Shown here one piece after another: positions 1-64,000 of a DNA stretch of 64,000 bases. The number at the start of each line of letters is the position of its first letter. Position 1 is the first letter of the stretch. A model generated the notes under the pieces. That model was given only the letters and a program-made list of their open reading frames with translations, had not been told where the DNA came from and did no database searches. A program made the translations under genes and the position numbers. This stretch comes from Promethearchaeota archaeon (GTDB taxonomy: Archaea > Asgardarchaeota > Lokiarchaeia > Sigyniarchaeales > SOKP01): assembly GCA_048940925.1 (NCBI GenBank), contig JBHLOC010000014.1:15184-79183 (forward strand). The letters run 5' to 3'.

Positions 1-117
1 GTAGGTCTAATAATGTCAATTGTTTCTATGATCCTCTTTTTATTGGCTATCAATAGAGATTACATTTTCAGAGGAATTGAAAGTCCTGAAACTACTAAAA
101 GTGGGGTGTCACTATAG
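1..117 (+). CDS. 3' end of a membrane protein (truncated by window edge)
   Basis: Frame 1 is open from base 1 to TAG at 115-117: VGLIMSIVSMILFLLAINRDYIFRGIESPETTKSGVSL*. One hydrophobic helix plus a polar tail; ends 3 nt before the next ATG. Confidence 0.6.
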   Translation, partial: VGLIMSIVSMILFLLAINRDYIFRGIESPETTKSGVSL

Positions 118-120
118 AGA

Positions 121-1623
121 ATGCCCAGAGGCGGAGGAGGATTTAGAGGTGGCGGATTCCGTGGCGGTGGATTTAGGGGCGGAGGATTCCGTGGCGGTGG
201 ATTTAGGGGCGGAGGATTCCGAGGCGGCGGGTTCAGCGGAGGATTTAGAGGAGGCATCGGAGGTGCTGGAAGACCTTTTGGAAGGACTGGTGCTACGAGA
301 ATAACATCAAGATCTCCAAGAGGACCTTATTCACACACATATTATCGACCATATCGCAGATATTATAGACCAATATGGTGGTATCATAGGCCTTGGTATT
401 GGAGATGGTGGTATTCACCTTGGTGGGCAGGACATTGGTACCGACCTTGGTATTATAGTCCAGTATATATAGTAGGTGGAATAACCTTTATGATTATTCT
501 TGCATTAATAGTTCTACCTCTTGCTGGTGTAGCATTATTATTTCCATTTAGTGATGCTAATTCAAATGGAATAGTCACTTATCGTTCTACTGAGAATTTA
601 TATTTTAATGAATTCTGGTATGAATATGAATACATTGGAGCAGGCAATGAGATTTCAATTAATAGAATTCAATCAAATTTAGCTAATATCAATTTTGCTA
701 TATACGATCGGCCTTTTGAAAGGATTCCTACAAAAACAATGCATTTTAGTGAAGTTGATAGTATAAGTCTAGTTAATAAACAATATGAGTATAGTTGGTT
801 ATTCCTAAGACCCGGATCATTAATTCAATATGAGTTCAATTCATCAAATTCAATAAACTTTTTCATTGCTGATAGTAATGAACTATATTCATGGAATCAA
901 GGTGAATCTCCAGATTTTTATGTAGATAAACCAAACACTATAAATGAGACTGGATCTTTTGCAATCTCAGAGGCAAATGATTATTATGTAGTTTGGTACA
1001 ATGATGAGAATTCTACAGTTTATGTTGATTTTACTGTAGATTTTTCAGCGGCTAATGTAGTAGATTTTACAGCAACCAATTTCTATATAAATCAAACAAC
1101 ACTCATATCCGAAGAAACATATACTGTGCCTAATTCAGGTAATTGGTATTTCTTCATCTATTTTGATCCCATTAACTCAATAGAAGAATATACAACCATC
1201 ACTTTTGATGTGAGTTATGACACAGGTAAGACCTCTGTCAATAGGTGGTTTGATGTTCAGTGGATTTTAATAATTATTCTGGTAGTAGTTATATTAATAT
1301 TGATCGCCGCAGTAATAGCACGAAGAAGTCAGAAAAAATTGAAACTTAAAACTCCCACAAAAACAATACCTTCTAAAGAATCACCATACAAAACTATTAC
1401 ACCTAAAGTTGAAGAAAAAGCAGCCAAATGTCCACGCTGTAATGCATCTCTTAAACCAAATGCTAAATTTTGCTCTAAATGTGGAGGTAAAATCGAAGGG
1501 CGACAAATCGGGCAACCATCTATAACAACTCCTGCAGAATCAAAAACATGTTCACTTTGTGGCAGTAAATTGAAGGAGGATGACAAATTCTGCAAATGGT
1601 GCGGCACGAAAGTAGAAGTTTAA
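121..1623 (+). CDS. Two-TM membrane protein with N-terminal RGG/GGGFR repeats, large beta-rich loop domain and C-terminal double zinc ribbon
   Basis: (RGGGF)n N-terminus, Y/W/R/P-rich segment, two hydrophobic helices (IVGGITFMIILALIVLPLAGVALLF; WILIIILVVVILILIAAVIA), C-terminal CPRC..CSKC and CSLC..CKWC. Confidence 0.85.
   Translation: MPRGGGGFRGGGFRGGGFRGGGFRGGGFRGGGFRGGGFSGGFRGGIGGAGRPFGRTGATRITSRSPRGPYSHTYYRPYRRYYRPIWWYHRPWYWRWWYSPWWAGHWYRPWYYSPVYIVGGITFMIILALIVLPLAGVALLFPFSDANSNGIVTYRSTENLYFNEFWYEYEYIGAGNEISINRIQSNLANINFAIYDRPFERIPTKTMHFSEVDSISLVNKQYEYSWLFLRPGSLIQYEFNSSNSINFFIADSNELYSWNQGESPDFYVDKPNTINETGSFAISEANDYYVVWYNDENSTVYVDFTVDFSAANVVDFTATNFYINQTTLISEETYTVPNSGNWYFFIYFDPINSIEEYTTITFDVSYDTGKTSVNRWFDVQWILIIILVVVILILIAAVIARRSQKKLKLKTPTKTIPSKESPYKTITPKVEEKAAKCPRCNASLKPNAKFCSKCGGKIEGRQIGQPSITTPAESKTCSLCGSKLKEDDKFCKWCGTKVEV
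127..255 (+). repeat. Coding tandem repeat, 15-bp unit (RGGGF), with an exact 30-bp duplication
   Basis: ggattccgtggcggtggatttaggggcgga at 154-183 and 184-213, with degenerate flanking units; GC-rich patch in an AT-rich genome. Confidence 0.9.
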
Positions 1624-1645
1624 TACTCGAATTATAAATTAAATA

Positions 1646-1657
1646 TTTTTTTTTTTT
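1646..1657 (+). terminator. Poly-T (T12) archaeal-type terminator candidate
   Basis: Run of 12 T starting 23 nt after the stop of 121..1623, between convergent genes. Confidence 0.45.
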
Positions 1658-1683
1658 AATTTTCTGCATATACTTCTTTTAAT

Positions 1684-2181
1684 TTACTTATATAAACTTG
1701 TTAGTAGGTCTACACCACACTTTTCACAATATTTTTGATCTTTGCTTAAAATTTGTGCTCCGCAATTTCTGCAATATTTCAAATCTTTAGGCGACTCTTT
1801 TCTTCCCGATTTTACTTTTTTCTCTTCTTTTACTTCTAAGTAGTTAGCATATTCTAACTTTGGTTTTGTTTTATTCTCTAATGATTCTATTACATCTGTT
1901 AACCAAACCATAAAAATATATTTTTCTGTATCTTCGATAGTTTTAAAAGTTCTATAATCTACCTTTATTTTATCTGGTGCATCTATAAATGGTTTACTGC
2001 CGATTTCTAAAAAAGTGTTATAGAATAGAATCCCATCATATATTAAATTCTTAATTCTTTGATTTTTCTCAACTTCATAGGCTAAATCAAATCCAGTAGC
2101 TCCTATATGTATTAATCTTAAAAGATGTTTCAAAAAGTCTAAGTGTTTTTCCAAATCCTTAGTATTTTCCCGAAATCTCAT
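1684..2181 (-). CDS. Hypothetical protein with C-terminal zinc ribbon
   Basis: YCRNCG...YCEKCG at the C-terminus. Confidence 0.75.
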   Translation of the reverse strand: MRFRENTKDLEKHLDFLKHLLRLIHIGATGFDLAYEVEKNQRIKNLIYDGILFYNTFLEIGSKPFIDAPDKIKVDYRTFKTIEDTEKYIFMVWLTDVIESLENKTKPKLEYANYLEVKEEKKVKSGRKESPKDLKYCRNCGAQILSKDQKYCEKCGVDLLTSLYK

Positions 2182-2355
2182 ATTAAGATTAATTTTGAGA
2201 ACTCCTTATTCTAATTGAACATTAATTGACTCTGTTTTAAATTTTTTTCTGTAAATAATTGAAAATGAAAATTTTTAATTTTAAAAAGTATAGAAGAGCG
2301 GCAAACACCATTGTAAAATCAAAATATTGAAAATAAAAATTATCTCTAATCTAAG

Positions 2356-2565
2356 TTATTCTACATTTTCAATAGGGTTAGGTTCTCCATTATTTTTAGA
2401 AAGATTGTAAGATCCTTTTATCTCATTAAGATCTACCGTTATAACAGTATGCCCTGTATGTCTCCTTTCGAATTTCTTTATATCAGATAGATTTATTGGA
2501 TTATCTGGATGAATTACCATATATTCTTTACATCTAATACACGCACGAGCTCTAATTTTACCCAC
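2356..2565 (-). CDS. Small putative zinc-binding protein (CxxC...HxxH)
   Basis: CIRC ... HTGH; GTG start. Confidence 0.65.
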   Translation of the reverse strand: MGKIRARACIRCKEYMVIHPDNPINLSDIKKFERRHTGHTVITVDLNEIKGSYNLSKNNGEPNPIENVE

Positions 2566-2643
2566 TCACCGTTTTAGTTAGTTAGATTTATATTATGATA
2601 ATTTCTAGAATGATATTCTCCTAATTATAATCCACTTTACTTT

Positions 2644-2709
2644 AACGTACAAAAATATTTCAAAGTTATGTTTTTTTTTAAAAATGTTTTGTTACAACGT
2701 ACAAAAATA
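2644..2709. repeat. 14-bp direct repeat in an intergenic/promoter region
   Basis: aacgtacaaaaata at 2644-2657 and 2696-2709. Confidence 0.6.
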
Positions 2710-2752
2710 ATTACTAAAAAATAAAAATATTTCACATTATAAAAACATTTGA

Positions 2753-4999
2753 TTAAATTTCCATTAAGTTTGGAATCGTATCAACCCATGAGTCTCTCAT
2801 TTTAAAAACATTTAGTTTTAAACTATTTGATTTCAAACCTTTAATGGAAATTTCTGGAGTAGCAGTTACATTGCCAATTTTATTAAGTACAATTTCATAT
2901 TTTTTAGAAATTTCCATAATAGCATCATAATCTTTAGGATCTGTCTCTATTATAAATCTACCTACTGATTCACTGAACAGAAATTCATCATCTCTTAGAT
3001 CTTCGCTAAAACAGTTTAATAGGTCCAAATTTGCCCCCAACCCATTTTTAAAGCACATTTCCGCAATAGTAATGATAAATCCACCTTTATTAACATCATG
3101 ATTAGCTTTCACCAGATTTCTCTTATATAACTCGAAAATAAAATCCCAAGTTGCCTGAATTTTTTTTTCATCTACGGAAGGAGGTAGACCACCTTCTAAA
3201 TTATGGATTATAGAGTGATATTCTGACCCTCCTAATTCTGCTTTAGTTTCTCCCACTAGAAATATATCATCACCAACATTCTTAAAGGGAAGTGTTATTA
3301 TATTTTTTTCACTTTCAATCAGACCAACAATCATTATCATAGGAGTTGCTTTTATTGCTGTCTTCTTTACCTCATCTTCATTATAGAATGAGACATTTCC
3401 ACCTACTATAGGTATCTTCATAGTTCTGCAGAAATCATTCATGCCATCAACAGCTTTAGAAAAATACCAAAAAGATTCAGGAATTTCTGGATTCCCAAAA
3501 TTACAGCAGTTCACCATCGCCATAGGCTTTGCTCCATTTGCTATTACATTTCCACATACTTCAGCTAAACCCCCTTTAGCCCCATTGTATGGATCTAAAA
3601 AGCAGTGTTTTGAATTTACACCGACACTTGCAGCTATAAATTTATTTGTACCTATTATTCTTAAAACACCTGAATCTCCATCACCACACTTAATAACTGA
3701 TCGAACACCAACTTCATGATCATATTGACGATATATCCATTCTTTACTACAAATATTTTCAGATGCTATTAATTTATAGATAATTTCATCTAAACCTAAT
3801 TTAAGTATTGGTGTCTTTTGAGATAATAAACCATCCAAATATGGGGGTTTCCTTTCTGATCGTTTAAATGTCGGTGATTCAGAAAGAGCTTTAGAAGGAA
3901 TGTTTACAACAAGATTATTATCATCAAATACTTTAAGAACTTTTGTATCATCTGTTCTCCCAATGACAGCAAAGTTCATTTCATATTTTCTAAATACGTC
4001 AAGAACTGTTTCTAATCCTTTTGGTTTTACTATAAAAGCCATTCGCTCTTGTGATTCTGAAAGCATTATTTCATAAGAAGTCATTCCAGGTTCTCTTGTG
4101 AAGACTTTCTTCAATTGAATCTCTGCTCCAGTATTTCCATCACCTGTTAACTCACTCGTCGCGCATGTTAAACCTCCACCTCCAAGATCCTTTAGACCTC
4201 TGACATAACCTGTTTTTACAGCTTCTAATGTAGCTTCAATAATCATCTTTTTAGTGAAAGGATCACCAATTTGAACTGCTGGTCTATCCGCTTCAGACAT
4301 CTCTGTTAACGTGCGAGATGCAAAGGTGACTCCATGAATACCATCTCTACCGGTAGAACCCCCCATTAAAATTATATAGTCTCCAGGATTATAAGCTCTG
4401 CTGGGAGCATGTTGAAAGTCCTTAATTGTACCTAACCCAATACAAGCAACATTTACTAAGCAATTGTTTTCAAAGCTATCATCAAATTCCACCTCACCAC
4501 CTATTGTTGGAATTCCGGTACAATTACCGTAATCAGCAATACCTTTCACCACATATTTAAATAGCCATTGTGAATGAGGATTATTTTTCAATGATCCAAA
4601 TCTCAATGGGTCTAATAAGGCTATAGGTCGAACGCCCATGCAAAGAATGTCTCTTATTATACCACCAATTCCAGTAGCGGCTCCATGATAAGGTTCAATG
4701 GCCGAAGGATGATTATGAGATTCTATTCTAAATGCTAGAGCGTAACCATCTCCAATATCAATAACTCCCGCATCTTCTCCTGGACCTGCTAACACATAAT
4801 CATAATTTTTCTCAGCATCCTCAAATATCTTTAATTTTGGGCGTGATGACTTATAGGAACAGTGTTCACTCCACATGACAGAGGCCATACCGACTTCTGT
4901 GAGGTTTGGTTCCCTTTTTAGTATACTTTTTACTTTATTAAATTCCCATTCAGTTAACTCAATATCTACTTCTTCCCCGTTAATCTTGACCTTAGTCAT
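2753..4999 (-). CDS. purL: Phosphoribosylformylglycinamidine synthase subunit PurL
   Basis: MWSEHCSYKSS, ESHNHPS, GAATGIGGIIRDI, DLGGGG, SESQERM, NFGNPE, GGNVSFYN motifs. Confidence 0.97.
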   Translation of the reverse strand: MTKVKINGEEVDIELTEWEFNKVKSILKREPNLTEVGMASVMWSEHCSYKSSRPKLKIFEDAEKNYDYVLAGPGEDAGVIDIGDGYALAFRIESHNHPSAIEPYHGAATGIGGIIRDILCMGVRPIALLDPLRFGSLKNNPHSQWLFKYVVKGIADYGNCTGIPTIGGEVEFDDSFENNCLVNVACIGLGTIKDFQHAPSRAYNPGDYIILMGGSTGRDGIHGVTFASRTLTEMSEADRPAVQIGDPFTKKMIIEATLEAVKTGYVRGLKDLGGGGLTCATSELTGDGNTGAEIQLKKVFTREPGMTSYEIMLSESQERMAFIVKPKGLETVLDVFRKYEMNFAVIGRTDDTKVLKVFDDNNLVVNIPSKALSESPTFKRSERKPPYLDGLLSQKTPILKLGLDEIIYKLIASENICSKEWIYRQYDHEVGVRSVIKCGDGDSGVLRIIGTNKFIAASVGVNSKHCFLDPYNGAKGGLAEVCGNVIANGAKPMAMVNCCNFGNPEIPESFWYFSKAVDGMNDFCRTMKIPIVGGNVSFYNEDEVKKTAIKATPMIMIVGLIESEKNIITLPFKNVGDDIFLVGETKAELGGSEYHSIIHNLEGGLPPSVDEKKIQATWDFIFELYKRNLVKANHDVNKGGFIITIAEMCFKNGLGANLDLLNCFSEDLRDDEFLFSESVGRFIIETDPKDYDAIMEISKKYEIVLNKIGNVTATPEISIKGLKSNSLKLNVFKMRDSWVDTIPNLMEI

Positions 5000-5712
5000 T
5001 AGATTAACCTCCGCTTAATAAATTCTATCATTGATTCAAAAAATAATTTACCATGTGTAGTTCCTTTAGGGCTCAATATTTTTTCTGATGCACGTTCTGG
5101 GTGAGGCATAAAACCAACACAATTTTGCTCCAAATTACACACTCCAGCAATATTTTCTAAGGATCCATTAGGGTTTGCATCGCTAATAATATCTCCCTGT
5201 TCAGTGGAGTACTTAAACACAATCTGATTGTTTTCTTCTAATTCTTTTAGATTATCAGTATAATATCGTCCCTCAGCATGAGCAATTGGTATAGCAAGAA
5301 CATCATTTTTATTCATTTTATTCGACAATACTGTTGTATTGTTTTCTACTTTTACATGTACCCATTTACAAATGAATTTTAGGGAATCATTCCTTAATAA
5401 CGCACCAGGAAGGAATTGAGCTTCAGTTAATATCTGAAATCCATTACAAATACCTATCACAGGTCTCCCATCATTTAACATCACTTTTGCTTGATCTATT
5501 GCGGGACTATGAGCCGCAATTATTCCTGCTCTTAAATAATCTCCAAATGCAAATCCCCCAGGTAATATTACACCTTCATATTTAGATTCTTTAAAATGAT
5601 TATGCCAGACCAATTCAGCTTCAATATTATCAATGACATTATTTAAAACGTATAGGGTATCTAAATCACAATTAGAGCCCGGAAACTGCAAAATTGCTAT
5701 TTTACTGGTCAT
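4999..5712 (-). CDS. purQ: FGAM synthase glutaminase subunit PurQ
   Basis: FPGSNCD, PGGFAFGDYLRAG, GICNGFQIL, MPHPER; 1-nt overlap with purL. Confidence 0.97.
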   Translation of the reverse strand: MTSKIAILQFPGSNCDLDTLYVLNNVIDNIEAELVWHNHFKESKYEGVILPGGFAFGDYLRAGIIAAHSPAIDQAKVMLNDGRPVIGICNGFQILTEAQFLPGALLRNDSLKFICKWVHVKVENNTTVLSNKMNKNDVLAIPIAHAEGRYYTDNLKELEENNQIVFKYSTEQGDIISDANPNGSLENIAGVCNLEQNCVGFMPHPERASEKILSPKGTTHGKLFFESMIEFIKRRLI

Positions 5713-5978
5713 GATTTTGATACATTTAAAATAGTAAGATTTTGAGTAACTGGATTAAAAATTCGCAAGTCGTTACACATTTTTTCTACAATTTCTTTAG
5801 CTTCATTTTCGTCAGCAGCTTTAAGATTTATTCGGAGAAATTGACCTGAACGAACATTAAATACCATATCATACCCTTTCTTAGCCAAAAGGTCTTTTTG
5901 AATCGTTTCTCCAACTGGATCTCTCGCTGCTGGTTTATTCATTAAGGTTATCTCTACCTGAAATTCTTGACGATCCAT
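5709..5978 (-). CDS. purS: FGAM synthase subunit PurS
   Basis: DPVGETI, VRSG, NPV motifs; ATGA overlap with purQ. Confidence 0.92.
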   Translation of the reverse strand: MDRQEFQVEITLMNKPAARDPVGETIQKDLLAKKGYDMVFNVRSGQFLRINLKAADENEAKEIVEKMCNDLRIFNPVTQNLTILNVSKS

Positions 5979-6192
5979 TTATAAAAAAGAGGTGGTATAT
6001 ATTTTTATTAATTCTTATTAATATAAAAATAATTTCCATCGACAAAAAGGACTAGATACTATTTTATTTCATTATTTTTGAATGATTTATGTCGTATGTA
6101 TTACGAATTTTCAATGAAAAATTAATATTAAAATAAAAGAATTCCAATTAAGAATTAAAAAGTGATCCATACTTTTAGGTTTGAAAAATGAT

Positions 6193-6393
6193 TCAATAAC
6201 TTAAACTTATTATGACTGCTAAAATTAGAGCTAAAAGACCAAACATTAGACTATAAGCGCTTCTTTTAGGGAATTTTCTTACAATATCCTGCTCATTCTT
6301 ACTTTCTTTATAGGTTTTAATATCTAGAATTATAAATACAAAACTCAGGATGAATAATATAAAATCAATAATTAATAAAATAATATTAAACAT
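6193..6393 (-). CDS. Small two-TM hypothetical membrane protein
   Basis: Two hydrophobic helices separated by a charged loop. Confidence 0.55.
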   Translation of the reverse strand: MFNIILLIIDFILFILSFVFIILDIKTYKESKNEQDIVRKFPKRSAYSLMFGLLALILAVIISLSY

Positions 6394-6437
6394 TATACGA
6401 AAAAATATTAATTTCTTATATAAATTTTTCTTAAATT

Positions 6438-7415
6438 CTATAAATAATGTGTTTCCTTTAGGTTTTCATAAATTCTTTGATGAACATCTGTGATTTCAGC
6501 TCTAAAGTCCTGCCCCGTAATTTTGTAAAAGCTCTCCATATATTTTTTTGCTAACTCGATTTTAATATCATCTGATATTGGCGGTATATCTTGATCTGGT
6601 TTGATATCAGGAAAAATTTCTGGATAAGTTTCCATTAGCCATCCCCTAAATATTTCTTTATCTAAGATTTCTGGTTCTTCTCCTTTTTCAAATTTTTCTG
6701 TGTAAGTATCCTCAATCCAGAATCTAGAAGAATCCTGAGTGTGAATCTCATCAATAACAATAATTTCACCCTCCTTTAAACCAAATTCATATTTAGTATC
6801 AACTAATATGAGCCCATTTTTTTCACAATAATTTTGACCAAATTTAAATAATTTTAATGCAATTTCTTCCATTTTTTCATAGACTTCTTTATCAATCATG
6901 TTGTTTTTGAGAATTTCTTCCTTTGAAATATAGATATCATGTCCTGTTTCTGCTTTTGTGGAAGGTGTAATTAATATATCGTCAAATTTTTGATTTCTTT
7001 TAATTCCTTTAGGTAGCACAATACCGGATGTCTCTTCTCCTTTTAAGTAATTTCTCCACATCGTTCCTGTTATGTATGCCCTTACTATCATCTCAATTGG
7101 TACTGTGGCACATTGCTCTACCACTGAAACATTAGGATCTGGCACATCAATAAGGTGATTTTTAGCAATGTTCTTAGTTTTATTAAACCAAAATGTTGAA
7201 ATCTCGTTAAGCATTTGACCCTTGAATGGAATAGTAGTTATTACGCGGTCAAATGATGAAATTCTATCCGTTGCAATAATAATCCGGATATCTCCCTTGG
7301 TATAATTATCGCGTACCTTTCCTCTATATAAATTTCCTAGATTTGAAAAATTAGTTTCTTTTAATGTATTTTTTAACTGATTCCTTATAGTTTCTTCAAT
7401 ATTTTCAGCTACCAT
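6438..7415 (-). CDS. purC: SAICAR synthetase
   Basis: GKVRD, TDRISSFD, EMIVRAYITG, TPSTKA, LVDTKYEFG, DEIHTQDSSRFW. Confidence 0.95.
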   Translation of the reverse strand: MVAENIEETIRNQLKNTLKETNFSNLGNLYRGKVRDNYTKGDIRIIIATDRISSFDRVITTIPFKGQMLNEISTFWFNKTKNIAKNHLIDVPDPNVSVVEQCATVPIEMIVRAYITGTMWRNYLKGEETSGIVLPKGIKRNQKFDDILITPSTKAETGHDIYISKEEILKNNMIDKEVYEKMEEIALKLFKFGQNYCEKNGLILVDTKYEFGLKEGEIIVIDEIHTQDSSRFWIEDTYTEKFEKGEEPEILDKEIFRGWLMETYPEIFPDIKPDQDIPPISDDIKIELAKKYMESFYKITGQDFRAEITDVHQRIYENLKETHYL

Positions 7416-7478
7416 GATTTCTAGATAATTGAAAAAATCATAAAAAATCTTTCTATTAATAAAGAAATAATAATCAGG

Positions 7479-7949
7479 TCAATCTACATCAACAGAAATG
7501 CCACATTTGTTACATTTTTTAGCGCCTCGAAATAAAGGATTTCCACAATTAGGACAATGATAGCGTTTTTCTTCCTCTTCAATCCACTTTTCTGTACCAA
7601 GCTCTCTCCATCTTGGGATAGTTCTTAAAATAACTTTTTTACCAACAGGTATGGGAAAGCGTTCTATATATTTACACGGAAAATCATCACATTGATAACA
7701 ACCATCAATTTCTTTACTTTTTATACAATCTCTTATAGGACATATTTTACAATATCCAAAGATATCCTCATTATTTACTGAGAGACATCCATCACATTTA
7801 ATATCATCAACTGATTTTGAAAAAGGTTTATATACATCTACAAGTCGTTCTTTAAATTTTTCATTATCATCTCTATCAGCTATATGAATAGCACAAACTC
7901 CACAATATAGACCGCATGGAGCTAAAAGGTTTTTATTAATTTCTACCAT
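7479..7949 (-). CDS. DUF3795-like Cys-rich protein with C-terminal zinc ribbon
   Basis: APCGLYCGVC, CDGC, CKICPIRDC, CYQCDDFPC, CPNC..CNKC. Confidence 0.8.
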   Translation of the reverse strand: MVEINKNLLAPCGLYCGVCAIHIADRDDNEKFKERLVDVYKPFSKSVDDIKCDGCLSVNNEDIFGYCKICPIRDCIKSKEIDGCYQCDDFPCKYIERFPIPVGKKVILRTIPRWRELGTEKWIEEEEKRYHCPNCGNPLFRGAKKCNKCGISVDVD

Positions 7950-7968
7950 GGTTAATCAAATTTTTATA

Positions 7969-8343
7969 TTACTTTTTATAGTATTTTCCATTATAAAATT
8001 CTTCAATTTTATATTTTTCTCTGTTTTTTTCCATTTTTTTGATAAATGCAGTGCTTAAATCTATCTTTAAAGCATTAACTAAACTTAATAGATAAATAAA
8101 TACATCAGCAATTTCGTCACTAATCCTTGTCATAAGGTGCTGGTTATCCCAAATTTGTATTTTAGAATAATCTTTAAATAATAATAATTGAGAAAGTTCA
8201 CCTGCTTCACAATGAATTGCTTGAACTATATTTTTAGGGGTATGGTATTTAGACCAATTACGTTCTTCTACAAATTTTTTTACTTCTGCTTTAAAAAATG
8301 AAATAGTTGTATCTTGATCTTTACACTCATTTTTTTCATTCAT
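7969..8343 (-). CDS. MazG-like nucleotide pyrophosphohydrolase (dCTP pyrophosphatase-like)
   Basis: FVEERNW..HTPKN, EAGEL, DEIADVFIYL. Confidence 0.85.
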   Translation of the reverse strand: MNEKNECKDQDTTISFFKAEVKKFVEERNWSKYHTPKNIVQAIHCEAGELSQLLLFKDYSKIQIWDNQHLMTRISDEIADVFIYLLSLVNALKIDLSTAFIKKMEKNREKYKIEEFYNGKYYKK

Positions 8344-8385
8344 AATAAGCCAAATTAACGTTTTTAAGTGGAATATAAATAAGAT

Positions 8386-9213
8386 TCACTTAAGTTTTTT
8401 AATAAAATTGCTTATTAATTCATTAACTACCTCAGAACGTTGTGATGGCATAAAATGACCCGCCATGTCTAAGATTTCTAATGTAGAATTAGGAATCATT
8501 TTATGCAGCTCCTCAGACATTTGCTCAGGAGCAAAATTATCTAATCTTCCACCAATAATTAACGTGGGGCATTTAATACTGGATGGATCATATTCGTTTA
8601 TTTCATTGATCATACCAAAGATTTGGTCCTCAATTTTCATATATAATTCATCTTTACTCAAGTTTGAGCCTACTAAAGAATCTGATAGAGCAGTTATTAT
8701 ATAAGGGATTGTTTTATCCAAGATTTTTTCAATTGAATTTGCTACAATCTCTAGAAAATTCATACGTATGAAATACGGGAGTAAATTGTAGAATATATTC
8801 CTAATTACATTATCTATCATAGTATATCCTGAATTTAATAGAATAAGAAATTTAATCTGCTCCGGATGTTTCATTGCAAATAGCTGACCTATCATGCCCC
8901 CAACAAGAGAATGACCAATAATTCCATATTGTTCTTTAAAATCTAAAAAATTAAGAAGATCTTCTAAATCTCTTATGATATCATAACGGAGATTTTTTGA
9001 GAGGTTTAATTCTTTAGGATGATCACTCTTCCCATGCCCTAAAGCATCAAAAGCTATGATACGATAATTCTCTTTCAACATTCTTATCTGTGCTTTGAAA
9101 AATGAAGCAGAAGAAGCAAATCCATGAAGTAAAATAATGGTACAATTTTTGGAATCGGGGTTGATATTTTCGTAATATAGATTATAACCCTCTTGGTTCT
9201 TGAAATAAGGCAT
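8386..9213 (-). CDS. Alpha/beta hydrolase fold protein
   Basis: LLHGF, DALGHGKS, GHSLVGG, D (RLDNF), H (AGHF). Start moved to the ATG at 9213 (MPYFK...). Confidence 0.85.
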   Translation of the reverse strand: MPYFKNQEGYNLYYENINPDSKNCTIILLHGFASSASFFKAQIRMLKENYRIIAFDALGHGKSDHPKELNLSKNLRYDIIRDLEDLLNFLDFKEQYGIIGHSLVGGMIGQLFAMKHPEQIKFLILLNSGYTMIDNVIRNIFYNLLPYFIRMNFLEIVANSIEKILDKTIPYIITALSDSLVGSNLSKDELYMKIEDQIFGMINEINEYDPSSIKCPTLIIGGRLDNFAPEQMSEELHKMIPNSTLEILDMAGHFMPSQRSEVVNELISNFIKKLK

Positions 9214-9324
9214 GAGAGCTAAAATATTATTATAATATATAATTTTTAAAAAAAATGGATTCAAAAAATAGTTTTCTAAATCATAAAACTCTATATAAAA
9301 ACTAAAAATATGTAATAAAAAAAA

Positions 9325-10785
9325 TTATAAATCTTTAGTTACTCTTTTTTTCTCATAGATGTCAAATAGGGCTGGCATAAACAACCTATTTAATTTTTTA
9401 TATATTTTAACATTCTGTTTGATAGGCTCCTTAATATCAACGAATCTTACCATATTATCAATAGCTTTTTTATAACTCTCGTACTTTTGTGCACCATAAA
9501 AACCTAAAATAGCAGCACCCATAGCAGCACCATCTTTTTCTTCAGGGATCATAATTTTCCTCGTAGTTATATCTGCTAATATTTGTGCCCATAATGGACT
9601 ATTCATTGCTCCACCGTCTGCTTTTACTTCTGAGGCTTTATTACCACCCATAGCTTCTAAAATTTGGAGATACATCTGAGCACTTAAGGCAGCAGATTCC
9701 ATGATTGCTCGGATCATATGTGCTCTCGTATGATTCCATCCTAATCCATGAATAGTACCTTTTCTAAACATATATAGTGGTAGAAAAAGTAAACCTTCAC
9801 TACCAGGTGGTATTGTTGATGCTTCATTTGATAAAATGTCATAAATATTTATTTGTTTCTCAAGGCTTTCTTTAATTTGTAATTGAGAAAAATTATCTTT
9901 AAACCACTTCATAGCTGATCCTGTCCCTGGCATTATACCCTCAATAGTCCATTTTCCCTTGATAGGTAAAGGGAAGGAAAAAATAGGAATATCTCCTGCT
10001 GGTTTTATTGGTTTATCAGTAACATAATTTATAAAAGTGCCAGTTCCTAAGGTTATTTTAGCTTGACCCTTTTCTATAACTCCTAATCCTAAAGCAGCAC
10101 ATTGCTGATCCCCACTTCCCATAATTACGGGGATATTATTCGGTAAGCCCAACTCTTTTGCTGCATTCGAGTTAAGTTGACCAACAACCTCACCAGGTGT
10201 ATATAGGTCAGGCCATAATTTAATAGGGATATCATAACGTTCCGCTAATCCTTCATCCCACTTTAACGTTTCTAAATTGAGAATTCCGAAAGTTCCATTA
10301 GTTGAGTCTGTTATGAATACATTACATAGTTTATTATAAATGAATGTGTCTGCAAAAGCAATTTTATAAATTCTTTCATATAAATTTGGTTTATTTTCCT
10401 TTATCCACAAAATTTTAGGTAATGCTCTTCTCAGCCCTCCTTCTTGGTCCACCCATTTTTTAGCACTTGACTCATTTCTTTCATCTAACCATGTTAATGC
10501 TTGATGTAAAGGATTCCCATTATTATCCAAAAATGATAAAGTTTCTCTAAGAAATGCCCCAGATATACCTACAATATCAGAAACATTAATTTTTTGTGCA
10601 ATATTATTGCAAGTTTTTTTAATAGCATTCCACCAGATCAGAGGATCTTGTTCAGAAATTCCTACTGGTTGTTTAGGAACTAGATATTCTTCATAATCCT
10701 TTGCTATTTCATTACCATTGATGTCAAAAATTATCGTTCTAGCTCCAGTTGTTCCCACATCAAACACGCATATCAAATCGCTCAT
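9325..10785 (-). CDS. FGGY-family carbohydrate kinase
   Basis: FDVGTTGAR, WLDER, GDQQCAALG, LGTGT, DGGAMNSPLWAQILAD. Confidence 0.92.
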   Translation of the reverse strand: MSDLICVFDVGTTGARTIIFDINGNEIAKDYEEYLVPKQPVGISEQDPLIWWNAIKKTCNNIAQKINVSDIVGISGAFLRETLSFLDNNGNPLHQALTWLDERNESSAKKWVDQEGGLRRALPKILWIKENKPNLYERIYKIAFADTFIYNKLCNVFITDSTNGTFGILNLETLKWDEGLAERYDIPIKLWPDLYTPGEVVGQLNSNAAKELGLPNNIPVIMGSGDQQCAALGLGVIEKGQAKITLGTGTFINYVTDKPIKPAGDIPIFSFPLPIKGKWTIEGIMPGTGSAMKWFKDNFSQLQIKESLEKQINIYDILSNEASTIPPGSEGLLFLPLYMFRKGTIHGLGWNHTRAHMIRAIMESAALSAQMYLQILEAMGGNKASEVKADGGAMNSPLWAQILADITTRKIMIPEEKDGAAMGAAILGFYGAQKYESYKKAIDNMVRFVDIKEPIKQNVKIYKKLNRLFMPALFDIYEKKRVTKDL

Positions 10786-10822
10786 ATAATCACTCTATTG
10801 AAATATTTACTCTTACTTCTTT

Positions 10823-12088
10823 TTATATTACTTTTATTAATAATTCAGATATATCTACTATATTATACTTTTCTTTTTCTGTAGCATTAATACCATATGC
10901 TAAACCTAATTCACACAAAGGACAAGCTGAAATGAAATTTTTTGCCCCAGTTTCTTTTAATTCATTAATTCTATTTTGAGCTTCCTTAACAGCTAATTCT
11001 TTGTCTGCCCAGTGAGCGGTTCCGCTCCATCCACAACAATGTACATATTCTTTATTAAAAATTGGCTCATAAATTTCTAATTTGGGAATTCTATTGAGGA
11101 TATTTCTTATTGATTTTATGTCATTTAGATTTCTTGATATAAGACAAGGATCGTGGATTGTTATTTTTTTATATTTGTCAGGGATATTTTTATTAATTTT
11201 TAACTTTCCCTCCTCTAATAATTTATTGATATACTGAACTGTATGAACTATCTCAACATTAAGGCTAATTCCAACTTTTTTATACCTGTTTTTAAGAGTT
11301 ATAACGCAACCAGGACAATCTGAAATAATAATCTTTGCACCTGTGGATTCGATGAGTTCTTTATTTTTATCAGCAAACTCTTTAGCTGTTTCTAAATCTC
11401 TTATATTAAAAGCTGGTCCACCACAACACACTTTTTTAGTTAAATTGGTTGAAAATTTAATATTTGCTCTTTTCAAAATATTAATATTTGCTTTTATTAC
11501 TTCTGGAAATTTCATTGACTCGCAGCCAATATAATAAAATATGTCATCCTTTCCATCAGTTTCAATGTTTTCTATTCCCTTTTCTTTAAAAGTTTCATAA
11601 ATATTATAACCTTCTATAGTTTTTGATTCTTTCAATTTCTTTATCTGTTCTTTACAAAAATCTGGCATAAATCCTTTAGTATTAATATCTTCACGTACAC
11701 TTTCAAGCAAGGATACTACTGAAAAATCAAAAGGACACCATATTTTACATGATTCTTCATTTGTACATTTATACATCAAATTTACAAATTCAGATTCAGT
11801 ATAATCTATTTTTCCAATAGTTAAATAATATCCTATTCTTGTTTTATATGTAGGGCTCATTGTTTCAGTTAACGATGCCTGCAATGTCCCGCAATCAAAT
11901 CTACACATATTTGGGCAAAGCATACATTTTATTAAATTATCTACATCAGCTTTAACTTCCTCTTTAGGAAAGAAGTTTTTCTTCCTCTGTCTAAAATTTT
12001 TCATTAAAACAGATCTAGCGTCTCTATCTGCTTTTTGAAGAAATGGTATCATCCACTTATACTTTTTTAGTGTTTCTTCAATGCCCAT
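10823..12088 (-). CDS. Fe-S oxidoreductase with CCG domains (GlpC/GlcF/HdrD-like)
   Basis: CMLCPNMCRFDC, CTNEESCKIWCP, VCCG, DCPGC, HDPC, HCCG, ACPLC; GAGGTGA SD 7 nt upstream. Confidence 0.88.
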   Translation of the reverse strand: MGIEETLKKYKWMIPFLQKADRDARSVLMKNFRQRKKNFFPKEEVKADVDNLIKCMLCPNMCRFDCGTLQASLTETMSPTYKTRIGYYLTIGKIDYTESEFVNLMYKCTNEESCKIWCPFDFSVVSLLESVREDINTKGFMPDFCKEQIKKLKESKTIEGYNIYETFKEKGIENIETDGKDDIFYYIGCESMKFPEVIKANINILKRANIKFSTNLTKKVCCGGPAFNIRDLETAKEFADKNKELIESTGAKIIISDCPGCVITLKNRYKKVGISLNVEIVHTVQYINKLLEEGKLKINKNIPDKYKKITIHDPCLISRNLNDIKSIRNILNRIPKLEIYEPIFNKEYVHCCGWSGTAHWADKELAVKEAQNRINELKETGAKNFISACPLCELGLAYGINATEKEKYNIVDISELLIKVI

Positions 12089-13567
12089 TTAATTCTCACC
12101 TCGTTCCCAAGTATCTACATAAATTTTACCGGGATTTAGAATATTGTTTGGATCGATAAGATGCTTAATTTGTCTCAAGACCTTCATAGCATTTCCCCAT
12201 TCTTCGTCCATCCAATGAGCTCTATTTATTCCTATCCCATGATGATGAGCAATTGTTCCACCTCCTTCAATTACAGCTTTAATTGTGGTATCCCAGCATT
12301 CTTGATAGAATTCTAAATCTGTTTTTCCTTTTAGTGGTACACCACCAAAGGTAAAATAAATACCAACTCCATTTGGATAAAAATGAGAGACATGTCCTGT
12401 GATCATTAACATTCCTTTTATTCTATTCATTGATTCTATAACAGAATGATAAATAGTTGGCGCATTATCCCATAAAGACGCTATTTCAAGAGTATCAAAT
12501 ACAATTTTATAAGGAGGCATGGAAGATGTTTCAGTCACTCTAAATCTAGTTTCAAACCAATGTTCCACTGGATGATACCCACAATCTACGCCTAATGAAT
12601 AGATACATTTTTCTCTTGTAATTGCTTCCTCAAGATCAACGAGATTTGAATTACCTTCACATACGAATATAACCATCACTTTATTTTTTGCATTTTCCAC
12701 ATCTGGGAAATGTCTTTCGGTTTCAAATTTATCATAGATTCTTATAACTGCTGGATATATGTGTTCTCTTAGTATTAATCTAATTGCTTCAAAAGAATTT
12801 TCTATAGTTGGAAAAGCATATGAGATTAATGTTCTTTTCTCAGGATAAGGCCAAATCTTTAAAGTTGCTTTAGTAATGACACCTAATGTACCTTCTCCAC
12901 CAATAAAGAATTTATCAAGTTGAGGTCCTGTTGCCGCTCCAGCAATTGTTTTAAAATTGATAATTTCACCTTGAGGTAAAACTATCTCCATTCCTAAAAC
13001 CATATCTTCTATTTTTCCATATTTAGTACTGAATTGACCAGCAGCACGATTCGATATCCATCCACCTAAAGAGGATATGTTGATTGATTGAGGTATATGA
13101 CCGGTAGTATATCCTTTAGCATTTAAATAACGTTCTAAATTCATCCCATTTATCCCAGTTTGGGCAGTAACAGTTAAATTCTTATCATTTATTTCCAGTA
13201 TTTTATTAAATTTTTTCATATCAATAATAATTCCACCATAGAGGGGTATAGCTCCCCCAACAACCCCTGATCCCTCAGAATATGGAATAATTGGTATTTT
13301 TTCCTGATTTGCAAGCTTTAAAATCTCAGAAATTTGTTCTACAGTTTCAGGCCAGGTTATAATTTCCGGTAATCCTGCTATTTTCCCTTGAATTGTCCAA
13401 TTAAATGTTAAAAGCGTTGTATCTTTTGTATATGCTAATAAATCTATTTCACTTACAGATATGTTTTGATCTCCAACAATCTCACTTAATTTGGATATGA
13501 TATTTGATTTATTTTCTATCTTAACTCTATTTTTTTTATAAACTAACTCAAAATCTTTTAAATCCAT
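12089..13567 (-). CDS. FAD-linked oxidase, alkyl-dihydroxyacetonephosphate synthase (ADPS)-like
   Basis: GHIPQS..SSLGGWISNRAAGQFSTKYGKIEDMV, GGEGTLGVIT, HHHGIG, DPNNILNPGK. Confidence 0.85.
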   Translation of the reverse strand: MDLKDFELVYKKNRVKIENKSNIISKLSEIVGDQNISVSEIDLLAYTKDTTLLTFNWTIQGKIAGLPEIITWPETVEQISEILKLANQEKIPIIPYSEGSGVVGGAIPLYGGIIIDMKKFNKILEINDKNLTVTAQTGINGMNLERYLNAKGYTTGHIPQSINISSLGGWISNRAAGQFSTKYGKIEDMVLGMEIVLPQGEIINFKTIAGAATGPQLDKFFIGGEGTLGVITKATLKIWPYPEKRTLISYAFPTIENSFEAIRLILREHIYPAVIRIYDKFETERHFPDVENAKNKVMVIFVCEGNSNLVDLEEAITREKCIYSLGVDCGYHPVEHWFETRFRVTETSSMPPYKIVFDTLEIASLWDNAPTIYHSVIESMNRIKGMLMITGHVSHFYPNGVGIYFTFGGVPLKGKTDLEFYQECWDTTIKAVIEGGGTIAHHHGIGINRAHWMDEEWGNAMKVLRQIKHLIDPNNILNPGKIYVDTWERGEN

Positions 13568-13689
13568 AAAAAACCAGCTTGAGTTTTAAATAATTATCAT
13601 ACTAAAATGATTATAGTAAATTTAAAATTCCTATTTTAAAAATTAGATAGAAGGAATCTTCTTGTAAAAAATACTGAGTCCACACACTA

Positions 13690-13839
13690 TTAATAAATTG
13701 GATTTCCAGTAAACCTTTCAACTTTTAAATGTCTAAATCTTGCTTTAGTTCGAATTATTTATCTACACCCAGTGATTGTTTCAATAATTTCTTGCGGAAT
13801 TAAACACCTTACAAGATGTATGATCATTTATCTAGTCTC
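13690..13839 (-). pseudogene. Degenerate 3' fragment paralogous to the C-terminus of CDS 41361..42839
   Basis: Minus strand reads ETR*MIIHLVRCLIPQEIIETITGV*, then in a shifted frame IIRTKARFRHLKVERFTGNPIY*. Intact paralog ends ENKQMIIHLANYLFPEECVNSILKSEEIPRINLRLRHLKVNRITGETIY*. Confidence 0.8.
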
Positions 13840-14100
13840 TTTATAGTATGAAAGAAATAAAGTGAATAAATCTATTTTTATGTTTGCTTAAAGAAAGATG
13901 TAAAAAAAATTGAGACTTTATAATTTATAATTGATTTTAATTATTCAGAGGAAAGGAAAGGGGAAAATAAACTATTAAATATTGATAAATCAACCTTTTA
14001 AACGAATTAGAATACTTGAGAATTTCAGAAATTAAGTATAAAAAGTAAAATACTTTCTTATTCCTAGATCAAAATATATATTTAAGTAACAGTTAAGAAA

Positions 14101-15528
14101 ATGTCTCCTTCTACTCAAATTTTTGGAACCTCTGGAATACGTAAAATTTTTAAAAACTATTCAGAATCAGATCTTATGTTTACACCGCATATGGCTTTGG
14201 ATGTTGGCTTGGCATTAGGTACATATCTTAAGGGTAGAGGAACAGTTACTATTGGAAAAGACATTAGAATGTCTGCATTACCAATAGAACATGCATTAAT
14301 CTCTGGAATTATTAGTACTGGATGTAAAGTAAAGACATTAGGCATAATAACTACACCTACATTAGCTATGTTATCCGGTTATTTAAAAGCAGATGCAGGA
14401 GTCATGATCACTGCTTCCCATAACACTCCAGAATATATAGGACTGAAATTATGGAATCCTTCGGGTGTAGGATTTTCACCAGAACAAGAAGAAGAAATTT
14501 CACGGATTTATGATGAAAAAAGCTTCCTTCGTATTGGGTATGATCAAATTGGAAAAGTTACTCCTGTAAATGATGTAAATGATACACATATTTCCACAAT
14601 AATAAGTAAACTAAAATTTGATGGGAGTAATTTAAATATAATTGTTGATCCTGGAAATGGGTCAGGTTGTGATATTGTTCCAAGATTATTAACGAAGTTC
14701 GGCTGTAAAATCATAACTTTAAATGCTCAGATGGATGGAGCGTTTCCAGGTAGATTATCAGAACCAAGTGAAAAAAATTTAACTCAAATATCTAAATTTC
14801 TTCAAACATCTGAAGAATTAGATATTGGTATAGCTCTTGATGGAGATGCTGATAGAGTTATATTTTTAGATGAGAATGGTGTATTTGTGGATCCGATCCG
14901 TTTATTAGCACTTATGGCAAAACATTATATTCAAGAGAATGAGTTAACAAAAGAGGAAAAGAAAGTAGTAACACCGATAAATTCATCGAGTCTGATTGAA
15001 GATGTCTTAATTCCTCTTGGCTGTGAAGTTAAAAGAACAGAAGTAGGAGATATCAATGTCGCAATTAGTTTAAAAGAAAATGGAGGTTTCTTAGGTGGTG
15101 AAACTTCAGGTACTTATATTTGGCCTAGATTTCATTTTGGACCAGACTCTATTGTGACAATAGCGTATGTTTTGCAAATAATGATAAAAACAGAACAAAG
15201 CTTAAAAGAATTATTAAAAAAGATTCCTCAATATCCTTACTACGCTAAGAAATTCAAATTAAAAGAAGATGTCCCTTTTACAAAAGAGATTCACCAAAAA
15301 ATCATTGAAGAGATGAAAAGTTCATTTGAAGATTTAAATAAAGAGATAAAAAATATTAATTTGATGGATGGATGTAGATTTGATTATGAAGATGGATGGC
15401 TCTTAATTAGGAGATCTGGAACCAGCCCCTATTTAAGAATTTCGGGTGAAACCACAAAAGATATCAATCACTCGATTGAAATGAATAATAATGCAAAGAA
15501 AAAAATGCAAAAACTTAATTTAATTTAA
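14101..15528 (+). CDS. glmM: Phosphoglucosamine mutase / alpha-D-phosphohexomutase
   Basis: FGTSGIR, ITASHN, DGDADR, GGETSG, RRSGTSP; clustered with glmS and glmU-like genes. Confidence 0.85.
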   Translation: MSPSTQIFGTSGIRKIFKNYSESDLMFTPHMALDVGLALGTYLKGRGTVTIGKDIRMSALPIEHALISGIISTGCKVKTLGIITTPTLAMLSGYLKADAGVMITASHNTPEYIGLKLWNPSGVGFSPEQEEEISRIYDEKSFLRIGYDQIGKVTPVNDVNDTHISTIISKLKFDGSNLNIIVDPGNGSGCDIVPRLLTKFGCKIITLNAQMDGAFPGRLSEPSEKNLTQISKFLQTSEELDIGIALDGDADRVIFLDENGVFVDPIRLLALMAKHYIQENELTKEEKKVVTPINSSSLIEDVLIPLGCEVKRTEVGDINVAISLKENGGFLGGETSGTYIWPRFHFGPDSIVTIAYVLQIMIKTEQSLKELLKKIPQYPYYAKKFKLKEDVPFTKEIHQKIIEEMKSSFEDLNKEIKNINLMDGCRFDYEDGWLLIRRSGTSPYLRISGETTKDINHSIEMNNNAKKKMQKLNLI

Positions 15529-15533
15529 AAGTT

Positions 15534-16604
15534 TTAGGAAGGATATTCTTTTTCCATTTCTGGAAATGAATATAAGACTTTTTTATCTGGCATCGCTTCT
15601 TGCATAGCTTTGAGTTCCTCTTTACCTACTGTTAAAGGTAAGCTGATCTGACCTCCTTCAACTATGGAACGGCATAAACCCATCATAATGTCAAATCCTT
15701 TATATGCGCTTTCGAAGTTGCATTGATGAATCTTATCATCATCATCTAACCAGTCAGCGATTTCTTGGATATATGGAGGCATATCAAGGTCATAATTCAT
15801 GTTTCCTTCTCCAGACGCAGTACCATCTTTAGTAACTGCCCGCCAACCACCACCAGTTAAAACTTCCGCAAATCCTTCAGTCCCTTGAGCACCGATTCGA
15901 TTCTTACGCCACCAATAATCGACTTCTGGAACATCTGGTGCCCCCGCTCCACACTCAACAATACCTCGCACACCATTTGAAAAATGAATAAAACCTGCAA
16001 TATAATCAGGAGAAGTATGTATATCCGCAAATTTACTTTTTCCACTAGCTTGTCCTATTACCCATTCTGCATCTATATTATTATTGAACCAGCGAATATA
16101 ATCAATCAAATGAGTAAGCATATGCATCATCCAGCCTGTTGCTGTACCATATACTGTTTGTATTCGACCAAGAGCTCCACTTGCTATGATCTCTCTAACT
16201 TTTTGATAGTGTGTTCCATATCTATGTTGATGGCTTACTACTGCCCTAATTCCTGATTTATCAATTAATTTTTTTATCTCCATAGCTTCCTTACTAGACA
16301 TTGAGATTGGTTTTTCAAATGCAATCAATTGAGCTCCAGAGTCAATACCCATTTTGATCATTTCAAGACGAAGGTTTGGAGGTGTAGTAAAACAGAAAAC
16401 ATCAGGCTTTATAACTTTAACAAGATGAGCTGCATCCGTATTGGTCTGGGGATTATTTAGTTTTTTTGACCATTCTTCCAACCTCTTTTCATCAATATCA
16501 CATATTCCTGCTAAATCAAAATGATCATTAGCATGAAAATATGTAGCATGGTGGCCACCCCTCTTTCCCATACCTATTACAATAACTTTGTATTTATCTT
16601 TCAT
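15534..16604 (-). CDS. Gfo/Idh/MocA family oxidoreductase
   Basis: IGMGKRG Rossmann motif, FEKP, HLID. Confidence 0.88.
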   Translation of the reverse strand: MKDKYKVIVIGMGKRGGHHATYFHANDHFDLAGICDIDEKRLEEWSKKLNNPQTNTDAAHLVKVIKPDVFCFTTPPNLRLEMIKMGIDSGAQLIAFEKPISMSSKEAMEIKKLIDKSGIRAVVSHQHRYGTHYQKVREIIASGALGRIQTVYGTATGWMMHMLTHLIDYIRWFNNNIDAEWVIGQASGKSKFADIHTSPDYIAGFIHFSNGVRGIVECGAGAPDVPEVDYWWRKNRIGAQGTEGFAEVLTGGGWRAVTKDGTASGEGNMNYDLDMPPYIQEIADWLDDDDKIHQCNFESAYKGFDIMMGLCRSIVEGGQISLPLTVGKEELKAMQEAMPDKKVLYSFPEMEKEYPS

Positions 16605-16640
16605 AAAAATAACCTTACATTATCTAAAAAAATAAAAAAA

Positions 16641-17765
16641 TTATGATTTAGAATTATCCCATTCTAGGACCTTATCTATTACGTAATTTATTTCTTCAGC
16701 TAATAATTCTGGATACATTGGAAGTGAAATGCATCGTGCAGCATTCCACTCAGAATTTTCAAGGCGACCTACAATCCGTGCTTCTTTGTTCCATGGATAA
16801 CCCTCTTGCTGATGAATTGCGATAGGATAGTGGGTCTTTGCATCGATTTGGTTATCATTTAGATGTTTTAATAAATCATCTCTATCATTTGGATCTTTCG
16901 TATGGATTACATAAAGGTGAAAAACATGCCGATATCCTGGATTTGTGTAAGGTAAAATTATATTCTTTGCATCTTTTAAACTATCTGAATATTTTCTCGC
17001 AATTTCTATACGTGTATTAGTCCATTCTGTAATATGTTTAAGTTTAGTACTTAAAACTCCTGCATGTAAGTCATCTAAACGACTATTGAATCCTGGACTA
17101 TGATGTGAGCGCTTATTTGAACCATGATTACGCAATTTACGTACAGTATTATTAATTTCTTCATCATCAGTTAAAACAGCTCCAGCATCACCAAAAGTGC
17201 CAAGATTCTTTTGAGCAATAAAACTTATGGTAACAGCATTACTTTTCTCTCCTTGTATGAAATCCTTTCCTCGACCATCTATTCCCTGAGCATTATCTTC
17301 AATAACTAAGAGATTATGCTTTTTTGCGATTTCCCAAATGCTTTTCATATCTGCACATTGACCATATAAATGAACAGGTATTAATACTTTGGTTTTTGGG
17401 GTTATGGCAGCTTCTATTTTCGAAGGATCAATACAATGTGTTTGTGGATCACTGTCAACAAAAACCGCAGTTGCACCAGTTATCCAAATAGCCTCTGCTG
17501 TAGCAAAAAAAGTATTAGTTGTCGTAATACATTCGTCTCCTTTCCCTATACCAAGAGCTAATAATGATAACCAAATAGCATCTGTTCCGCTATTGACTCC
17601 AATTGCGTACTTAGAACCAAAATATTCAGAGAGTTCTTTTTCATACTTAGAGAGCATTGGCCCCTGCACGTATTTACCACTTTCTAAGACTTCTTGAATG
17701 TTTTTCTCAATTTCATCTTTAAGATTATGATATTGACGAATGTGTCCATAAAATCCTACTTTCAT
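16641..17765 (-). CDS. DegT/DnrJ/EryC1/StrS PLP-dependent sugar aminotransferase
   Basis: NSGTDA, PVHLYGQ, EDNAQ, SFIAQKNLGTFGDAG, GFNSRLD, SLPMYP. ATG at 17765 preferred over TTG at 17771. Confidence 0.92.
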   Translation of the reverse strand: MKVGFYGHIRQYHNLKDEIEKNIQEVLESGKYVQGPMLSKYEKELSEYFGSKYAIGVNSGTDAIWLSLLALGIGKGDECITTTNTFFATAEAIWITGATAVFVDSDPQTHCIDPSKIEAAITPKTKVLIPVHLYGQCADMKSIWEIAKKHNLLVIEDNAQGIDGRGKDFIQGEKSNAVTISFIAQKNLGTFGDAGAVLTDDEEINNTVRKLRNHGSNKRSHHSPGFNSRLDDLHAGVLSTKLKHITEWTNTRIEIARKYSDSLKDAKNIILPYTNPGYRHVFHLYVIHTKDPNDRDDLLKHLNDNQIDAKTHYPIAIHQQEGYPWNKEARIVGRLENSEWNAARCISLPMYPELLAEEINYVIDKVLEWDNSKS

Positions 17766-18037
17766 TATCAAACGCCTAATTTTTATTTTCTAAATTTTAA
17801 TTAAGAATAATGTAATATTAGGTAATTAATAGTTAAATTAAAATAATGGTGTTAATCTCCAGAAATTTTTATTAAATACTTAGGAGACTTAAGCTCAAGT
17901 CATTCTCTTCCTACAATTGAAAATATGTTTTTAATCTTTCAGAATAGTCTTAAAGAGTATATTGAGGGTTTCATAAAATATAATAGATTATTTTGATAAT
18001 ATTATCTTATATTCATTAATCTTAACAACTTTTTACG

Positions 18038-19891
18038 ATGTGTGGTATTTTTGGCTTAACTACTAATCAAGATGATATAAATATAGGTCCAATTATTTTT
18101 GAAGGGATAAAGCGTTTAGAATATCGGGGCTACGATTCTGCAGGAATAGTTGCACTGGCAAATTCCAAATTGTTTGTTAAAAAAGATGCTGGAAAAATAG
18201 ATGAAATTCATAAAAATCTTAAATTGGATAAATTTCCAAATGGATCTAAACTTGCTTTAGCTCATACTCGTTGGGCAACTCATGGAGCTCCAGAAAAAAA
18301 TAATAGTCACCCACATTTAGATTGTTTCGATAAAATTGCTGTAATACATAACGGAATACTCGAAAATTTTATGGAACTTAAACAAGAACTAAAATCTAAA
18401 GGACATATTTTTAAATCAGATACAGATACAGAGATTATTCCTCATTTAATTGAAGATTATATGAATATTAAGTTGGATTTTAAAGAAGCAGTAATTAAAG
18501 CTATTAATCGATGTAATGGAGCGTATGCTCTTGCAATTTGTCATGCTGATTATCCTAATACTATAATTGCTGTTAGGAGAGAATCTCCCCTAATTATTGG
18601 AATTGAAGAAGGGAAAACAACATATTGCGCTTCAGATATTCCTGCTTTTCTTTCATATACTCGTAATTGTTATATATTAGATGATGATGAAATGGCTGTG
18701 TTATCACCTGGTAGCGTTGAATTTTTTAATATTAAAAACAGTGATACTCCAATAAAAAAAAAAATGCAACATGTAGACTGGAAAATTGATGCTGCTGAAA
18801 AAGGTGGATACAAACATTTTATGTTAAAAGAGATCTATGAAGAACCAGCTGCTTTAAGACGCACATTGAAGATTTCTAAAGATAGACTTATAACTTTTGC
18901 AAAAATATTATTAAATGCCAAGAATATTTATATAACCGCTGCTGGAACTTCTTTTTATGCAGCATTAGCAGGTAAATTCATTATAACGCGATTTTTAGAT
19001 AAATATATAGAAGCTATTGAATGCTCTGAATTTCAAACTCAACTAGGTGAAGCCTTACAAGAAGATTCAGTAATTATCTCAATTTCACAATCTGGAGAAA
19101 CTATTGATCTGATAGAGCCTATTAGATGGGCAAAAGAAAAGAAAAGTGCAAAAATACTTTCCATTACAAATGTTGTAGGTTCAACACTTACTAGGCATTC
19201 TGATCAGGTAATAATTACTCAAGCAGGTCCAGAAATAGGAGTTGCTGCAACTAAAACATATGTAACTCAAGTTTTAACTCTTGCTTTAATTGCTTTAGAG
19301 ATAGCAAAATTAAGAAATTTATTAATGGAAGAAGATATAAATAAATATCATAAAGCTTTAAATTCCACTCCTCAAATCATTGAAAGATTTTTGGAGAAAA
19401 ACATTGAATTAATTAAATATATTGTAGCTAGTTTAGAACAAAATCTAAATTTTTTCTTTTTAGCGAGAGGAATTTCAATAGCAACAGCCAAGGAGGGTGG
19501 ATTGAAATTGAAAGAAGTTGCATGTCGCTTTATTGAAGGTTACTCCGCAGCACACGCAAAACATGGACCAATTTCTTTAGTAAGAGAAGGTTATCCTATA
19601 ATCTTTATTGCTCCACCTGATGAGACTTATGAACGGCTAATTAATAACGTGATGGAATTTAAAGCAAGAGGAGGTAAAATTATATCATTAGTAGTAGATG
19701 AAGATACAAAAATTACTGAATTGAGTGATATTACTATTCGAATTCCTCAACCCGGAGATAAATATCACAATATTTTTAGCCCTATAACTTTTATTCCTGC
19801 TCTTCAATTGTTGGCTTATTATGCTGCTTTAGAACATAATTTAGATCCTGATAAACCATTGAATTTAGCAAAAACTGTTACAGTACATTAG
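18038..19891 (+). CDS. glmS: Glutamine--fructose-6-phosphate aminotransferase
   Basis: MCGIFG, LEYRGYDSAG, HTRWATHG, SQSGET, GVAATKTY, LKLKE, NLAKTVT. Confidence 0.97.
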   Translation: MCGIFGLTTNQDDINIGPIIFEGIKRLEYRGYDSAGIVALANSKLFVKKDAGKIDEIHKNLKLDKFPNGSKLALAHTRWATHGAPEKNNSHPHLDCFDKIAVIHNGILENFMELKQELKSKGHIFKSDTDTEIIPHLIEDYMNIKLDFKEAVIKAINRCNGAYALAICHADYPNTIIAVRRESPLIIGIEEGKTTYCASDIPAFLSYTRNCYILDDDEMAVLSPGSVEFFNIKNSDTPIKKKMQHVDWKIDAAEKGGYKHFMLKEIYEEPAALRRTLKISKDRLITFAKILLNAKNIYITAAGTSFYAALAGKFIITRFLDKYIEAIECSEFQTQLGEALQEDSVIISISQSGETIDLIEPIRWAKEKKSAKILSITNVVGSTLTRHSDQVIITQAGPEIGVAATKTYVTQVLTLALIALEIAKLRNLLMEEDINKYHKALNSTPQIIERFLEKNIELIKYIVASLEQNLNFFFLARGISIATAKEGGLKLKEVACRFIEGYSAAHAKHGPISLVREGYPIIFIAPPDETYERLINNVMEFKARGGKIISLVVDEDTKITELSDITIRIPQPGDKYHNIFSPITFIPALQLLAYYAALEHNLDPDKPLNLAKTVTVH

Positions 19892-19894
19892 TTT

Positions 19895-21190
19895 TTAATA
19901 AAATGGATTAACTTTCTTTTTAATTCCGTCATGTGGATCGTAATAATAAAGAGTATTGGGAGAAATATCTTCTGCAACTAATGTATGTGCTCCTATTATG
20001 GAATTTTCACCAATCTTCTTTCCACACATTACACTAACATTAATTCCAGTCTGCACATTAGGACCAATAAAAGCACCTAATTTTCTTCTGCCTGTATCAA
20101 TTAATTTCCCCTCTATGGTAACTTTAACATTCTTATTATCGAACCTTAAATTGGATATTTTTGAGCCAGCACCAAGATTTACATTTTCACATATAATTGA
20201 ATCTCCAACATAATTAAAATGAGGAATATTTGAATTCGAAAAAATTAGAGAATTTTTAACTTCGGATATACCAATATGACAATAATTTCCAACAGAAGTA
20301 TAGGGTCTTATAAAGGCGTTAGGTCCAATTAATGTATTTTCCCCAATATAACATGGTCCTTGGATATAACTTCCGGATTTAACATTTGTATTCTCCCCTA
20401 TATAAACATTTCCGATGATATGAACATTTTTTTCAATATCACCCAATATTTTCCTTTCTATTCTATCTAAAAAATAGGAATTCGCCTCAAATAGTTGCCA
20501 TGGTAATCCAATATCGCTCCAAAAATAATCTTTAATAGTATAACCTAAAATCCTTCCCTTTAATTCATTTATTAAAATCTGCATAGAATCTGTAAATTCA
20601 TATTCCCCTCGGATTGATTTTTCAGTTTTTTCAATTGCTTGAAAGATTTTAGAATTGAATATAAAAACACCTGCGTTTGCTAGATTCCCCGCATTCATCT
20701 CTGGTGAGGGTTTTTCAATAATTTTTTCAACAAAACTGTTAGAATTTAGCGAGATAATCCCGAATTCTTCAGGATTTTTCACTTCCATTAATAAAATTAT
20801 ACCTTCTACCTTATTTTCACTATATTTTTGTACAAGTTTTTGATATACTATAGGTTCTACTAATAAATCTCCATACATAAATAATACAGATTCATCATTC
20901 GCAAAATTTTTACTATAATTAAAAGCATGAGCTGTTCCCAATTGCTCCTCTTGTGTGATATATTCAATTTTCACATTAAATTTATCTTGACCATTACCGA
21001 AATAGTCTCTTATAATATTTTTCTTATACCCAACTATTAATAAAATTTCATCAACTCCCGCATCTTTTAATCCTAAGATGGTATGTTCCAATAAAGGCTT
21101 TCCAGCGAGAGGGATCATAGGTTTTGGGCGAGAAGAAGTTATAGGCATCAATCTCTTTCCCTTTCCCGCAGCAATGATAACAGCTTTCAT
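19895..21190 (-). CDS. glmU: Archaeal bifunctional sugar-1-phosphate nucleotidyltransferase/acetyltransferase (GlmU-like)
   Basis: AAGKGKRLMPITSSRPKPM, RGEYEFTD, C-terminal hexapeptide repeats, HFNYVGDS, TGRRKLGA. Confidence 0.88.
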   Translation of the reverse strand: MKAVIIAAGKGKRLMPITSSRPKPMIPLAGKPLLEHTILGLKDAGVDEILLIVGYKKNIIRDYFGNGQDKFNVKIEYITQEEQLGTAHAFNYSKNFANDESVLFMYGDLLVEPIVYQKLVQKYSENKVEGIILLMEVKNPEEFGIISLNSNSFVEKIIEKPSPEMNAGNLANAGVFIFNSKIFQAIEKTEKSIRGEYEFTDSMQILINELKGRILGYTIKDYFWSDIGLPWQLFEANSYFLDRIERKILGDIEKNVHIIGNVYIGENTNVKSGSYIQGPCYIGENTLIGPNAFIRPYTSVGNYCHIGISEVKNSLIFSNSNIPHFNYVGDSIICENVNLGAGSKISNLRFDNKNVKVTIEGKLIDTGRRKLGAFIGPNVQTGINVSVMCGKKIGENSIIGAHTLVAEDISPNTLYYYDPHDGIKKKVNPFY

Positions 21191-21285
21191 ATAAAACTTA
21201 ATCGACTATTTAATTAAAAATTTCCTAAGATTTCTAACTAGTTTAATATAAATTAAAGTTGTATATAATAAGATTAATTCATATG

Positions 21286-22776
21286 TTATAACATTCTTTT
21301 AATCTCAAATATGTGTCCGTTCCACGCAGATAAATCAACATATAATCCATATTTATTAAGGTCATTTCCTTTGTAAACATATTCTTTCTGTGTAAGCAAA
21401 TCACTAAATTTCCAATTATTAGATCCATAATTTAACTTGTTTATTTTAATATGCGCTTTTGCAGGATTAGGACTATAATTCACTACTATTGCTATATTTA
21501 GAGAATTATTCCCCCAATAGTAAGATATAATGTTATTAAAAGAGTGATCACTGATTTCTATTGGTTTAACTTCACATATCTCCCAATTTTCTTTTCTAAA
21601 TCCTTTAGAAGGTACGATTTTTAATAAATTTCTATAAAAATCAAGTAAAGATTTATTGATTTCTTCACTTTCTCTTCTTCCTAATTGAACAGGTAATTTT
21701 ATTTTATACCCACACATTTGTCCCTCATGAATTAATTTAGCTCCAGGCAATGTCAATGTTATAATAGCTGCAGCACGGCTTCGCTCTTCCCCAAAGAGAG
21801 AAATTGCTCTTTGTTCATCATGATTTTCCATAAATCTAACAAGTTTACTTTGATAATCCCATTCAGCATTAAGATGAGCTTTAATACTTTGAACATTTCC
21901 ATGAAGTAGGCGTTCATATAACCTTTTATCATAACAAAAATCAAATCCCTGCTGTTGAAGTGCCCATTCCATATCCCAATAGACTTCCGCAATAAAAATG
22001 AAGTGGGGAAACTCTTTTTTGACTTTAGGAATTATTTCCTCCCAAAATTCTTTTTCTGGTTTTGGTCCTGCCTTTTCACCCCATGTATTCTCAAACACAT
22101 CATTCGTAGTTAACATTGCCATATCACACCGAACTCCATCGCATAACATTGCTATTTGTAGTAATGTTTTTACAGTTTTTTCTCGTGCTTCTTTTGAGAA
22201 AGCATTAATCTGGATAGTGTCAGTCCAAGCGGGGAAATTTGGATCTTTACCATGTGCATATACATTATCTGAAATACTAAAAAAATCATTCGCATGAGAA
22301 ATTAAATCTTCTACGGTCCCTTTTATAAATAGATTTTTTTCTAAAGTCCAGAGTGAATCGATAGAAACATGATTGGGAACATAATCGAGCATCAATCTAA
22401 TCCCCCTTTCGAATAATTGCTTCCGGATCTCTGTTAAACCCTCAATTCCACCAATATGCTTATCCACATGATAATAATAAACAGAATATGGTGATCCGAT
22501 TACATCCTCATCTCTGAAATCAGAAAGAGCCCTATGATATTCAGTTTGTAAATCGGGATGTTCAAATGCAATTCTTTTACTCGCTGGGCTTCTTTCCCAT
22601 ACACCCATTAACCACACAGCATCAAATAAGGATAGTTCTTGATCAAAAACCTCTTCTGGGATATTTTTGAGAGTTATAGAGTAATTGTAATGTTCGGATA
22701 AGGAATGGAGCCAAGGCCATGTATTAATTTCATAAATCTTAGGATTTCTAGGCCATTTTATATCTTTAAATGGCAT
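21286..22776 (-). CDS. GH13 alpha-amylase-family glycoside hydrolase
   Basis: DYVPNH, GVRCDMA, FIAEVYW, FMENHDE catalytic regions. Confidence 0.9.
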   Translation of the reverse strand: MPFKDIKWPRNPKIYEINTWPWLHSLSEHYNYSITLKNIPEEVFDQELSLFDAVWLMGVWERSPASKRIAFEHPDLQTEYHRALSDFRDEDVIGSPYSVYYYHVDKHIGGIEGLTEIRKQLFERGIRLMLDYVPNHVSIDSLWTLEKNLFIKGTVEDLISHANDFFSISDNVYAHGKDPNFPAWTDTIQINAFSKEAREKTVKTLLQIAMLCDGVRCDMAMLTTNDVFENTWGEKAGPKPEKEFWEEIIPKVKKEFPHFIFIAEVYWDMEWALQQQGFDFCYDKRLYERLLHGNVQSIKAHLNAEWDYQSKLVRFMENHDEQRAISLFGEERSRAAAIITLTLPGAKLIHEGQMCGYKIKLPVQLGRRESEEINKSLLDFYRNLLKIVPSKGFRKENWEICEVKPIEISDHSFNNIISYYWGNNSLNIAIVVNYSPNPAKAHIKINKLNYGSNNWKFSDLLTQKEYVYKGNDLNKYGLYVDLSAWNGHIFEIKRML

Positions 22777-22938
22777 TCTACTATACTTTTATTTAAATTA
22801 TAATCAAATTAATGATTATGATTTAGATTTCATTGTTTATAAAATAATACTTTAGAAAAACATACTTACAAAATAAATACATATAAATTTCTTTATAATC
22901 ATAATAATAATAGAAAAAGTAAAAAAAAATAAATAAAA

Positions 22939-23505
22939 ATGAGTGAAGAAAAAGAAGCATTAAAGCAATTAATAATGCTTATCTCTGATTTACGAGCAAA
23001 AGATGAAGAAAGATATGCTTCACATGTGGAATTTATGAATGAAACAATTAGAATGATTAGTGCTATTGAATCTCAGATGAATAAACACTGGAAAACTGTG
23101 TTGGATTCTTTAAGTGAATTAAATGAAAGTATCAAAGCAAATTTAGACTCCTTACTTACAGGCATTAATCCAAAAGGATTAAGAGAAACTTCAAAATCTT
23201 TAAAAGAAATAATGGATACAATGAATAAGAGTGTGCAAACTATGAATCTGGAAAAGGTTTTAAGTGAATTAAAAGTCCTTAAATCTGGAGAGGTTTCTTA
23301 TGTGCCTGCACCTCAACCAGTTGCAGTTGGTCAACAACCAGAACCTATTACTTCTAGTATGAGTTTAAAACCTTCTGGTTTGGCAGTTCCAGGAGGCGCA
23401 AGTGCTCCCAGTAGTGAACCAGAATGGGTTGATCCGCATGAAAAAAAGAAAAAGGAAGAAGAAGATCAACATTTGCTAAAACCATCTGATTTCTTTGGAA
23501 GTTAA
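22939..23505 (+). CDS. Hypothetical coiled-coil protein with Pro-rich tail
   Basis: Helical heptad-rich N-terminal two-thirds, P/S/A-rich linker, C-terminal LLKPSDFFGS. Confidence 0.7.
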   Translation: MSEEKEALKQLIMLISDLRAKDEERYASHVEFMNETIRMISAIESQMNKHWKTVLDSLSELNESIKANLDSLLTGINPKGLRETSKSLKEIMDTMNKSVQTMNLEKVLSELKVLKSGEVSYVPAPQPVAVGQQPEPITSSMSLKPSGLAVPGGASAPSSEPEWVDPHEKKKKEEEDQHLLKPSDFFGS

Positions 23506-23518
23506 ATATGACTTACCT

Positions 23519-24877
23519 CTATTTAAATAATTCCATAAAGGATTCTAGCTTAACTTTCACTTCCCTAATACCCTCCCCAATTTTGTTGAAATTAATTAAG
23601 GTTGTAGGGATTTTTAATTCAGTTCTAATTTTATTTTTCAGTAATTCATAACAATTTGAATAATTAGGATAGCATTCAAAAACTTGATTAAGTATTAAGC
23701 CATTAAATCCACATTTTTTAGTAAAACTTAAATAAGAATTCAGTAATGCATTACAATCCGATAAACAGAGAATTCCTTTAAAAGCTGCATTTAAAAGAAA
23801 ACGAGAATAATCTTCAATTGGATCAGAATCTTTTGAGACAGGTACTTCTTCTAATAGACCTAATATGTCCCAATCTGCATATATAACTCTCCCTCCTAAA
23901 TTATAAATAATCTCCTGAATTTCTGGTTCCCAACCATTGAAAATAGGGGAGTAAAGTAGTTTAGGTCTATTTGAAACATCCATTCCTATTCCCTTCTTTA
24001 TACGCTCGCGCATTTCTTTCACCAAATGACTCAAATTTTCTAAGTAGCGCTGAGCATTTGAGTTATAGTCTTGAAATGATATTGTTAATAATGCTAAAAT
24101 TTCTGAAAATGTAGCAGGATTACACGGATAAAAATCTGAATCGCTTATCTCATATAAAATGGTTTTATAATATCTTTTCACCTGATTTCCAATACGAAAT
24201 TGCTTTTTTAAACTGTTATCAGTAACTATATTACCAGTTATAGATTCTATTTTTTTTATCGCATTTTCCACATTTCGTTTCATGATATTTAAGGATTCAT
24301 TCTTATTCTCAAGATTCTTTGGGGGAAAATCAATCTTAATTTGATTTGAAAGAAGAGGTTTTAATGATTCGGAATATTTATTCCACTCTTCACACCTTAT
24401 CGCAAATTTCAAGTTTGCGTCCAATTTTTCGTAGTGGGATCGATGCATTCCATAAATAGCATTTAAACCATAACATAACTTAGATGAGTTTCCCTCTTTC
24501 ACCCCTATGTCATACATTTCATTATATTTATTATTTATAGTGCCTATAACATCGTTGATTATATTATCGACAAGTTTTAAAAAATCTAGTTGTCTTGCTA
24601 TACCTAGTAGGTTTGTAGTAAGATCCCATCCAAATAAACTTTTAGCGGTATTGAGGGCAAGTAAATACAGGTTAATTCTGAATTTTTCCATGCGAATAGG
24701 AAACACAGGAATAGAATCAGCAGCAAAAATTAAATCTGGAAATCCTAACGCAACTGAAATCAATTTCTTTTTTTCCTTATTTTTCTTTTTATTTAAATAA
24801 TCCCTCCCAGTTAAGAAATTATAAGCTATTTTCAAAACCGAAGTAAAACTTACAACATCATCAGCGTATACACTCAT
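23519..24877 (-). CDS. 2-hydroxyacyl-CoA dehydratase / benzoyl-CoA reductase family subunit (paralog of 35397..36755)
   Basis: Shares DD(V/I)V.F.SVL.IAYN.LTGRDYL, CYG, IRC..WNKY, SDFYPCNPATFSEIL and YADWD with 35397..36755. Confidence 0.8.
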   Translation of the reverse strand: MSVYADDVVSFTSVLKIAYNFLTGRDYLNKKKNKEKKKLISVALGFPDLIFAADSIPVFPIRMEKFRINLYLLALNTAKSLFGWDLTTNLLGIARQLDFLKLVDNIINDVIGTINNKYNEMYDIGVKEGNSSKLCYGLNAIYGMHRSHYEKLDANLKFAIRCEEWNKYSESLKPLLSNQIKIDFPPKNLENKNESLNIMKRNVENAIKKIESITGNIVTDNSLKKQFRIGNQVKRYYKTILYEISDSDFYPCNPATFSEILALLTISFQDYNSNAQRYLENLSHLVKEMRERIKKGIGMDVSNRPKLLYSPIFNGWEPEIQEIIYNLGGRVIYADWDILGLLEEVPVSKDSDPIEDYSRFLLNAAFKGILCLSDCNALLNSYLSFTKKCGFNGLILNQVFECYPNYSNCYELLKNKIRTELKIPTTLINFNKIGEGIREVKVKLESFMELFK

Positions 24878-25356
24878 TTTCTTATGTGCCGCAATAATTT
24901 CTTATTACAATATGATATTAGAGAATCCACATTTTAAAATTAATCATAAAGTTGTAATAAAATTTATGAGATTTAATATATATACCCAAATTTTTACATA
25001 GTTATCTTGAATAGAATATATTCATTGTTTAAAAGTGTCAATTTAAAGAAATATTAAAATTTTAAAATTATTATTCGAAAAAATTAAATATTATAATTTT
25101 TATTTGTGAAATAGATATAAAAATGATTTGATATCTATTTACCGGAATTTTTCCTTTAAATTAATTTGAATATAAAATATAGTATTCAAATGGAACCAAA
25201 ATATAAAATTCCATGGTACTATTATAAGAATTTTATACTTTTATTAAACAAATTGGTCAACGTAAAGGTTTTTTTTAAAGTAAATCCAAAAAGTTCTACG
25301 ATGGATGTCATAAAATTATTTAAATAAAAATATAATAAAAGATTATTGGTGATGGA

Positions 25357-25623
25357 ATAGATAAAGACGAAATTTTTATGAAAAGATTATACGAGCTTGT
25401 TTCAAATATGAAACTTCCCTTAATAGATGAAAAAATCCATGACAATGTTAAATTTAAATCAAATAATACAATTACTATGATTAAATTTGTTTTTGATGAA
25501 ACTGAATTAATTTTACGAGGATTTCTAGGATTAGCAGAATACTTTCATTCAGTAATTACTGAGTCAAAAAATAAATTTTACATTCCTCCTGACCATAAGA
25601 TGTTTATTTTAGAAAGTGCCTAA
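25357..25623 (+). CDS. Hypothetical protein (ATG at 25378, or ATA at 25357 behind GGTGA)
   Basis: 81-aa ORF from the ATG; frame open upstream to ATA at 25357 with GGTGA at 25348-25352. Confidence 0.55.
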   Translation: MDKDEIFMKRLYELVSNMKLPLIDEKIHDNVKFKSNNTITMIKFVFDETELILRGFLGLAEYFHSVITESKNKFYIPPDHKMFILESA

Positions 25624-25709
25624 TAGTACTTATGATTTGTACTAAATTTTTTCGAATTTGAATGATTTAGGAAGAAGCGCTTTTCTACTTCAATATTATA
25701 TAATTAAAA

Positions 25710-25991
25710 ATGAATAAAGGAATAAGGTTTGATATGAAAAAATATTTTTGTTCTAAGTGTAAAAAACAACATCATAGAGGAAAGATCTATAGAGAACATT
25801 TGAAATTTAAACAAGAAATGAAAAGTTTAAAGCCTCCTGATAAGGGGAATTTAAAGGTTAGTCTCGAATCTTTTAGATCAATTGCTAAACGTCAGCTTAA
25901 TAGATTGCTTAAAAAAATGGATGAAACAGGGAATCATCAGCTTTATAAAAATGAAATTATTAAGTTAATAAAAAAAGAAAATAGGAGATAA
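25710..25991 (+). CDS. Small basic protein with CxxC...H...H zinc-finger-like motif
   Basis: FCSKCKKQHHRGKIYREH; ends 2 nt before the TBP start. Confidence 0.7.
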   Translation: MNKGIRFDMKKYFCSKCKKQHHRGKIYREHLKFKQEMKSLKPPDKGNLKVSLESFRSIAKRQLNRLLKKMDETGNHQLYKNEIIKLIKKENRR

Positions 25992-25993
25992 AT

Positions 25994-26626
25994 GTGGCAG
26001 ATCTAAAAAGAATTTATGAATCTAATGATGAGAATAAAGAATTGGATTACAAAATAAATAATATTGTAGCAACTGTATATATCGAGCTTGAAGAAAAGAT
26101 AAATCTTGTTAAAATCGCTCGAAAATTTTATGGTGCTGAATACTATCCAGAACGATTTCCTGGTTTAATTTTTAGACAGGATAATCCTCGAGCTACCTTC
26201 TTAATCTTTTCAACAGGAAAAATGGTGATTACTGGATTAGAATTCATTCATGATGCTGAGAAAGCAGTTAGTATTTTAGTAAAAAAGTTTAAAAAAATTG
26301 GGATTAAATTACCTGATCCTAAAATAATTATCCAAAATATTGTAGCAAACGGAAATTTACACACATTAATAGATTTGAATAAAGCAGCTATTCTATTAGA
26401 CTATGCAATGTATGAACCTGAAATCTTTCCAGGATTAATTTACAATATGAAAGATCCCCGTGCTGTATTTCTACTATTTTCAACTGGTAAATTTGTGTGC
26501 ACTGGGATTAAAAATGAAGAAATCATAGAAGAAGCAATATTAAAGTTGAGACGAGTTCTTAATAATTTGGAGATTACGAGTGAAAAACTGATCGGACATG
26601 AAGAGGAAGAACTGTTATTTTTATAA
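25994..26626 (+). CDS. tbp: TATA-box-binding protein (divergent paralog)
   Basis: Two TBP repeats: NIVAT..YYPERFPGLIFR..LIFSTGKMVITG and NIVAN..YEPEIFPGLIY..LLFSTGKFVCTG; acidic C-tail. Confidence 0.95.
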   Translation: MADLKRIYESNDENKELDYKINNIVATVYIELEEKINLVKIARKFYGAEYYPERFPGLIFRQDNPRATFLIFSTGKMVITGLEFIHDAEKAVSILVKKFKKIGIKLPDPKIIIQNIVANGNLHTLIDLNKAAILLDYAMYEPEIFPGLIYNMKDPRAVFLLFSTGKFVCTGIKNEEIIEEAILKLRRVLNNLEITSEKLIGHEEEELLFL

Positions 26627-26666
26627 ATTAATCTAAATTTATTTTAAAGTGAATTTTTGATTCAAA

Positions 26667-26891
26667 ATGGTTGAATTTTGTGAAAATTGTAATGGAATGA
26701 TGCTTCCATCTAAAGATAAAACTAAAAAAGTACTTATATGTAATCTTTGTGGTAAAAGTAAGCCTTTAGAAGCTGATATAATAGAATCTTATGTATATAT
26801 AAAAGAAATAGATCATCACCCTGGAGAAGAATTTAAAAACTTAGAAAAAATGAAAAATTGGAGAAATTCTAAAAAAAATAATTTATCTTAA
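26667..26891 (+). CDS. TFS/RpoM/Rpb9-like protein, N-terminal zinc ribbon and linker only
   Basis: MVEFCENCNGMMLP...LICNLCG then YVYIKEIDHHP; no C-terminal ribbon or acidic DE hairpin. Confidence 0.75.
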   Translation: MVEFCENCNGMMLPSKDKTKKVLICNLCGKSKPLEADIIESYVYIKEIDHHPGEEFKNLEKMKNWRNSKKNNLS

Positions 26892-27116
26892 GAGAGATAA
26901 TACTAGTTTATCTTAAATTAATAATTGAAAAGTTAAAATTAAGAATAATTTCAAGAATAAAAATAGCATTAGAAAATTTCTAAATTAACTCTTTTTTTTT
27001 CCAAAAAATTTCATTTGTAGAATGAAAATACACTTAATTTTAATAATAACAATTATTAGTTTAATATTTAGAAATTATCTAAATTCAATAATAATTATTT
27101 TCCTTGAAAATCGAAA

Positions 27117-27572
27117 ATGAAGTTAAAAGAAATTAAGTGGAAAGAAAGTATAGTAAAAAGTATAATTTATAGGGCATTAGCTTTAGTATTAGGTACTCTT
27201 ACAGTGTATATTTTCACAGGTAGTATTGCATTAGCTACTGGAGTAGCAATTCTAACCGAAGCAGTCCAAGCCGTAAATTACTTCATATATGAGTTAATAT
27301 GGAGTAATATTGCAAGAAAAAAGCTTGAAAGAGAACTGCTGGAAAGATTAAAAAGAAGAGAAATTAATTTAAAAATTAATTTTGAGCCAATAAGAGAAAT
27401 ATCTTACGAATTATCTCAAATTGATACATTTGTTCCGAAATTATATTTGTCAGTATTGCATTTTTTTGAGAGTATGTTGAAAAATGAAGAATTAAAAGAT
27501 ATACATGAAGAAATAGAAAAATATAAAGAAAATTTTGAAAGAGTCCATTCAGCGAGAAAAATGTTTTTTTAA
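27117..27572 (+). CDS. DUF2061-like membrane protein with C-terminal helical extension
   Basis: SIVKSIIYR...YFIYELIW pattern with two TM helices. Confidence 0.7.
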   Translation: MKLKEIKWKESIVKSIIYRALALVLGTLTVYIFTGSIALATGVAILTEAVQAVNYFIYELIWSNIARKKLERELLERLKRREINLKINFEPIREISYELSQIDTFVPKLYLSVLHFFESMLKNEELKDIHEEIEKYKENFERVHSARKMFF

Positions 27573-27634
27573 AAAAGAATGATCCTAAATCTTTAAAAAA
27601 ACAAGGAAATATTTTTGATATTGAACTGGATAAT

Positions 27635-27964
27635 TTAATCTTGGATTAAAATATTTTCCTTAGGGAATCCCTCTTTTATAAGAAATTTCTTTAATTTAAA
27701 ACGATGATCTCCTTGTAGTTCAATATAATTGTCTCCATATGTACCACCAGATGCACATTTTTTTTTCGCTTTAGTGATGAGGTTATCTAAATCTATATTT
27801 AAGTCGCCACTAAACTTAACAATAGAGACAATTTTCCCCCATCTTCTTTTTTCGTTGTAAATCTTTATTCGTTGTTCTTCAGCTTCTAATTTCTCACATA
27901 TACATAACACCTTAGGAAAACTACATAAAGGGCAAATACTCTCCTCTTTAATTTCAATAATCAC
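27635..27964 (-). CDS. sui1: Translation initiation factor aIF1 (SUI1 family)
   Basis: ICPLCSFPKVLCIC, KRRWGKIVS, KKKCASGGT, IELQGDHR. Start is either the GTG inside the SD or ATT at 27952. Confidence 0.93.
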   Translation of the reverse strand: MIIEIKEESICPLCSFPKVLCICEKLEAEEQRIKIYNEKRRWGKIVSIVKFSGDLNIDLDNLITKAKKKCASGGTYGDNYIELQGDHRFKLKKFLIKEGFPKENILIQD

Positions 27965-28228
27965 CTCTTTAATAATCTTATATTTTTAATCTTCAAATAG
28001 TTAATTGGAAGGAAATTTATTTCTCCTTTAAAAGTTAAAAACTTTAGATTAATTTCTTTGGCCATAAGACTTTCTATATAACATAAATAATCATATTTTA
28101 AAACTAAATAAATCGCAACTCTTTTCCTATTCATATGATATGTTCTACTTTAGTAATGAATAATGTTTTCTGGGAATTTCGAAATAACATAATTAATAGT
28201 ATGAGATTCCTTTTGAAATCTATAAATA

Positions 28229-28453
28229 CTACTTTTTTCTTACTAAGATTTGTTTTGATGCGTGGATAATATCAATTTCAGGTAATTCCTGAATCCTTAT
28301 AATAAGTTCAATTTGATTTTTAATAGTACTCCAATTCGAATTAGCCTTTTCAGAAATTTCACTTATTGTATGAAATTTTCCATCGTCTAAGGCATTATAA
28401 ATATTTTCTACTATTTGCAAAGTGGTTTTTCTGTGTGACTGATTTATAGAAAT
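28229..28453 (-). CDS. Small winged-helix/HTH DNA-binding protein (probable ATT start)
   Basis: TISEISEKANSNWSTIKNQIELI HTH. Frame is open upstream of TTG 28420 to ATT at 28453, 6 nt after GGTGA (28464-28460). Confidence 0.7.
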   Translation of the reverse strand: MSINQSHRKTTLQIVENIYNALDDGKFHTISEISEKANSNWSTIKNQIELIIRIQELPEIDIIHASKQILVRKK

Positions 28454-28731
28454 ATCTTTTCACCAGTTAATTTTTTTTTAATTTATAAAAAGATAAAAAA
28501 ATTCATTAATCATTTGTATTTATTTATATATTGTATATAAAAGTATATAAGTTTACTTAATTTGCAAATAGATGCCTTTAATTAAAAAGTTGTTTATTTA
28601 AATAAATAATAGATTCTCTCTTTTTTAAATTATCATTATATTTAAATATAAAATGTCCTTATAATAATATAGTGTTTCCCATGTCTATTTGTAATATTTC
28701 TCATAAAGTAGCAAAAATGCCTAATTTTAAT

Positions 28732-28775
28732 TTACAACAATCGACTTGTGGAAGGATTGCAAGTCGATTTTGTGA
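28732..28775 (+). promoter_or_regulatory. Long inverted repeat / hairpin upstream of the B12-binding gene
   Basis: AATCGACTTG (28739-28748) / CAAGTCGATT (28760-28769) perfect arms, extendable by G-U pairs and ACAA/TTGT; loop AAGGA. Confidence 0.6.
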
Positions 28776-28821
28776 ATAATTGCGAAATAACACTTTTTAA
28801 ACTCCGAAAGGAGATGATTTT

Positions 28822-30567
28822 ATGATAAAAATAGATAATAATAGTATAAAAAAGAAAAAAAGAAAAAAAATTTTAACCGCATGTATTGGTCAATGTGTTC
28901 ATGTGGCTGGAGCCCATAATTTTATGAATATAGCAACCCAATTGGGATTTGAGTGTTTGTTTTTAGGACCTGCAACATCAAATTCAGTAATTATTGATAA
29001 ACTAAAAATCTTAAAACCAGATATATTAGGGCTTAGTTATAGGCTAACACCTTCTACTCTTAGACCAATACTTCAACAATTTAAAGAAAAATATGAAAAA
29101 TTGAAAGAACAACCTCAACAACTATTTTTTGCTGGTACTCCTGAAGTAGTTAAAGTTGCAAAAGAATTTAGCTTTTTCCATCAATATTTTATTGGTGGAG
29201 AATCAAAATATAAAATAATCTCTATTTTAAGAAAAGAGTTAGTACCTTCTGAAGAAAAATTAAAAGTTCCAATGAATTTAATTTTCCGGATAAAATGGAA
29301 GAAACCATATCCTGTAATAAGGGCTCATTTTGGATTACCAAGTATGAAAGCTACATTAAAAGGGATACAAAAAATTGCAAATGCAGAGATTTTAGACATA
29401 ATCTCAATTGCTCCCGATCAGAATACTCAGGCAAACTATTTTCATCCCAAAGACCAAGTCAGAGATCTATCTGGTGCAGGAGGGGTCCCTATCAAGACTA
29501 AAAAAGATTTTTTAAATTTACATAAATCTAGATTAACAGGAAATTATCCTCTGCTACGAATCTATGCTGGTACTCGTGATTTTATAAAGTTAGCTGAATT
29601 ATACAGAGAGACTATCCATAATGCTTGGGGTGCTATTCCGATCTTTTGGTTTAATCAAATGGATGGAAGAGGTCCATTAACATTAAAAGAATCAATAAAG
29701 CAACATTTAAAGGCTATAAAATGGCATGGTGATAATGACATTCCCGTTGAAATCAATGATCCTCACCATTGGAGTTTAAGAGATGCCCCAGATGCTATTG
29801 CAGTTGCTGATATGTATCTATGTGGGATAATAGCTAAAAGATTAGGGGTAAAACATTTCATTGCACAATATATGTTTAATACACCTCCTTCAAGCTCATT
29901 AGATATGGATTTAGCCAAGATTTTAGCAAAAGATGAATTACTTCACACTTTAACAGATAAAACTTTTTCTGTAATTAAACAGGTAAGAAGTGGATTAGCC
30001 AGTTTTCCACTGGATTTAGATAAGGCAAAGGGGCAATTAGCAGCAGCAACTATGGTTCAATTAGCAATAAAACCAGATATAGTTCATGTAGTTAGTTATT
30101 CAGAAGCTATTCATGCTGCTCTTCCTGAAGATGTAATCGAAAGCTGTAAAATAGTGGATCAAGTTATAAATAGAGTTTATTCAAGTGAAATTAACATTAT
30201 TGATAATAAAATAAAAAAAAGGAAAGAAGAATTAATTAAACATGCAAAATGGATAATTAATTTAATACCTCATATGGCTAAAGATAAAAATGAACTTAAA
30301 AATCCATATACTAATTATAAAGTTTTAAATCGTCTAGTGAAATATGGAATATTTGATGCCCCGCATCTAAGAAACAACAAATATGCGTTAGGGAAAATTA
30401 CTACCAAAATAATTAATGGGGCATGTTTTTCTTGGGATGATTCAAGGCAGAAAAAATATGATGAAATCGAAAGAATTAAAAACATTATCTTTGATCTCCC
30501 TGATACTAAATTATCTAAATTGTTAAAACATAAGGAAAAATCTATCTCGGGGGTGATGGATGAATGA
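28822..30567 (+). CDS. Cobalamin-binding domain protein with large C-terminal (probable TIM-barrel) domain
   Basis: N-terminal Rossmann B12 domain: CVHVAG (variant of DxHxxG), FLGPA, LGLSYRL, FAGT; about 430-aa C-terminal region. Confidence 0.8.
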   Translation: MIKIDNNSIKKKKRKKILTACIGQCVHVAGAHNFMNIATQLGFECLFLGPATSNSVIIDKLKILKPDILGLSYRLTPSTLRPILQQFKEKYEKLKEQPQQLFFAGTPEVVKVAKEFSFFHQYFIGGESKYKIISILRKELVPSEEKLKVPMNLIFRIKWKKPYPVIRAHFGLPSMKATLKGIQKIANAEILDIISIAPDQNTQANYFHPKDQVRDLSGAGGVPIKTKKDFLNLHKSRLTGNYPLLRIYAGTRDFIKLAELYRETIHNAWGAIPIFWFNQMDGRGPLTLKESIKQHLKAIKWHGDNDIPVEINDPHHWSLRDAPDAIAVADMYLCGIIAKRLGVKHFIAQYMFNTPPSSSLDMDLAKILAKDELLHTLTDKTFSVIKQVRSGLASFPLDLDKAKGQLAAATMVQLAIKPDIVHVVSYSEAIHAALPEDVIESCKIVDQVINRVYSSEINIIDNKIKKRKEELIKHAKWIINLIPHMAKDKNELKNPYTNYKVLNRLVKYGIFDAPHLRNNKYALGKITTKIINGACFSWDDSRQKKYDEIERIKNIIFDLPDTKLSKLLKHKEKSISGVMDE

Positions 30568-31670
30568 AATTCTGTGTAATTGGAGCTGGAAATGGTGGTC
30601 GTGCATTTGCAGCCTATATTTCTTCCATGGGACATCCTGTAAACCTATATAATCGTTCATTTTCAAGAATTGCAGATATAAAAAAGAAAGGTGGTATTAA
30701 AGCATTAGGAGAGATAAAAGGATATTTTCCATGTAGTTTAATTACCCTGGATTTAGAGTTAGCAGTAAGAGATGTTGATGTCATATTAATAGTAGTCCCA
30801 GCTTCAGCACATAAAGATATCGCTGAAAAAATTGTACATTATCTCTCTCAAGATCAAATAATACTGCTAAATCCTGGACGAACTTTTGGTGCTGTTGAAT
30901 TTCGACGAATAATTGAAAAGAAAGGAATATCATTTCCTATTTTCATTGCTGAAACTCAAACACTACTTTTTACTTCAAGACAATTAAAAAAGAATGGAGT
31001 AAAAATCCTAAAAATTAAAGAACTTGTCGATTTTGCAGCTTTTCCTAATAAAGATACTTTTTTTGTGTATGATACTTTAAAAGATATAATTCCTCAATTA
31101 AATCCCGTGGATGATTATCTTGAAATGACATTAAATAATATTGGAATGTTGTTGCATCCAACTGTTTCACTACTTAATGCAGGTGCTATGGATTGTGGGA
31201 AAGAATTTAAATTTTATGCAGAAGGTGCAACTTCTCAAATTTGTGAGATCCTTGAAATAATTCAAGATGAATTCAATAGAATCTTTGAAATTTTAGGATT
31301 AAAACAATTTAGATTTTGTAAGTGGGTAAATAAATCTTATGGAGTCAAACAGAAATGCATATATGATGCTATTCAGAATATAAATGCATATGATAATATC
31401 AATGCACCAAAACAGTTAATCACAAGATATTTCACTGAAGATGTACCGACAGGATTGGTGCCAATTTCGTCTTTAGCTAAGCTTTTAGAAGTTGAAACAC
31501 CCCTAATAGATTCTGTAATAAATCTTTCTTCAATATTATGTGGAATTGATTTCAGGAGTGAAGGTAGGACTATTGAAGAATTAGAAATTATAGATTATAT
31601 TAAGAAGAGAGCAGTAAGTAAACAAGAAATATGTAACTTAGAACAATCCTCAATTAAAACTAAAATTTGA
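30564..31670 (+). CDS. NAD/NADP octopine/nopaline (opine) dehydrogenase family protein
   Basis: VIGAGNGG, LNPGRTFGA, AETQTL, NIGMLLHP, FYAEG, RYFTEDVPTGLVP, GRT; ATGA overlap with the B12 gene. Confidence 0.9.
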   Translation: MKFCVIGAGNGGRAFAAYISSMGHPVNLYNRSFSRIADIKKKGGIKALGEIKGYFPCSLITLDLELAVRDVDVILIVVPASAHKDIAEKIVHYLSQDQIILLNPGRTFGAVEFRRIIEKKGISFPIFIAETQTLLFTSRQLKKNGVKILKIKELVDFAAFPNKDTFFVYDTLKDIIPQLNPVDDYLEMTLNNIGMLLHPTVSLLNAGAMDCGKEFKFYAEGATSQICEILEIIQDEFNRIFEILGLKQFRFCKWVNKSYGVKQKCIYDAIQNINAYDNINAPKQLITRYFTEDVPTGLVPISSLAKLLEVETPLIDSVINLSSILCGIDFRSEGRTIEELEIIDYIKKRAVSKQEICNLEQSSIKTKI

Positions 31671-32571
31671 ATTTACGAAGATTCTCTATAATATTAAAAT
31701 GTAAATTAGAATTAGACGCAACTAATCCAGGCGCGTCACAAATCAGTTTATCCCTTAAGAAGCGGACTGGTGCTCCATTTAAATCCGATATTTTTCCTCC
31801 TGCTTCTTTTACAATCAAGACTCCAGGAGAGAAATCCCAAGAGTATGAATGAATCTCATCGATAGGTTTTAAGTATATATCTGCGCTTCCATCAGCAACT
31901 TTACAAAATTTAGACATACTATCGATTTGAATCTTTTTTTTTATGCCAACTAATTTAGCAAATTCCTCAACCCAGGGTTTATCATAATGTAGTGAACGAC
32001 ATAATGTAGATTCTTCAAGGTTATCTTGATTGCTAACTTTTATCGATTTGAACTCATTTTTGCCATACGCCGCCTTTGCTCCCTTTCCTTTTTCAGCTAT
32101 GAAAATTGCCTTTCTTTTTTTATTGTAATTTGGTATTCCTATTACTGCAATTTTTTGATCTGATTCTTTGAGAAAACTAATACCTACAGCATAAACTAAA
32201 CCTTCGAGAAATCCCTGAGTACCATCAATAGGATCTATAGTCCATTGACGATCAGTATTTGATCCTTTATAATTTAATACTTCTTTAAAATCAAAATTAT
32301 CTTCAAGATGTAATTCATTGAAGCAGTTTAGAATTACTTTGCTTGTCTGATTATCAATAAAAGTATCACCCTCTTCTGCTATAATTAGATCTTCAGGAAA
32401 AGTCTTCTTGATATTCGAAACAATTAAAATTTGTGAAGCAATATCTGCCGTTGTCACAGGAGATTCATCTAATTTTTGAAATGATCTAAAGCCATTAATT
32501 CTAAACCAATTTATTACTTTAAGGGCATCTTTTACAATTTTAATTGCTAACTTTAATTCTGTTTGATACAT
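31660..32571 (-). CDS. Inositol monophosphatase / 3'(2'),5'-bisphosphate nucleotidase family (HAL2-like)
   Basis: KLDESPVTTAD, AEE, WTIDPIDGT, WDFSPG..IVKEAGG. Confidence 0.9.
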   Translation of the reverse strand: MYQTELKLAIKIVKDALKVINWFRINGFRSFQKLDESPVTTADIASQILIVSNIKKTFPEDLIIAEEGDTFIDNQTSKVILNCFNELHLEDNFDFKEVLNYKGSNTDRQWTIDPIDGTQGFLEGLVYAVGISFLKESDQKIAVIGIPNYNKKRKAIFIAEKGKGAKAAYGKNEFKSIKVSNQDNLEESTLCRSLHYDKPWVEEFAKLVGIKKKIQIDSMSKFCKVADGSADIYLKPIDEIHSYSWDFSPGVLIVKEAGGKISDLNGAPVRFLRDKLICDAPGLVASNSNLHFNIIENLRKFKF

Positions 32572-32666
32572 CGATATTTATCTGATAGTTTATTGAAATA
32601 TTAAATAATGAATAGATAATGGAATAAAAAGCACATTCTTTATAATTTATATATAAATAATAATAG

Positions 32667-33419
32667 TTATTCTTTCTTTAGATTTTTTGAATTTTGTTTG
32701 TATAGACAAAGCCATACGAAATTATTAAGAATTTCTTCCCCAGTCTCTCTCATTTTAGCAATAATTCTTTCATCATAAATACTTGAACGAAAATGATAAG
32801 CTTCATGAGTCTCAGGATGAAATTGGAGTCCAAATACCGTCTTATTTCTATGGCGGATATATTGTATTAATTTATATCTTTTTATTCTGGTTATAGAATT
32901 TATTTCAAAAGTATTTTGAATTTTTGAATCATTAGGTGAGATAAAATCTCTGTGAAATACATCAACGGGTATATTTTTTTTTGTTATAAGATCATCAGTT
33001 TTTTTCATTAGAATAAATATAATCCTCCCCCCTAATAAACCAGGAATTCGCATTCTACATACTTGACCATCAAATGCGTATGCAATTATGTGAAATCCAA
33101 AACATATACCTAAAATTGGGATATTATTAAATGATCTTATTAATTCTATTTCTTGATCAAAGTATTTTATCAATTTATCATTATAATAAAAATCAGAAAC
33201 ATTTAAGCTAGAACCAGATAAAATGATACCAATACTATCCTCCAAATCTCTTAAATCTAATTTTGAAAAATGAATGGTCTTAATCTCAACATTAGCTAAA
33301 CTTTCATTCACAATTGATTCAATTCTCGATATTCTGTCTGTTGGAAAGCCAAGAGGATAATTATCAATAAGGAAAATCCTTTTTTTATCTTCTTCAATAA
33401 AATCACTACGTTCTTCCAT
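32667..33419 (-). CDS. Class I glutamine amidotransferase-like protein (GATase / gamma-glutamyl hydrolase fold)
   Basis: IILSGS, LGICFGFH (catalytic Cys), GLQFHPE (His-Glu). Start moved to ATG 33419 behind GAGGGG. Confidence 0.85.
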   Translation of the reverse strand: MEERSDFIEEDKKRIFLIDNYPLGFPTDRISRIESIVNESLANVEIKTIHFSKLDLRDLEDSIGIILSGSSLNVSDFYYNDKLIKYFDQEIELIRSFNNIPILGICFGFHIIAYAFDGQVCRMRIPGLLGGRIIFILMKKTDDLITKKNIPVDVFHRDFISPNDSKIQNTFEINSITRIKRYKLIQYIRHRNKTVFGLQFHPETHEAYHFRSSIYDERIIAKMRETGEEILNNFVWLCLYKQNSKNLKKE

Positions 33420-33432
33420 AATAAATCCCCTC

Positions 33433-33810
33433 TTATGAATAACTATTAATAAGTCTTTTATCAGGATAATAAACAAAGCATTCTATTTCACTTCCTTTTT
33501 GAGTGATCACTTTCACTAAAATTCTGTGATATAAAGAACCTTCTCCTTCAATAAGATCTAATGAATTAAATAATTCATTATCTATTCCATAGTAAATTTC
33601 TCCACTTACTTTTGAGTCTTGATCACGAATGATGAAAGGAAATCCCAATGAAGGTGGGGAAACTTTCCTGTGCTTTGGTAATACTGCTTTCTCAAATTTT
33701 AAATGCTGGAGAATATAATGTCTACTCTGACCTTGCTGCAATGTGCCATAAACAAAAAGCTTATCACAAATTAATTTAATATCTTCCTTATCTTTCATTT
33801 TTTTATGCAT
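33433..33810 (-). CDS. Gamma-glutamylcyclotransferase (AIG2/BtrG-like)
   Basis: LFVYGTL, VSGEIY, LDLIEG (catalytic Glu), YHR. Confidence 0.9.
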   Translation of the reverse strand: MHKKMKDKEDIKLICDKLFVYGTLQQGQSRHYILQHLKFEKAVLPKHRKVSPPSLGFPFIIRDQDSKVSGEIYYGIDNELFNSLDLIEGEGSLYHRILVKVITQKGSEIECFVYYPDKRLINSYS

Positions 33811-33834
33811 AAAATATATTAAAAATATATACTA

Positions 33835-35295
33835 TTAGAAAAAATCCCCAAATAATCTATCAAGTAATGATTCAGAATCTGACTGCACCCTAAGTATTCT
33901 ATCATTCTCATTCAATGGTATTTTAAGATTTTGAACAATAAGATTATTTACTACTTTTATACCCTTAAAATTAGTGACTAATCCATCGATCTCATCGTAA
34001 GAGAAATTATACTTAGCTGATAAAGTTCCTCGAACTTGAGCACCACTCGTAATTTTATATTTATTTCCTTTTCGATCACTTACGATTCTTGGATCTACTA
34101 ATTCAACAATCGCCTGAGTTCTTCCTTGTTGTCTCAATTTTTCAATCTTTCTCGATTTGTATTCGATATCAAGGCTTTTTTGAAGCAACTCAGCTTTAAA
34201 TTTTTCATTTGATAAATTCTTTATAGAAATTCCTAAATAATCTTGATATTTCATTGTTTCTTCCAACCATCTTGAGACACTAGTTTCCAGAGACTCCCTA
34301 GTTCCATTGTTCCTCTGAAAAATAGATTTAAATCCATTTGCAATTGCATTTTCTACATTCATTTTATGATAAGAATCTTCAACGATCTCTCCAGTTGAAT
34401 GAAGATAAACAGCATGAAGTGCAGAAACGCAGCAGAGGTATGCTAAATCTAATAAGTCATTAACGTTATGTTGTACATCGATAATGCGAACCTCTACACG
34501 ATTTCTACTTGGTAACTCATCATTATCTTCACTAATATTTGTAAATGGTCCTCTTGGTGTTATATCTACAAGACGTTCTCCTCGGCTATTTGTAATAATT
34601 TTTTTTGAGAATTCATCTTCTTCATAACCTATTTTAAGTGTGTATCTCATACGGCCATAATAACGCATTGGAACTAAAGCTGGGCGATTTTCAGGGACTT
34701 CAATCACAGCAAAGCCATTTCTTTTTAGGACACTACTATTAGCACATCGATTACTAGCAATATTCGTAATATTACCTCTAAAAATAGGAGAATTAGCCGA
34801 AATTGAAATTAATTCGGGAAGATAATTCCAGAGATAGTTATAAACGGTTTTTAATTCCTCAGGGGTCATCAAACTACCTTTTCTTTGAACTGATACATTA
34901 ATATGTGTTCCAGAAATGGGATTAGGATCACTTTGTATTGGGTGAAGACTTTGAGCTAATATTTTTACACCTATTTGTTTTGCTGCCTCTGTTACCAATT
35001 TTCTACCCTCTAATATTGCTTGTTGTAAGGATGCTGGTGGTAATGGTAATGTAACGTATTCTATTTGTGATGGAGACGGTTCAGCATCTAATCCTCGTAT
35101 TTTGACTTGGAGTGAATTCAAAAATTTTGTATCTTTTTCAAGAATCTCAGCAGATTTTACCATTATATCATCTGCTGCTTTTGCTAACGTTCCATTTTTA
35201 TTAATAATAAGGAATTCTTCCTCAATTCCACATAAAACTTGATATTCTGTATATAAATCTTGCTCTAGTTCTTTTTTTTTTTCATGGAATAACAT
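33835..35295 (-). CDS. Glutamate--cysteine ligase family 2 (GCS2/YbdK-type carboxylate-amine ligase) with C-terminal extension
   Basis: GIEEEF, SQIEYVT, SLHP, GTHINVS, SANSPIF, SNR, VEVRIID. Confidence 0.85.
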   Translation of the reverse strand: MLFHEKKKELEQDLYTEYQVLCGIEEEFLIINKNGTLAKAADDIMVKSAEILEKDTKFLNSLQVKIRGLDAEPSPSQIEYVTLPLPPASLQQAILEGRKLVTEAAKQIGVKILAQSLHPIQSDPNPISGTHINVSVQRKGSLMTPEELKTVYNYLWNYLPELISISANSPIFRGNITNIASNRCANSSVLKRNGFAVIEVPENRPALVPMRYYGRMRYTLKIGYEEDEFSKKIITNSRGERLVDITPRGPFTNISEDNDELPSRNRVEVRIIDVQHNVNDLLDLAYLCCVSALHAVYLHSTGEIVEDSYHKMNVENAIANGFKSIFQRNNGTRESLETSVSRWLEETMKYQDYLGISIKNLSNEKFKAELLQKSLDIEYKSRKIEKLRQQGRTQAIVELVDPRIVSDRKGNKYKITSGAQVRGTLSAKYNFSYDEIDGLVTNFKGIKVVNNLIVQNLKIPLNENDRILRVQSDSESLLDRLFGDFF

Positions 35296-35396
35296 AACAT
35301 CCCAACCTTATTCCCATATTTAATTTCTTGTGATATTAAATAAAAATAATCTTAAAAAATTATTAATTGATTAATTTTTAAGATAATTAAGAATTT

Positions 35397-36755
35397 TTAT
35401 TTGAACATCTCCATAAAAGCTCCAAGACGGGTTTTTACTTGTTCAACATTTTCCCCTATCTTATTAAAAGTGATAGCTATACTTGGGATTTCAAGTTCCT
35501 TTCGAATTTTTTCCTTTAACATAGTAAAACAGTTCGATATAGAATGGCAACCAAAAAGCTGGATAAAGACAAGTCCTTCTGCGTTTAATTTTTCTGCCGT
35601 CCTTAAATAAGAGTCTGTTAATACATCATTATCACATCCTATACCATTAGTAGTAGCATTCATCAAATAATGAGCATATGCCTCAACAGGGTCTGTTATT
35701 TTTCTAATAGGAATTTCCTCTAACATTAATAGCATATCCCAATCCGCGTACAACGCCCGGCCACCGAGTTCATAAATAATTTCATGACTTTTTGGTTCCC
35801 ATCCTCCAAACATAGGAGTAACTAAGATTCGTGGCATTTTACTGACATCCATTCCTATTTTATTTCTGATTCTCGCTTTCATTTCATTTACTAATGATGC
35901 TAAATTATTTCGATATCTAATCGCATTAGAATTGTAATCCTGAAAACTGTTATTTAAAATTACTAATATTTCACTAAATGTTGCAGGATTACATGGATAA
36001 AAATCAGAAGGACTTATATCGTACAGGATTGTTTTATAATAATTTCTAATATCATTAGCAATTTCAAAATGATTTTTTAAAATGCGTCTATCGTAAGTAT
36101 TTCCACTTATTTTCTCTAATTCTTTAATCCCGCTATATATATTTTCTGTTAATAGTTCTACAGCATTACCAATATTCCTCGGAGGGATATCAATCCAAAT
36201 TTGTTTGGAAGGATTATCAATTGTTTTTAAGGATTCTAAGTATTTATTCCAGGCACTACATCTTATAGTGTAATTTAAATTAGCATCGTAATTTTTTCCT
36301 TTTGAAACATGCATTCCATAAAGTGATTTTATTCCATAACAAAAATCGGTAGGAATACCATTTTCAATTCCAATATCATACATTTCATTGTATTTATCAT
36401 TTACAGTATCAATTACATTATCAATAATTTCATCAACTATTTTGTTTATATCCCCAATACCAAGATTTTTTATAAAACCTAAGAAATTGGCGACATTTTT
36501 CCAACCAAAAATGTTTGAAGCAGAACCTAAATATGTTAGATATTTATGTATTTTGAAGTTATGTGTCCTAATCGGGAATACAGGAACTAAATCAGGAAAA
36601 CCATAAATTAAATCTGAAAGAGGTAATGCCACAGAAATTAATTTCTTTTTTTCTCGGAACTTCTTTCTTTTTAAATAATCTCTCCCTGTTAAAAGGTTGT
36701 ACGCTATTCTCAGTACAGAACTAAATCGAACAATATCATCAGCAATAAGACTCAT
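35397..36755 (-). CDS. 2-hydroxyacyl-CoA dehydratase / benzoyl-CoA reductase family subunit
   Basis: DFCYGIKS, GIGCD, FGCHS, C-terminal QVKTRLGAFMEM. Confidence 0.85.
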   Translation of the reverse strand: MSLIADDIVRFSSVLRIAYNLLTGRDYLKRKKFREKKKLISVALPLSDLIYGFPDLVPVFPIRTHNFKIHKYLTYLGSASNIFGWKNVANFLGFIKNLGIGDINKIVDEIIDNVIDTVNDKYNEMYDIGIENGIPTDFCYGIKSLYGMHVSKGKNYDANLNYTIRCSAWNKYLESLKTIDNPSKQIWIDIPPRNIGNAVELLTENIYSGIKELEKISGNTYDRRILKNHFEIANDIRNYYKTILYDISPSDFYPCNPATFSEILVILNNSFQDYNSNAIRYRNNLASLVNEMKARIRNKIGMDVSKMPRILVTPMFGGWEPKSHEIIYELGGRALYADWDMLLMLEEIPIRKITDPVEAYAHYLMNATTNGIGCDNDVLTDSYLRTAEKLNAEGLVFIQLFGCHSISNCFTMLKEKIRKELEIPSIAITFNKIGENVEQVKTRLGAFMEMFK

Positions 36756-36758
36756 ATT

Positions 36759-37895
36759 TTATATCATCTCCAAAAAAGCTTCTATTCTTGTTGAGAGTTG
36801 TCCGCGATTTGCTTTGGAATAATCTCTTTCGAGATTTAATACTTGTATTCCTTTTTTTTGTAAAATATCTTTAAAATGCACAGACATAATAGAGAAATGA
36901 TCGCAAAATTTTATAATGTGATTAATAACTCCCAATTTTCTTCCTGTTTTTTCTAAATGCTCATTGTAAATTAACTCAATTTGCTTAATTTTATTCTCTA
37001 AAAAATTAGGAACAGAATGATCTCCAAAATCGTTTTCCTTAAAACGTTGAACTAATAAATCATATGGGTCCTCACTAGATTCTAAGCTTTTATTATTGAA
37101 AATTTGTGAATAATAAGTATTTCCTATCCATGTGTCAAAAAAAATTATATTTCCTCCTCCTTCTTCAACTAAATCAATAAGATAATCATTTATAAAGACA
37201 GAACCTCCAGTCAATAAAATATCCTTAGAATCATTAGAATTTAAAAATTGATTCTCATTTAGCTTATGAATTTCTGATTCTAATTCTGATAAAAAATGTG
37301 GACCATAAAGCATTGCCTTTTGAATGATTTTTAACTTGTCTGAACCCTTTATCCTTAAATTACTAAAATCTAACAATTTTTGTTTAAAATCATTATATCT
37401 TTTAATGCTCTCCAATATGTCTTCATTCTTTATTTTATTTCTAATAATTTTCTCTAATTGTTTTTTAAAATCCAGTAATTCTAACTTAAAATATGTCAAG
37501 CTGTTCTTATTTTTAGTATATGATATATAGAAATTCAAACGAGGAATTTGAAAATACTTAGAAATTATCTCTGAAGCACATATATCACTTACACAATGAT
37601 TTGACACAATAAAATAATCGACTAAATCTAAGAACTCATAGTGACTAGGTTTTAATATAAATAATCCAATGCAAGATTGGGCAAATGAACACGTTGATGG
37701 AGGGAGAAAATCATGACTAGCATCCATTAAATCGTCAGTACCAGCAAATATTAATCTAAGAGGGAAAAATCCTGCTGCGTCTATTAATTCTTCAGGAATA
37801 TTATCGTGCGATATAAACGCGATGATTTTTTTTCCTTCTGCTTTTCTTTCTTTAAGAAATAATGTGAATTCAGATAATAGGTTTAAATCATCCAT
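36759..37895 (-). CDS. 2-hydroxyacyl-CoA dehydratase family subunit
   Basis: PEELIDAAG, TCSFAQS, NHC, KFCDH, LERDY..GQLSTRIEAFLEM. Confidence 0.88.
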   Translation of the reverse strand: MDDLNLLSEFTLFLKERKAEGKKIIAFISHDNIPEELIDAAGFFPLRLIFAGTDDLMDASHDFLPPSTCSFAQSCIGLFILKPSHYEFLDLVDYFIVSNHCVSDICASEIISKYFQIPRLNFYISYTKNKNSLTYFKLELLDFKKQLEKIIRNKIKNEDILESIKRYNDFKQKLLDFSNLRIKGSDKLKIIQKAMLYGPHFLSELESEIHKLNENQFLNSNDSKDILLTGGSVFINDYLIDLVEEGGGNIIFFDTWIGNTYYSQIFNNKSLESSEDPYDLLVQRFKENDFGDHSVPNFLENKIKQIELIYNEHLEKTGRKLGVINHIIKFCDHFSIMSVHFKDILQKKGIQVLNLERDYSKANRGQLSTRIEAFLEMI

Positions 37896-38008
37896 TTTTT
37901 AAATTTTGATTTTATGAATTATTTATCAAAAAAGAGTGAATTCCTCATAAAACTTTTCTGTAAAAATAATAAATAGTTCTTTTATTAATTTAAGATTAAA
38001 TAATTTAG

Positions 38009-38785
38009 TTATTTACTTTGTTCTTGAGCAATTAAAGCAGCTCCAATTGCTCCAGTTAATTGAGGATATTGTGGTTTCACTATTTCGAATCCAAATTCTT
38101 CTTCTAGATATTTCTTGACTGCTACATTTTTTGCCACACCACCGCAAAAAACTAATAGGGGGCAAACACCTATCCGTTTTGCCATACCTGAGACTCTTTT
38201 TGCGATGGATTTATGGATTCCTGCTGCAATATCTTGTTTTGAAGTTCCCCTTGCAAATAATGATATTACCTCACTTTCAGCAAAAACCGTACAAGTTGAA
38301 CTTATTGATGCTGGATTAGTTGATTGTAAGGCTAATTCACCAATCTGCTCAATTGGGACCTCTAAAGCACTAGACATCACCTCAATAAAGCGACCTGTTC
38401 CTGCTGCACACTTATCATTCATCTGAAAATCAATAACATTTCTAGTTTTATTAGACATTAAGATAGCTTTACTGTCTTGCCCTCCAATATCTATCACCGA
38501 ACGGGCTTCCGGAAAGAAAAATTGTGCTCCGCGTGCATGTGCCGTGATTTCTGTAATACGATCATCAGCAATATCAATTGTATTTCGTCCATATCCAGTA
38601 CTCATGACATATACTTCATTTTTATTTAAATTATTCTTTTGCATGATGTCATTGAATAAATTATGACCGATCCTCTTAAAATCGAAAGTTGATCGTTCTG
38701 TTCGATGATCGATTAACTTATCTTCATTGATTAACACTATTTTAGTCGCTAAAGATCCTATATCAATTCCTACAAATGTCTTCAA
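38009..38785 (-). CDS. ATP-dependent dehydratase activase (HgdC/HadI/BcrAD family, ASKHA fold)
   Basis: GIDIGS, STGYGR, EITAHARG, DIGGQDSK, MNDKCAAGTGRF, SSTCTVFAESEV, GGVAKN. Confidence 0.95.
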   Translation of the reverse strand: MKTFVGIDIGSLATKIVLINEDKLIDHRTERSTFDFKRIGHNLFNDIMQKNNLNKNEVYVMSTGYGRNTIDIADDRITEITAHARGAQFFFPEARSVIDIGGQDSKAILMSNKTRNVIDFQMNDKCAAGTGRFIEVMSSALEVPIEQIGELALQSTNPASISSTCTVFAESEVISLFARGTSKQDIAAGIHKSIAKRVSGMAKRIGVCPLLVFCGGVAKNVAVKKYLEEEFGFEIVKPQYPQLTGAIGAALIAQEQSK

Positions 38786-38865
38786 GATTCATCTTTTCTA
38801 AAAAGTTGTTATGTAGGAAAATGTTAATTAAAAATTAAAATCTTTGCCTAGATTCCTTATAAAAT

Positions 38866-39573
38866 TTATTGAAGTAAGAAAATTGAGATAAGGAGGGTTA
38901 TAAAAAATGCAAATGCCATCTGTAGGATATTTTTTATTATAGATTCCCTTGATACAATTCCTAGAAAGATCCCAAGTAAAATTATACATATTAAAATGAT
39001 GAAAAATGAAATAATAAAAGTTGATAAACTTGCTGACGAGACTAAGAAAAAAGGAATTAATGGTACCACACCTCCTAAAAACGGAGAACCACCATTAATA
39101 AATGAAACAACTATACTAGCAAAATTTTCGGCTTTTTCTCGAAGTTTTCTGATCCGTCTCTTCTTTCTTTTCAATTGAATCTTTTTTTTTTGACCGATAT
39201 TATGATTTATTTTCATAAGCATTGCTTTTTCAATTTCGTTTATCTCTAATTCTCCTTTTTTAAGTAGCTCATCCTCTTCATTTATTACCATAGCTTTATT
39301 TAATTCTTCCTTTATTTTTTTTTGTTCTGCTTTTTCGGAAAGATATGAGCCAGTTATGCCTGAAATCAACATAGATATTGAGGAACCTAGCCCTGTTAAA
39401 ATGACAATATGACTTTCTATAGTAGCTTGCCCTCCCTTTAAGACTAATACAAAAAATCCCAATAATATGCCTAAAACTGTTAACATACCATCATAAAAAT
39501 TATTTACAAAATAACGTCGAGCAATTGCCCATAAATTCGTTATTTTTGCGTATATTCTAATTCTTTTAAACAT
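38866..39573 (-). CDS. VIT1/CCC1-like membrane protein
   Basis: ARRYFVNNFYDGMLT, GSYLSEKAE, GGVVPLIPF; multiple TM helices. Confidence 0.8.
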   Translation of the reverse strand: MFKRIRIYAKITNLWAIARRYFVNNFYDGMLTVLGILLGFFVLVLKGGQATIESHIVILTGLGSSISMLISGITGSYLSEKAEQKKIKEELNKAMVINEEDELLKKGELEINEIEKAMLMKINHNIGQKKKIQLKRKKRRIRKLREKAENFASIVVSFINGGSPFLGGVVPLIPFFLVSSASLSTFIISFFIILICIILLGIFLGIVSRESIIKNILQMAFAFFITLLISIFLLQ

Positions 39574-39641
39574 TCTTTTTAAAACATTAATTGTTTATTT
39601 CAAAATAAAAATAGATTTTTTTTTATTCACATCCACAACTT

Positions 39642-40286
39642 TTAAATCCCGAGGATTATAGAAATGATAAGTGTAACAACACCTGCAGTAACTAAATGTA
39701 GAGCGTATCTAACTCGTCCTCCCCCAGAGATCTTACCTAAAAATATGCCTAGATATACAAGTAAAACAGCAAGTATAATATAAGAAAATATAAAATGAGT
39801 TATTGCTAGCGTTGTCCCAAAGAAGAAAGGAATCAAAGGTAGAGAACTTCCTAAAACAGGGGCGCCTCCATCTACTAGTGAAGCAACAACAGTTGCAAAA
39901 TTCTCGGCCTTCTCTAATAAAGTTTTCTTCTTCTTTTGTTTAATTTCTTTATTGATTTTTATATCATCATCAACATCTGCCATTTCTTTTTTCATGTCTG
40001 TTACTTTTTTCTTACGTTCAGCTTCCTCAGATAGGAAAGCTCCCCATAACCCACTTACTCCAATAGCTAGTGCTGTTGCAAAACCAGTAATAATAACATT
40101 TTCGGGAATAAACCGTGATGGATCTTTGAGAAATATAATAAATATTCCGCTTACAATGCCAGCACATGTTAATGCACCATCAAAACAATTATTGAAAAAT
40201 TTACGTCGAGCAATTTCACCCAAATCAGCCATTTTTCCATATTGTTTCCATAGCTTAAGTTTTTCTTTAATTTCCATTGGTTTCAC
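39642..40286 (-). CDS. VIT1/CCC1-like membrane protein (tandem paralog)
   Basis: ARRKFFNNCFDGALT, GAFLSEEAE, SLPLIPF. Confidence 0.8.
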   Translation of the reverse strand: MKPMEIKEKLKLWKQYGKMADLGEIARRKFFNNCFDGALTCAGIVSGIFIIFLKDPSRFIPENVIITGFATALAIGVSGLWGAFLSEEAERKKKVTDMKKEMADVDDDIKINKEIKQKKKKTLLEKAENFATVVASLVDGGAPVLGSSLPLIPFFFGTTLAITHFIFSYIILAVLLVYLGIFLGKISGGGRVRYALHLVTAGVVTLIISIILGI

Positions 40287-40492
40287 TTGACACTTTTTTA
40301 TAGACTATGAATCTAAAATAGACGATTCTTCTTAAAACATTTATTAGAAAAGATTTATTCGGTTTTATTAGTTTTTTATTAATTGAAGAATAAATTAAAT
40401 AAAAAATATATTAAATTTCCTAAATACTAAATTTTTTTTTATCTAATAATTTATATTTATAAGAGGTAATTAAATATTTAAAGGAGAATCAA

Positions 40493-41131
40493 ATGAACAA
40501 AATTAAAGAAGAAATCATATCAATGCTCATAGAGCATTCCAGAATCATCTATTCAGTTATAAGTGATATGGCAACTTATTATTCTATGTGGAGCAAGGGT
40601 TTTGAATCCAACAAAGATAGTTTAGAAAAGAAGAAAAACAAAATACAATTATCCGAAGAAGATGCTGACGGTATTAAAATTCAAATGATACAAAACTATG
40701 CTGAAGCAGGAACTCAAGGTTTGGGTAATTATGTATCTCTTATTTTAAAAATGGATAATGTAATTAACTACCCTTTGGAATTTGTTGATATGCTTCCTAA
40801 AATTAAATTAGATAGTAAAAATGAGATTGAAATAAAAAAACAGTATGATAAATTAATAAATAAGATTATTAAGATGGCTGATGTCTTAAAGTCAGCAATT
40901 AAAGGTTTAAGAGATAAGCCAGATATCGTATTTAAAAACACTACAGCAATTCATGAGATAGAAAATGAGATTGATACAATATATAGACAATTCCTTGAAT
41001 ATATATATTCTAGTGAAGATTTAGACATGCGAGTTTTATTAAGAATTAGAGACAGTATTGTATTATTAGAACAAATGGCTGATAGAATTCATGATATAGC
41101 CGATGAACTAAGAATTCTGCTTTATCAATAG
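40493..41131 (+). CDS. DUF47 / PhoU-like phosphate transport regulator
   Basis: Duplicated helical EEDAD and ENEID..Y motifs; EQMADRIHDIAD. Confidence 0.8.
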   Translation: MNKIKEEIISMLIEHSRIIYSVISDMATYYSMWSKGFESNKDSLEKKKNKIQLSEEDADGIKIQMIQNYAEAGTQGLGNYVSLILKMDNVINYPLEFVDMLPKIKLDSKNEIEIKKQYDKLINKIIKMADVLKSAIKGLRDKPDIVFKNTTAIHEIENEIDTIYRQFLEYIYSSEDLDMRVLLRIRDSIVLLEQMADRIHDIADELRILLYQ

Positions 41132-41360
41132 ATTTATATTACCATCTTGCTAAATTCTTAACATATTCTAACTAAAGTATATTATCTTTTATTTGGTTAT
41201 TAGTTACATACAAAAGAGTTTATTTAATAGTCTAAAATAAATATTAACAAGCCAAAAGAATTGAATTTTTTAATAAGATTATTTCTTAATTTTAACTTTC
41301 CCTACTAATTACATCTAATCAATTCACTATGAAAATATGATTAAACTTAAGTATCCAATA

Positions 41361-42839
41361 TTAATAAATAGTTTCTCCAGTTATTCTATTTACTTTCAAA
41401 TGCCTTAATCTTAAATTTATTCGAGGAATTTCTTCACTTTTTAATATGCTATTTACACATTCTTCTGGAAACAAATAATTTGCGAGATGGATAATCATTT
41501 GTTTGTTTTCAACACAATTATATAATTTTAAGCTTTCACAGGAGTAAAATAATTCACTTATCAAGTCATAATTTGTATCTTTTGAAAAGTCAAGTAATTC
41601 CAAATTTCTGTAAATCCTTGAAATTATTTTTTCTAAAAGGTTATAATCTTTAAATTTTTCAAGAGTATTTCTCATATAATTACAAAATAAAACATAATAA
41701 GTAGCTTCTGATGAAATAAATCCGTCTCGGTATTGTTTTATGCCTTCTGGTGTTATTCGAAACTCAATCTCTTCAATAATGGCGTTAATTTCTTGCTCTG
41801 ATGTTTTTTTTCTTAGATAACTATAGATCTTTAATATTACTACTAACTGAGATGTTTCTAGATTTCTTAAGTAATAATTTTCAAAAAACCGTTTATCTGC
41901 TCTAGTTAAATTATCAACTTTTTCATTATCTAACCATAATCCCATCATTTCTGTTGCTTTTATAAAATAATAGGCACCATCGGTTGCCTCAATAATAGGA
42001 GATTCAAATTCATCAATAGCTTCTTCATATAAATTGAGTAAAAATTGCTTAACTTTTTCTTTATCCACTTTAATATCTAAATTCTTGATTAAATAGATCC
42101 CGCAAAAATAAATATCAGGATTTTTTAAGGTAATTAATGGAATATCTATTAACCATTCATCTACATTGCTTTTGAGAAATGATCTAAGATGAGAAAAATC
42201 AAATCTTTTTTGTAAATGAAAAAAGTCAATTATTCTATAAATTAAATATGTCAGTTGAAGTTTATCTTGAGGATTTTTTAAATCTTCTAAACTTTCAATC
42301 TCTTTTTTATCTTGAATAAATTTATTCACAATTTTTTCTTGAATCTGAATATATTTTCTAAGATTTGCTTTCTTTTCTGGTTGTTTATCAAAAAGATTTT
42401 TTAAATTTCTTAATTCAATAATAAGTTCAATTGTTAGAAAACCCTGCTTTCTAAGTTTTAACATTAACTCTTCAACGTCAATATCGACAAAATAATCAAT
42501 AAATTTTTTTAAAAAGAGTTCATAGATTAATGGAGCAATTTTTTTTTCAAAAATATCTTTTGTTGTATATATAATCTCGTAATCTTTCTTTTTTATTTCT
42601 AAAAACGGATCTAAAAATGTATTTTCAATTTCACTTTGTTCAAATCCTAATTCTAATAACTCTTTTTGCAGATGAGGAATAATTTTATCTGTAATTTGGT
42701 TTAAATTTTCTTTTTTTATTGTATCGTTTTTAATATTAGTGATAATTTTTTTTCCAAAATAGTCATCGATATAATCATAAAAAGCGTCAATATTGCCCAA
42801 ATAGAAGTCTAGAATGTTAAGTATTCCTTGAAAAATCAT
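41361..42839 (-). CDS. Hypothetical all-alpha protein
   Basis: 492-aa ORF, helical; repeated 'YF/YY' helix units (DIYFCG, GAYYFI, ATYYVL) suggest an alpha-alpha repeat. Confidence 0.75.
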   Translation of the reverse strand: MIFQGILNILDFYLGNIDAFYDYIDDYFGKKIITNIKNDTIKKENLNQITDKIIPHLQKELLELGFEQSEIENTFLDPFLEIKKKDYEIIYTTKDIFEKKIAPLIYELFLKKFIDYFVDIDVEELMLKLRKQGFLTIELIIELRNLKNLFDKQPEKKANLRKYIQIQEKIVNKFIQDKKEIESLEDLKNPQDKLQLTYLIYRIIDFFHLQKRFDFSHLRSFLKSNVDEWLIDIPLITLKNPDIYFCGIYLIKNLDIKVDKEKVKQFLLNLYEEAIDEFESPIIEATDGAYYFIKATEMMGLWLDNEKVDNLTRADKRFFENYYLRNLETSQLVVILKIYSYLRKKTSEQEINAIIEEIEFRITPEGIKQYRDGFISSEATYYVLFCNYMRNTLEKFKDYNLLEKIISRIYRNLELLDFSKDTNYDLISELFYSCESLKLYNCVENKQMIIHLANYLFPEECVNSILKSEEIPRINLRLRHLKVNRITGETIY

Positions 42840-43351
42840 TTTAGAACAGGAAAAAAATTCTGATTTTATTTTCTTATTATATAAAAAATAGTGTTATTAA
42901 AATTAATATTTTACTTTTATTTATGATAAATTTGAATAAACTTTACATTAAAATTTTTTAAATGGAATTAATTTATTTAAACTTACTAATAATTGAAGCT
43001 AATCAATGGATTACTAAAGAAACTAAATGATTTTTTTATTGTAAATTATATAATACATTAAAATATAAAATTTATAAAAATATTAAAAATCTTCAGAGTT
43101 GAAGAAATAGAAAACCTTTTTCAAAATTTAGAATTATTTTAATCTCATCAATTTTTGATAAAAGTCTAAAATAACCAATGGCTTTTTGTAAATATAATTT
43201 AAAGTAATCGCATATCAAGAGATTTTAATATAGTCTTATATATAGATATAACTATTACAAGAATATGGTTAATCCCTTTTCGAAACATTTTTACGCAAAG
43301 ATTATTTCTTAAATAATAATATATAATTAATTTAATCAAAATGAGATAAAG

Positions 43352-43717
43352 ATGAATGGCAAACAAAAATTTTATCTACTACTCGGATTATTTCAAATTA
43401 TTCTAGTTATGACTGTATTTTTCAGTATAAATGGAATTATTTCTTTTGCTGCTGCTCAAGCCCCAACCACCAGTGATTCTTATAATTCTTCTACAGCAGG
43501 GATGTTAGGAATAGCTGCAGGGATCGCAGTGGGAGCAGCCGTCATAGGAAGCGGTATGGCTATAAAAACAGTTGGTACTTCTGCAATTGCTGCATTAACC
43601 GAGAGAGAAGAATATTTTTTTAAGGCCTTCTTAGTTGTAGCTTTAGGAGAAGCTTTGGCCATATATGGTCTTATCGTAGCAATATTATTATGGACAAAGA
43701 TCCCAAACCCAGCTTAG
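43352..43717 (+). CDS. atpK: A/V-type ATP synthase proteolipid subunit K (c)
   Basis: Gly/Ala-rich hairpin with ALGEALAIYGL (ion-binding Glu); N-terminal hydrophobic extension. Confidence 0.92.
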   Translation: MNGKQKFYLLLGLFQIILVMTVFFSINGIISFAAAQAPTTSDSYNSSTAGMLGIAAGIAVGAAVIGSGMAIKTVGTSAIAALTEREEYFFKAFLVVALGEALAIYGLIVAILLWTKIPNPA

Positions 43718-43796
43718 ACCTTTTTAAAGAAATATCCATATTCAATTAAGATTTTATGACATAAACATATAGTATTATAATTATGGTGATATTTAA

Positions 43797-44837
43797 ACGA
43801 GTGTTCCTGTTCCTGCATATGAATATACCTTTATAAAAATTGGATTTTTAAAGCAATTAGTATTAGATGATATTGCCTTACAACACTTAAAAGTACTTAG
43901 GGATATACAAGAATTTATTGGATTTATTGAGCCTTATTATCCAGATCTAAAAGTTAATGATTATACTATCGAAGAAATTGAGATGGCTTTATATCATATT
44001 TTTTTTAAACTAATTGGAAAAATAATCTCCTTTTCGCCATTAAATATGCGGCGTTTTCTAAAAGATTATTTACTCAAATACGAAATAATGAATATCAAGC
44101 AAATCATTTTAGGCTTAATAATAGGCATGACAAATGAAGAAAAATCAAAAAATGTAAATTTTCTAATAGAGGAATATTTAGAAAATACTGATTTTATAAA
44201 AAAATTGATTGAAATATCTTCCTTAGAAGAAATTCAATTATATATGAAAAAAACTATTTACAATAAGGCAATTAGAGAGGGTATTCTTTATTTTAAGAAT
44301 AATAATGAAATATTTGTGCTTGAGGCATTTTTAGATCAATTATATTATTTTATCTTGTTGAGAAGAGAAAACATGTATAATAAAAAAGAAAAAAATATGA
44401 TATCTTTATTTAATTCCTTTAAAACAGAAATATATAATATTAATTTGATGTATCGTGGTATTATAAATGGAATTGATAAAAATCTTCTCTCTCAATTCAT
44501 AGTAAACAATTACTTATTTTTAGATGAAAATAAAATTAATGTTCTTCTGGATCAAAAAAATTTAAATGATTTTTTTTTGGAACTTGATATAATTTTACGA
44601 AAAATAATTGAACTGAAGTATTTTATAAATATTTCTGAGGAAGAGCATCCGATGTGGGAACTCGAAAGGTTATATGAGCAATATTATTTTAAAAAAGTTA
44701 AAATTACATTTGAAGATATTGAACATTTAACAATTTATCGTATTTTGGAATTGATTATAAAGAAAGAAAAAGAAATTAACCTAGAAATTATACCAAATGT
44801 AGTGAGGATTATTAATAGGAAGTTTAAGTCATTATAA
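43797..44837 (+). CDS. atpC: A/V-type ATPase subunit C; probable ACG start
   Basis: Frame open from ACG 43797 (after TAA 43794): (M)SVPVPAYEYTFIKIGFLKQLVL...; GGTGA SD 43785-43789; KYEIMNIK, EAFLDQLYY, EIYNI motifs; operon context. Confidence 0.8.
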   Translation, partial: TSVPVPAYEYTFIKIGFLKQLVLDDIALQHLKVLRDIQEFIGFIEPYYPDLKVNDYTIEEIEMALYHIFFKLIGKIISFSPLNMRRFLKDYLLKYEIMNIKQIILGLIIGMTNEEKSKNVNFLIEEYLENTDFIKKLIEISSLEEIQLYMKKTIYNKAIREGILYFKNNNEIFVLEAFLDQLYYFILLRRENMYNKKEKNMISLFNSFKTEIYNINLMYRGIINGIDKNLLSQFIVNNYLFLDENKINVLLDQKNLNDFFLELDIILRKIIELKYFINISEEEHPMWELERLYEQYYFKKVKITFEDIEHLTIYRILELIIKKEKEINLEIIPNVVRIINRKFKSL

Positions 44838-44889
44838 ACTGAAAATTAATCTATTAGTTAAAAAAAATAAAGATAAATGCATTAAAATT

Positions 44890-45201
44890 ATGGAGCTTTT
44901 TAATTGGTTAAAAGATATAGAAAAAATTTATGAAGATTTAATTGATAAAGAAAAAAAAGAAAGTGCAGATAAAATTCAATTATTAGAAGAACAATATAAA
45001 AAAGATCTTGAAGAAATTTTAGAAAAAAAGAGAAATTTTGTTAAATCAACTCAAGAAAATCTTTCAAAAGAAGTTTTAGATTATATTGAAGATTTTGAAA
45101 AAAAATCTAACGACGTAATTGATAGAATTAGGAAAAATTATCAAAATGATAAGAGTAAATTGATGCAAACAATTTTAGAAAAATTGGGGTTAAAATTTTA
45201 A
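44890..45201 (+). CDS. atpH: Putative A/V-type ATPase peripheral stalk subunit H (G)
   Basis: About 100-aa charged helical protein within the ATPase operon. Confidence 0.65.
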   Translation: MELFNWLKDIEKIYEDLIDKEKKESADKIQLLEEQYKKDLEEILEKKRNFVKSTQENLSKEVLDYIEDFEKKSNDVIDRIRKNYQNDKSKLMQTILEKLGLKF

Positions 45202-45521
45202 TGCCTGAGCAAAAAATATATGTATTAGGAAAAGACGAGATCGTTACAATGTTAGGATTATTAGGAATAGAAGGTAAAGTTATTAATGAGAATGATGATT
45301 TTTTAAAAGAATTTAACAATCTAGTAAGCAATCCCTCGATTATAATGATAATCATAGCATTAGATTTAGCAGATGATACTATTGATTTCTTAATTGATTT
45401 CAAACTTAATATAAGAAAACCATTTATATTTTATCTGCCAAATATTTTTCAATTAGATGATGATTCTAAGGATCTTTTTTTAACGAAAATTAATGAATCT
45501 ATTAGAGGCATCTTAACATAA
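45201..45521 (+). CDS. atpF: A/V-type ATPase subunit F
   Basis: KIYVLGKDEIVTMLGLLGIEG N-terminus; TAATG coupling. Confidence 0.85.
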   Translation: MPEQKIYVLGKDEIVTMLGLLGIEGKVINENDDFLKEFNNLVSNPSIIMIIIALDLADDTIDFLIDFKLNIRKPFIFYLPNIFQLDDDSKDLFLTKINESIRGILT

Positions 45522-45530
45522 AGGAGGTGA

Positions 45531-46262
45531 ATAAATTTTTCAGATGAGAGCAATTTAAAGAAGTCTGTAGGGGCTTTAGGATTATATTTAATAAATAAAG
45601 CGCTACAAGAAATCAAGGAATCTCATAGACAAATGTTATTTCAAAAAGCAGAAATGAAAAATAATTATAATGAAATGATAGACGAAGCTTCTTTAAAAGT
45701 AAAAAACAAATTTCTTGAAGATTATGATCAATTTTTAAATGAACATTTAACATCGAGCTTATTAAAATTGAAAGAAACAATTCTGAATCTTAAGAATCAA
45801 TTAAAAGAAGATTTAAGAATATCACTTTTTGAGTTAATTAAAACTAAATTAGATAAAAATTATTCAACATATATTGAATATATTTTAAATTTTATTAAAC
45901 TAGTAAGTGAGAATATAGGTGGTCATGGAAAAATTAACTTTTTTTTTAATTTAAGAGATTTTAATTACTTTAATAAAAATTCCAATAAAATTAAAAGTAT
46001 ATTCAGAGATTCAATCACTATTGAGCAATCTTCTCGTAAGTTTTTAGGAGGATTTGAAGTGACAATGCCTCAAGCATCCATTTCTTATGATTATTCGTTT
46101 GATACCCTTATAAATAGAAATTATACTCAAATTGAGTTGGAGTTTTCAAAAATTATTTCGGATGTTGAATACAAAAAATTATATGATGAATTTGAAGAAT
46201 TTATTCAAGAAAAAAAAAAAGATATAGAGGGAATTTTAAGTAAATATGACCAAATCAATTAG
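45531..46262 (+). CDS. atpE: A/V-type ATPase subunit E; start probably non-canonical, upstream of the first ATG
   Basis: FLGGF..ISYDYSFDTL motif. Frame is open from 45531 directly after GGAGGTGA (45523-45530); first ATG is at 45633. Confidence 0.75.
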   Translation: MNFSDESNLKKSVGALGLYLINKALQEIKESHRQMLFQKAEMKNNYNEMIDEASLKVKNKFLEDYDQFLNEHLTSSLLKLKETILNLKNQLKEDLRISLFELIKTKLDKNYSTYIEYILNFIKLVSENIGGHGKINFFFNLRDFNYFNKNSNKIKSIFRDSITIEQSSRKFLGGFEVTMPQASISYDYSFDTLINRNYTQIELEFSKIISDVEYKKLYDEFEEFIQEKKKDIEGILSKYDQIN

Positions 46263-48081
46263 ACAAGTTAATTCTGGACAGATTTCTGCGATTAATGGTT
46301 CTTTGATCGAAATAAAGGGTTTAGAGCATCAAATTCGACTTCATGACTTAATTGAAGTATCTAAACATAGTGTTTTGGGAGAAGTTATTCAAATATATTC
46401 AGATAAGGTGATTGCTCAATGTTTTGAAGATACAAGTAATATGAGATTGCATGAAAAAGTAATTGATTTAAAGGAACCTTTATCTATGGAATTAGCTCCA
46501 GGATTGTTATCAAGTATTTTTGATGGAATTCAACGACCCTTAGAAAATTTTTTTACACAATTCAAAGATACTGGATTTTTAGAAAAAGGTATTACGTTAC
46601 CTCCGTTATCCAGAACTAAAAAATGGCACTTTATTCCTCAAAAAGAGGTAAATAATAAGGTAAGTGGTGGTGATGTAATTGGAACAGTACAAGAAACTAC
46701 TTCTATAATACATTATATACTATTACCTCCAGAGGAATTTGGAATTTTAACTTACATTGCAGAAGAAGGGGATTATACTATAACTGATGAAATTTACAAA
46801 TTAAAAAACGGTAAAGAAGAAAAAAATTTTAATATGATCCAAAAATGGCCTGTTACACGATCTAGGCCCTTTTTTAAAAAAATAAGCCCTTTAGAACCAT
46901 TAAATACAGGAATGCGGGTTATCGATTTACTATTCCCTGTCGCGAAAGGTGGCACTGTGGCAGTTCCGGGGGGATTTGGTACCGGTAAAACAGTTATTCA
47001 ACAATCCCTAGCTAAATGGTGCGATGCTGATATAATAATTTTTGTAGGATGTGGTGAAAGAGGCAATGAAGTCGCTGATAGTTTAAAGGAATTCTCTAGA
47101 CTCATTGATCCGGTGACTGGACGACCTTTATTAGAGAGAGTAGTTGTTATTGCAAATACTTCTAATATGCCCGTATCAGCTCGTGAAGCGAGCATTTTTT
47201 CAGGAATAACTATTGGAGAATATTATAGAGATATGGGATATGATGTTGCTCTTATGGCAGATAGTACCTCAAGATGGGCAGAATCTCTAAGAGAAATTTC
47301 AGGATTATTAGAAGAAATGCCTGCTGAGGAAGGATATCCAGCTTATTTACCCTCAAAACTTTCAAGTTTTTACGAAAGAGCAGGTGTTATTGAAACTTTA
47401 GGAAATAATGAATTAAATGATAACAAAATGGGTTCTTTAACGATTATTGGTTCTGTATCACCCCCTTCTGGCGATTTTAGCGAGCCTGTGACAGCAACAA
47501 CTAAGCGTTTTGTTCAAGTTTTCTGGGCATTAGATGCAAGACTCGCATATGCCAAACATTATCCCGCTTTAAATTGGCTTGATTCATATTCAAATTACCC
47601 TGAATATATTGCTGATTGGTGGCTTAAAAAAGATATTAATTGGTCAGAGTTGGATCTCGATTGGTTTGATTGTCGAACTCAAGTTAATGAAATTTTATCG
47701 ATAGAAAATAATTTAAAAAATATTACTCAATTAATTGGAGAAGAAAATCTGCCAGAAGATCAGCAATTAATTCTCTTTATTGCAAAAATAATTAAAGAAG
47801 GTTTTCTAATTCAAAATGCATTTGATGATATTGATAATTATACTTCTGCTGAAAAGTTATTGCGACAAATAAAAATTGTCCTTTTATTAAATAAAGAGGC
47901 TAAAGAACTTTTGGATAAAGGGATTATTATTGAAGAGATTAAAGATCTTGAGATTGTGAATGACATTTTAAGAATTAGTAGTTCCATTCCTAATGACGAG
48001 TCCTATAAAATTGATGAATTAAAAAATGAAATGATTAAAAAAACTAAATCCATGAAAACAACTTATCGATTTATGAGATAA
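46246..48081 (+). CDS. atpA: A/V-type ATP synthase catalytic subunit A
   Basis: [51 protein letters not shown]. Confidence 0.97.
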
Positions 48082-48083
48082 AA

Positions 48084-49475
48084 ATGAGTGTAAGATATAA
48101 AAATATAAAACAGATCATAGGTCCGCTTATCTTTTTAGAAAATAACCATAATGTGCAATATGGAGAAATTGTTGAAGTTAATACCATCGAACAAAAAAAC
48201 CGTATTGGCCAAGTAATAAAAATTGATGAAGAATTAATCGTTGTTGAAGTATTTGAAGATACTAAAGGAATGTCTTCAGAAAATTCAACACTTATTTTTA
48301 CTGGAGAACCGTTTAAATTGAAAATTTCAAATGATATGTTGGGAGGTATTTTTAATTCCTTAGGAAAACCTATTGATATTTTCACAAAAAAAGTTTTGAA
48401 TTCTGATATTATAACTAATGTAGAACGAGATATTAATGGTGCGCCCATAAATCCATTTGCAAGGCAGTATCCTTCTCAAGTAATACAGACTGGGATTTCT
48501 ACTATAGATGGTCTATTTACCTTAATTAGAGGTCAAAAGCTTCCTATTTTTAGTGGGCAAGGACTTTCACACAATAAAATTGCAGCCCAAATTGTGACAC
48601 AAGCTAAAGTTTTGACAGAGGAACCTTTTCTAATAATCTTTTGTGGAATTGGAATTACTCAAGATGAAGCAATTTTTTTTGTAGATCGCTTTCAAAAAAG
48701 TGGGAATATTCAAAATATAATATCATTTATTAATTTTGCAGACGATCCAGTAATGGAGCGATTAATAATTCCTCGAGTTGCCTTAACAACCGCGGAATAT
48801 TTTGCTTTTGATAAAGAAATGCATGTTCTTGTTATCCTAATTGATATGACAAATTATGCTGAAGCTTTGAGGGAGCTTAGTTCAGCAAAAGAAGAAATAC
48901 CTAGTAGAAAAGGGTATCCTGGATATTTATATTCAGATTTTGCCTCCATTTATGAAAGAACAGGGCTAATAAAAGATAAGAAGGGGTCAATTACTCAAAT
49001 TCCGATATTAACAATGCCTAATGATGATATTTCTCATCCTATTCCAGATACTTCGGGATATATCACTGAAGGACAATTAGTATTGAATCGAACTTTGGAA
49101 AAAAAGGGGATTTACCCCCCCATTGAAGTTTTAGCTTCTATCTCGCGACTTATGAAAGATGCTATAGGTGATGGAACTACTAGAGAGGATCATGCCGATA
49201 TTAGTTCTCAATTATTAGCTTCTTATTCCACTGCTCTTGAAGTTAGAGATTTGATTTCAGTTGTAGGAGAAGATAGTTTAAATTTAGAACAAAAAGCATT
49301 ATTAAAATTTGCAGATGATTTTGAATTATTATTTATGAATCAGAAATTTAATGAAAATCGTGATTTTTCAAAATCATTTTCAATTGCATGGAAAGTATTA
49401 GCGAATCTTCCAAGGAATCAGTTATATAGAATTCATCAAAATTTTATCAATAAATATTATCCATCAGAGGTGTAA
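48084..49475 (+). CDS. atpB: A/V-type ATP synthase subunit B
   Basis: [55 protein letters not shown]. Confidence 0.97.
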
Positions 49476-49478
49476 ATA

Positions 49479-50111
49479 ATAAGTTTTAGAAAGATACAAC
49501 CAACAAAAACTAATGTTATTAATCTAACGAAGAAGTTAGATTTTGTTACAAAAGGAGAAAGTTTTTTAGAATATAAAGAAGAACAATTAATGCAACAAAT
49601 TAAAACTCTATGGTCAGACTTTAAATTATCTCAAAAAAATTTTTTTGTATTATATAAAAAGGCTCTTTCAAAATTATATGAAACTTATCAAGAGATGGGA
49701 AAACGGCAAGTAGTTATGATTAATAACATCAATATTATCCAATTTAAACCGTTTATAGATATAAATTATAGGAAAAAAATAGGAATTTTATTACCATATA
49801 TTAATTTCGAATTAAAACAAGAAGAGCAGCTTCCAGCTTACTCATTTGAAAATACAAGTCATCATCTTGATGAGTTAATAGTTATTTTAAAAGAATTCTT
49901 TGAAAGCTTAATTGTATTTGCTGAAAAAGAAGATATTTTATTAAAATTGACTTTAAATTTAAAAAAAATAAGCCGTAGAATAAGTGGATTAAAAAATGTA
50001 ATTAAACCTCAATTAATATCAGATATCAAAACAATAAAAGAAATTTTAGAAGAACTTGAAAGAGAAAGTTTTGTCCGATTAAAAAAAACAAAAAGTTTAA
50101 TTAAAGAATAA
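49479..50111 (+). CDS. atpD: A/V-type ATPase subunit D; probable ATA start
   Basis: The conserved N-terminus QPTKTNVINLTKKLDFVTKGESFLEYKEEQL lies upstream of the first ATG (49590). GAGGTG SD at 49467-49472. C-terminal RRISGL..LEELERESFVRLKK. Confidence 0.85.
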   Translation: MSFRKIQPTKTNVINLTKKLDFVTKGESFLEYKEEQLMQQIKTLWSDFKLSQKNFFVLYKKALSKLYETYQEMGKRQVVMINNINIIQFKPFIDINYRKKIGILLPYINFELKQEEQLPAYSFENTSHHLDELIVILKEFFESLIVFAEKEDILLKLTLNLKKISRRISGLKNVIKPQLISDIKTIKEILEELERESFVRLKKTKSLIKE

Positions 50112-50131
50112 ATATCGAGAGTACGATAAAT

Positions 50132-52402
50132 ATGAAATTTGACAATAAAATGAGTTTATTTAAAGTCACATTAGATAGGGAATACAAGGACATGTTTTTA
50201 ACAACTCTTGCTGAAGCCAAGGTTACCCATATAAAAGCAAGAAGTGAATATCAAGTGAAAAAAAGTAAAGAAGAAGAAGACATATTTAAAGAAAAAGTCA
50301 AAAACTTAAGGCTTAACCTAGATGTTTTATTTAAAAAATTAGAAATTGATGAACTTGACTTTCAAGGAATAAAAGTGAAATCCAAAGAAAAAGTAATATA
50401 TAATTCTAAAGACTCACATGAGTTAATAAATGATCTTTTAGAAGAAATTAATTATTATACAAATCGATTCGACGAATTAGAAAGATATATTACAAATTCA
50501 AAAATAGAATTAGAAAAAATCACTAGTTTAAAATTTACCTATCACTTTCTTGAACAATTTAACTTAAATCGTAGTAATCTAGCTAGTTTAACTCAATTTT
50601 CTTTTAGAGCTTATACTACTTTTTCAAAGAATTTAGGAATAATAAATTCTCTGTTTGATTTTTCTGAATTTCCTCATATCATTCAAACTGAACCTATAAC
50701 GAGTGAGAGATCTGCAATTTTTATAATTTATCTAAAAGAACAAGAAAGTGATTTGAGAGAGAAACTTAGCATTATTCATGCTGAAGAAGTACCTATAATA
50801 AAGAAATACTTGACTCCAGATGGAATTAACTTTGAGAGAATAGATAAGGAAGTTGAACTTATGGTGAATTATCTATCAAAATATGAAAAAGAAATAAATA
50901 GAATTAGAGAGGCAAATTTATTAAAATTTGCGGCGATGAATGAAGTTATATCTAATCTTGAAGAATATAATTGGGCAGAAAATCAGTTTGAAGAGTTATC
51001 ATTAAATCGATTAAGTTATAAATTTTTTACACTTCAAGTAAAAAAAGAAGATATAGCACAGAAATTAACTGATCTTTTTCATGATAAAATAGATATTGAA
51101 ATATTTGATATTGGAAAAAGGGGCGAAATATTAAAAAATGAAAAAATAAAAGAAGAAGGAGTTAACCATATAACAAAAGAAAATATTATTGATAAAAAAG
51201 AAGACTCAAAAGAAATAAAAGAAGATATAGAAAAGGGGACTCCTACTATGATGACTCATAATCGTATAATAAGACCTTTTGAAACATTAACAAGAATGTA
51301 TGGTACACCCTCCTACTCTGAAATTGACCCTACTCCTTTTTTATTCATTACATTTCCTTTACTATTTGGATTTATGTTTGGAGATATAGGACATGGACTA
51401 GTCTTAATAATTTCTGGAATTGTTGGTTCTATAGTATTTAAAAAGCGAGGAGGAGATCTCTATAATTTTTGTTGGATAATTTTCTGGTGCGGTATATGGG
51501 CTGTTTTAGGTGGTTTTCTCTACGGTGAATTTTTTGGATCTGAAGATATACTAGGATACCGTCTTAAATCCATTCCAATTCCACTTCCTTTCATAGGAGT
51601 AACAACTTTCCATGATCCCTTACACAATATAATACCAATCTTAATGTTAACATTAGCCATTGGAGTTATTCAAATTAATTTAGGGTGGACACTTCAATTT
51701 ATAAATTATTGGAAGGAATCCAAAAAATATCTTGCTTTTAGTGAATCTTTGATAAAAATTTTATTTTTAGATGGTTTCATATTATTACTTGTTCTATGGG
51801 GATTTAATCTTAATGCATGGTTTTCTGCACCATTCCCTCCTATTTTATTACCTTTAATACCAGGTCTTTTATTGGTAATTCTTAAACCACTTGGAAAAGT
51901 CTTTGGAATATCGTATTTAAAAGCATCTTCAGTTGCTGCACTATTAGGAGAAGGATCAATTGATACATTTGAAACTGTTTTATCAGTGCCGAGTAATGTT
52001 TTATCATATATAAGGATACTAGCCTTAGCCTTAGCGCATGTAGCATTGATGCTTGCAATTACAGCGATGATTGAAACAATTCCAGGATCAGGTATATTTA
52101 TCCAAATAATAATTGTAATAGCATTGATATTTGGGAATATTGTAGTAATTGTTTTGGAGGGAATTCTTGTATTTTTAAATGCTCTTAGGTTACACTTTTA
52201 TGAATTCTTTTTCAAGTTTTTTCATGGCTCTGGCTCTGAATTCATTCCTTTTATTTTGAAGGATGATTATTCAGTCATGAATTTTAATGTAGATGAGAAA
52301 GGTGATATAATTTCAACAGAAATAGAAAAAGAGATAGAAACCGAGAAAACTAAAGAAGAAATTGAAGATGCGCGGAAATATATCTACAATCAATTTTTTT
52401 AA
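50132..52402 (+). CDS. atpI: A/V-type ATPase subunit I (a)
   Basis: PFETLTRMYGTPSYSEIDPT, FGFMFGDIGHG, LSYIRILAL (essential Arg), LRLHFYEFFFKF. Confidence 0.95.
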   Translation: MKFDNKMSLFKVTLDREYKDMFLTTLAEAKVTHIKARSEYQVKKSKEEEDIFKEKVKNLRLNLDVLFKKLEIDELDFQGIKVKSKEKVIYNSKDSHELINDLLEEINYYTNRFDELERYITNSKIELEKITSLKFTYHFLEQFNLNRSNLASLTQFSFRAYTTFSKNLGIINSLFDFSEFPHIIQTEPITSERSAIFIIYLKEQESDLREKLSIIHAEEVPIIKKYLTPDGINFERIDKEVELMVNYLSKYEKEINRIREANLLKFAAMNEVISNLEEYNWAENQFEELSLNRLSYKFFTLQVKKEDIAQKLTDLFHDKIDIEIFDIGKRGEILKNEKIKEEGVNHITKENIIDKKEDSKEIKEDIEKGTPTMMTHNRIIRPFETLTRMYGTPSYSEIDPTPFLFITFPLLFGFMFGDIGHGLVLIISGIVGSIVFKKRGGDLYNFCWIIFWCGIWAVLGGFLYGEFFGSEDILGYRLKSIPIPLPFIGVTTFHDPLHNIIPILMLTLAIGVIQINLGWTLQFINYWKESKKYLAFSESLIKILFLDGFILLLVLWGFNLNAWFSAPFPPILLPLIPGLLLVILKPLGKVFGISYLKASSVAALLGEGSIDTFETVLSVPSNVLSYIRILALALAHVALMLAITAMIETIPGSGIFIQIIIVIALIFGNIVVIVLEGILVFLNALRLHFYEFFFKFFHGSGSEFIPFILKDDYSVMNFNVDEKGDIISTEIEKEIETEKTKEEIEDARKYIYNQFF

Positions 52403-52510
52403 TATACCAAAAAATAATTTTTTACCGATTATTGATATGTTAATTATTATTTCACAAAATTTAGTCAGCAATAATATATAGATTACACAATGTTCTTAAT
52501 TAAATGAATA

Positions 52511-52930
52511 ATGACTCTTGAGAAACAAAATAGCATTAGAAAACATTCAAAAAAATTTTACATTTTTAGAATAATATTATTGACAATATATGTAGGTTTT
52601 CTGATCCTCCTATATAGAATTCTACTTGATTTTGGTAGTTCTCATCTAATAGCTATTTTAATTTTCACTTTTGCTTTTTTAGTTTTTTTAGGATTATTAG
52701 TTAAAAGTAAAGATCTATCTCTCCTTTCATTATTCAAACGAAAAAAAATAAAAAAAGAGAATTATATAAAAGATTATGAAAAATACCACCCACATTTAAG
52801 AAGGGTTGATTATGTTAATCTTAATTTAAAATATCGTAAACCAATTGTACGTAAATGCAGTAATTGTGGAATTGTTTTAGCAGGATTCGTAAAGAGATGC
52901 CCTAATTGTGGTGAAAAGATCGCTCAATAA
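52511..52930 (+). CDS. Two-TM membrane protein with C-terminal zinc ribbon
   Basis: Two TM helices; CSNCG..CPNCG. Confidence 0.75.
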   Translation: MTLEKQNSIRKHSKKFYIFRIILLTIYVGFLILLYRILLDFGSSHLIAILIFTFAFLVFLGLLVKSKDLSLLSLFKRKKIKKENYIKDYEKYHPHLRRVDYVNLNLKYRKPIVRKCSNCGIVLAGFVKRCPNCGEKIAQ

Positions 52931-52983
52931 TGAAATGAGAGTATTTTTATTTTATATATATTATCAGAAAAATTTAAAAAAAA

Positions 52984-54801
52984 ATGTCAGAAATAAAACG
53001 GGGATATATTTCAGCAATTTATGGTTCTTTAATTGAAGTGAAGGGATTAGGAAATAGAACACGACTTTTTGACTTGATTAAAGTCACTAACAGCAACATT
53101 TTAAGTGAGATAATTCAAATTCATAAAGATTATGTAATCGCCCAAAGTTTTGAGAGTACCATTAATTTGAGATTAAAGGATGAAGTTATAAATTTGCAAC
53201 AACCATTATCTATGGAATTAGCTCCAGGTCTTTTATCTCATGTATTTGATGGACTCCAAAGACCTTTAGAAATCTCATTTCAAAAGTTTAAAGGAGGTGA
53301 ATTAAGACCAGGTATTGATTTTAATTCTTTATCAAGAACAAAAAAATGGCATTTTATACCCCAAAAAAGAGTAAATGATAAGATAAATGGTGGTGAAATA
53401 ATCGGGATTGTTCCAGAAACTCCGGTTTTAGACCATAAAATCTTAATACCTCATGAGATATCTGGTAAATTATCGTTTGTGGCAGAAGAGGGAGATTATA
53501 ACATTACTAACGAAATTTACAGAATAAAAAGTAATGGGGAAGAATTAGCTTTTTGTATGTTGGAAACATGCCCAATTAATGTCCAAAGACCCTTTAAAAA
53601 AAAAATACAACCAACAAAACCACTCCTAACAGGTATCAGAACAATTGATTTATTATTTCCTATCGCAAAAGGTGGAACTTTTGCAATTCCTGGAGGTTTT
53701 GGAACAGGTAAGACTGTTATTCAAGAATCCATCGCGAAATACTGCAATGCTGATGTGATTGTCTTTATAGGGTGTGGAGAACCTGGCAATGAAATTGCTC
53801 ATATAATGAAAGAATTTTCAGAAAATTTTGACTCAAATGGATATCCATTATTAGATCATATAATTCTTGTTGTCAACACTTCAAATATGCCTGTGTCAGC
53901 ACGAGAAGCAAGTCTTTTTTCAGGAATAACAATAGCAGAATACTATAGGGATATGGGATATGATGTTGCTGTAATTGCTGATAGTATTTCAAGGTGGGCA
54001 GAAGCTTTAAGAGAAATCTCAAGCTTATTGGAAGAAATGCCTGCGGAAGAGGGATATCCAGCATATTTACCATCAAAACTTTCAAGTTTTTATGAACGAG
54101 CTGGTTCTGTAATAAACTATGGGCAAAATCTTTCTGGTAATGAAAGATTTGGATCTCTAACTGTTATTGGTTCAATATCACCTCCAGCAGGTGATTTTAA
54201 CGAACCAGTTACCGCTGCCACAAAACGTATCGTTCAAGGCGTATGGGCATTAGATCCAAAGTTAGCTTATTTAAAACATTATCCTGCTATTGATTGGCTT
54301 AATTCTTATTCAAACTATCCTGAATATATTTTAAACTGGTGGAAAGAAAATGATATTATTTGGGATGAAGCAACTCTTGATTGGTATGAATGTCGTGAAT
54401 TAATAAATGAAATTTTATCGAAAGAGAATGATTTTAAATTAGCTGTACAATTAACAGGAGAATTAGACCTAACAGAAACTCAGAAATTCGATCTTCTTAC
54501 AGCAAAGTTAATTAGAAATAGTTTTCTCATCCAAAATGCATATGATAACATTGATAATTTTACTGATTATAAGAAATTATTAGTGTTGATTAAGTTAATC
54601 CTCTTAATTTACAAGGAGGGAAAAACCCTCTTGAAAACAGGATTCTCATTTGAAGAAAGTCAATTTGATCAGGTAATAAATAGTATTAAAAATATAAATA
54701 ATTCAATCTCTAATGAAAATTATAATCAAATTGAAAAATTAAAAAACAAAATTTTAGATGAGTCTTTAAGTTTAATATTTCCCTCTCGAAAAATGAAATA
54801 A
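52984..54801 (+). CDS. atpA: Second A/V-type ATPase subunit A paralog (GEP variant)
   Basis: [22 protein letters not shown] and [13 protein letters not shown] are intact, but GCGEPGNE replaces GCGERGNE (CCT at 53782-53784). Confidence 0.93.
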   Translation: MSEIKRGYISAIYGSLIEVKGLGNRTRLFDLIKVTNSNILSEIIQIHKDYVIAQSFESTINLRLKDEVINLQQPLSMELAPGLLSHVFDGLQRPLEISFQKFKGGELRPGIDFNSLSRTKKWHFIPQKRVNDKINGGEIIGIVPETPVLDHKILIPHEISGKLSFVAEEGDYNITNEIYRIKSNGEELAFCMLETCPINVQRPFKKKIQPTKPLLTGIRTIDLLFPIAKGGTFAIPGGFGTGKTVIQESIAKYCNADVIVFIGCGEPGNEIAHIMKEFSENFDSNGYPLLDHIILVVNTSNMPVSAREASLFSGITIAEYYRDMGYDVAVIADSISRWAEALREISSLLEEMPAEEGYPAYLPSKLSSFYERAGSVINYGQNLSGNERFGSLTVIGSISPPAGDFNEPVTAATKRIVQGVWALDPKLAYLKHYPAIDWLNSYSNYPEYILNWWKENDIIWDEATLDWYECRELINEILSKENDFKLAVQLTGELDLTETQKFDLLTAKLIRNSFLIQNAYDNIDNFTDYKKLLVLIKLILLIYKEGKTLLKTGFSFEESQFDQVINSIKNINNSISNENYNQIEKLKNKILDESLSLIFPSRKMK

Positions 54802-55008
54802 ACTTATTATACTGACAAAATTCCTTACTTTGAAAAGTGCTAAAGTATAGATTTTGTTATTTTTAAATTGTAAATTAAAAAATGAAATAATATAACGCAT
54901 TTTCTAAAAATTTCTGAGTATTAAACAGTAAATCGCTTAAATAAGAAAAGTTATAAAAGGTAAAAATAAATAAACAATATTGTGTGAAAATTATCTATTT
55001 TTTAAATC

Positions 55009-55461
55009 ATGATTGAAGAAATAAGATATAATTCAATTTTAGTTCCAATTGATGGTTCTAATCGAAGTTTTAATGCAGTTAGATATGCTCTAAAACTAGC
55101 AATGTTTTTTAGAGATAGTTTAGTTACAATTTGTCATGTAGTAAATAAAGATAAAATAAAACAAATATCATCATACCAAGGAGAAAATAGAGACCAGCTT
55201 GAACAAAAATTTATTGGACAAGGGGAGAAATATTGCAAAAGGGCAGAAGAGGAAGCAAAACTGATAGGATTTAACGATAATAACCTAGAAAGTAAAATTC
55301 TCCTTGGTGAACCAGTAGAAGAAATTATTAATATTGCTAAAAATTACGATCTAATTATAATGGCAGCACGAGGTAAAGAACATATTAGAGAATTTGTGAT
55401 TGGTCATGTTACAGATCGCATTATTCGATTATCAGACATCCCTGTTCTTATTGTCCCATAA
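55009..55461 (+). CDS. Universal stress protein
   Basis: ILVPIDGS, DLIIMAARG..VIGHVTDRIIR..PVLIVP. Confidence 0.92.
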   Translation: MIEEIRYNSILVPIDGSNRSFNAVRYALKLAMFFRDSLVTICHVVNKDKIKQISSYQGENRDQLEQKFIGQGEKYCKRAEEEAKLIGFNDNNLESKILLGEPVEEIINIAKNYDLIIMAARGKEHIREFVIGHVTDRIIRLSDIPVLIVP

Positions 55462-55904
55462 TTTTTATGTTTATTTTTTAATTTTTTGATTTCAAGTCAA
55501 TGTTAAGGGTTTCTAAATTCAGGTTATTTTAAAGATCTTAGCAGAACCTCATATATAACGGAGTTTTTCACAAATTTTGTTAGTAGATTTTAAATTGAAT
55601 AAGTTAATTTAGCAAACATAATTTATAAAAAAGATATTAACAGTGGGTTTTATTAGATAGATAAAATACTTTTATTGGAAATAAATTTTTTACTTTTCAT
55701 ATCATTTGTAATGATTATTTTCATCGAAAAGAGAAAATTCCTCCTAAATGGAATAACTGATAATAACATCATTTTTTTTTAAAAAATCAATAATTCTTAA
55801 ACACAAGTTTAATTTAAGAATTAGATGCTATTTTTCTTAAACATTAAAATTATTGTATCAAAAAAAATTAATTAATAATCATTTTTAAAATTGGGAAAAA
55901 TTAA

Positions 55905-56183
55905 ATGAAAATAGATATAAAAGAATCAATTATAAAAAAGTGTGTTAATGAAATTTCAAATCTAATTAAAATGCAAATAGAAAAAGGGATTCAAGTTTTT
56001 CAAGCAATTGATAATGCATTACAGGAATTTGAGCTTGAAGATGAGATTATGATAAAATATGAAGTTGAAATGGTAAAAAGAGGTAATACTAAGAATCTAG
56101 ATATAAAACCAGCGCAAATTGATAAATTAAAGGATGAAATAATAAAATTGGTATATAATAAATATCTTAATAAAACAGATTAA
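55905..56183 (+). CDS. Hypothetical protein
   Basis: 92-aa ORF with ATG; no recognisable motif. Confidence 0.5.
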   Translation: MKIDIKESIIKKCVNEISNLIKMQIEKGIQVFQAIDNALQEFELEDEIMIKYEVEMVKRGNTKNLDIKPAQIDKLKDEIIKLVYNKYLNKTD

Positions 56184-56204
56184 TAATATTTTTGAGTATA
56201 GGAA

Positions 56205-57944
56205 CTATTTAACATGAATTAAACGGACTAGTGATCCAAATCCCAATATACTTGAAACAACTGATCCAAAAAATATTTGAATTATTATGAAAGAACTTAT
56301 CATAACTGAACTAAATTTGTTAGTTCTTTCATATATAATTGAGTTCATAACCATAACAGTTAAAAAAATTAAATAAGTAGCTAACATCGCACTTATAAGA
56401 AATAATTCACGAGAAAAATATACCAAGATAAAAATATTAATTGATTCCATTAATGCCGTAATTATTGTTTTATATTTTGGAGATGCTATGAAATTAAGCT
56501 TTGGATATATAATTTTTCTATAAAAGATTTCCATAGATAAATAAAAAGGATAAATTTCAAACGTCAAAATATATGACAACAAATTTACCGGAGAAAAAAA
56601 TGCAAATGGATATAAAAGTGAAAAAATAATATAGAACGATAAAAAGATACTAGTAGAAAAAAGAGAATATAATAACACATTTTTATGGAATTGAGACTTT
56701 ATTTCATCTACTAGTCTTAATTTAACATATATGCTAAATTTTTCTCCTTTTATTTCAGCACTTATTAAATACTTTATAAATATCGATATAAAATATATTG
56801 AAAGAATGATAATAGGTATAAAGAAGAGACTAGTTATTCCTATATATTTTAAAGGAAGAGCCCACAAAATTAGAAAACCTGAATAAAATAATATAATAAT
56901 AAAAGTATTCTGTATATTTGTAGATTTTTGGCTTTGATGATCTTCTTCCAATTTGATGATTTCTTTTGAGTAATCTTTAACTGAAAAGTATTTAAAGAAA
57001 TATTTCATAATTGCAATCGTTGTTAGGACTAATCCAAATAAACTTAAACCTAACAAAATATATGTATTGAGATAGGAGAGTTCAATAGGACCATTTTTTG
57101 TTTCAGACCCAAATAAATGCAATTCAAACCAGTTAATAGTTTCAATAATTACTTTATCAGTAAAAAGATAATGAGGTCCCCCAAATATATGGTGATCAAT
57201 CGTGATTAACTTGCAATTCGTTAAATTTTTTGCCACTAAAGCATTTTTGCTATATGGAACGGTTGAATCATAAATAGATTGAATAACCATTAAATTACTT
57301 GGAGAACTCTCATTTATAATTTTAGATGGAATAAATTTCATAAAAGTATTATCTTTTTCTATTCCAAAATAACTGGCAGAAAAGTTAACTAATCCAGCCC
57401 ATGTCACGGTTACTTTAAAACGCTTATCTAGAGCTGCATTCATTAAGGCTACCATCCCTCCTACTGAGTGTCCTACAAGTCCTATTTGAGATGAATTTAT
57501 TTTAGCAAATATTGGCATAGTAGTTAATTTATCTAATAATTTTGAGCAATCTTGAGCAATTGCTGGAACATTTGTTCGATTCATATAAGATTGAGAATTA
57601 ATATCTAAAAGACGACCTTCACTCTCTCCATTTCCTCTATAATCTATGGCAGCTACATAGAAACCTCTTTTAGTAAATTCATTTGGAATTCTTGGATCTA
57701 AGTCTTTTTGACTTCCTAACCCATGTGCAAAAATAATTAATGGGGCTTTATCTTGAAATTGCAGTTTTTTGATCGGATGAAAAAGATTTGCATAAAGTCT
57801 TGCTCCAGATGATTTAAAAAGAACTCTTTCATAAATCAAATAACTTTCAAATCTAAATGCATATAACGAACTCACAGAACCTATAAAAAATACTATCGAA
57901 AACAGGAAAAATTTATTAATTCTTCTTTTCTTTTTATTTTTCAT
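56205..57944 (-). CDS. Membrane-anchored alpha/beta hydrolase with multi-TM C-terminal domain
   Basis: N-terminal signal/TM, FAHGLG, DYRGNGES, GHSVGG, D (YDSTV), H (GPHY); about 8 C-terminal TM helices. Confidence 0.85.
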   Translation of the reverse strand: MKNKKKRRINKFFLFSIVFFIGSVSSLYAFRFESYLIYERVLFKSSGARLYANLFHPIKKLQFQDKAPLIIFAHGLGSQKDLDPRIPNEFTKRGFYVAAIDYRGNGESEGRLLDINSQSYMNRTNVPAIAQDCSKLLDKLTTMPIFAKINSSQIGLVGHSVGGMVALMNAALDKRFKVTVTWAGLVNFSASYFGIEKDNTFMKFIPSKIINESSPSNLMVIQSIYDSTVPYSKNALVAKNLTNCKLITIDHHIFGGPHYLFTDKVIIETINWFELHLFGSETKNGPIELSYLNTYILLGLSLFGLVLTTIAIMKYFFKYFSVKDYSKEIIKLEEDHQSQKSTNIQNTFIIILFYSGFLILWALPLKYIGITSLFFIPIIILSIYFISIFIKYLISAEIKGEKFSIYVKLRLVDEIKSQFHKNVLLYSLFSTSIFLSFYIIFSLLYPFAFFSPVNLLSYILTFEIYPFYLSMEIFYRKIIYPKLNFIASPKYKTIITALMESINIFILVYFSRELFLISAMLATYLIFLTVMVMNSIIYERTNKFSSVMISSFIIIQIFFGSVVSSILGFGSLVRLIHVK

Positions 57945-58453
57945 ACTTCTATGCTGATTATATTTTTAAGTTTCATCTTTTGGGTATTTAAAATTATTGA
58001 TTTATGAAAAAAATCTCTACTATTAAATTTTTTTCAATATCATATTATTAAATCATCACGAATTTTTAAGTTAAAATTTGAAAATTTACACAGAATAATT
58101 ATTCATTTACTATTTCTTAATAATTCATTTATTATTATTTTTAGAATAAACCTTCTGTCTAAATTTCACCCTTATTTTCTTACACCATTCAAACTTAAAA
58201 AAAAAATATTTCAATTCCTCATGAAATTATTGAAAAAATGTAATTCAAAAAAGGACCGAAAAATTATCCTAAAAAATTTGCATTTTTTGTTCCCTTTCCT
58301 TTATATCTCTTGAATTTCAAAAGTAAATAAAATTCTTCATGTAGACATATAATCTAAATTTTTAGTTTTAGTTATTTTATAATTTGTAAAGAATATCTTT
58401 TTCAAATCTTTTTGTTATTTAATAATTAAGAAAATCTATTGAGGTGAATAATT

Positions 58454-58909
58454 TTGTATAAAAAAATATTAGTTGGTATTGATGATTCCCAGGATGCGAT
58501 GGATGCTGTGAAAAAAGCATTAGAATTCAAAAAAAGTGAAAATAGTGAAGTCATTGTATTTCATTCTGTAATTCATCACATATCTGAACTTATTCCTAAT
58601 CTATCATTTACTGCAACTTCAACTACATCAGTTTCATTTTCAGTTCATGAAGACTATATTAATCTTGGAAGAAAAATATTAAAAACTGTTAAAAAACTGT
58701 TTGCTGATGATAATCAGCAAGTCGAAACTAGATTAATTTTTGATATATCTCCTGAAAACTATATCATAAAAAAAGTAGAAGAAGAAAACTTTGATTTGGT
58801 TATTTTAGGATGCAAGGGAAAACATTCAAAAATAAAGAGAACTTTTTTAGGTACAATACCAAATAGAGTGATTAATAATGCAGCTTGTGATGTCTTAATT
58901 GTTAGATAA
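58454..58909 (+). CDS. Universal stress protein
   Basis: KKILVGIDDS, DLVILGCKG..FLGTIPNRV..CDVLIVR; GAGGTGA + 6 nt + TTG. Confidence 0.92.
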   Translation: MYKKILVGIDDSQDAMDAVKKALEFKKSENSEVIVFHSVIHHISELIPNLSFTATSTTSVSFSVHEDYINLGRKILKTVKKLFADDNQQVETRLIFDISPENYIIKKVEEENFDLVILGCKGKHSKIKRTFLGTIPNRVINNAACDVLIVR

Positions 58910-59009
58910 GGTTAACGATTTTTGAGATGTTGAAAGTTAATAAAACAAATCAATTAAATAAATAAGACTTTAAACCGTTTAAATTTTGTTTTTTCTGTTC
59001 CAATTTATA

Positions 59010-59606
59010 TTATGGTTTAAACCATTCGAAGAAATAATACGATTTTGTTAATGGATTTGCAATAACAAATTTTTTCCTCACAGAGGTTGCTAACCTTCCT
59101 GCCCTTACCATATCTATAGCCGTAATTTCTGAATTGTGAGGTAACACATGAACCATAAAAAGTGAATGCTCAAGTCCTGGTCCTTTTTTATAGACTACAA
59201 AATCCGCTCCAAATTTAAGACCTGGTCGTGGAACATATTTCTTGTCTCTTAAATCTTTATATATAACATATTTATCTTCGAACTTGCTATGGACTTTTTT
59301 AGCTTTACTAAAAAACTCCTGGGCATTTAAATTTTGTTGCGTTTTAACATCAAAAACTGTAATTTCATTATGCTCTAATAAATAATATGCTTCTATTAAT
59401 GATAACTCACTAGGCTTTGAAAAATATTCTAATCGAGGTTTACTAATTCCAAGCGGACTTCCAAAAAAGTTTTTTTTCACATAGAGATAAGAAGCGTATA
59501 AAGGATTAAATACAATAACTCGATCATTTATAAATTTTGTAGGGATTCTATCTGGTATTTCAACGTCATCCAGAGAGATTTGTTCTTCCTTTCCTTCTTT
59601 CATCAA
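59010..59606 (-). CDS. endA: tRNA-intron (splicing) endonuclease, catalytic subunit
   Basis: LSLIEAYYL, YKDLRDK, GLKFGADFVVYKKGPGLEHS, RLATSVRK (Tyr/His/Lys triad). Confidence 0.93.
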   Translation of the reverse strand: MMKEGKEEQISLDDVEIPDRIPTKFINDRVIVFNPLYASYLYVKKNFFGSPLGISKPRLEYFSKPSELSLIEAYYLLEHNEITVFDVKTQQNLNAQEFFSKAKKVHSKFEDKYVIYKDLRDKKYVPRPGLKFGADFVVYKKGPGLEHSLFMVHVLPHNSEITAIDMVRAGRLATSVRKKFVIANPLTKSYYFFEWFKP

Positions 59607-59726
59607 TGAAGAGTTATTTACTATAACTTAATAAATCTTACAATTTCTCAATGACTAGATTAAATTATTAAAGTTGTAAAAATAATATTTTTAATATTGG
59701 AATAATAATTATCGGTGATTGATAGA

Positions 59727-60614
59727 ATGGTAATAAGAAAAGCAACTCACGCTGGAAGTTGGTATCCAGGATCAAAAAAAAGTTTGTCTGAAGCCTTAAG
59801 AGAATACTTTAAAGATGAAAAATTTGGCCCTAATGAAGATTTCTCATCAATGAATAAAGCTGAGAGAAGTATTATAGGGGGAGTTTCACCCCATGCTGGA
59901 ATGGCTTATTCTGGACCCTGTGCTGCATTTACTTACTTAAATCTATTTAAAGAAAAAATACCTGATACAGTTATAATTTTAGGTACCGATCACATAGGAT
60001 ATCATAAAATAGCAATGATGAGAAAAGGAGAATGGGAAACTCCATTAGGAAACTTGAAGATAGATGAAAAATTATCAGAAGCAATTATCGAAAATACCAA
60101 AATAATTAAAGAAGATAATTCTCTTTTCATGGGTTTTCAAGCAGAGCAAGAACATAATATAGAAATTCAGTTGCCATTCATAAAATATTGCTCTCAAGAT
60201 AAAGATGTGAATATAGTTCCTATTAAAATAGCTGGTACGAGAGATTTTAAAACGTTGAACGAAATTTCCAATGATATTGCTAAAGGAATAATATCAATTG
60301 ATAAAGATGTTGTCATTGTAGCTTCTTCTGATATGTCACATAAATCGGTAAGTAATTTAGACGAATTAGATGAATTTAAAAAGATTGATAGAGCTATGAT
60401 TGATGAATTTGAAAATCTAAACCCTGAAAAAACCCTTGAAGCTGCTTTAAAAACTTCAATATGTGGTCCACAAACAATTACTAGTATGATGTTGATTTGT
60501 AAAAATCTAAATGCAACTAAAGGGAAGTTATTGAAATATTACACAAGTTCTGAAAGAACTGGAAGTATTGGCGGCTATTGTGTAGGATACTTTTCAGGAA
60601 TATTAATTAAATAA
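59727..60614 (+). CDS. MEMO1 family protein (AmmeMemoRadiSam protein B)
   Basis: RKATHAGSWYP, PHAGMAYSG, WETPLG, EHNIEIQLPF, SSDMSH, ICG, VGY. ATG 59727 lies 8 nt after GGTGA. Confidence 0.92.
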   Translation: MVIRKATHAGSWYPGSKKSLSEALREYFKDEKFGPNEDFSSMNKAERSIIGGVSPHAGMAYSGPCAAFTYLNLFKEKIPDTVIILGTDHIGYHKIAMMRKGEWETPLGNLKIDEKLSEAIIENTKIIKEDNSLFMGFQAEQEHNIEIQLPFIKYCSQDKDVNIVPIKIAGTRDFKTLNEISNDIAKGIISIDKDVVIVASSDMSHKSVSNLDELDEFKKIDRAMIDEFENLNPEKTLEAALKTSICGPQTITSMMLICKNLNATKGKLLKYYTSSERTGSIGGYCVGYFSGILIK

Positions 60615-60665
60615 TATTTTATTAGAGATTAAAATTTAATATTAATAAATATTTCCATAAGAAAG

Positions 60666-61793
60666 ATGCCCGAAGATAAAGAAAAAGTGGAAGACTTTAT
60701 TAGTCTCTGGAGAAAAAAAATGGAGACTGAAATAAAAAAACCAAGTGCTATTGCAGAAACTTTAGATAGAATGAAAGAAGTAGAGAAAGAAAATGAAGAT
60801 TTAAGAAGTAAAATTAAACAGAACATAGAATTAATTACTAAAACGGAACAAGTTGTAAAACAAACTCTTGAAGAAAACGAGAGACTAAAGGAAGAAGTAA
60901 ATAAAGCAGAGACAGTTAGTAAAAAAGATGTACGTAAAATTCAGCAAGAAAATTTAGAGCTTAATAACAAAATAAAAAGCATAACAAATAGTTTAATCGA
61001 AAAAGATGTACAAATAAAAACAAAAGATAAAGAATTAGAATTATTACAGAATAATATAAGTGATCTTTCAAAGCAACTCGAATCAATAACTAGCTCTATT
61101 CCTGAAAAAGAAGAAGGTGAAAACCAAGCATTAATAGAAGAATTAAAATCTGAACTTACAAAAAGAAAGTCTCAGATTAATGAGCTCATGCAAAAAATTG
61201 AAAATCTAACTACAGAGAATGAGTCTTTAAATGAAATGTTAATTGAAAAAGAAAAAACACAACAGGTAGATTATGTGGTTCCTGTTGATACCTCAAAAAC
61301 TGCTGTGATAAAGCCTATACCTTCACAGACTTCTTCACAAACATTAGAAATACTCTGCCAAGACCTTCAAGCAGATTTAAATAAATATAAGAGAATTATT
61401 GATAAAATGACTCGAGAAAAAACTGAACTTCAAGAGACAATTGAGAGTGGCGGCTTTCAGTTGGAACCTGCGGAATTTAAAGAGTTAAAAAAAGAAAATG
61501 AGGAGCTAAAATCAGAGCTTTCAAATTTACAAGCAAGTATTCAAACTACAATTGAGAAAACCCAACCACCATTTTCAGTTGAAATATATGAAGATCAAAT
61601 TAAAGAACTTCAAGAGCAAATAAAGGAAAGAGATCTCTTAATAACTGAATTAAGGTCATCTCAATCATCTCAAATTAAGGTCCCTTCTGGTCCAGTGTCT
61701 AATTTAGTTGAAGAATTGCAAAGCAGGATAAATAAATTAAAAATTTCACTAGATGAAAAGAATAAAATTATTGAAGACTTAAAATCATCCTAA
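60666..61793 (+). CDS. Long coiled-coil protein
   Basis: E/K/L/Q-rich heptads broken by short Pro-containing linkers. Confidence 0.75.
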   Translation: MPEDKEKVEDFISLWRKKMETEIKKPSAIAETLDRMKEVEKENEDLRSKIKQNIELITKTEQVVKQTLEENERLKEEVNKAETVSKKDVRKIQQENLELNNKIKSITNSLIEKDVQIKTKDKELELLQNNISDLSKQLESITSSIPEKEEGENQALIEELKSELTKRKSQINELMQKIENLTTENESLNEMLIEKEKTQQVDYVVPVDTSKTAVIKPIPSQTSSQTLEILCQDLQADLNKYKRIIDKMTREKTELQETIESGGFQLEPAEFKELKKENEELKSELSNLQASIQTTIEKTQPPFSVEIYEDQIKELQEQIKERDLLITELRSSQSSQIKVPSGPVSNLVEELQSRINKLKISLDEKNKIIEDLKSS

Positions 61794-62768
61794 ATGAATA
61801 AACAAAAAATAAACTTATTTTTCGCTGGACATTTTGCAGTGGATAATATAATACGATTTAAACGAATACACAAACCTAGTTTAGGTGGTAGTGTATCATA
61901 TTGTTCATTAGCATTAAGTAAATACACTCAAGATGCTAAAATTAGCATAATTTCACATATAGGTAAACAAAATTTTAATCACAATTTATTAAATAAAATT
62001 AAAACCAAAAAAATCGATTTAAAAGGAATAAAATATTCTAATGTAAAGAATACGAATTTTGTATTAGATTATTTTGATCATGGAAGAATTTTAACTCTTA
62101 AATCAAGGAGCCCTAATCTACAATTTGATGATATTCCGTCAGAATATTTTAATCATCCTCCAGACGTATTTGTACTTGTTCCTTTATGTAATGAAATTTC
62201 TCTCGAATATATATCTCAAATTTTGAAAAATTTCCCTGAAGTATATATTGCTATAGATTTACAAGGCTTTATTAGAAAAATTGATGATCTTGGAAAAGTA
62301 TCGTATATTTATGATGAAGAGATTATCTCGAATATAAAAAAAATTGTTACTTTAATTGGAGATAGAGTAATATTAAAAGGTTCAGAGGAAGAAATGAAAT
62401 TACTTGCGGAAGAAAGTGATAATTATGAAAAAGTTATGACATATTTTAAGCAATATGATAATAATGGAATATATATTATGACTATGGGAGAAAAAGGGTC
62501 TATGCTTATTAAAAAAGGAAATTTGATTTTAAAAATACCTGCTTTTAAAGCAAGAAGGGTAGTAGATGAAACTGGGGCTGGGGATGTATACTTCTCTATA
62601 TTTTTGTATGAATTTATTCAATCCGACAAATCATGGAAATCCATTGAACATGCTGCTTATTTAGCCTCATCAGCTGCCTCTTTCTTAGTGGAAAAAAAAG
62701 GACCAGCAGGCTTCGAAGCTAAAAATAAAGTTGTAAAAAGAATGAAAAAACAAAAATATATTAATTAA
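61794..62768 (+). CDS. PfkB/ribokinase-family kinase
   Basis: GHFAVD, LGGSVSY, DLQG, TMGEKGS, DETGAGDVY. Confidence 0.9.
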   Translation: MNKQKINLFFAGHFAVDNIIRFKRIHKPSLGGSVSYCSLALSKYTQDAKISIISHIGKQNFNHNLLNKIKTKKIDLKGIKYSNVKNTNFVLDYFDHGRILTLKSRSPNLQFDDIPSEYFNHPPDVFVLVPLCNEISLEYISQILKNFPEVYIAIDLQGFIRKIDDLGKVSYIYDEEIISNIKKIVTLIGDRVILKGSEEEMKLLAEESDNYEKVMTYFKQYDNNGIYIMTMGEKGSMLIKKGNLILKIPAFKARRVVDETGAGDVYFSIFLYEFIQSDKSWKSIEHAAYLASSAASFLVEKKGPAGFEAKNKVVKRMKKQKYIN

Positions 62769-62791
62769 TCCCTGTTTTCAAACGATATAAT

Positions 62792-63382
62792 ATGCACATA
62801 AATAGTCATTTTGCTATTGGAGTTATTTTCACTTCAATATTAAACTATTTTTTTGAATTTAATTTTTTTGAATTTTCGTTTATCATTTTATTCTCATTTA
62901 TTTGTGATTTTGATGTATTCCTTTCTAAATTTGCAAAAGATCATAATCATAGGATGTTAATTACTCACTCAGTAATTCCAAGCTTATTACTCTTAATTCT
63001 AGGCATTCTAATCAATTGGATACCATTAATTTTAGGAGGGATCTCATATCTAATTCACATATTTATTGATGCTTTGGATTGGGGTACAAATATTTTTTAT
63101 TTCCAAAAGAAACAGGTGGGATTTAAACTTCTAATTTCTAAGGAAGAATTTGAAAATCTTCCTGAATATTTATCAAACTACAAGAATCCCAATTCGTTTT
63201 TTGATGAGAAATATTATAAGAATAAAGTCTGTATAGGAATTGAAATCACCCTTTTTATTCTTATGATATTAATTGGAATGATTTTTGCATTTCAATATAT
63301 ACTTATAACTCTTTTATATATTCCATTTGCTTGGCTACACATATCTCGACATTATCAACTGAAAAAACTTGAAGCGAGATAA
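62792..63382 (+). CDS. Membrane-bound metal-dependent hydrolase (YdjM-like)
   Basis: H..SH, CDFD, HRMLITHS, HIFID motifs with TM helices. Confidence 0.78.
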   Translation: MHINSHFAIGVIFTSILNYFFEFNFFEFSFIILFSFICDFDVFLSKFAKDHNHRMLITHSVIPSLLLLILGILINWIPLILGGISYLIHIFIDALDWGTNIFYFQKKQVGFKLLISKEEFENLPEYLSNYKNPNSFFDEKYYKNKVCIGIEITLFILMILIGMIFAFQYILITLLYIPFAWLHISRHYQLKKLEAR

Positions 63383-63400
63383 AAAAAAAAAATTAGAATT

Positions 63401-64000
63401 CTAACTTCTATATTTATATTTTTTTTGTAAAACAATTAAAGAGGTTAGAAATATTATTCCAATAATTATGTAGATATAGTATCCAGAAATAGTGGTGCTA
63501 GAGCCTTTTTTACATACATTATCTTCAAAAATATTTCCCTCACAATTGTATTCATAAATGCACTTCCCATTTCCTAATAAATTATTATCCTTGATTAAAG
63601 TATAATTAGCTCCTGATAAATATATCCCGTATTGATTGTTACTATTAATTATATTCTCTGAAATAGTATTGTTAATACTAGAGCTTAAACGAATCCCCCA
63701 TACATTTTCGTTTATTGCATTTTCTAAGATTTCAGTTTGATTACATTCAAGTGCATAGATTCCCTCATTTGTGTTATTCTTCATTGTATTTTGAATTATT
63801 TTGGTAGTATTAATCTTTTGAATGTCAAAACCCTTAACATTGTTACTAGCAGTATTATTCTTGCAAAGAATATTACTACTAGAGCTTATTTGCAAGCCAC
63901 CATACCCATTATTGTTTAAAACATTATCAGATAAAGTGATATTTGTGCTATAACTTATCTCTATTCCTAGATGTCCACTATTAGTAATAGTATTTTCAGA
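63401..64000 (-). CDS. 3' part of a surface protein with parallel beta-helix (NosD/CASH-like) repeats and C-terminal membrane anchor (truncated by window edge)
   Basis: Frame is open to base 64000 (SENTITNSGHLGIEISYSTNITLSDNVLNNNGYGGLQ...); N-rich repeats; C-terminal ISGY + TM + basic tail. Confidence 0.85.
   Translation of the reverse strand, partial: SENTITNSGHLGIEISYSTNITLSDNVLNNNGYGGLQISSSSNILCKNNTASNNVKGFDIQKINTTKIIQNTMKNNTNEGIYALECNQTEILENAINENVWGIRLSSSINNTISENIINSNNQYGIYLSGANYTLIKDNNLLGNGKCIYEYNCEGNIFEDNVCKKGSSTTISGYYIYIIIGIIFLTSLIVLQKKYKYRS

Follow-up and report, generated by a model that had tools for sequence, protein, structure and literature searches.

The A/V-ATPase operon of a Promethearchaeota (Loki, Asgard) genome probably holds three genes that start at near-cognate codons, as read from the sequence and its comparison with relatives: subunit C at ACG, subunit D at ATA and, very probably, subunit E at ATA (less likely TTT). 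The operon lies within a 64,000-nucleotide stretch of a metagenome assembly (90 contigs, 8.4% estimated contamination), referred to here as the window. All nine of its genes, in the order K-C-H-F-E-A-B-D-I, are intact (Table 1), and strong Shine-Dalgarno sequences (SDs) are found in the operon only at C, D and E, that is, at the three non-AUG genes. These starts are one instance of a genome-wide habit.

Table 1. Genes and SDs of the A/V-ATPase operon (positions in the window).
Feature	Position	Strand	Remarks
Subunit K (c-ring proteolipid)	43352..43717	+	Pfam ATP-synt_C; ATG start, weak SD
SD of subunit C, GGTGAT	43785..43790	+	Complementary to 16S 3′ end
Subunit C (AC39/d homologue), 346 codons	43797..44837	+	Putative start ACG 43797-43799; family profiles
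103-aa protein, probably stalk subunit H/G	44890..45201	+	Operon position; ATG start, no SD
Subunit F	45201..45521	+	Pfam ATP-synt_F; ATG overlaps stop of H
SD of subunit E, AGGAGGTGA, 9 nt	45522..45530	+	Its TGA is an in-frame stop for E
Subunit E	45531..46262	+	Frame open from ATA 45531; family profile
Catalytic subunit A	46246..48081	+	Pfam; ATG start
Subunit B	48084..49475	+	Pfam; ATG start; final codons and stop overlap SD of D
SD of subunit D, GAGGTG	49467..49472	+	Within 3′ end of B
Subunit D	49479..50111	+	Putative start at second ATA, 49479-49481; profiles and homology
Subunit I (a)	50132..52402	+	Pfam V_ATPase_I; ATG start

Start sites of the ATPase subunits

In front of subunit C, GGTGA (43785-43789) is followed by a 7-nt spacer that ends in an in-frame TAA and then by the ACG at 43797, after which no ATG, GTG or TTG occurs in the frame for 62 codons (first canonical codon at 43983). 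The long frame matches Pfam AC39 (PF01992; E=2.6e-22) over residues 20-328 and NCBIfam AhaC (TIGR02923) over residues 7-332. Across 28 genomes of the genus, with C orthologues at 50-58% identity, 23 have ACG as the homologous codon, four have TTG and one has ATG; among eight outgroups of the same order the codon is ATG in seven and ATT in one. GGTGA or GGTGG is located 4-7 nt (mostly 7 nt) upstream in most genus genomes, the exceptions being two with AGTGA and one with only GGGGT, and genomes with TTG in place of ACG keep the same SD and 7-nt spacing. ACG accounts for 7% of Thr codons, yet all 23 genus genomes without a canonical codon at this position have it, while the Thr codon ten positions further on varies freely (ACT, ACA, ACC and one ACG). 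Several genus genomes carry an in-frame GTG, TTG or ATG 3-5 codons upstream of the ACG, in or beside the SD, which could be an alternative start of C there; about 12 genomes, this one included, are without such an alternative. The preliminary description of the window had proposed an ACG start for atpC behind GGTGA plus 7 nt, and its coordinates, the 62-codon extension and the codon found across the genus all agree with that reading.

For subunit D, GAGGTG (49467-49472) runs into the stop codon of B (TAA, 49473-49475), which is followed by two consecutive ATA codons (49476 and 49479), and the first canonical start codon comes only at 49590. The frame matches Pfam ATP-synt_D (PF01813; E=9e-32), with profile position 1 at residue 13, and, from residue 4 onward, TIGR00309, with a score above its cut-off. 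The codon preceding the conserved Ser-Phe of D is ATA, ATT or ATC in all 20 genus genomes read, most of which have AGGTG and then directly the B stop (TAA or TAG), and the codon homologous to the D start is ATG, GTG or TTG in 12 outgroups. An ATA start after GAGGTG, at first placed at either of the two codons, thus holds up, and homology narrows it to the second (49479).

Upstream of subunit E, GGAGGTGA (45523-45530), whose TGA is an in-frame stop, is followed by ATA AAT TTT TCA, and no ATG comes before codon 35 (45633). Searches with the single sequence gave only weak YscL/PA28-like matches, so a family profile was needed: that of 16 members matches two solved structures of V-ATPase E, 4dt0 and 2dm9, at E-values near 3e-8 (between about 1e-8 and 1e-7), and ten of the 16 match Pfam vATP-synt_E (PF01991). 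E of G045 is 60% identical overall and ~80% identical in the 31 aligned residues that immediately precede the first ATG. At the E start position 24 of 25 genus genomes have ATT, ATA or ATC and three outgroups have ATG; the aligned codon in this genome is TTT (45537), as it is in an unrelated metagenome contig from ENA (L118). The start codon of E is therefore ambiguous here, with the conserved position being TTT and the ATA adjoining the SD. TTT 45537 alone has the SD spacing of canonical genes but falls outside the near-cognate class; the sole near-cognate candidate, ATA 45531, directly abuts the SD (spacing 0 to GGTGA), and canonical starts at a spacing of 0-1 from GGTGA are rare (about 4 vs 57 at a spacing of 6-7). 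A genome-wide search for SD-led frames with neither a canonical nor a near-cognate codon nearby returned only two, which lends no support to starts at such other codons and favours ATA for E. The earlier observation that atpE has no canonical start for 34 codons after its SD thus stands, with the correction that the conserved position is TTT 45537 and not ATA.

In C, D and E of this genome, the frame from the upstream stop to the conserved N-terminus holds no canonical codon; the same applies to C in about 12 genomes of the genus and to D and E in nearly all of them. Starts of the remaining subunits in relatives were as follows: (i) K starts with ATG or TTG in 21 genus genomes, with ACG in one genome of the sister family (G032), where an upstream in-frame TGA leaves no alternative, and probably with ACG in a second (G025); (ii) the H/G candidate, for which family profile searches gave no match, starts with ATG in 21 genus genomes; (iii) F starts with ATG throughout the genus, except for ACG in G017; (iv) A has an in-frame ATG or TTG at or beside the aligned N-terminus wherever the start is readable; (v) B has ATG at the aligned start in 31 of the 31 genomes with a full-length match; (vi) I starts with ATG or TTG. 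Within the genus, non-AUG starts are thus seen at C, D and E (plus F in G017) and never at A or B.

Genome-wide signal and a possible mechanism

A 16S search of this genome's contigs gave no match, as the rRNA was not assembled, and the anti-SD was taken from a genus and a same-order genome (G023 and G032). In both, the 16S 3′ end is GGATCACCTCC(T), in which GGATCACCTCC is complementary to the SDs of C, D and E. The spacing is GGTGA plus 7 nt for C and GGTG plus 6 nt for D, and that of canonical genes peaks at 6-7 nt; the four genes with normal starts to which GGTGA had been ascribed 6-8 nt upstream (12088, on the minus strand, 30564, 58454 and 59727) are as described.

After exact GGTGA, the codons ATA, ATT, ATC and ACG peak at a spacing of 6-7 nt just as ATG and TTG do, whereas AAA and AAT do not. 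At this spacing, the genome-wide counts are 35 for ATG, 22 for TTG, 24 for ATA, 20 for ATT, 10 for ATC and 5 for ACG, against 9 for AAA, 4 for AAT and 1 for the other Thr codons. Moreover, an aligned SD of at least 5 nt precedes 9.1% of candidate ATG, 7.5% of ACG, 3.3% of ATC, 2.5% of ATT and 2.4% of ATA codons (background about 1%). About 80 SD-led starts at ATA, ATT, ATC or ACG are found in the genome (~2% of all genes), with near-cognate codons making up about 22% of SD-led genes. Other ACG-led frames retain motifs that are bound to an N-terminal position, for example the Rossmann GxGxxG. ARAGORN found 34 tRNAs (an incomplete set, many with introns), including a normal-looking initiator candidate with a CAT anticodon, and among this incomplete set there was no sign of an initiator reading ACG or AUA. 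The genomic pattern supports SD-directed non-AUG initiation as real here and general in the lineage, a generality that had been suspected from the window.

Under this reading, the strong SD would pair with the 16S 3′ end and set the codon 6-7 nt downstream in the P site, where the ordinary initiator Met-tRNA would pair with one mismatch. The resulting C, D and E proteins would be full length with Met at the N-terminus, and the strong SD would compensate for the weak start codon. The ATG of the order's other families may have changed to ACG or to ATA, ATT or ATC once, near the base of the genus, and been kept since. In E. coli, ATA, ATT and ATC give 1-2% of the output of ATG, and ACG under 1% (10.1101/063800); the Loki lineage would thus need far more permissive initiation.

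Subunit stoichiometry, recoding and sequence accuracy

Besides near-cognate initiation as such, it had been proposed that the weak starts tune subunit stoichiometry, having been selected to reduce synthesis of the low-copy subunits (C, D and E) compared with that of A3B3 and the K ring. This is rather unlikely. Among ~25 genus genomes the non-AUG starts are confined to C, D and E (plus F in G017), A and B being canonical, and those at C, D and E were kept through deep divergence; three of the three SD-led genes of the operon are near-cognate vs about 22% genome-wide (a post-hoc p of ~0.01); and, in line with the description of abundant subunits by Quax et al. (PMC13347799), K, A and B have some of the least folded start regions. 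However, K, the most abundant subunit, starts with ACG in G032 and probably G025 of the sister family. Furthermore, in each of the 1:1 pairs E/H and D/F an ATG behind a weak SD in one partner stands against a non-AUG codon behind a strong SD in the other, so that subunit ratios cannot be fixed by the codon alone. F, H and I, although low-copy, start with ATG, a caveat that the preliminary description had itself raised and with which we agree. The non-AUG genes C, D and E carry the only strong SDs of the operon, and outgroups run the same complex with ATG at all three. Each codon change arose only once or twice, the whole pattern amounting to about six events, and in an AT-rich genome it is not significant that reversion to ATG is lacking. 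Across taxa, a weak initiation signal did not go consistently with low copy number, and the tuning proposal is not upheld as a rule, in view of the ACG at K in the sister family, the unlike 1:1 partners and the strong SDs.

A related proposal is that Loki ribosomes take ACG and AUA, AUU or AUC efficiently when a strong SD is present, and perhaps UUU as well, and that the genus thereby fixed C, D and E at low set ratios to A3B3. We consider it unlikely; UUU would here combine two mismatches that are each tolerated singly.

Initiation at a canonical codon upstream, followed by frameshifting, readthrough or termination-reinitiation without a start codon, is a much less probable route to the same proteins, with ATG 43783 or GTG 43786 as candidates for C and the B frame for D. 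B and D are in the same frame, one stop apart, as are F and E; an out-of-frame ATG GTG overlaps the SD of C; and with genes so tightly packed, D and E are likely to be coupled to the cistron ahead of them. The B-D relation, however, is not conserved, being out of frame in four genus genomes and with TAA or TAG as the stop, and F and E are separated by two stops. At C, genomes differ in their upstream in-frame stop and in the frame of the SD-internal GTG while the spacing from SD to ACG is constant, and the frame of the SD-internal GTG relative to E also varies. Moreover, genome-wide, these codon classes have their peak at this same SD spacing. Two specific candidates were rejected: a -1 frameshift from ATG 43783 into C, which is not conserved, and a reading of the motif before E and D as four-base or start-stop (NTG+A, GTG-TAA), for which the frame relation differs among genomes.

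That ATG was misread as ACG or ATA, or that a decaying operon has lost its N-termini and starts at the downstream ATGs, is extremely improbable: the source is a metagenome assembly with the contamination given above and E has TTT where relatives have ATT, but two Logan assemblies built from different runs match this sequence at 100% identity across 7.6 and 4.0 kb, stretches that take in the ACG and TTT sites, so that a sequencing error is very unlikely, and the same codons are found in 20 or more separately assembled genomes, the TTT of E recurs in the unrelated ENA contig, and the nine genes are intact with N-terminal extensions conserved at the protein level.

Relation to known systems and implications

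Near-cognate initiation at ACG, CUG, AUU and other codons is known in eukaryotes from ribosome profiling and viral genes. The codon classes are the same as for the ATPase genes, including the middle-position mismatch of ACG; in eukaryotes, however, scanning and Kozak context choose the site and the products are mostly alternative isoforms or upstream ORFs, whereas here an SD would place the sole start of a core gene. In plant chloroplasts, the ACG start codons of ndhD and psbL are edited to AUG (C to U in the mRNA), which resembles subunit C in that a conserved genomic ACG starts the gene of a membrane-complex subunit. Yet such editing would not explain the ATA, ATT and ATC starts, and C-to-U start-codon editing is not known in archaea.

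Among bacteria, the AUU starts of infC (IF3) and pcnB are the only two confirmed cases in E. coli (10.1101/063800). As in the reading proposed for the ATPase genes, they have a near-cognate codon behind an SD, a full-length protein, a normal initiator tRNA and conservation among relatives; here, by contrast, about 80 genes would be involved, ACG included, in an archaeon with the eukaryote-type factors aIF1 and aIF2, and nothing implies a feedback loop at the ATPase genes. A further precedent is the Asgard tubulin AtubA, for which a 'rare ATT start codon' was inferred in a methods section (PMC13394414): there too an Asgard gene was annotated too short, and ATT at a plausible ribosome-binding-site distance restores the conserved N-terminus. 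That was a single gene, whereas the present case comprises three operon genes traced across the genus and outgroups, ACG starts and a genome-wide count. For differential translation in operon-encoded complexes of uneven stoichiometry, including an ATPase operon with similarly unequal subunit needs, Quax et al. (2013) found that start-region folding and codon bias mattered and SD strength did not, start-codon identity not being considered (PMC13347799). The start regions of abundant subunits are likewise among the least folded here, but K of the sister family does not fit a link of start codon with copy number. A literature search of incomplete coverage found no systematic account of non-AUG starts in Asgard archaea.

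As the preliminary description had anticipated, gene finders cut these proteins short because of the non-AUG starts: in public gene calls C has 263-332 aa instead of 346, and E has 209 aa or is present only as a 67-aa fragment. Asgard core proteins are thus deposited N-terminally truncated or nearly missing, which affects structure prediction, expression constructs and phylogenies of proteins that are used for the origin of eukaryotes. A conserved ACG start, rare among prokaryotes, is typical of near-cognate initiation in eukaryotes, and a lineage with aIF1 and aIF2 that routinely uses ACG behind an SD would be a natural system for studying how start-codon stringency evolves, with the operon offering natural swaps from ACG to TTG to ATG at constant SD geometry.

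Start sites of ATPase subunits C, E and D

The window (G000:C58:15184-79183, of a 4.8-Mb assembly with 29.6% GC) carries an A/V-type ATPase operon of closely spaced genes at 43352-52402 of the forward strand. Subunit E was identified by a 16-sequence profile that matches solved subunit E structures (about 1e-8 to 1e-7), and 10 of the 16 profile members match Pfam vATP-synt_E. A short way 3′ of subunit I lies an intact second A gene (59% protein and 71% DNA identity to the operon copy; Walker A motif complete, four of four A-subunit domains present), which may encode an alternative catalytic subunit of the same complex; it is preceded by a 139-aa gene for which the family search gave no match.

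Features of the ATPase region and ACG-led frames elsewhere in the assembly (window positions unless a G000 contig is named)
Feature	Location	Strand	Basis
K	43352-43717	+	Pfam or NCBIfam match
C	43797-44837	+	Pfam or NCBIfam match
H/G-like protein, 103 aa	44890-45201	+	
F	45201-45521	+	Pfam or NCBIfam match
E	45531-46262	+	16-sequence profile match to solved subunit E structures
A	46246-48081	+	Pfam or NCBIfam match
B	48084-49475	+	Pfam or NCBIfam match
D	49479-50111	+	Pfam or NCBIfam match
I	50132-52402	+	Pfam or NCBIfam match
139-aa gene	52511-52930		
Second A	52984-54801	+	
ACG-led frame	C56:54439-55464	+	6-7 nt past GGTGA
ACG-led frame	C55:59277-59834	+	6-7 nt past GGTGA
ACG-led frame	C71:28595-29362	-	6-7 nt past GGTGA
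ACG-led frame	C58:13096-13953	+	6-7 nt past GGTGA

The preliminary description, the coordinates of which were all correct on re-check, held that C, E and D lack a canonical start ahead of their conserved N-termini, and this was borne out: between the in-frame stop and the profile-covered N-terminal regions, no ATG, GTG or TTG is found for 62 (C), 34 (E) and 37-38 (D) codons. Their Shine-Dalgarno (SD) sequences, GGTGAT (C), AGGAGGTGA (E) and GAGGTG (D), are complementary to the 16S 3′ end, GGATCACCTCC, which was read in one same-genus and one same-order genome because the whole G000 assembly yielded no 16S rRNA gene. ARAGORN recovered only 34 tRNAs there, many intron-bearing; RNA genes of G000 are under-assembled or hard to detect. 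For D, an ATA start agrees with homology, and of the two adjacent ATA codons proposed it is the second (49479), 6 nt past GGTG, that occupies the start position. As an observation on sequence, putative SD-led near-cognate (ATA, ATT, ATC or ACG) starts of C and D, and probably of E, in the window were confirmed. At the start sites and across the rest of the aligned 7.6 and 4.0 kb, two Logan assemblies from different runs are 100% identical to the window. Readings by frameshift, readthrough or start-stop were rejected, as the frame relations of upstream element and gene vary among genomes with the SD-codon spacing kept.

Conservation among relatives and the start of subunit E

The operon, or parts of it, was compared among ~27 same-genus genomes and 12 outgroup genomes from other families of the order, and the start codons of C, D and E read in orthologous operons were mostly near-cognate in the genus and mostly canonical in the outgroups. 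Of 28 genus genomes, 23 have ACG at the codon homologous to ACG 43797 of C (four have TTG and one ATG), mostly with GGTGA or GGTGG 4-7 nt (usually 7) upstream (AGTGA in two genomes and only GGGGT in one); in outgroups it is ATG in seven and ATT in one. Just 7% of Thr codons in G000 are ACG, and a Thr codon aligned ten positions further downstream varies freely between ACT, ACA and ACC (one ACG), so what is conserved at the start is the ACG triplet itself and not a codon for Thr. In roughly half of the genus, an in-frame GTG, TTG or ATG lies within or beside the C SD, 3-5 codons 5′; some 12 genomes, including G000, have no such alternative. For D, the codon immediately 5′ of the conserved Ser-Phe was read in 20 genus genomes, each with ATA, ATT or ATC, and in 12 outgroups, each with ATG, GTG or TTG. 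At the E start position, 24 of 25 genus genomes carry ATT, ATA or ATC, and the three outgroups with an alignable N-terminus carry ATG. A single genus genome (G017, locus L099) has an ACG start for F; in another relative (G028, L109) C starts at ATT, as K possibly does.

For E in G000, described earlier as starting at ATA or TTT, the open frame without a canonical start stood, with two candidates. The conserved position is TTT (45537), at the expected SD spacing of 6 nt. This TTT is not an error, since it is identical in two further assemblies and recurs in L118 (an ENA metagenome contig of a distant relative, E near 2124-2140), where E is only 63% identical and an in-frame GTG stands three codons 5′ of TTT. 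From the in-frame TGA (45528) to the conserved Ser, a single near-cognate codon is available, ATA (45531), and it abuts the SD. The closest relatives, G045 and L117, have ATA at this upstream position plus ATC at the conserved one, and a genome-wide search gave just two SD-led frames without any canonical or near-cognate codon. Taken together, these data make ATA 45531 the probable start and TTT 45537 an unlikely one, and start-codon turnover within the sub-clade of G000, by which the E start would have shifted, is favoured.

Putative near-cognate starts genome-wide and in public annotation

Starts were counted behind exact GGTGA in frames of 100 or more open codons that have a stop close upstream and contain no canonical codon ahead of the one counted. 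Near-cognate codons were enriched at spacing 6-7 (ATA 24, ATT 20, ATC 10, ACG 5; canonical codons: ATG 35, TTG 22, GTG 5) relative to comparison codons (AAA 9, AAT 4, the other three Thr codons 1). When any aligned SD run of at least 5 nt was accepted, the SD-preceded share of candidate codons was 9.1% for ATG, 9.8% for TTG, 7.5% for ACG, 3.3% for ATC, 2.5% for ATT and 2.4% for ATA, against ~1% for unrelated codons. The near-cognate excess amounts to ~80 genes in G000, which is ~2% of the total and roughly one in five of those led by an SD; it supports, at the level of sequence, the suggestion that SD-led non-AUG initiation is general in this lineage. Other ACG-led frames open with motifs that are necessarily N-terminal, such as Rossmann GxGxxG; one of the four tabulated would lose it if started at the next canonical codon, 80 codons on.

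The N-terminal mis-annotation anticipated earlier is found for C and E, both cut short in public calls (332 and 263 aa for the identical C sequence; 209 aa for E). In L117 (GCA_048941065.1, 4657-5397), E is represented by a 67-aa call only and the remainder is unannotated because the start is ATA or ATC.

Such starts resemble E. coli-type infC and pcnB in near-cognate, SD-led initiation, yet differ in involving many genes, ACG included, in an archaeon with eukaryote-type initiation factors. A rare ATT start of an Asgard tubulin gene is mentioned in passing (PMC13394414), and near-cognate alternative sites were detected and then set aside in Haloferax ribosome profiling (PMC7261190); a literature search found no systematic account of non-AUG starts in Asgard archaea.

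Start codons and subunit stoichiometry

That weak start codons tune subunit stoichiometry, as also proposed, is possible but doubtful. Within the genus, non-AUG starts are restricted to C, D and E (plus F in G017), while for A and B, wherever the N-terminus was readable, an ATG or TTG stands in frame at or beside its aligned position (B has ATG at the aligned start in 31 of 31 full-length matches). Moreover, K, A and B rank among the genes of the operon with the weakest folding around the start (predicted 0.0, −1.1 and −1.2 kcal/mol over −20 to +20; window 43332-50151), a feature linked to abundant subunits by Quax et al. (PMC13347799); folding is stronger at C (−3.9), I (−3.2) and F (−5.3), with D (−0.9) as the exception. 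However, in two genomes of a sister family the ring subunit K has an ACG start behind AGGTG + 7 nt: in G032 (L107), where an in-frame TGA upstream rules out alternatives, and probably also in G025 (L106). Low-copy F, H and I have ATG starts, a caveat already raised, and start types differ within each of the 1:1 pairs E/H and D/F; as a rule, tuning is thus not supported. Furthermore, strong SDs occur in the operon only at the three non-AUG genes, the six ATG genes having weak SDs or none, and since strong SDs are paired with non-AUG codons, net initiation rates may be similar across the operon. Each start change arose only once or twice, so that some six events underlie the pattern. Near-cognate codons of this kind reach no more than 1-2% of ATG output in E. 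coli (10.1101/063800), a level that would fall far short of a 1:3 ratio; whatever the reading, initiation here must therefore be more permissive.
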